A stretch of 63,417 bases of DNA, the filler included, from Olpidium bornovanus S191 (lineage: Eukaryota > Fungi > Olpidiomycota): the NCBI GenBank assembly GCA_017911155.1. It is 29 parts of 29 records of this genome, joined end to end, with 100 filler letters (N's around TTAATTAATTAA, not from the genome) between each part and the next. Parts side by side here need not be neighbours in the genome. Positions count along the whole stretch, not along the records: positions 20,408 to 23,354 come from JAEFCI010000544.1; positions 23,455 to 24,541 come from JAEFCI010013087.1; 27 more parts are not named here. One strand, given 5' to 3'. Below the pieces are notes generated by a model. That model did no database searches. It saw nothing but the letters and a program-made list of their open reading frames with translations, and had not been told where the DNA came from. Below are positions 1-63,417 of the stretch, piece by piece. The position numbers and the translations under genes are program-made. Each line of letters starts with the position of its first letter. Position 1 is the first letter of the stretch.

Positions 1-12694: not shown

Positions 12695-14305
12695 CATGTA
12701 CGCTGACACGTCGCGCTGCGGCAAAAGCGCCTCGAGGTACTTCCTGACGTTCTTCAGTTCGCGGTCTGCGCCGGAGGCCGCGGACGCCAAGTCGAAGGAC
12801 TTGAGAAGCACGCAATTGTACGGCTGAAGAACGGCCTTTTCCGCCGAATCATCGATAAGAATCGTGTTCGACTGGTCCCACGCCGCGGGCGCGCCTGCCG
12901 GACAGGGGACCTTGTCCCAGACCGCCTGGAGATCTTTTATCGTGACGAGTTTGCTCGAGTACAAGGCCGCGGGGAGGTTGAAGAATGATCTGTCCCAGAC
13001 GGCAATCAGGCGACTGATCGCCCAACTGGGAAAGGCTGCACTGACCATCCGCCTGACGTTCCGCGTCGTCGCGCTGGACCACACCATCACTTCGAAGTTC
13101 ATGAAGAGGTATTCGATAAACTCTCCCAGGTGCGGCCTCAAGCGCCAGTCAAGCAGCTGTCCTGTATCGGGAGCGCGCTTCCGATATATGAGAGTGCCGT
13201 TCAAATCCAGCAGGCACAATTTGCGGTTGGGCTTCGAAAGCTCGCCCGGCGCGCGGAAAGCCTGTGAGAGGTAGGATTTTGATGGACGCGATGCGGATGA
13301 TGTCGACTTGCGTGGACAGAGTTCAGGATCGGCCGTCGAATCCGCTCCTCGCTGTTTAGGAACGGCCGAATGATTCCTGCGGTTCTGCGGATCGGGAGAC
13401 TGTTCTGCGCCGGAGTGTCGTTCGGCGCCGCGCCCTCGGTGGTCCGGCGACCTTTTCGAGGCTGCGGACTGCCGACGAAAAGAGGGCCCGCACCCGTGTC
13501 GAAGGCGGTTTTCGGCCGGGTCTCGGCAATTCCCGCGATCGTACTCTGACGTTTGCGCCTGCGGAGCACGGCGCGCCGCGAGCGGAGACGCGTTGGGCCG
13601 CGGTGAAGGAGGCGACCCGGAGTCGGACTCGACAGCGGGCCTCGACATCGCCGCAAGCGGCGGAGACTGGAGCAACGCTGCCAACAAGCCGCGCGGCGCT
13701 CTCGGCGGCGGCGGCTCGTCACGCGCCGCCGACGACACGGCCGCCGGCACCGGAAAACCGGCCGGGGGCGGAAAAGCGCAGGGGCTCAGCGGCGGCGGCG
13801 GCGGCGCAAACGGGTTTGCCGGCTGCTGCCAGCCCGAAAACGGGGGCCACCAGCCGTCCGAAGGGAGCGGGACGCCGTTGGGGCAGCGCCCGTCTCCCGC
13901 GAACCCCGCCGCCGCCGCTGCCGCCGCGAGCTCGGCGCCGGTCGGCAGCGCAAAGGGCGGAAATGCCCCGAATCCGGACCAGCCAGCGGGGTAGTCCATC
14001 AGCCCCAGCTGCGGGCCGGCGGCGCCCGCCAGCGCCGGCGGCGGCCGTCCAAACCAGGCGCCGCCTCCGCCTCCGGCCTGTAATAGTCCCGAAGGCTCGC
14101 AGAGCAGGCCATCAAGGGCAAACCCTCCTCCAGCTGGGCTGCTGCCGGCGGGGCGACGAACGCCGGGCAAGTAACCGGCGACGGGCTGCTGGAATGCGCC
14201 GCCGCTTAAAGCCGGAGCACGAGAGGCGGCGTTGCGGCCGCCGCAGCCCACTGCTCGCCCTGCTCCCTCCCAAGCGTCCTTGACCAGGCTTGCCTGGTCG
14301 AGCAT
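12695..14305 (-). CDS. NIF/FCP1-like HAD-superfamily phosphatase-domain protein, 3'-truncated at the contig end
   Basis: A long Pro/Ala/Gly-rich N-terminus precedes LCLLDLNGTLIYR, RPHLGEFIEYL, VMVWSSA, KDLQAVW and NTILIDDSAEKA. First ATG is at 14305. Confidence 0.85.
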
Positions 14306-14774
14306 GGCGGCTCGTTCGGAACGGCTGCGGGCGACTGCGGGCGGATATCGGTGGCGGACGGGCCGGGGCGCCAAACAGGACAAGTAGCCTGCGGTCACGT
14401 GACACCAGAGTTTTTAAGAGGCGCGGCAAGCACGTGACACGCGCGATTTGTTACGTTCAGCTCAACGTTCTCTCGTGTATTTGCTATGGTTGACGGTTAC
14501 AGCAGGGAGGTGCCGGGCGGTCAAAAAGCAAAAGAAAAAGGGGGGGGGGGCACAAACGAGGGCGCATATCTGAACACTCCCCCTCGCCCGAGTGATCCGT
14601 ACGGCAACTACAAGAGTCCAAGTGCGCTACGGTGACGTTCGAATTCACGTCGAGATAGGGCCTTCGTGAGGCTANNNNNNNNNNNNNNNNNNNNNNNNNN
14701 NNNNNNNNNNNNNNNNNNTTAATTAATTAANNNNNNNNNNNNNNNNNNNNNNNNNNNNNNNNNNNNNNNNNNNN

Positions 14775-15812
14775 AACAGTATGTTCTCCGACTCCTCGAG
14801 CGGACACACCATACAACCTGTAATCCAGTCTCTACTCCACTCGAGCCTGATGCAATCCGGATTCTTTCCCCGCGCTCGGATACCGCGTCAACTTTCGAGC
14901 AGCGACGATACCGCGAATTGATTGGCAGTATACTCTATCTTGCCACGTGCACCAGGCCAGATATCGCCACGGCCACGAATTTTCTGTGTCGATTCATGTC
15001 CAATCCCTCGAATGGCCATTGGCACGCCTTGAAGCGGATGTTGAAGTACTTGAGAGGAAGGTCAAATTACGACCTATTGTTTCCTAACTCACCCGTTTCG
15101 GATTCTCTTCCGTTGAACCGTCTTGTGGGATATTCCGATAGCGGCTATGCTAATGATCCCGTCACACGACACTCAATAACGGGCTTTGTCTTATTCCACA
15201 ACGGCTCCTGTGTTGCTTGGAAATCGACAAAGCAATCGGCAATCACTTTGTCCTCAACAGAAGCAGAACTCGTTGCCGCATCGGTCGCCACTCAGGAAAT
15301 AGTTTGAGTACGCTCAATTCTGGATGATCTCGGGATTGTTGAGGAAATCCCACGCCTTCACATCGACAACCGTGGAGCGATTCACCTTGCTTCGAATGAG
15401 AAACAGGTCGGCCAACGCTCGAAACACATTCATGTAAAGCATCTTTTTGTCCGAGAACAAGTCCATTCACGACACCTTGAGATTGCTCCTGTGTCAACAG
15501 CTGAGAATGTTGCAGATATATTCACCAAGGGATTGCCCCGCCCAGCTTTTCTCGGGCATCGACGAACCCTTGGCGTATTTCCTGTTACATCAATCTGATT
15601 TCTCTCCTTTCTTCCGCCTATGTAAATCTCCATTTTATTCTCTCCCGATTTTCTTTGCGAGGAGGAGTGTTGGAATTTCTCCTTTTCTTTTCTTCCTTCT
15701 CGTTTAGGTCCCCGGCGGTTAGTCAGAACCCCTTAATGTTTCAGTCCTTATAACGCGTAAAATCCCTTGTACAATACAGCGCCCCCCCGTGGCGAAAACA
15801 CATAACTTAACA
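14775..15812 (+). mobile_element. 3' part of a Ty1/copia LTR retrotransposon (RT end, RNase H, PPT, 3' LTR), inactivated
   Basis: Reads YRELIGSILYLATCTRPDIA, HWHALKRMLKYLRG, GYSDSGYANDP, WKSTKQSAITLSSTEAE, IDNRGAIHLA and NVADIFTKGL. There is a +1 frameshift in the T-run near 14864 and an in-frame TGA at 15305-15307 (W position). The PPT is GAGGAGGAG at 15659-15667. Confidence 0.95.
15668..15812 (+). repeat. putative 145-bp 3' LTR of the copia element
   Basis: Starts TGTTGGAAT directly after the PPT and ends CTTAACA, giving TGTT/AACA inverted ends. The 3' end is inferred because no second LTR is on the contig. Confidence 0.7.
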
Positions 15813-18109
15813 CGCCGCCGCGTTCTCGTTCATGGTGTACCGATACCGGGCGTATGTCCCACCGGGCGCCCGCCGCCAAATGATGGGCCACCGCCAGGTC
15901 ATCAATGCCTCCGCCGCTAAACGACCGCAGAAAAGGACGCCAGACAATTTTCGCGACGCGTTGGACGGCGACGACGATCGATCATTCAACGATGACGAAG
16001 ACCGCTATGCCGACGGGAGCCGCGCGAATGACCCTCCGCGGGAGGGCCGATGGTTCTGGATGCATCGCGACATCGGGCAATTCAATGAGGATGGACCCGT
16101 CGGAGTGTTGTCGGGGACCCCGGCGGACGGCCAGCAGATGGACGTGGGGTGAAGCCGACCGTGGCGTCGATGGTGCCGTCGATGCTGTCGGAAAAAAGGG
16201 GGGGGGCTGGACATCTCGTCGGGTGAGGAGAGCCCGGATCGAGACCATCAAAAAAGGTCTCTCGTGTCCTCATCGAGAGGGACTACCCACGCAGCTGGCC
16301 GCCGCCTTGTTTGGCTGCTGGGCGTTGCGTTCCTTTTTTTTCGTCTCTCATCCTTCTCGTTGACCATCAGTCGCGCGCACACCTTGTGCCTTGCTTCCTT
16401 CACGGCATTGCTTGTAGCACTTGTGGAGGTTTTACCTTCTTTCCTCCCTCTTGTGTTTTCCTTCCTTTCTTTTTTTTCTTTTTTATCTCTTCCTTCCTGT
16501 TTTTGTCTTTCTTCTTTCTCCTGGCGGGCCGTTGGCCGCGTCAGGAGAGGGGGCGGGTTGTCGGAGAAATACGGGTGCCCCCCTTTTAGTCACGTGCGCG
16601 TGTTGCGCATCGAAAATACCGTTGATCGCACGTAGTATAGCGACTGTCCACCGACGAAAATAATAAAAAACAAGGAGAGAAGATCGGTCCCTGGTTTTTT
16701 TCCCGGACGCCCTGCGACCGCGACAGGCCACGATGGACTGTCAGCCCGCTCCTTGGGCCGGGGCGAAACGACGGTGCTCGGCTTCTTTGAGGCCAGTTCG
16801 GTGCGCTCGACGGAACGTTTGAAGAGGTCATCGAAGACAAGTGCGGTTCCGCGCCAAGTATTGTGTACCTCTTCTTACTCCCTCGGGGAAGAACCGCCCC
16901 GCCGCGAGAGCACCACCGTGCAGCAAAGGCCCCCGCCATCCCGTCTCCCCTGCCATCCCTACCGAGAGGGGCTTGTACTCTCGATAACGGCCACTACTTC
17001 TCTGCGCCGCACTGCCTTCCGCAGCTGTTGCTTGGACATGNNNNNNNNNNNNNNNNNNNNNNNNNNNNNNNNNNNNNNNNNNNNTTAATTAATTAANNNN
17101 NNNNNNNNNNNNNNNNNNNNNNNNNNNNNNNNNNNNNNNNCGCGCCACATCCGAGGCCGCCGTCGCCGCTGGCGACGACCGGACAAAGTAGAACTGGTGA
17201 GTTGATTTCAATCCATTCTCGTTTCGGTATATGTGCGCCGCAATTAGTTCTCCGTGAGCCCCCGGGTACGGTGCTCTAACCCATGCCCGAACCCCACTCT
17301 TAAATCCGTGGGAAACCCAAAAGTTATTTGTTATATTTATTATTTTTATTGTTTTGTTATTTATTTATCTTTCACTTGGAACTACAAAACTCCTGATCCC
17401 GGGCAACCCGGTACGTAGGCAGCGTAGGCAGCCGACGCTTCGGAAGTCCCCGCCCTCGACATCCGCTCCCCAAGCCGGCTCCCTTCCGTTCTCTTTGTGC
17501 GCCTCGTCTTCGTTTCTGTGGATTCACGCCCGCTCGCTCGAGCCTGCTGCCCATCCGTTCTGTGTGTGCGCCTCGTCTTTTCTTCTTTTCTGGGGACCCG
17601 GAAGCATCCTGTACGAAGGTCTGGTCCCGGACGCACCGAACGAATAAAACGGAAAACGGCCATGAAGAGAAATTTGGTTATTACTGCACGTGCAATGATT
17701 ATGATTCATTGTTCCTTCATGTCCGTGTTAGGCTCCGGCGCAGTCATTTCCCGGACAACGTCGACGCTGATGGCGTTCTTTAACGACCCAATATTCTGTG
17801 GCCCCATGGTATAGCCCGCTTTCACCGTTCTTTTGTATGTAGCGGCGGTCTGCGGATTTCGATCTGGTGGGAACGTACAGCGCGGACGGCGTGTCGGTGC
17901 CAAACAAAGGCGGGGCGTGTGTGTTGTGAACAGCTCAATGCGCTTATACAGGTCACGTGATCAACCCGCACTTTTGCGCGTACGCAACGGTGGTAAGCAG
18001 GACCGGCCCCACACAGCCGCGAAATGGAGCCGACTCGTTATCGGCGCCGACGACGTCGGCCGGCTGTTTACGTCCTACCACACTTCTTTACCTGGCCAAA
18101 AAAATTTTA

Positions 18110-18594
18110 CCTGATATGTATTTTTCCTTCACCTTCCCCGGGCACCGCAGCGCATGACCATCCAAGAGACATTAAAACGTCATCAAACATGCGTGATGGA
18201 CCTTTTCCACAAACACCATGTTGTTGCCGATGCCGAGTGCTTAACACTTTTCGTGAACGTTTGGTTCCGCTGATCTGACCCCCATAAATTAAGCCCCATA
18301 ACTTGTTACTTTCTATAAAGAACTGGACTAAAATTAGGAAGGTAAGGGCCGGCCTGCAGTAGTTTCATGTGCGAAGACTCACCTGGCAGGCCATGATGCA
18401 CCAGCCAAGGAGCGAGGCGCCAGGCCGAAGCGTCGAGGCGTCCGCGCGGAATGCCGTGGAGTAAAAGGCTGTTCATGTCCAACGTCGCCTCCGGGGCCCT
18501 GACCCGCCATTCATAGCTTCCGTATTGCATCCCGTGCGTCTTGCCGAAGTCGGGCGCCTCCCGGCAGGAAAGTCGCACTCGCGAGGACCCAAAA
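18110..18594 (-). CDS. exons of an unidentified multi-exon gene
   Basis: GMQYGSYEWRVRAP...HHGLP-|gtgag and ttttag|...VQFFIESNKLWGLIYGG... join in frame, and the frame stays open to an AG|gt donor near 18110. Confidence 0.35.
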
Positions 18595-19449
18595 NNNNNN
18601 NNNNNNNNNNNNNNNNNNNNNNNNNNNNNNNNNNNNNNTTAATTAATTAANNNNNNNNNNNNNNNNNNNNNNNNNNNNNNNNNNNNNNNNNNNNCGGGAG
18701 CAGCCGTTCTGAACGCGTCCTGTTTCGCGATTTATTCCGAGCGCCGGCCAACGCGGAAAACGTATTACACATCAAAAATCAGGGAAGCTGCAACTGGCGG
18801 TACACCGTCATCATGGTTGAAGTTTCGATGCGCCTTGTTCACCAAAACCATAATCTCTGCTGACACTCTGGAATTCCGGAGAAAGATGGGGCCGCGCCGT
18901 AAACGAGGACGGGTGCACCGCAGTCTCTGGGCTCGACGTTGGTCGAAAACATCCTGGAAGTCATCGAGCGGGTGTTATTTATCCTTGGGGCTGCCCCAGG
19001 TTAATTGGTAAAATGAATATGTTGGTTTAATATTGTGGCTCAATAAGCATTCCACAATCACCATCTGGTTGCATCTCATAATTTATCATCTATTAGTATT
19101 TATGGTATAATCTATAATATTTGCACTGTTCCATATACACTGAGTTTCCTCGTGTGTTTAGCTGGCTTTCTCATATCTCTGGGCGGGGCGGCTGGATAGT
19201 CTGGTGGAACATCCTTCCGTCGGAAGGATTATTTGTCTTTCTGTGCTTCCCGCGCCTTACTTCGGTGCCGCCAGAAGCTGCGAAATGGAGTACCTGTGCG
19301 AGTTGTTTGGCGAATCAAGCACAAAAAAGAAAAATCAGCGGGGCTGGCATGTTTTTTGAGAACCTTCCCCCCACCCTCCCCAAGAGAAGACAGGGGGGAC
19401 GCAACAGGCTGCAAAACCACCAAAGCGGCGAACAACAACAAAAAAGTAC

Positions 19450-20228
19450 CTGAGCGGCCCATTCTGCTGTTTGTCGGGTGGCGGCCGAGAACCGCTTGTT
19501 TCGCTTCCCGTCAATGACGCAGCCGACGACCCACGCAACACTGAGAAGCGGCGCCACCTCCCCGTTTGGGAATGTCTCGGCCAAATCCCTGGGGGGGGGT
19601 GGGGGGGGAGGGGGGGGGGGGGGGGGTGGGAAGAAGTAGGGGCCAAGTCAGGTCTTCCAATTCCGTCGATTGGACGCGTGAGGCGCGTCTCCTTCCGCTG
19701 CAGAGCTTCCTTTCGCCTTCGCAAACGGGAAGTGTGCAAAAAAAGAAACGGAACTGACCCCAGCATTCCTAATGTGTTTCCTGGTCAATTTATTTGCCCG
19801 GCCGTCGCCACAAAGAAAAAAGGAAGAGAACGAAAGAAAAAAAAATGTTGTCATTAAAATTTGTTCATACCACCCCCACCTCCCCCCCACCGTCCATCCT
19901 CCCGCCCCGGGCAGGGAGAACCTACGCATCAGAAGGTCGCCTGGCGGCCGCGAAGTGTAGATATCACGCAGAAACTCAACCATCCGGGGCACGTGCGGGC
20001 GGAGCATATGAGCTGGGAAGTAAGAAACGCCCGCGCGGGCAAGGGAGAGGAGTGTGAATGCCACGCAGATCCTAGAAAAAAAAAAGGCTGGCCATCCTAC
20101 TCCCGTCACCCTCCTCGGCCTACCTTTTCCTCCTTCGCGCATGCCTTGGATGATTCCGATGTATGCGTCTATGATCGCCGCGTGTAGATCACAGATGTAC
20201 TCGACGCTGTCTGGATCAAACTTTCAAC
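19450..20228 (-). CDS. KAP95: C-terminal exons of importin subunit beta-1 (Kap95/KPNB1)
   Basis: Exons splice to VEYICDLHAAIIDAYIGIIQGMREGGK / AHMLRPHVPRMVEFLRDIY...LLM / RNTLGMLG / DLAETFPNGEVAPLL...TAEWAAQ, matching the last HEAT repeats of fungal importin beta. Confidence 0.85.
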
Positions 20229-20522
20229 CCCCCCCCCCCCCCCCCCCCCGTCCATCCTCCCGCCCCGGGCAGGGAGAACCTACGCATCAGAAGGTCGCCT
20301 GGCGGCCNNNNNNNNNNNNNNNNNNNNNNNNNNNNNNNNNNNNNNNNNNNNTTAATTAATTAANNNNNNNNNNNNNNNNNNNNNNNNNNNNNNNNNNNNN
20401 NNNNNNNCAAAAAATACATAGAACGGGAGCAATTTGTCTTTTCGATCGTCCCTCGAATACAATCAAGTCTATATACAAAACGAAAATGGAAAGAAGAAAA
20501 CGAGGGGTTTCGATGCGCGGTT

Positions 20523-21994
20523 TCATGACGGTGTCGGGGTCTTGGAGCCGACGGGCTTGCCTTCGTTCGTTTCGAGTTTCGCCTCGAGGTCAATGCGCTC
20601 CTTTGCCCGAAAGACCTTCGCTTGGAGGTAGGGAGAGCCGCCTTGCGACTGCTCGTTGGCTCGGAAAAGGTGCTCGTATTTCTGCGCGGATGAGAAGACG
20701 GCGGTGGCGGGTTACAGGTGATAAGCGGGCGCAACGAGCAAATTCGGCCCGAAAAATCCTTCAATATGCCCAAAGGGCGGGGAAAAACGCGGACAGACGC
20801 ACGGGAGCGCCGGACTAACCTTGTTTATCTCCTGCACGTCCGAGTCTTTTCGGACGTTGAGAATCTGTCGCGCCTCTTCTATCGTCATGCCCGTTTGTCG
20901 TGTCAGATTCGACGCAGTTCGGGGCGCCGCATTCGCCGCCGCGTTCTTGCTACTTTGTGCGGCATCTACGCGCGGTCGGGTGTGGCGCGAAAACAAGCAA
21001 CTATCCGAGTCAGTTGACACCTTCCTTTGCGAGCGGAGGTCACAGACGAAAGGGGGTGGTGCTGCACTGCACTCCTTGATGAAAAAACAATCTTAATCAA
21101 GGAAATCTAATTCCTCCCGCCCGCGCGGGGCATTTAACAGTCCCGGCACAACCGTACGCGCGCCGGCACACCCGCTTCCAAGTATCGACTGAGCGCAAAC
21201 CGGGATGTGCCCCGACGATGTCGGCTGCAGCCGCGAGTTGGAGCGCAGCAAGCTCCCGATCGTCGCCGCAAAATTAGCCTCCGCTGGAACAACGATACCA
21301 TTAGCACGCGGCAAAAGGCCTTCCCGGCATGCTGCCTAAAGCCGGCGCCTGGCTTTCCGGGTCGGCCCAAGTACCCTGAAAAGCCAGAACTGGAAGTCGA
21401 AAGCTTCTTCCCCTCCCCCTTTCTTCCCACTGTCGCCAAGGCCGTCAAGCTCCGGCCACTCACTGATTGCGGCCTGCTTGTACGCTGCAGCAAACGCCTT
21501 CGCAAGGATCGTGCCTCCCGCTATAATAATCTGCACAATTATTCTGGGCGCTGACTGGTTCCGTTCGCAGCACAGTAGAAGGGGACGTTTCGAACGGGCA
21601 GCGCGGGAAAGCACCGGAAACACCGGGAGGAGTGCCAACGTGAAAACAGAGCGAAAACTCGTCAGGCGTGTGAACCAGGAGCCAAACCAAGTTCTTTTTC
21701 TTTTTCTTCTGTATTTTCTCCCGGCCGCCACTAAAACGCGCAGCGCAAAAAAAAAAAACCCCCCACAAAAACGTGCACGCTCCTGTCGTCGAAAAACAGC
21801 CTGCCCCCCCCTGCCCCCCTCCCCGCCATGTTCTTCTCCCGCCTCTTTTCCTTCCCCCGTTCAGTCGGTCTCTTCGGGCGGGCCCGCAGGCGAGGAGGCG
21901 GGGGGCGCCTTTCGCGCCCGCAACCTTCCCCGCCCAACCCCGATTTTCAGTGGGCGGGGGGGGACCAGCGGCCGAACGGCAACGAGCGTACCAT
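20523..21994 (-). CDS. PAM16: mitochondrial import motor J-like subunit Pam16/Tim16, four exons
   Basis: Spliced reading: M|[30 protein letters not shown]|N...[13 protein letters not shown]...|[30 protein letters not shown]. Stop is at 20523. The 3-nt first exon (ATG|gt at 21994) is my best guess. Confidence 0.93.
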
Positions 21995-22157
21995 TTGCGA
22001 GCGGGTCGCCGCAGGCGGTCCTGAGATGGGGCAAGGGACAAGGCGGACGGGAGAGTTTTGTTGGTTTTGAGGAGGGGAAAAGGGGGAGGAGGAGGAGGAA
22101 GCGGGCGTGCGCGTGTGGGGCGGGCGGCGGGTGTTGGTTTTTTCGATTTTTTTTTTT

Positions 22158-22189
<32 letters not shown>

Positions 22190-22582
22190 CCTTTTTTTTT
22201 TTTTTTTTTTTTTTTGTTTTCGAGGAGGGCTGCGCGGCGGCGGCCCCTGCACCCCTCCCTCAACATAAAACGGCGCGTGGGCAATTTGGACATCCCCGTT
22301 TTGCGCTTTTTCCCCTGTGCCGCTGGTAACACGGCGGCAGCGCTGAGAAGTGAGAAGTTCTTCCGCAGTCGTAGGCTAATTCCAGAAGACGTCTAAGTAA
22401 CTCTACACGGTAGAGGAAAACGGTTCGCGGGCGTTGGCTTTTGTGGGGCAACATCTCGCCGTGTGGACGCGCGCTAACCGCCACACCCCTGCCCGATTGC
22501 AGCACGACAGGAAACAAGCCCCAACGTTATAACATTACCTGTTGGAATGGCTTCGCAGGGCGAGCCAGACACCTGGTGAATA

Positions 22583-22654
22583 GGGCAGATAGCTCAGTTG
22601 GTATAGCGTCCCTCCGGGAAAGGGAAGGTCCCGAGTCGACCCTCGGTTGGCCCA
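22583..22654 (+). tRNA. tRNA-like sequence in LTR1 (anticodon loop CCGGGAA; 1-nt T-loop deletion)
   Basis: GGGCAGA TA GCTC AGTTGGTA TAGC G TCCCT CCGGGAA AGGGA AGGTC CCGAG TCGACC CTCGG TTGGCCC A. Confidence 0.75.
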
Positions 22655-22806
22655 CGTTTGATGCGCAACAGCTTATGAGCCCAATCGTGACTTTGTCCCC
22701 CCGATTATGGTTGCGCGGGTGGCCTAGCCCTGTTGACAGCAGTAGATGCCTGGCTAAATGGGGGTGTTGGAATGGTTTTGCAGGCGAGCCAGACACCTGG
22801 TGAATA

Positions 22807-22879
22807 GGGCACATAGCTCCGTTGGTAGAGTGTCCCTCTGGGAAAGGGAAGGTCCCGAGTTCGACCCTCGGTTGGCCCA
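22807..22879 (+). tRNA. 73-nt tRNA-like sequence in LTR2 (anticodon GGG, Pro-like), followed by TTTT
   Basis: GGGCACA TA GCTC CGTTGGTA GAGT G TCCCT CTGGGAA AGGGA AGGTC CCGAG TTCGACC CTCGG TTGGCCC A. The anticodon and T stems are perfect; the acceptor stem has 2 mismatches. Confidence 0.8.
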
Positions 22880-23888
22880 CTTTTGATGCGCAACACAGCA
22901 CGACAGGAAACAGGCCCCAACGTTATAACATTACCATCACCCGAACACCATTGAAGTCCAATGAAACAAGGTCGTCCCACTGGCTCACCGGCAATCCTGA
23001 ATTAGATCGACTCTAAGATATGATGCTTCTTTGTGCGGCTCCCACTTATTTTGTCGGAAAAAAGCACGATGAGGATTAGGATGACCGGTAACGGCTGCAA
23101 TTTTACGGGGTTTCCGGCGAGAAGGGTGTCTCTGAGATGCAGAAAGGAGCGGTTTCATCGTCCCATCACTCAAAGGTGATCGTAAAAGGGTAGAGTATCA
23201 GAAATCTTACAAGGATAACGAGAACAGGCTCATCATGTGCTCACACCAGGTTCTTGCGAAGCAATCAAGCATATTCCATAATCCCGCCTGTCGGGTATGT
23301 TGCAAATCATAAAATGAGCCTCGTTTCATCGCCGGCAGTCATAAATCTGATTGGNNNNNNNNNNNNNNNNNNNNNNNNNNNNNNNNNNNNNNNNNNNNTT
23401 AATTAATTAANNNNNNNNNNNNNNNNNNNNNNNNNNNNNNNNNNNNNNNNNNNNCCCGCCCCAAGCGGCGGGTGGGCCCGTTTGATCATGCCGCTTTCGG
23501 CTCGCCGGATGCGCATCACACTGGTGCCGTAGCAAAGCGAACACCGAATGCCGGGCAGCCGCGGCCGATCGGCACACCTGCGGGCCGCGGCCGGCATTTA
23601 CGTTTCATAACGTTCCGGCCAACCACTCCCGTGTCACTCTGCAGGAGCGGCGATACCACGGGAAACCGTAAGCGGATAACGGTGGGGCGGCCTCCACTTT
23701 CTGCTTCAGATGCGCCGAGAAGTCAATGCTGACTCCCAGGGCATGAAAAGAACGGCAGGCCGCAAAACGACTGCTCCTTCGGCCTCCGCGCACCCTATCA
23801 CAGCTAAAACGAGGTACTTTAAGCCGTTGTTTTTAGCGTGTAGGAGTGGTAGGGGTGGAGGGGATGGTGGGCGGGAGAGGGCCGGCAG

Positions 23889-23951
23889 GTAACCGACCGT
23901 CGCAACCGTCGCAACCGTTGTAACCCGTAACCGTCGCAACCGTCGTCAACC
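23889..23951. repeat. short tandem array of ACCGTCGCA / GTAAC units upstream of TTC25
   Basis: gtaaccgaccgtcgcaaccgtcgcaaccgttgtaacccgtaaccgtcgcaaccgtcgtcaacc. Confidence 0.7.
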
Positions 23952-24129
23952 GATTGTGAAACCCCACTCTTCCCACCCTTCTCTTCTCCCAACAACCTGT
24001 GTCATAACCGGAAAAAGATGCACGTCCGAGGGGGCCCCTGTTTCGAAACGCGCATCCTGAGCGGAGGCGGAAACCGGTGGCCGTGTGAACGGGAAATCCG
24101 CGACCGATAACAGAAAACGTCAAAAAAAA

Positions 24130-24279
24130 ATGAGTAAAAGCCGAGCGGCGGCGGGCGGGGACACGGATGACGAGTCCGAGGCCAACGGGCCCGTCTCGTC
24201 CTTCCAGTCTCTGGCGGCCGAGGCCGACATTCTGGCCAAGCAGGGGGATTACAGGAAGGCGATCGACGCTTTCACGAAG
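24130..24279 (+). CDS. TTC25: first exon of the outer dynein arm docking complex TPR protein TTC25/ODAD4
   Basis: MSKSRAAAGGDTDDESEANGPVSSFQSLAAEADILAKQGDYRKAIDAFTK|gtgag resembles the TTC25 N-terminus (S.F....AEG..L...G.F.KA...F). Confidence 0.7.
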
Positions 24280-24435
24280 GTGAGAGAAGGGCGCGAACGA
24301 AGGAGAGGGCGGGAGGAAAGGGGGCGGGGTGATCCGCGGATCTGCGAGAAAATAAAAAAAAGAAAGAAAAAAAAAAATCAAATCTGGCTAGGTCTCTCTG
24401 CCGATCGAGGACCGTGACGAGTAACTGGCAAAAAA

Positions 24436-24480
<45 letters not shown>

Positions 24481-24944
24481 ACCGGGAAAAAGGGGCCCCA
24501 AACCCCCCAGCCACATACCCTCCCGTCCCCCCCCTCCGTCGNNNNNNNNNNNNNNNNNNNNNNNNNNNNNNNNNNNNNNNNNNNNTTAATTAATTAANNN
24601 NNNNNNNNNNNNNNNNNNNNNNNNNNNNNNNNNNNNNNNNNACAAACCCGGGAAATGGGAGGTGGGACGTTAACGCGTGCCCGGTTCGATGCCCACGGGA
24701 GAGGAGCGCGCGCGCTGCTTCTTTCCCGATGAACGTTCTGATTCCTGTTGGAGTGTGGCGGGGGGGGCGGGCCGGCCGCGCGGGCGGGAGGGAAAAGGTT
24801 TTTTCTCCGTTGTCATGCAATCACGCAGTCACGCAATCACGCTATCACACACGCCCTCGCACTGACATGGAACGGCCCGCTGTCGGCCCACCGGTGTAAG
24901 GTTCTCCGCCGCACACACACAACCTACCCGGTTGCGCTTGGGGG

Positions 24945-24982
<38 letters not shown>

Positions 24983-25260
24983 CCTTCCAAGAAATTTTCC
25001 GTCCCGCGCGGAAGTCGTCAAAAGAACGAGCAATAAACCACACACTCATTCCCTCCGTCCGGCGCACTCCGGTGTCAGGATCCGCCCGCAGGATCTCGGC
25101 GACTTCCGGACGGTGAATTTCCGATCCGAAAATCGGGGGAAAACCGAAACCGGGAAGGCCGGCGAGCGCACGGGAGTAAAAGGAGTTTGTCTGGCCCCGC
25201 TGGAAAACTCCCAAAAAGATTAAAGGGAAAAAAACACAAAAAAAAAAAAAAAGGGGAGGC

Positions 25261-26156
25261 ATGGCCGGAAGGTCGGCTGTGACCGCATTCGCGCTCCCGG
25301 CGGCAATAACCGCGGCGGCGGCGGCGGATGGCGCTCTCGTCCCGCGGGACATGACGGCCGTTGACAGCGTGGGGCTGTGGCAGGTGAAACAACGGCGACT
25401 GCTCGGCGCCCAAGCTTGCGATGGACGGGATGGGGATCCCGTGCTCGCTGATCACCGTCACGGCCGGCGGCGGCGGCGGCGGAGGCGGACGGCGCCGGGC
25501 GGTACAGCCTGCTGGTGACGTGCTCGGACCGGCTGGCGGTCCCGGTCGGCGGCGCGTACCCGTCGGCGATGTCGGAGGCGCAGCGGGCGGCGATCGATGA
25601 CTACCAGGTCGCGTGCAGCGTGCGCCGCGTGACGTTCGGCGTCTGGCCGACGCCGCCGCCGGGCGTCAGCTACCCGCCGCTCGGCGGATGCTGCCGGCTC
25701 GCCGACCACGGCACTGACGACCAGCCCGCCTACCTGACGCCCGAGGGCGCCCCGCCTGGCCGGCGGCCTCGCCGGCATCAACCCGGCCGCCCCTGCTCTC
25801 CACCGCCGGCCTCGCCCACTACCCGACCACGCTGTACGCGGGCGCCCGCTTCGCACCTGTGGGACCGCCAGAACAACACCGCCTACAAGTTCAGGATCAC
25901 CCGCCGACGGCCTCCTCATCCACCGGCGCTGGCAGGCCGACCTCACCCGCGAGGCTGCCCGCCGGGTCGAACTTCGCCTTCGGACGCGGCCAAGGAGGCA
26001 TCGTTCGACAGGGCGTTCGCCGGGCGCGGGCACTTCGGGCTGGAGGGCACGTACTACTCGCCGAACTCGCTGGTTCCGCCGGCCATCCACGGGCCTGCTC
26101 AACGGCGACGCGCTGCGGGCGTTCCGGGACAACGGGATCCGGTATGTGGTCGGGGG
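25261..26156 (+). pseudogene. Agd3-like carbohydrate esterase (CE18, GAG deacetylase family) relic with several frameshifts and internal deletions
   Basis: Blocks occur in the Agd3 order but in different frames: LAMDGMGIPCSLITV; GRYSLLVT...SAMSEAQRAAIDDYQVACSVRRVTFGVWP...GGCC; STAGLAHYP; YKFRIT; WQADLTARLPAGSNF; YSPNSLVPPAI/TGLLNGDALRAFRDNGIRYVVG. Confidence 0.8.
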
Positions 26157-26640
26157 CAGGCTGTCGCGCTCGCGGAGTCGCCCGCTGTGTATATGCTGAC
26201 ACTACCCCTCCCGCGCTCGCCCTCCGTTCTCGGCCCCCCGCCTCCGTTCCCGCCCCCTCGCCTCCGGCCGTCTTCTCCCGCCCTCCTCCTCCTCCCCCGG
26301 TTTCGCCGCAGCCTTCCATTTCCTTCTCCCCCCCCCCCCCCATGTATATCTATATCCACTATATAATACTAAGATGTTATTTACCTACTATTTATATTAT
26401 TGGTATGTATGGTGTAGATGTCTACCAATAATAAAGGGCCCTAGTAGCTTTAGTAACAAATNNNNNNNNNNNNNNNNNNNNNNNNNNNNNNNNNNNNNNN
26501 NNNNNTTAATTAATTAANNNNNNNNNNNNNNNNNNNNNNNNNNNNNNNNNNNNNNNNNNNNAATTCGCGATAAGCTATTAGCTATGTGTGTGTGAGAGTC
26601 ACATAATATTGGCAGAAGCACAGGCAAACAGAATTCTCAC

Positions 26641-28999
26641 CAGCCGGTCTCGCCGCTGACGATGGTCACTTGGTTTTTCATGATACACTGCGCAGATGTG
26701 GGGCGTGGGTAGTCAAGGGAAAAAAAGAAGAGAGTGGTGCTGCACAGTCAGCACGGCCCCAGCAGAACGCGGCCCAGATAGCGAACAGCAAACGAGTGGG
26801 AAAGCAAATTCTCGACGGCACACTGCGCAAAAGCAACCTCGACATACATCAACAATATTCTGTTTGAAGAAGAACGACGGCAGATTCTCGCGAACGTTAA
26901 GGAGCCTGACGAACTCAGCATTTTTTCTCTTCATCTGGTTGGATTGCAAAAGGATCCGGTCCATTTCCGGTATGCGCTTGAGCGGCGTATGCTTCCTTCC
27001 ATTACCGCCGGACGTTCCCTTTTTAGGCAAGGGTAGTCCCGGTCCGCCCAATTCCTGTTTCCGGAGATGTGCAGGCGTCGCCGGTTTCTCACTCGCAGCA
27101 ACCTTCGGTCCCGGCGACGGGCGATGCAAACCCTCAGTCAGGTTCTTGAGAGAGGGGGGGCTGGCTACCAGTCGGGGGACGTTTTCTTCGGCCCATTCTA
27201 CCAGGGAAAACACCATCCCAGTTCCCACCATACCCCTCGCAGCCACGTTCAACTCCCGAATGATCGACAGACGGATATACGCCGGCAGGTGAGGATTTCT
27301 GAACAGGGCAAGCGGGGGCGCGTACGGGTACGCGCTGCCCTCCGGTACCCGAATCTCAAGTTGCGACGGCGGCCTGATGGCCCGGTTGCCGCCAAATTGA
27401 AGGTCGATTATGACGGCGCGGGGAGAAGGACAGTTGATTCTTTCGTCGTAAATGGCCTTCAGCGCCGCCGCCTCCTCTTCCCAGAGATAGGCCACTTCTT
27501 CCGGGATGTGGTCCGGAGCGTGAAACGGAGTCTGCGTCAGCCGCTCCAGCAGCGCCTGCAGGGCAGCCATCTCGTTGCCGTCGTGCTGCTCCAAGGTGGT
27601 TTTGCACAGCTCCTTGGCGAAGCCCACGCTCGAAAGTCGCTGCGTCGCGTACTCGACCGCGAGAGACTCCGTGTCGTGACGGGTGGAGGTGACTTCGGGG
27701 TTGAACGTGTTCTGCAAGAAATTCCGCGGAAGGTCTGACGAGGTGTTCGTGCAAAAAGTCAACGATCTCCTGCGCGCACCGCTCGGTCCGGGCAAGCGAA
27801 GGCGGACGTGAGCTCACCGTCTTCCGGGACGTTCAAGCACAACCAGTCTAGTGCGCTCGTCTGGTCCGAGCAGATCGTCAAAGCCTCGGCAACATGTTCA
27901 GGACGGAAACCCATGCGCACTAGGTTGTTCCGCAGATGGTGATTGACAGGCTTGCGAGAAATAGTTTTCCCCTCGTCGTCCGCCTTCGGTAAAGTTGACT
28001 AGGCGAAGAATTCCCGGGAGACGGAGTCAGCGTTCCCGTTCCGGCCAGTAGCCGCTGGCGAGAGGCAAGCCGCGTTTCGGCCGCGGCGCAAAAACCGGAG
28101 GAAATGAGGGGGAAAAAAAAAGAAAGAAAACGCACGTCTTCGGGCGGCGCTTCGCGGAAAAAGTCGCGGACAACCTGCTCGACGAGCTGCCGCGTCTCGG
28201 CCGACATGTGACCCATCGGGAGGGCTTCCCAGTGTCGCTTTTCGCGGGCGGCCGCCGCCTCCTGCGCCGACCTGTCGGCCGGTTCTCCGCCGTTCGCGAG
28301 CGTTCGTTCTCCGCTGCCACCCGTGCCCCAACGGCCGGGGCCGCCGGGGCCGGAAGGGCTCGCGCTCCTCTGCGGCCGACGCCCGCCTTCTCCCCGCGCC
28401 GGAGGCGGGGGCGGCTTGGCGGTGAACGGATCTGCAGCGTACTTCCATTCTCCCGCCTGCCCTTCTTCCTTTCGGGCCTTCTCCAGGGTCTGCCAATAGT
28501 CGCGGTGTTCCGGGGGCAACGCGTGGTGCATGGACACCCTAGAATTGACGCGGTGCAGGGCGTAAGTGGCGGCCCAGTGGTTCGCTAGCGCGGCCGACGG
28601 GCCGGTGCGGTCCGGCGGCGTGAACCTGACGTTTAGCACCTCGCCGGTCTTGGTCCGCTTCGACAGGTGTATCGTCGTGACGAAGCCGTTCTCGACCCTC
28701 CGCGGCTGGATCCCCGGCTTGTTCCATTTCTGCTTCTGGCAGAACTCGTGCAGGAGGCCGAGCGGCGTCTTCCCGGTCCACGACCCGAACAGCGAGGCGG
28801 GCTTCTCCTGGACAGGTTTCCCGTCCGGCCCTAAGCGGATGTCCCCGCTGCGGTCGCCTCCTCCGCCGCCTTTTTTGCCTTCCCCGCCGAGGCCCGGAGT
28901 GCCTCCCGCGCCGCTCGCGTTTGATTTGGGGCCGCCTCCCGCGGCAGCAGCGCTGCTGGAGTTCTGCCCTTGCTGCTGCCTTGGGGGCTTCTTCCCCAT
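26641..28999 (-). CDS. DEAH/RHA helicase of the DHX57/DHX29/YLR419W type: N-terminal half (dsRBD-like, UBA-like, RWD) and start of the helicase core
   Basis: Reads MGKKPP...; GKTPLGLLHEFCQKQKW; HWAATYALHRV...LPPEHRDYW; RWD-like EEEAAALKAIY...YPYAPP...GMVFSLVEW; RENLPS; and the exon KNQVTIVSGETGC|gt (Walker A start). Truncated at the contig end. Confidence 0.9.
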
Positions 29000-29715
29000 G
29001 GTGTCTTTGTTCCTCTCGGCGGCCGCCCCCAAACCTGCCGACGGGTTTTTTGGTGAAAAGGCAAGCCCGGGCCGGGGCCGTTCACAGGGCCCTTGGCGAA
29101 TTGCGCGCGAATGCGCCAGAAGAACACGGGCAGCCCGCTCCCACGGTATGTACCCCCCACACTGGGGGCCGCCCAAAGGGCAGACCGCGCCACCATAGAC
29201 CGTCCCCCGCGCGCTCTAGTAAGAACACCAGCAGCTCCCGGTCGACTGCGCTTACTTACCTGTGGGGGAGGGGGGAATTGGTAATGGTGCGGGGCGCGGG
29301 CTGTTTCAGGGTGGCGAGAGTTTACCCCGGAGGGAAGCCAAACAGGCGCGGCGATGAGACAGGGCAGAGGAGAACAATAATGAAACAGGTAGACACAAGT
29401 CGAATGGCAACGATGAAAAATCGACGCCTGGGCTTGAAAAATGCGCTTCGTGAGCTGCAGTTACTCCTCGTTAGCCGAGGAAATTTATGAGCGCTGTCTC
29501 ATAGCCGAGAGAGACTGCTGAGATCACGAGAGCCCGCTCGTATCGATCCGCGTGGTTCGCAGCATTTGAATGTCCACGAATTACCGTGGGGTCCGCAGGA
29601 CAATGAAAAAAAAAAAAAAAAACGTCCCGCATTGTGGGTGGGGGTGGGGGGGGAGGGGGGGGGGTTCCAGGTTATTGCTCCGCTAATCAGCGCCGCGTTA
29701 CCTGGTTAGAGGGGT

Positions 29716-29775
<60 letters not shown>

Positions 29776-29938
29776 AAGGGGGAGGAAAAGNNNNNNNNNN
29801 NNNNNNNNNNNNNNNNNNNNNNNNNNNNNNNNNNTTAATTAATTAANNNNNNNNNNNNNNNNNNNNNNNNNNNNNNNNNNNNNNNNNNNNCGCTGTTCTC
29901 CCTGAGCTCCTAGCCAACGGATTGTGTCCACCTCTCAC

Positions 29939-30981
29939 CTTAGCTCCCTTGGCACGTTGCGCGGAATCCTCCACAAAGTCCGGGGGATAAGTATACGCAT
30001 AATGTCCCATGGGGACTCTGCCAACGAACCACGAGTCCATAAAATTCCCGCACTCTTCAACCAGTTCGCGTTCAGCTGCCTGGAAACAATACGATGGAGA
30101 TCGAACAAGTAAGCCTGCGCGCCGGCGGAAAAAAGAAAACCCCCGGGCCGGTGTGAACCGTTTCCGCCACCCTGACCCTCTTGGATCTCAGGCCAGCCTC
30201 CGTTCAGTGCTGGACGCCAAGCCGACTTCATTACCTCGACGAGACCCTCTCCGGACTCCACAGCGCCCTGGGGAAACGCCCACTGGTGATCTTTCCGGGC
30301 CTTTTTTACAATCAGGTAAAGGGTGCTTTCCAAAGCTCTGTCGAGCGACTTCACGTCGCCCATCCGGTCCGCTTCGGTGACGCGGGGTTCCGTAACGTAT
30401 TGAGAGGCGCGCGCCGCCTCCTCGTCCTCCTTGGCGAGCTGCTCGGCTGTCGCGTCGTCGATGGCGGCCTGCCAGGGCGCGCTGTACTCGGGCTCGCAGT
30501 TGGGGGCCGCGGCGACCTGGAAGGCGCGCTTCATGCGCTTGTCGTAGTCGGTGAGGAACCTCCGCTCGGCGGACGTCCGCTTCTTGAAGTAGAAGTCGGT
30601 GCCGAAGGGCGCTGCGTTGTACAGCCTCAGGGCGTCGCGGTACGCGAAGTAGGCCTGCTCGAAGTCCGTCAGGGCCCGGGTGACCACGGGACCCCGCGAC
30701 AGGACGACCGCCGCTTTGATGTGGTCGCCCGACGCTCCGACCCGCGGGAGGCCCGGAACTCCCGCCGCGGGCGCACTGCCGCCGCGCGCCTTCCGACGAG
30801 ACACGTCCAGCGCCCTCGCGTAGTGCCTCCTGGAGAGCCCCGCTCCGGCAAAGCGTCCCCGGCGGGACGCGCTCGCCGGCGTTGCCCCCGCTGCAGCTGG
30901 CGCGGCGCTCGGGCACGGGCGCGCGACCGCCGGCAGCAGGCCGGCCAGTCCGGCGACAGCGGTCCTCGCCAATCGCACCAT
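29939..30981 (-). CDS. MRPL46: mitochondrial ribosomal protein mL46 (yeast MRPL17), C-terminus missing
   Basis: Reads AAVVLSRGPVVTRALTDFEQAY, DFYFKKRTSAERRF, PRVTEADRMGDVKSLDRALESTLYLIVK and WAFPQG; the next exon reads AAERELVEECG...WFVGRVPMGHY. Confidence 0.93.
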
Positions 30982-33801
30982 GAGATCGGGCCCCGCGAGA
31001 CTGTGCGCGCCCCTTTCTGGTGGCCGTTACTACCTCCGACGACGACCGCCCGGCTGCTGGTCCGGCTTCCCGCCTTCCAGAGAGAGAGGCAAGCGTCCCT
31101 GGGGGGAAAGCGGGCGTGCGTTGTTCCCCAAACAAGATTTTTTTTTTTCGTTCACACGAACTCGGGGGAGGTTTTCGGAGTTGCGTGTATATATATATAT
31201 ATATATATGCTCATGCCGCCAACAACGACGACTCCGCCTCTCTTATTAGCTCAGTTATTGCGCAGCACAGTACAACGCCGATGGCGCAGGCGCTGACCTC
31301 GCATCCATCTCAGATAATTGGAAAACGGAAGGCCGCCATCCCGTTATTCGGCGCCGTTTGCGGCCCAGCTATGTATCAATTGGCGCTGGTCGGCATATTG
31401 GTACCCTTGCTGCCCGCGCGCTAGGTAGTTCTCTGGCCGCCCCGCGGCGCACGGCACTCCCGCGCGTGGAGCAACTACGTCAAGAACGCTGGTGTGATTT
31501 TCTTTATTTTTTTTTCCGTTTTCGTCAGATGAGGAAAGCTTCGCCGGACAAAGGCGGGGCGGGGAGGCGGTCGGTGACCGGCCCGAAGCGCTCGCGTTTG
31601 CGGGCCGGTTGGGGGTGGACCGGGGGGAGGGGATGGGGAAGGGCTTTTTGCGGGTGACGGACATGGGCGCCGCTTCCCCCCCCCCCTCCCCCAAGTTCGC
31701 CACGTTGCAAATGTCGGGCAATCCGAAGGCGCTGATCCGGGTTTGGTCGGCAGATTCGCGCGCGCTGGGAACGTTGCGCACGGCGGAGCGAGAGAAAGGA
31801 GCCGGTCGACCTCCTCACGTTTTCCCCCGGACGTTGCGGAAAACCAGCTCGTCACGGCGACGCAAGCTTTCAAGTAACTGGCGCAACAAGAGATAGGGGC
31901 TGACAGGGACAGCCCCTCGCCCGAAGCCAAAACCCGCGGCGCCCGCCCCCCCCCCTCTTCCCCGGGGCGTATAAAACCCCGCCGACGGCCGTCGCGCTTT
32001 GGCTTTTTCCCAGGCCCCGCCCGACCAAATTCCAATACCAAAGAGGTAACATGGACAGCGCTGTTATTGTGTTTTTTTTTTTTTTTTTTTTCGTTCTTTT
32101 ACTTACCAATCCCGACTGGGCCAGGAACGAGTTGGCTGATATTGAGAAAAATGCGGAATTCCCCTCCTTGCGGCGGTGGGGGCCGGCATTGGCTTTTGAG
32201 GGAAAACATTGTCTGGCGCCGGGAACTCTTGCCCCGCGAACCCCGGCGAATCTGAACCCCCGATCAACGATTCGTTGCAGAAAATTAAGAACCCACTGTT
32301 TTGTGGGTTGGTGCGTCGCCCCAAACCCCCGGTAGATGAAGGTCGCCGGCCTTGCCGTCGCCATTCTCGCCCAGGTCGCCTGCGCGGAGCCCAACCCCGA
32401 TCCAGCCCCTGCTCCCGCCCCGGAGCCTTTCCCTCCCGGCGGCTACTACGGGAAGGGCAAGGGCTACGGCAAAAAAAGTTTTGGGAACAAAGGTTTCGGC
32501 AAAAAATGATTCTACGGCAAGAAGGGAAAGGGCAAGGGCTTCTACTGAGCTGCGCGCTTAAGAAGGCTGGCGTTTCTACGTTAGTGCACGGGATTTGTGT
32601 AGTACAGAGAGGGCTCCAGAAAAAATTTCTTTTTTATCTCAGGTGAGCTTTGCCTAAAACTTTCTGTCTTCCGAACCACGCCAAAAGCGGGAGGTGACAA
32701 ACGTGGTTTGAGGCGAGTTGGAAAAGCGCAGCTGGTCGTTTCGTTTGGCGCCAGTTGCTTCATACCGCTGCGGGTTTGATTGTGGGCTTGTAGCGGTCTC
32801 TGCTGTGAGGTTGGAGAAGTTGGCTTTATTTCTTTTAGCAACAGCGTTTTGGGTTTCACAACGAAATAAGCCGATCCCTGATGCGCACACCCCGATTTGA
32901 GGGCACGTCGTGACTTCGCCAGTCGCCAGGGAAGGGGACGTTTTGCGGTTTGGAAAACGCACCGTTCTCTAGGTCGTCCATCTTCCGAAATGCGCCAAAA
33001 TCGGCACAAGGGCGTTTTGGTCGGGTAGACGCCGCGCAAGCGCAGGGGCGTACGTACCTCGTCCTCCCACGCAGATTTATTTTCGTAAGCAAAAAACTTT
33101 TCCATTTACTTTCCAATTTAATTTCGGATGTTGGAACTGACGCGCGCGCCGTACGGATACCGGCTTCACAGCTGTGCCTTTAAACCCCATTTTTTCGTTT
33201 TTTTTTTCATTTTCTTTTTTTTTTTTCTTTTTTTCTTTTTTTCGCTTTTTCTTCTTTTTTTTTCGTTCTGATTTTCTACCTTTCGTTTTTTCTTTTGCCT
33301 TTCTTTTTTTTTCTCCTTTTTGCTCTTTTTTTTCTTTTTCTCTTTCTCTTCTTTTCTTTTTCTGATGCTTTTACCTGTTCTTCCGGTAAGCGCGCGTTTG
33401 CGAGCAACCTTTTTGTTGCGCAAATGGCGGAGCGGCCACGACCGGCCCCCGTCGGCGCCGGCCAGAACAAGTTACTGCGAGAGCAGCAGCAACTCCGCTT
33501 GGGCCGAGCCTTTCTTCCTACGTGGTAAAAAGCAAGTTCCTTTCCAGGTAGTTCCGGTGCCGATCCCGGGATTATGTGCTGCAATCACAAACGTGTGCTG
33601 CACCGCTTTCCACCGCGCCCCCGCGCCAAGAACGGTTTGTTTGCCCGAGACGGCGACTTGCGGCGGTTTTGTCCGGCACGGGAAATGGGGCGGGGTGGGG
33701 GAAGCAGGGGGGAGGGGGGGGGGATAATGGGCCGATTATTTTCAACCGGCTGCGCTCTGCGGCTGTAGTATGCCGCGACGCATTATCAATGCATGTGACG
33801 C

Positions 33802-33875
33802 GGTCTCTTAGCTCAGTTGGTTAGAGCGTGGTGCTAATAACGCCAAGGTCACAGGTTCGACCCCTGTAGGGACCA
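33802..33875 (+). tRNA. tRNA-Ile(AAT)
   Basis: GGTCTCT TA GCTC AGTTGGTTA GAGC G TGGTG CTAATAA CGCCA AGGTC ACAGG TTCGACC CCTGT AGGGACC A forms a full cloverleaf with a downstream T-run terminator. Confidence 0.97.
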
Positions 33876-33911
33876 TGACTCCTGTGTATTTTGATTTTTT
33901 TTTGACAACAT

Positions 33912-33953
33912 ACTAATAACGTTAAGGTTACAGGTTCGAACCCTGCATAAGAC
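33912..33953 (+). pseudogene. degenerate 3'-half copy of tRNA-Ile
   Basis: actaataacgttaaggttacaggttcgaaccctgcataagac aligns to the anticodon loop through acceptor of the adjacent tRNA-Ile, with mostly transition differences. Confidence 0.75.
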
Positions 33954-34095
33954 TTCAAATATTTAATCTTTGATACCTGTTTTTTACTTCGTCANNNNNN
34001 NNNNNNNNNNNNNNNNNNNNNNNNNNNNNNNNNNNNNNTTAATTAATTAANNNNNNNNNNNNNNNNNNNNNNNNNNNNNNNNNNNNNNNNNNNNC

Positions 34096-34235
34096 ATGAC
34101 GTGGAAGCGTTCACGTGAAAGCGGGAGTGTGGGAGCGCTATTGAACTGCGCAAACAAACGCTGCAATGACGTAGAAGCGTTCACGTGAAAAAGGGGAATG
34201 TAGGGGCGTTATTGAACTGCGCTAACTAACACTAA
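34096..34235. repeat. two-copy 70-bp imperfect tandem repeat
   Basis: ATGACGT(G/A)GAAGCGTTCACGTGAAA...TATTGAACTGCGC occurs at 34096 and 34166. Confidence 0.85.
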
Positions 34236-34484
34236 CATTCTGTTTGATCTTGTCCTTTGAAACATCTTATGTGATTGCCAGCGTAAGGCTTTTTAGTAGA
34301 TTACCATCAAGTTTTATAGTAGATTGCCATCAAGGTCCATTAAGAGGTAGGTCCCAGCGCTCCGGGGTATCTCCCAACCTCTGTGTAGACTGAGCCAGCG
34401 TGTTGCAAAATTGTTCTCTTCTGCTAGGAGTGGATTTTAAGGGGGATTGAATGGAAACGCATCCAATTGCCCCCCCGCCCGACG

Positions 34485-34690
34485 GCAGATTCTGCGTCCG
34501 AGTCTGCGTCAAATTCGGCGTCTGAATCTGCATCAGATTCTGCGCCGGGGACTGCATCAGATTCTGCGTCTGAGTCTGCGTCAGATTCTGCGTCAAATTC
34601 TGCGTTTGAGTCTGGTTCAGATTTTTGTGTCTGAATCTGCGCCCAAATTTGCATCAGAATCCGCGCTCAGTTTTGCATCTGAATCTGCTC
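34485..34690 (-). repeat. 12-bp unit minisatellite (consensus TCTGACGCAGA[A/T] on the minus strand)
   Basis: About 17 degenerate units; reads (S/F)DA(E/D) tetrapeptides in one frame, with a frameshift. Confidence 0.85.
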
Positions 34691-35924
34691 ACAAGTTTTT
34701 CATCTGAATGATTCTCCCGATCCGTCCCAAAAAGCGTGCCGACAGTTCTGCTATGGGCTGCCGGCGTCGCAAAGCGTCCGGCAAAAATTTTTCTTTCATT
34801 CCTTTGCTTTTAGTTTGCGTGAGCAAGCTGCGACCGAACAAACTATTGATGGTGAGATTGAAAAACTGGGGGGTGAGTTGTTTTGGACGTGACGGGGGTG
34901 GGCCATAGAAATTCGACAACAGACAACCATGATCGCCCAGCTGCGACGGAATGGCTTCCGGGCCCGGTAGTTGGTCTCTGGTTTTTACGGTTACGCTCGC
35001 GGTTGCGCTCCTTCTGTATCTTGCACCCAGGGCTAATGGCCGGCCTCCAGCGCTTTTTGCGCCCATGCTTCGGCTCTTTCGAAATAACTGTTCTCCCCCG
35101 TTTGGCGCTTCATTTCTTCCTCACCCTCACGGATGCGCGTCGTTTCTTCCTCACCCTCACGGTTGCTTTTTCGCCCTCTCTTCCTATTAGGTCAGCAACT
35201 CGTACCAGGCGGTCAAACCGTTCTAACACACTCCGAACGACGCCGCCCTTGGTTAGAGTGGTTCAGACCCATACCTTTGTCTTCTCCTGCGCCGACGTCT
35301 TCCGGTGCTGCGTCAAACGCCTCGGATCATGGTTCCGAGTCGGTCCGCGGCGCAGGCAGGCCCCCCCCCCCCCACCCCGCTTCATTCCGTCGCCACTTCA
35401 TCCGCTATCACCTGCAACCTTTGCTCTCGCGGTAGAAGGCTATCAGCTGGCAAGTCCTTTGACCAACAAACTTGAGGCGGCGGCCCTCCGCTTTCATGAT
35501 TTTGCTACTGACTCTAAAAACTCAGTGGAGCGTGAGTGTGCTCCGTGGCTATCGAGGCACGAAGTAAATGACACTCGCTCGGGAATTGTTCGTTCTTGTG
35601 AACCGGTCATGCTGCCGGTGAAACATTTCCTGTGACTCAGGTCGGCCGGAGGAGTGCGGTCGTCAGGGCAGCATGTGCAAGGAGAAGGAGCAAGAACAGC
35701 AGGAGCCTAATTGCCACGACGACAATTCCCAGAAGATTATCACAAAGATGGACACGGGTTTAGACATTGATGATCGCATCGCTGCTGCTGTTGCCCATCA
35801 TGGGCACAATCATTTTGGAAACACAGGGTGGAAGGAGACTTATTTCACTTTACGCATCTAAACCATGCAATAACCTGTGAAGATTACTGTGTCAGAGGCC
35901 CTACATCCTGCAACTTTAGCAGCG

Positions 35925-58582: not shown

Positions 58583-61173
58583 GTCCAGAGCTGCAGACCG
58601 ACTAAGGAAAACGTCGTTTTAGGATTGAAGGGACCTCATTAAAAAACTTTTGGCCAAGTGTCATGTCAATCATCGGTTCGTTTTCCCCGCCAGCATACGC
58701 TGCCGCGACAGCGACAAAAGTTACAGATATGAAGGCCTTCTGGTGGACAGTGATGCGGAAGACGACGCAAAGCGGATCATGCCAGACGAGCAGAAAGGGC
58801 AACCGTCCGCTTAAGGACGGATGGTGGTGGCGACGATCCTAGGCGCAGTTTGGCGCGCTTCCTGCTGGACAGACAATTGAGTGACGGACGACGCGCTCGG
58901 CCCGACTCCGGCGAGGATGACGACGACGACGAAGACCCCGGAGAGGCGCGGTGTTCCCTTCCTGGGGGCATATATATTTTACGGGGTTCCTAAGGGCAGC
59001 ATCCCCCCCCCCCCCCTCCCGCGGAAGGGGGGGGGGAAGGTAGGGGCGGGGCTGCTCGGGGGTGGCTCGAACCATCACCACCCCCTCCGCCAATACCGGC
59101 CGGAAAACGGAAGAAGGCTCTCTTCCTCTCGCCAGGGTTGCCCTGGCATGTTGGGCATAATTGTCCTGATCAGACGGAACGGTCAGGAGCGCGGGGGGGG
59201 GGGGGGGGGGCAATGGGAGAGCGCGGCCATACGCCGAGTCGCAACGCCGAGCCGCAACGCCGAACCACACACACGATTTCCCACCCCGGCGCATCGAAAA
59301 TGGAAGAAGGGAAGGAAAGAAGGAAAGAAGGGAAAACGACGGATCGCAACGTCAAACCACAACGCCAGGCAGTAATTCCCCACACATGGCGATTCTAAAT
59401 CTGCAAAATCTGAATCACAAGTAGTGAACTCGGGGTAAAACCCTAGTTGGTTGCCAGTAAAATTTGTTCAGGCTGTAGACTTTAGTACATTATTGTATTT
59501 TACATTCTGATTATGTTTGTAGTATATTTTGATCTTACGCGTTGTCATACACTTCTGTAGCAGATTTCAGGAATAAACGATTGTTTTTCTATCAAGCCAG
59601 AGCTGTCAGTTTTTTGACGGTCGCCGGGGCTTGCAATTTTTTCTTTTTTTTTTTTTTTTTTTTTTGACAGCCGCTAGTTTTCTTTGTTTCTTGGGGAATT
59701 TTCGTTTTGGGGGACACATGAGAAAATAATTGCAAAAAGGGGGACACATGCAAAAATAAATTGCAAAGAGGGGGATACGACTTGCCACCGCCCCTCCCGC
59801 GCGCCGACAGACGCACAACCCGGGAAGGTTCCCAAATCCGTGAAATTCTACAACGTGAAACGAGACANNNNNNNNNNNNNNNNNNNNNNNNNNNNNNNNN
59901 NNNNNNNNNNNTTAATTAATTAANNNNNNNNNNNNNNNNNNNNNNNNNNNNNNNNNNNNNNNNNNNNCATGGGTGTCAGTCTCATAAAAATCCTTGTAGT
60001 GCGTGGGCAACCCCGATGGCGACAATCCCGGCAAGAAAAAGAGCACAGACCTACTGGATGTCATTGCCGGAAAACCCTGTGGGAAAAAAAACAGGCTTTG
60101 ACATTGCAGTAGTTTGCATTCACTGATGCTTCTCCTCCTCAACTCGGGAAAGATTTTTCGCATTCGCTGATGCGTCTCCTTCTCAACTCGGGTCGCCCAG
60201 GTCGCGGTTCGCGGTCATCGACGCTATTGTCGGCGATCTGCTGTGCGACCATTGATGCAAACGCCTCGTCAGTTTACATTTGGGATCTATCCCAGAAGTC
60301 TTCTGTTTCGGCGTAATGGACGGCAAGGAGGAGGGGGGAGGGGGGGGGGACGGTGGAAAGGCGCCTTTCCTGTCCGGTGGAACATTTGGTAAAAAGTTAC
60401 CGGCGCTGTGTCTGAGACACTGTCAAAGAAGTTTTTCCACAAACTTTAAATTTGTCGGAAACACCCGGTGAAAACGACCGGAATGGGGACACTTTGGCCG
60501 CCGCGAGTATTTTTCCCTCGAGAAAAACTCCCAAAAACGGGCCGAAATGGTCTGGCTGGAGCCCCTGCTGACGCCGGCACGGATCCCCGGCGCAAGATGT
60601 GATTCCCGAACTGCGCGGTTTCAGGTCTGGCGGTGAAAGCGCGCAGTCCTACGTTGAAAGGCAGGAACCCGATCCGCGCCTTGTGACGGCGATTCACATC
60701 CTTATCCCGCTTTCCACCCTTTCCCCACCACAATTTCGTCCCAAACTTTTCGGTTCGTATATTCGCCCGTCCCTGGCCCTTGTGCAAGATCTTTCCTCCG
60801 GCTCCTTTGATTCCGCTTCCGAACCGCCGGCCGTAAACGTCGCGATCGCATACGAGATACCCTAATAGCAGCAACCTAAACTTCTGCCCCGGCAACGCGG
60901 CCGGGGCCAGCAAATCTATGTGCAGCCGGGTTCAGCATCCGAGTCATTCAAGATCTTCAGTGTGCAGGTTTCAAGTATTTAACTGCGAGCAGTTGCAGGT
61001 GTAAAATCCAGTTTGCGGCTAGAGCCGCCGATGTCGGATATTTTTGCCGGCCACGGCGCGGAAAGTCGCCGGCAACGCTGCATTCCTCGCGTGCAACGTT
61101 TGAAGAGGCGACAAGCAACTCCTTGGGGATGCGAAGGCCAAAGCTGCCAGCACGATTGATCTCAAAACGATTT

Positions 61174-62082
61174 TTAATCAACGGCTCGTTGTTTCCCTTT
61201 CTTTACGCTGCCGCAGTGGACCCCCTCCGCGGGCGTTCCCTTCGGGAGCATATGGCGGCACAGCAAGCACGAATCGAACAGATGCTCCGGCAAGCACCGT
61301 CGGTGGTCTGGCGAAGAGAAGCCGCGACGGTTCAGTTCGGCGCACGACGTCAGTAAACGCGAAACCGCGCTCTTAAAAAGGACATAACCACAAAAAGCTT
61401 ACATCCGTGGCCGCACCGGAATACGACAAGTGATCTGGATTCCTCGTCCCTTGAGTCGGCCGTTTGTGTTCCGAAGCTCGGCGCATTCGTCCACAGCGTC
61501 TTCCTGCACGCGGCGCACTGGCCGCGTCTGGGCCTCCAGCCTTTCGCGCGTCCCTGCACGACCGCACGCACCATCTCGAACAGGTCGCGCCCGACGAGGG
61601 CGTTGGTGATGCCGAGAAACGTTTCCTCAAACTTGCAGGCCTCAAGCAGGCCCCGCAGCAGCGACGCTTGCTTTTCGGCGTCGGGGCTCAGCCGCGCAAG
61701 CGCCTCGGCGTGCGGAACCTCGAGGTGGTTCTTGACCAGCTCTGCGGATCTCCACCCGTCAATGCCAACCAGGTCTGGCAGCCGAGCCATCGCGGCATTC
61801 CTCACCTGGGCCTTCTGGGCATCGGAGAGCCTGAACCCGGAAGGTGACGACCCCATCAGCTCGGCGACCGCGTCGAATACGCTTTCGCGGCGCCCCTTGT
61901 CGGCAAGGTAAGACTCCATCACGAGGTCGTATCTGCCCTCCTGTCGGTAGATCTTTTCCAGAACTCGATAGAATCCGGCCTTCTCGTACAGCTCGGCAAG
62001 GCGTGTTTGTTCTGTTTGAGTTGACGGAACGTACAGTCTGGTTGACCAAAGCGCTTCGATCGCCACCTGGCGCTCCTCATGG
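61174..62082 (-). CDS. VPS8: C-terminal part of CORVET subunit Vps8, with RING-H2 finger
   Basis: Reads LYEKAGFYRVLEKIYR...SVFD; FEETFLGITNAL..RDLF...KGWRP..GQCAAC; and VVFRCGHG|YHRRCL...CLLC. Stop is at 61174. Confidence 0.85.
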
Positions 62083-63007
62083 NNNNNNNNNNNNNNNNNN
62101 NNNNNNNNNNNNNNNNNNNNNNNNNNTTAATTAATTAANNNNNNNNNNNNNNNNNNNNNNNNNNNNNNNNNNNNNNNNNNNNCATGCTCTGAAGCAGCGA
62201 TTCGAGCGCCTCGCAGGCCTCGGGCATTTGAGCAAGGGGACACTGGGGATGGGCGGGCGATCGGACCGGTTTTGGAAAACAGAGCCACGGAAGGAGCGAA
62301 CCGGCGCGCCGCACCGTCTGCAAATCGAAACAAGGAAGCGCACCTCGCGCCGGCAGAAACAACGGTGAACGCAGTGAACATCGAAGCGGCGGGGTCAGTT
62401 ACTGGCGCGTCGCCGACCACGGCAAAACCTTTGTTAGAGGTGCAGTATCGATTCTGCCGTCCGGCTTCTCACGTCCTTCTCCTCTGGACGCGAAACCTCG
62501 TCGATGATGTGCGTGGCTTGGCGCGGCTGTTGTAATGCGGACCGCGGCGTAACGCGCACGGCGACAGATTGGTATACGTGGCCCGCGCCTGCTGCGGAAA
62601 ATACGGCCTGCCCGCCGGGACGGCCTGCGGCTGCGGGCTATCCGGCCGTGGCGCGCGCAGGCGTTCTGGTGCCCAAGGCCGGTACTCTTCCGGCCCCCTG
62701 GGAATGTGCGTCCCGGAAACGGCCGACCTAATTGACCTTCGCCTGGCGCCTCCAGGCGGGGACAATGCGTGGCCGCGGGGTAAATTCAAACTCCCTCTCT
62801 GTCGATAACAACACCACTTTCGATCCGCCTTTTGTGTCCGGTGCGTTGCCGCCAGGTCCAAAGTGATCCAAACGACTGAAATCATATATTGAAATTCATC
62901 TCGCTGGAATAATAGGCTTGCCCGTCCATTCAGGCAAGGGCACGTAACAAGCAGCAATTCAGCAAGGACCCCGGTCACCTCCGCCCTAGAATGACGGTGG
63001 TCGTGCA

Positions 63008-63165
63008 CAGCGAGTATCCCAATAAATGCAAACGACTTCGACTTTGTCCTTCAGGTTGCTGCTGGCGAATGCGGCCCGGAAAACTTGGACGACATCCTTG
63101 CCCTCCACACCCCTGGTGTAAATATTCGAGCGGGGTCAGAACTGCTCAAGCACCGAGCCAGAGTA
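63008..63165 (-). pseudogene. possible degenerate hexokinase-like fragment
   Basis: GSVLEQF*PRSNIYTRGVEGKDVVQVFRAAFASSNLKDKVEVVCIYWDT resembles the hexokinase block W.KGF..GVEG.DVV.L...A.....V.VVA..NDT. It contains an in-frame stop. Confidence 0.3.
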
Positions 63166-63417
63166 CGCTCAGCATTCCCGGATACGTTGTCAGCGTGCGG
63201 CAGGCAACAGGAAATCGCAACGAGCCTTTTCTGTGTTACGCTTATGCGTACATCTGGATACGGAATGAGGAGGTTAAAAGATCTAGGCGAATTCCGGATC
63301 GGGGTTTGGATCGAGGTTGCGGTTTTGATCCTCTCTGTACGGATCCAGAATCGGGTTGTTGGAAGCGGAAAGCGCGGAAAGCGCCTGTTCGCAGTTATCT
63401 CCGATACGAGCAGCATG

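What the first reader, a model, noticed from the sequence alone, without database searches (positions are those of the whole stretch)
22540..22895. Miniature LTR retroelement whose LTRs each carry a whole tRNA-like gene (a tRNA analogue of Cassandra)
Seen in sequence: two 131-bp LTRs (TGTTG...CAACA, 10 differences) flank a 94-bp non-coding core. The core starts with GCTTATGAGCCC and ends with a purine tract (AAATGGGGG) abutting LTR2. Each LTR holds a 72-73 nt cloverleaf with an A box (TAGCTCAGTTGG), a B box (GAGTTCGACCC) and, in LTR2, a TTTT terminator. Established: GGTTATGAGCCC is the PBS complementary to the anticodon stem-loop of initiator tRNA-Met, used by Ty5 and Drosophila copia (11/12 match here). 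Plant Cassandra TRIMs carry 5S rDNA Pol III promoters in their LTRs. Inference: this may be a fungal non-autonomous copia-type TRIM that has captured a tRNA gene, either as an internal Pol III promoter or as a targeting/silencing-evasion device. I am not aware of a described tRNA-in-LTR TRIM family, but I could not search for one.
Basis: partly seen in the sequence, partly recalled or inferred. Interest (0 to 1): 0.92.

Follow-up and report, generated by a model that had tools for sequence, protein, structure and literature searches.

The report
tRNA-bearing miniature LTR retrotransposon (Helenus type)
This is a real 356-bp non-coding LTR retrotransposon of the fungus Olpidium bornovanus with a tRNA-like sequence in each LTR, but that kind of element was already described in 2024 as 'Helenus', so it is a new family in a new fungal phylum, and this copy is unusual only in being flanked by a 40-bp instead of a 5-bp target duplication.

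Summary
Two 131-nt direct repeats (TGTTG...CAACA, 10 differences) flank a 94-nt core. The core begins with an initiator-tRNA-Met anticodon-arm PBS and ends in a purine tract. Each repeat carries a tRNA-like unit scoring 45 and 51 bits against Rfam tRNA.

The piece is a whole 2947-bp contig of Olpidium bornovanus (GCA_017911155.1). Translating the element and searching proteins recovered four more contigs with copies. Three are full elements with perfect 5-bp target duplications (GTCAG, GGTCG, CTGAC). One is a tandem LTR-core-LTR-core-LTR array. The family consensus PBS is GGTTATGAGCCC (12/12), followed near the 3' LTR by a G-rich PPT.

So this is a mobile TRIM, most likely mobilised by a Copia-type element. 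What is new is the family and its host phylum; Helenus in fungi was reported only from Basidiomycota.

That is best read as uncoordinated integration of the two cDNA ends. Individual copies decay neutrally and show no covariation. Pol III transcription remains untested.

The parts
22500..22539 (+). Left copy of the 40-nt flanking direct repeat (aberrantly long target-site duplication), abutting the 5' LTR
   Evidence: the repeat finder family D3. A pattern search gave only these two matches and none in shuffles. The repeat is absent from the other four contigs.
22540..22670 (+). 5' LTR, 131 nt, TGTTG...CAACA
   Evidence: It aligns with 10 other LTRs of the family at about 93% mean column identity.
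22583..22654 (+). tRNA-like unit in the 5' LTR. The A box is at 22590-22601. The B box is damaged by a 1-nt deletion.
   Evidence: Rfam RF00005 at 45.3 bits. ARAGORN does not call it.
22671..22682 (+). Primer-binding site GCTTATGAGCCC, 11/12 to the family consensus GGTTATGAGCCC. The consensus is complementary to the anticodon stem-loop of initiator tRNA-Met.
   Evidence: Core alignment A6. The same 12-mer starts 47 internal regions in Kojima's Helenus consensus file. Complementarity to tRNA-iMet rests on established knowledge and on PMC10886601 section 3.6.
22671..22764 (+). Internal non-coding region, 94 nt. It has a 5-nt deletion relative to the roughly 100-nt family consensus.
22756..22764 (+). 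Polypurine tract AAATGGGGG abutting the 3' LTR (family consensus ..TCGAGGGGGGG)
   Evidence: There is a 15/16 match to the PPT/LTR junction of a Copia-like 3' end in L002.
22765..22895 (+). 3' LTR, 131 nt
22807..22879 (+). tRNA-like unit in the 3' LTR. The A box is at 22814-22825 and the B box at 22857-22867.
   Evidence: Rfam RF00005 at 51.0 bits. ARAGORN calls it tRNA-Pro(GGG).
22881..22884 (+). TTTT, a candidate weak Pol III terminator, starting 2 nt after the tRNA-like unit
   Evidence: Present in 10 of 11 LTRs. Its function is inferred.
22896..22935 (+). Right copy of the 40-nt flanking direct repeat, abutting the 3' LTR

Best explanation
The feature is one old copy of a non-autonomous miniature LTR retrotransposon (TRIM) family of Olpidium bornovanus. 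It belongs to the Helenus/TRIMp3 type: each LTR is a 43-nt leader, a roughly 74-nt tRNA-derived module with A and B boxes, and a 16-nt tail (C-TTTT-GATGCGCAACA).

Proposed life cycle. Only the first step and the resulting structures are shown here; the rest is inferred.

1. RNA polymerase III starts at the tRNA-like +1 in the 5' LTR. It reads through that LTR's weak T4 signal and stops at the T4 in the 3' LTR. This would give an RNA of about 310 nt with U3 = 43 nt, R of about 78 nt and U5 of about 12 nt.
2. A Copia-type reverse transcriptase supplied in trans primes minus-strand synthesis from a 3'-truncated initiator tRNA-Met annealed to GGTTATGAGCCC. The G-rich PPT primes the plus strand.
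3. The Copia integrase inserts the TGTTG...CAACA-ended cDNA and normally makes a 5-bp target duplication.

In the window copy the two cDNA ends were joined to the target 40 bp apart rather than 5 bp apart. This is uncoordinated integration, and gap repair then duplicated 40 bp of host DNA.

The tRNA-like module is not a working tRNA gene. After insertion the copies decay neutrally.
For: Structure: searches show the LTR / PBS / PPT / tRNA-like anatomy.

Mobility:
- Homologous copies lie on four other contigs of the same assembly, in unrelated flanks.
- Perfect 5-bp TSDs are read directly from the sequence: GTCAG in L002 (element 1662-2020), GGTCG in L003 (317-681) and CTGAC in L005 (355-716).
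- In L002 two paralogues of the surrounding repeat lack the element. One has a single GTCAG at the homologous point and the other has GTTGA there (D11/I3).
- L004 carries a tandem LTR-core-LTR-core-LTR array, as reported for Cassandra and for the Helenus family LTR-11_DR.

Family consensus: PBS GGTTATGAGCCC and PPT ..GAGGGGGGG.

tRNA module: it is present in all 11 LTRs, 89% of cloverleaf cells pair against 25-54% in slid controls, and ARAGORN of 11.

Copia link:
- The iMet anticodon-arm PBS and 5-bp TSDs are the Copia signature used by Kojima.
- The PPT/LTR junction matches a Copia-like 3' end in L002 at 15/16.
- One copy sits inside a degenerate gag_pre-integrase/rve ORF, so Copia-type elements exist in this genome.

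Long duplication: uncoordinated integration is documented to produce long duplications, for example a 273-bp one for XMRV (PMC2857682).
Against: - No transcript data exist, so Pol III initiation, T4 read-through and termination are all inferred.
- The absence of other T4 runs inside the element is what chance would give (P about 0.76).
- MFE folding does not give a cloverleaf and is no more stable than shuffles.
- No full autonomous partner with a matching PBS and matching termini was recovered.
- The L002 pol fragment has no Pfam or PDB hit. Calling it Copia RNase H rests on motif knowledge only.
- In the XMRV precedent one LTR end was damaged, whereas both ends here are intact.
- The empty site for the 40-bp duplication was not observed. 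The contig comes from a fragmented metagenome-derived assembly, so the duplication has not been verified in reads.
Confidence: 0.8

Rival explanations
1. It is an ordinary Pol II-transcribed TRIM in which the tRNA-like segment is only a passenger. On this reading the segment is the remnant of a tRNA-derived SINE that once inserted into an LTR, and it has no promoter role.
For: There is no covariation, and the tRNA-like part has no lower substitution density than the rest of the element (0.082 against 0.055 and 0.083 per site). Kojima himself proposes a SINE2-into-LTR origin. No transcripts are available.
Against: Only 43 nt lie upstream of the tRNA-like unit, which leaves little room for a Pol II promoter plus R. 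The module fills more than half of every LTR and is retained, with A box, B box and a following T4, in the family consensus. Because the LTR distances are star-like, post-insertion decay says nothing about selection on the master copy.
Confidence: 0.12
2. It is a locally duplicated genuine tRNA-Pro gene pair. On this reading it is a segmental or tandem duplication that supplies functional tRNA, not a transposon.
For: ARAGORN and Rfam both call tRNAs here. The 40-bp flanking repeat is not a canonical LTR-element TSD.
Against: - The same LTR-core-LTR unit occurs on four other contigs with different flanks and 5-bp TSDs.
- A PBS and a PPT sit exactly at the LTR boundaries.
- An A.G mismatch at acceptor pair 5:68 is present in all 11 copies, and the consensus has C rather than the universal U at position 33.
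- From general knowledge, a GGG anticodon is not a normal eukaryotic tRNA-Pro species.
- The MFE fold is not a cloverleaf.
Confidence: 0.02
3. It is a dimeric tRNA-derived SINE moved by a LINE through target-primed reverse transcription. That would naturally give a long, variable target duplication such as 40 bp.
For: The 40-bp TSD of the window copy is in the LINE/SINE range. The element has a tRNA-derived head with A and B boxes.
Against: There is no poly(A) or simple-repeat tail. The terminal repeats are complete and identical in structure, with TG...CA ends, which requires LTR-type reverse transcription with two strand transfers. A PBS and PPT are present. Three other copies have exact 5-bp TSDs.
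Confidence: 0.03
4. The 40-bp flanking duplication is not an integration product. It is either an assembly artefact or a later rearrangement of a normally integrated copy.
For: The contig is 2.9 kb and comes from a fragmented metagenome-derived assembly. Repeats are error-prone in short-read graphs. No empty site or read evidence could be examined.
Against: The two 40-mers differ at one base and the two LTRs at 10 positions, so they are distinct paths rather than a collapsed loop. Both 40-mers abut the intact TGTTG and CAACA termini to the base, which is the geometry of a target duplication. No simple graph path from a 5-bp-TSD allele produces A-LTR...LTR-A.
Confidence: 0.15

Closest known systems
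Helenus (TRIMp3), fungal families of Pucciniales and Agaricomycetes (Kojima 2024, PMC10886601)
   Same: - TRIM architecture with a tRNA-derived sequence carrying A and B boxes in both LTRs.
- Total length of 356-365 bp, inside the reported range of 311-1263 bp.
- PBS GGTTATGAGCCC for the anticodon arm of tRNA-iMet, which is the dominant fungal type.
- LTRs starting TGTTG.
- 5-bp TSDs in three of the four copies where both flanks can be read.
- A tRNA-like unit that gene finders call but that is probably non-functional.
- Tandem arrays, which Kojima reports for the fish family LTR-11_DR.
   Different: - The host is Olpidium bornovanus (Olpidiomycota). Kojima's fungal hosts are all Basidiomycota.
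- No element-specific k-mers are shared with his consensus file; only the PBS is shared. It is therefore a separate family, possibly of independent origin.
- The anticodon reads GGG ('Pro'), which is not among the isotypes he lists.
- The window copy has a 40-bp TSD.
Cassandra (plant TRIM with 5S rRNA-derived Pol III promoter in its LTRs)
   Same: A non-autonomous miniature LTR element whose LTRs carry a small-RNA-gene-derived internal Pol III promoter followed by a T-run. It also forms tandem arrays (PMC7215508 title and abstract).
   Different: The module here is tRNA-derived, not 5S-derived; there is no 5S hit in Rfam. The host is a fungus, not a plant. Cassandra has transcript evidence and this element has none.
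Ty5 / Drosophila copia-type autonomous elements (Copia superfamily with half-tRNA-iMet priming)
   Same: The PBS is complementary to the anticodon stem-loop of tRNA-iMet. TSDs are 5 bp. Termini are TG...CA. The PPT/LTR junction is similar to a Copia-like fragment in the same genome.
   Different: There is no gag or pol. The LTRs are only 131 nt and are mostly tRNA-like. The element must be mobilised in trans.
tRNA-derived SINEs (SINE2)
   Same: A tRNA-derived head with A and B boxes, a short non-coding element, and inflation of tRNA gene predictions.
   Different: SINEs have one head and a LINE-derived or A-rich tail, and they move by TPRT. This element has two LTRs, a PBS, a PPT and 5-bp TSDs.

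Membership tests
Helenus / TRIMp3 (Kojima 2024) | TRIM structure: two short direct LTRs flanking a short non-coding internal region | tested here: met
   131-nt LTRs and a 94-nt core. Reading frames across the element are the usual chance frames with no recognisable coding content, and the annotated ORFs that overlap copies have no Pfam domain apart from the Copia part of P0125. Other copies are 359-365 bp.
Helenus / TRIMp3 (Kojima 2024) | tRNA-derived sequence with box A and box B inside the LTR | tested here: met
   Rfam tRNA at 45-52 bits. ARAGORN of 11 LTRs. The consensus has A box TAGCTCAGTTGG and B box GAGTTCGACCC.
Helenus / TRIMp3 (Kojima 2024) | PBS directly after the 5' LTR and PPT directly before the 3' LTR | tested here: met
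   The consensus has GGTTATGAGCCC at core positions 1-12 and ..GAGGGGGGG at the core's end.
Helenus / TRIMp3 (Kojima 2024) | 5-bp target-site duplication (fungal and plant Helenus) | tested here: met
   Met for the family: GTCAG (L002), GGTCG (L003) and CTGAC (L005). Not met for the window copy itself, which has a 40-bp duplication.
Helenus / TRIMp3 (Kojima 2024) | Interspersed multi-copy family | tested here: met
   Copies lie on 5 contigs, giving 11 LTRs and 7 cores. Total copy number and solo LTRs could not be counted because the assembly is not searchable with these tools.
Helenus / TRIMp3 (Kojima 2024) | Transcription from the internal Pol III promoter. This is the meaning of 'p3', and it is unproven for Helenus in general. 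| not testable with these tools
   No expression data are available. The T-run pattern is uninformative.
Helenus / TRIMp3 (Kojima 2024) | Trans-mobilisation by a Copia-superfamily element (fungal Helenus) | tested here: inconclusive
   The PBS type and TSD length fit. The PPT/LTR junction matches a Copia-like 3' end at 15/16. Copia-type gag_pre-integrase/rve remnants are present. No intact partner with the same PBS and termini was recovered.
Cassandra | 5S rRNA-derived sequence in the LTR | tested here: not met
   cmscan at E<=1 found tRNA only and no 5S_rRNA.
Functional tRNA-Pro gene | Intact cloverleaf with canonical invariant positions, maintained by selection | tested here: not met
   An A.G mismatch at pair 5:68 is present in all 11 copies. 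The consensus has C at position 33. There are no compensatory changes and no reduced substitution rate. The MFE fold is not a cloverleaf.

The most novel reading that the evidence does not exclude
This would be the first Helenus-type (tRNA-in-LTR, TRIMp3) family outside Dikarya, in the zoosporic fungus Olpidium bornovanus. It has the same tRNA-iMet half-primer PBS and TGTTG termini as rust Helenus but no other shared sequence. That implies one of two things: repeated independent births of such elements wherever half-tRNA-primed Copia elements and tRNA SINEs coexist, or a partnership dating to early fungal evolution. In addition, the window copy would be a natural, fixed example of uncoordinated integration by a Copia-type integrase, with a 40-bp target duplication and both ends intact.
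Probability: 0.5. Interest if true: 0.4.

Novelty: new member of a known kind. Interest (0 to 1): 0.3.

Why it matters
- It extends a class of mobile element described in 2024 from Basidiomycota to an early-diverging fungal phylum. That bears on whether tRNA-in-LTR TRIMs arise repeatedly or are ancient.
- It has a practical consequence for annotation. tRNA finders will over-call 'tRNA-Pro(GGG)' genes in this genome.
- At least five annotated 'hypothetical proteins' of the NCBI assembly (P0121-P0125) are translations of this element.
- If confirmed in reads, the 40-bp duplication is a rare natural record of the two ends of an LTR-element cDNA integrating out of register.
- None of this opens a long-standing question, so the finding is of modest specialist interest.

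Tried and rejected
- Two scans of JGI metagenome contigs found nothing. One used an LTR-specific pattern and one used an LTR-end+PBS pattern. So no copies outside the one assembly and no orthologous empty site were obtained.
- P0123 could not be located by exact look-up. Its contig was reached through P0124 instead.
- The covariation test on the cloverleaf gave 0 compensatory pairs and no excess over shuffles. With star-like LTR distances this is expected and does not discriminate between hypotheses.
- Substitution density was compared between the tRNA part and the rest of the element. There was no sign of constraint.
- Depletion of T4 runs inside the putative Pol III transcript was tested and is not significant.
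- MFE folding of the tRNA-like units gave no cloverleaf and non-significant z-scores.
- The L002 pol fragment was searched against Pfam and PDB with no hits. I rejected using it as tool-based proof of a Copia partner.
- I considered whether the 40-mer belongs to a longer LTR, to a tandem unit or to another repeat. The core neither begins nor ends with any part of it, and it occurs nowhere else in the five contigs.
- I considered a 5-bp TSD hidden inside a pre-existing tandem 40-mer. TTACC and CAGCA do not match, so I rejected it.
- Element-specific k-mers were searched in Kojima's consensus file. Only generic tRNA D-arm matches in bivalve families were found.
- L002, L003 and L005 did not appear in the script sandbox. 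Analyses there used the stored alignments and pasted sequence.

Full report
**Origin of the piece.** The piece 20408-23354 is an entire 2947-bp contig (JAEFCI010000544.1) of the Olpidium bornovanus metagenome-derived assembly GCA_017911155.1. Its only clear gene is a Pam16/Tim16 homologue on the minus strand. The spliced product matches the NCBI protein P0001 at 97% and its next relatives are chytrid and zygomycete proteins. The NCBI taxonomy places the species in phylum Olpidiomycota. By my conversion of the reversed-locus coordinates, the gene model spans about 20523-21994, so the finding lies about 0.5 kb upstream of it.

**The observation.**
- 22540-22670 and 22765-22895 are 131-nt direct repeats that start TGTTG and end CAACA. 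They differ by 8 substitutions and 2 one-base indels.
- The 94-nt core starts GCTTATGAGCCC and ends AAATGGGGG.
- Infernal matches Rfam tRNA in both repeats, at 45.3 and 51.0 bits against a gathering score of 29. ARAGORN calls the right one tRNA-Pro(GGG).
There is no 5-bp duplication.

**Is it a family?** No tool here searches eukaryotic assemblies by DNA. I therefore translated the element's open minus-strand frame and searched the protein database.
- The search hit five annotated 'hypothetical proteins' of O. bornovanus. Their contigs were then fetched.
- L002 (element 1662-2020), L003 (317-681) and L005 (355-716) each hold a full LTR-core-LTR element in unrelated flanks.
- Each of these has a perfect 5-bp target duplication: GTCAG, GGTCG and CTGAC.
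- In L002 the element sits in a locally repeated sequence, and two paralogues of that sequence lack the element. One has a single GTCAG at the homologous point and the other has GTTGA there (D11/I3).
- L004 begins inside a core and runs core-LTR-core-LTR-core-LTR. This is a tandem array of the kind known for Cassandra and for the Helenus family LTR-11_DR.
- L005's copy interrupts a degenerate Copia-type gag_pre-integrase/integrase reading frame.
- In total 11 LTRs and 7 cores were aligned.
- The family consensus has the PBS GGTTATGAGCCC, the exact complement of the tRNA-iMet anticodon arm. It has a PPT ending GAGGGGGGG and a T4 run starting 2 nt after the tRNA-like unit in 10 of 11 LTRs.

**What the copies say about function.**
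- LTR distances are star-like. The two LTRs of one element differ by 10-17 columns, no less than LTRs of different elements. The copies therefore stem from one burst and have since decayed independently.
- The cloverleaf is clearly encoded in the consensus: 89% of cells pair, against 25-54% when partners are slid. There are no compensatory changes.
- The tRNA-like part has no lower substitution density than the leader or the core: 0.082 against 0.055 and 0.083 per site.
- An A.G mismatch in the acceptor stem is shared by all 11 copies, and the consensus has C at position 33.
- MFE folding does not recover a cloverleaf.
- The module is thus tRNA-derived but is very unlikely to be a working tRNA. 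What it preserves at family level is box A, box B and the following T-run.
- Only 43 nt precede it in the LTR, which leaves little room for a Pol II promoter.
- I therefore favour Pol III transcription from the tRNA-like +1, with read-through of the weak T4 in the 5' LTR and termination at the 3' one. This gives U3 = 43 nt, R of about 78 nt, U5 of about 12 nt and an RNA of about 310 nt.
- This is inference. No expression data exist, and the lack of other T4 runs is what chance gives.

**Mobilisation.**
- The half-tRNA-iMet PBS and the 5-bp duplications are the Copia-superfamily signature (established for Ty5 and copia; used in the same way in PMC10886601).
- The TRIM's PPT/LTR junction TCGAGGGGGGG|TGTTG matches the junction at the end of a Copia-like pol fragment in L002 (TCGAGGGGGAG|TGTTG) at 15/16.
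- That fragment's assignment to Copia RNase H rests only on my recognition of the DSDYA..D / ITGY / W.S.KQ / SS.EAE motifs. Pfam and PDB searches returned nothing.
- No intact partner was recovered.

**The 40-bp duplication.**
- It abuts both intact termini exactly and occurs nowhere else in the five contigs.
- It cannot be part of a longer LTR or of a tandem unit, because the core neither starts nor ends with any of it.
- The simplest reading is integration in which the two cDNA ends attacked the target 40 bp apart, followed by gap repair.
- Uncoordinated integration giving long duplications is documented for retroviruses. One of 15 XMRV proviruses had a 273-bp duplication (PMC2857682), although in that case one LTR end was damaged.
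- Misassembly is unlikely, because the two 40-mers and the two LTRs are distinguishable. It cannot be excluded without reads.

**Comparison with what is known.**
Kojima (2024, PMC10886601) described exactly that class.
- His Helenus is 311-1263 bp and was found in fungi, animals and one plant. Fungal families mostly use the tRNA-iMet anticodon-loop PBS, make 5-bp duplications and are inferred to depend on Copia. Together with Cassandra and Ajax they form 'TRIMp3'.
- The Olpidium element meets every structural criterion of Helenus.
- His fungal hosts are Pucciniales and a few Agaricomycetes only, and Olpidium does not appear in the text or supplements.
- None of six element-specific k-mers occurs in his consensus file, whereas the PBS 12-mer occurs 47 times.
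- No later paper in the library mentions Helenus in such fungi. Repbase and Dfam could not be searched.

**Verdict.** This is a real, well-formed, mobile but old Helenus-type TRIM. It is a new family of a known kind in a new phylum, and this copy carries an unusual 40-bp target duplication. Interest is modest.

Noticed in passing
L004 1-626 (JAEFCI010009164.1): There is a tandem array of the element, core(partial)-LTR-core-LTR-core-LTR, cut by the contig end. The three LTRs differ from each other by 12-19 columns.
   Followed up: partly
L002, L003, L004, L005 (proteins P0121-P0125): Five annotated 'hypothetical proteins' of the NCBI O. bornovanus annotation are translations of the element's minus strand. 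P0125 fuses a Copia gag_pre-integrase remnant to TRIM-derived residues. ARAGORN of the 11 LTRs 'tRNA-Pro(GGG)', so tRNA counts for this genome will be inflated.
   Followed up: yes
Alignment A5 (11 LTRs): 35 of the 63 transitions away from the consensus fall on the 9 consensus CpG dinucleotides. This suggests deamination of methylated CpG in these repeat copies.
   Followed up: partly
window 22138-22217 and 21747-21830; also L004 947-968, L005 3940-3968: Very long T runs (about 80 nt in the window) and C/G-rich low-complexity tracts lie in the intergenic DNA upstream of genes. This appears to be a recurring feature of these contigs.
   Followed up: no
L002 2545-2416, minus strand: A second short LTR-like segment (TGTTAGATT...) is preceded by GAGGGG and followed by TTATGAGCCCAA. 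That 12-mer is identical to part of the TRIM's PBS region. The segment abuts a truncated Copia-like pol fragment of the opposite orientation. It may be another half-tRNA-iMet-primed element.
   Followed up: partly
L002 1-260, 268-1236, 2035-2227, 3300-3830: The contig is a mosaic of repeats. It holds a 25-bp A-rich satellite, tandem repeats of about 345 bp with a long inverted copy at the other end of the contig, and a 'GATTCTGA' minisatellite of about 23 bp next to the TRIM.
   Followed up: no
window 20523-21994, minus strand: The NCBI Pam16 model P0001 is 207 aa, whereas relatives are mostly 120-150 aa. My hand-spliced product of about 123 aa covers the conserved domain, so the deposited model may be over-extended at its N-terminus. 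The first exon with the ATG was not resolved.
   Followed up: no
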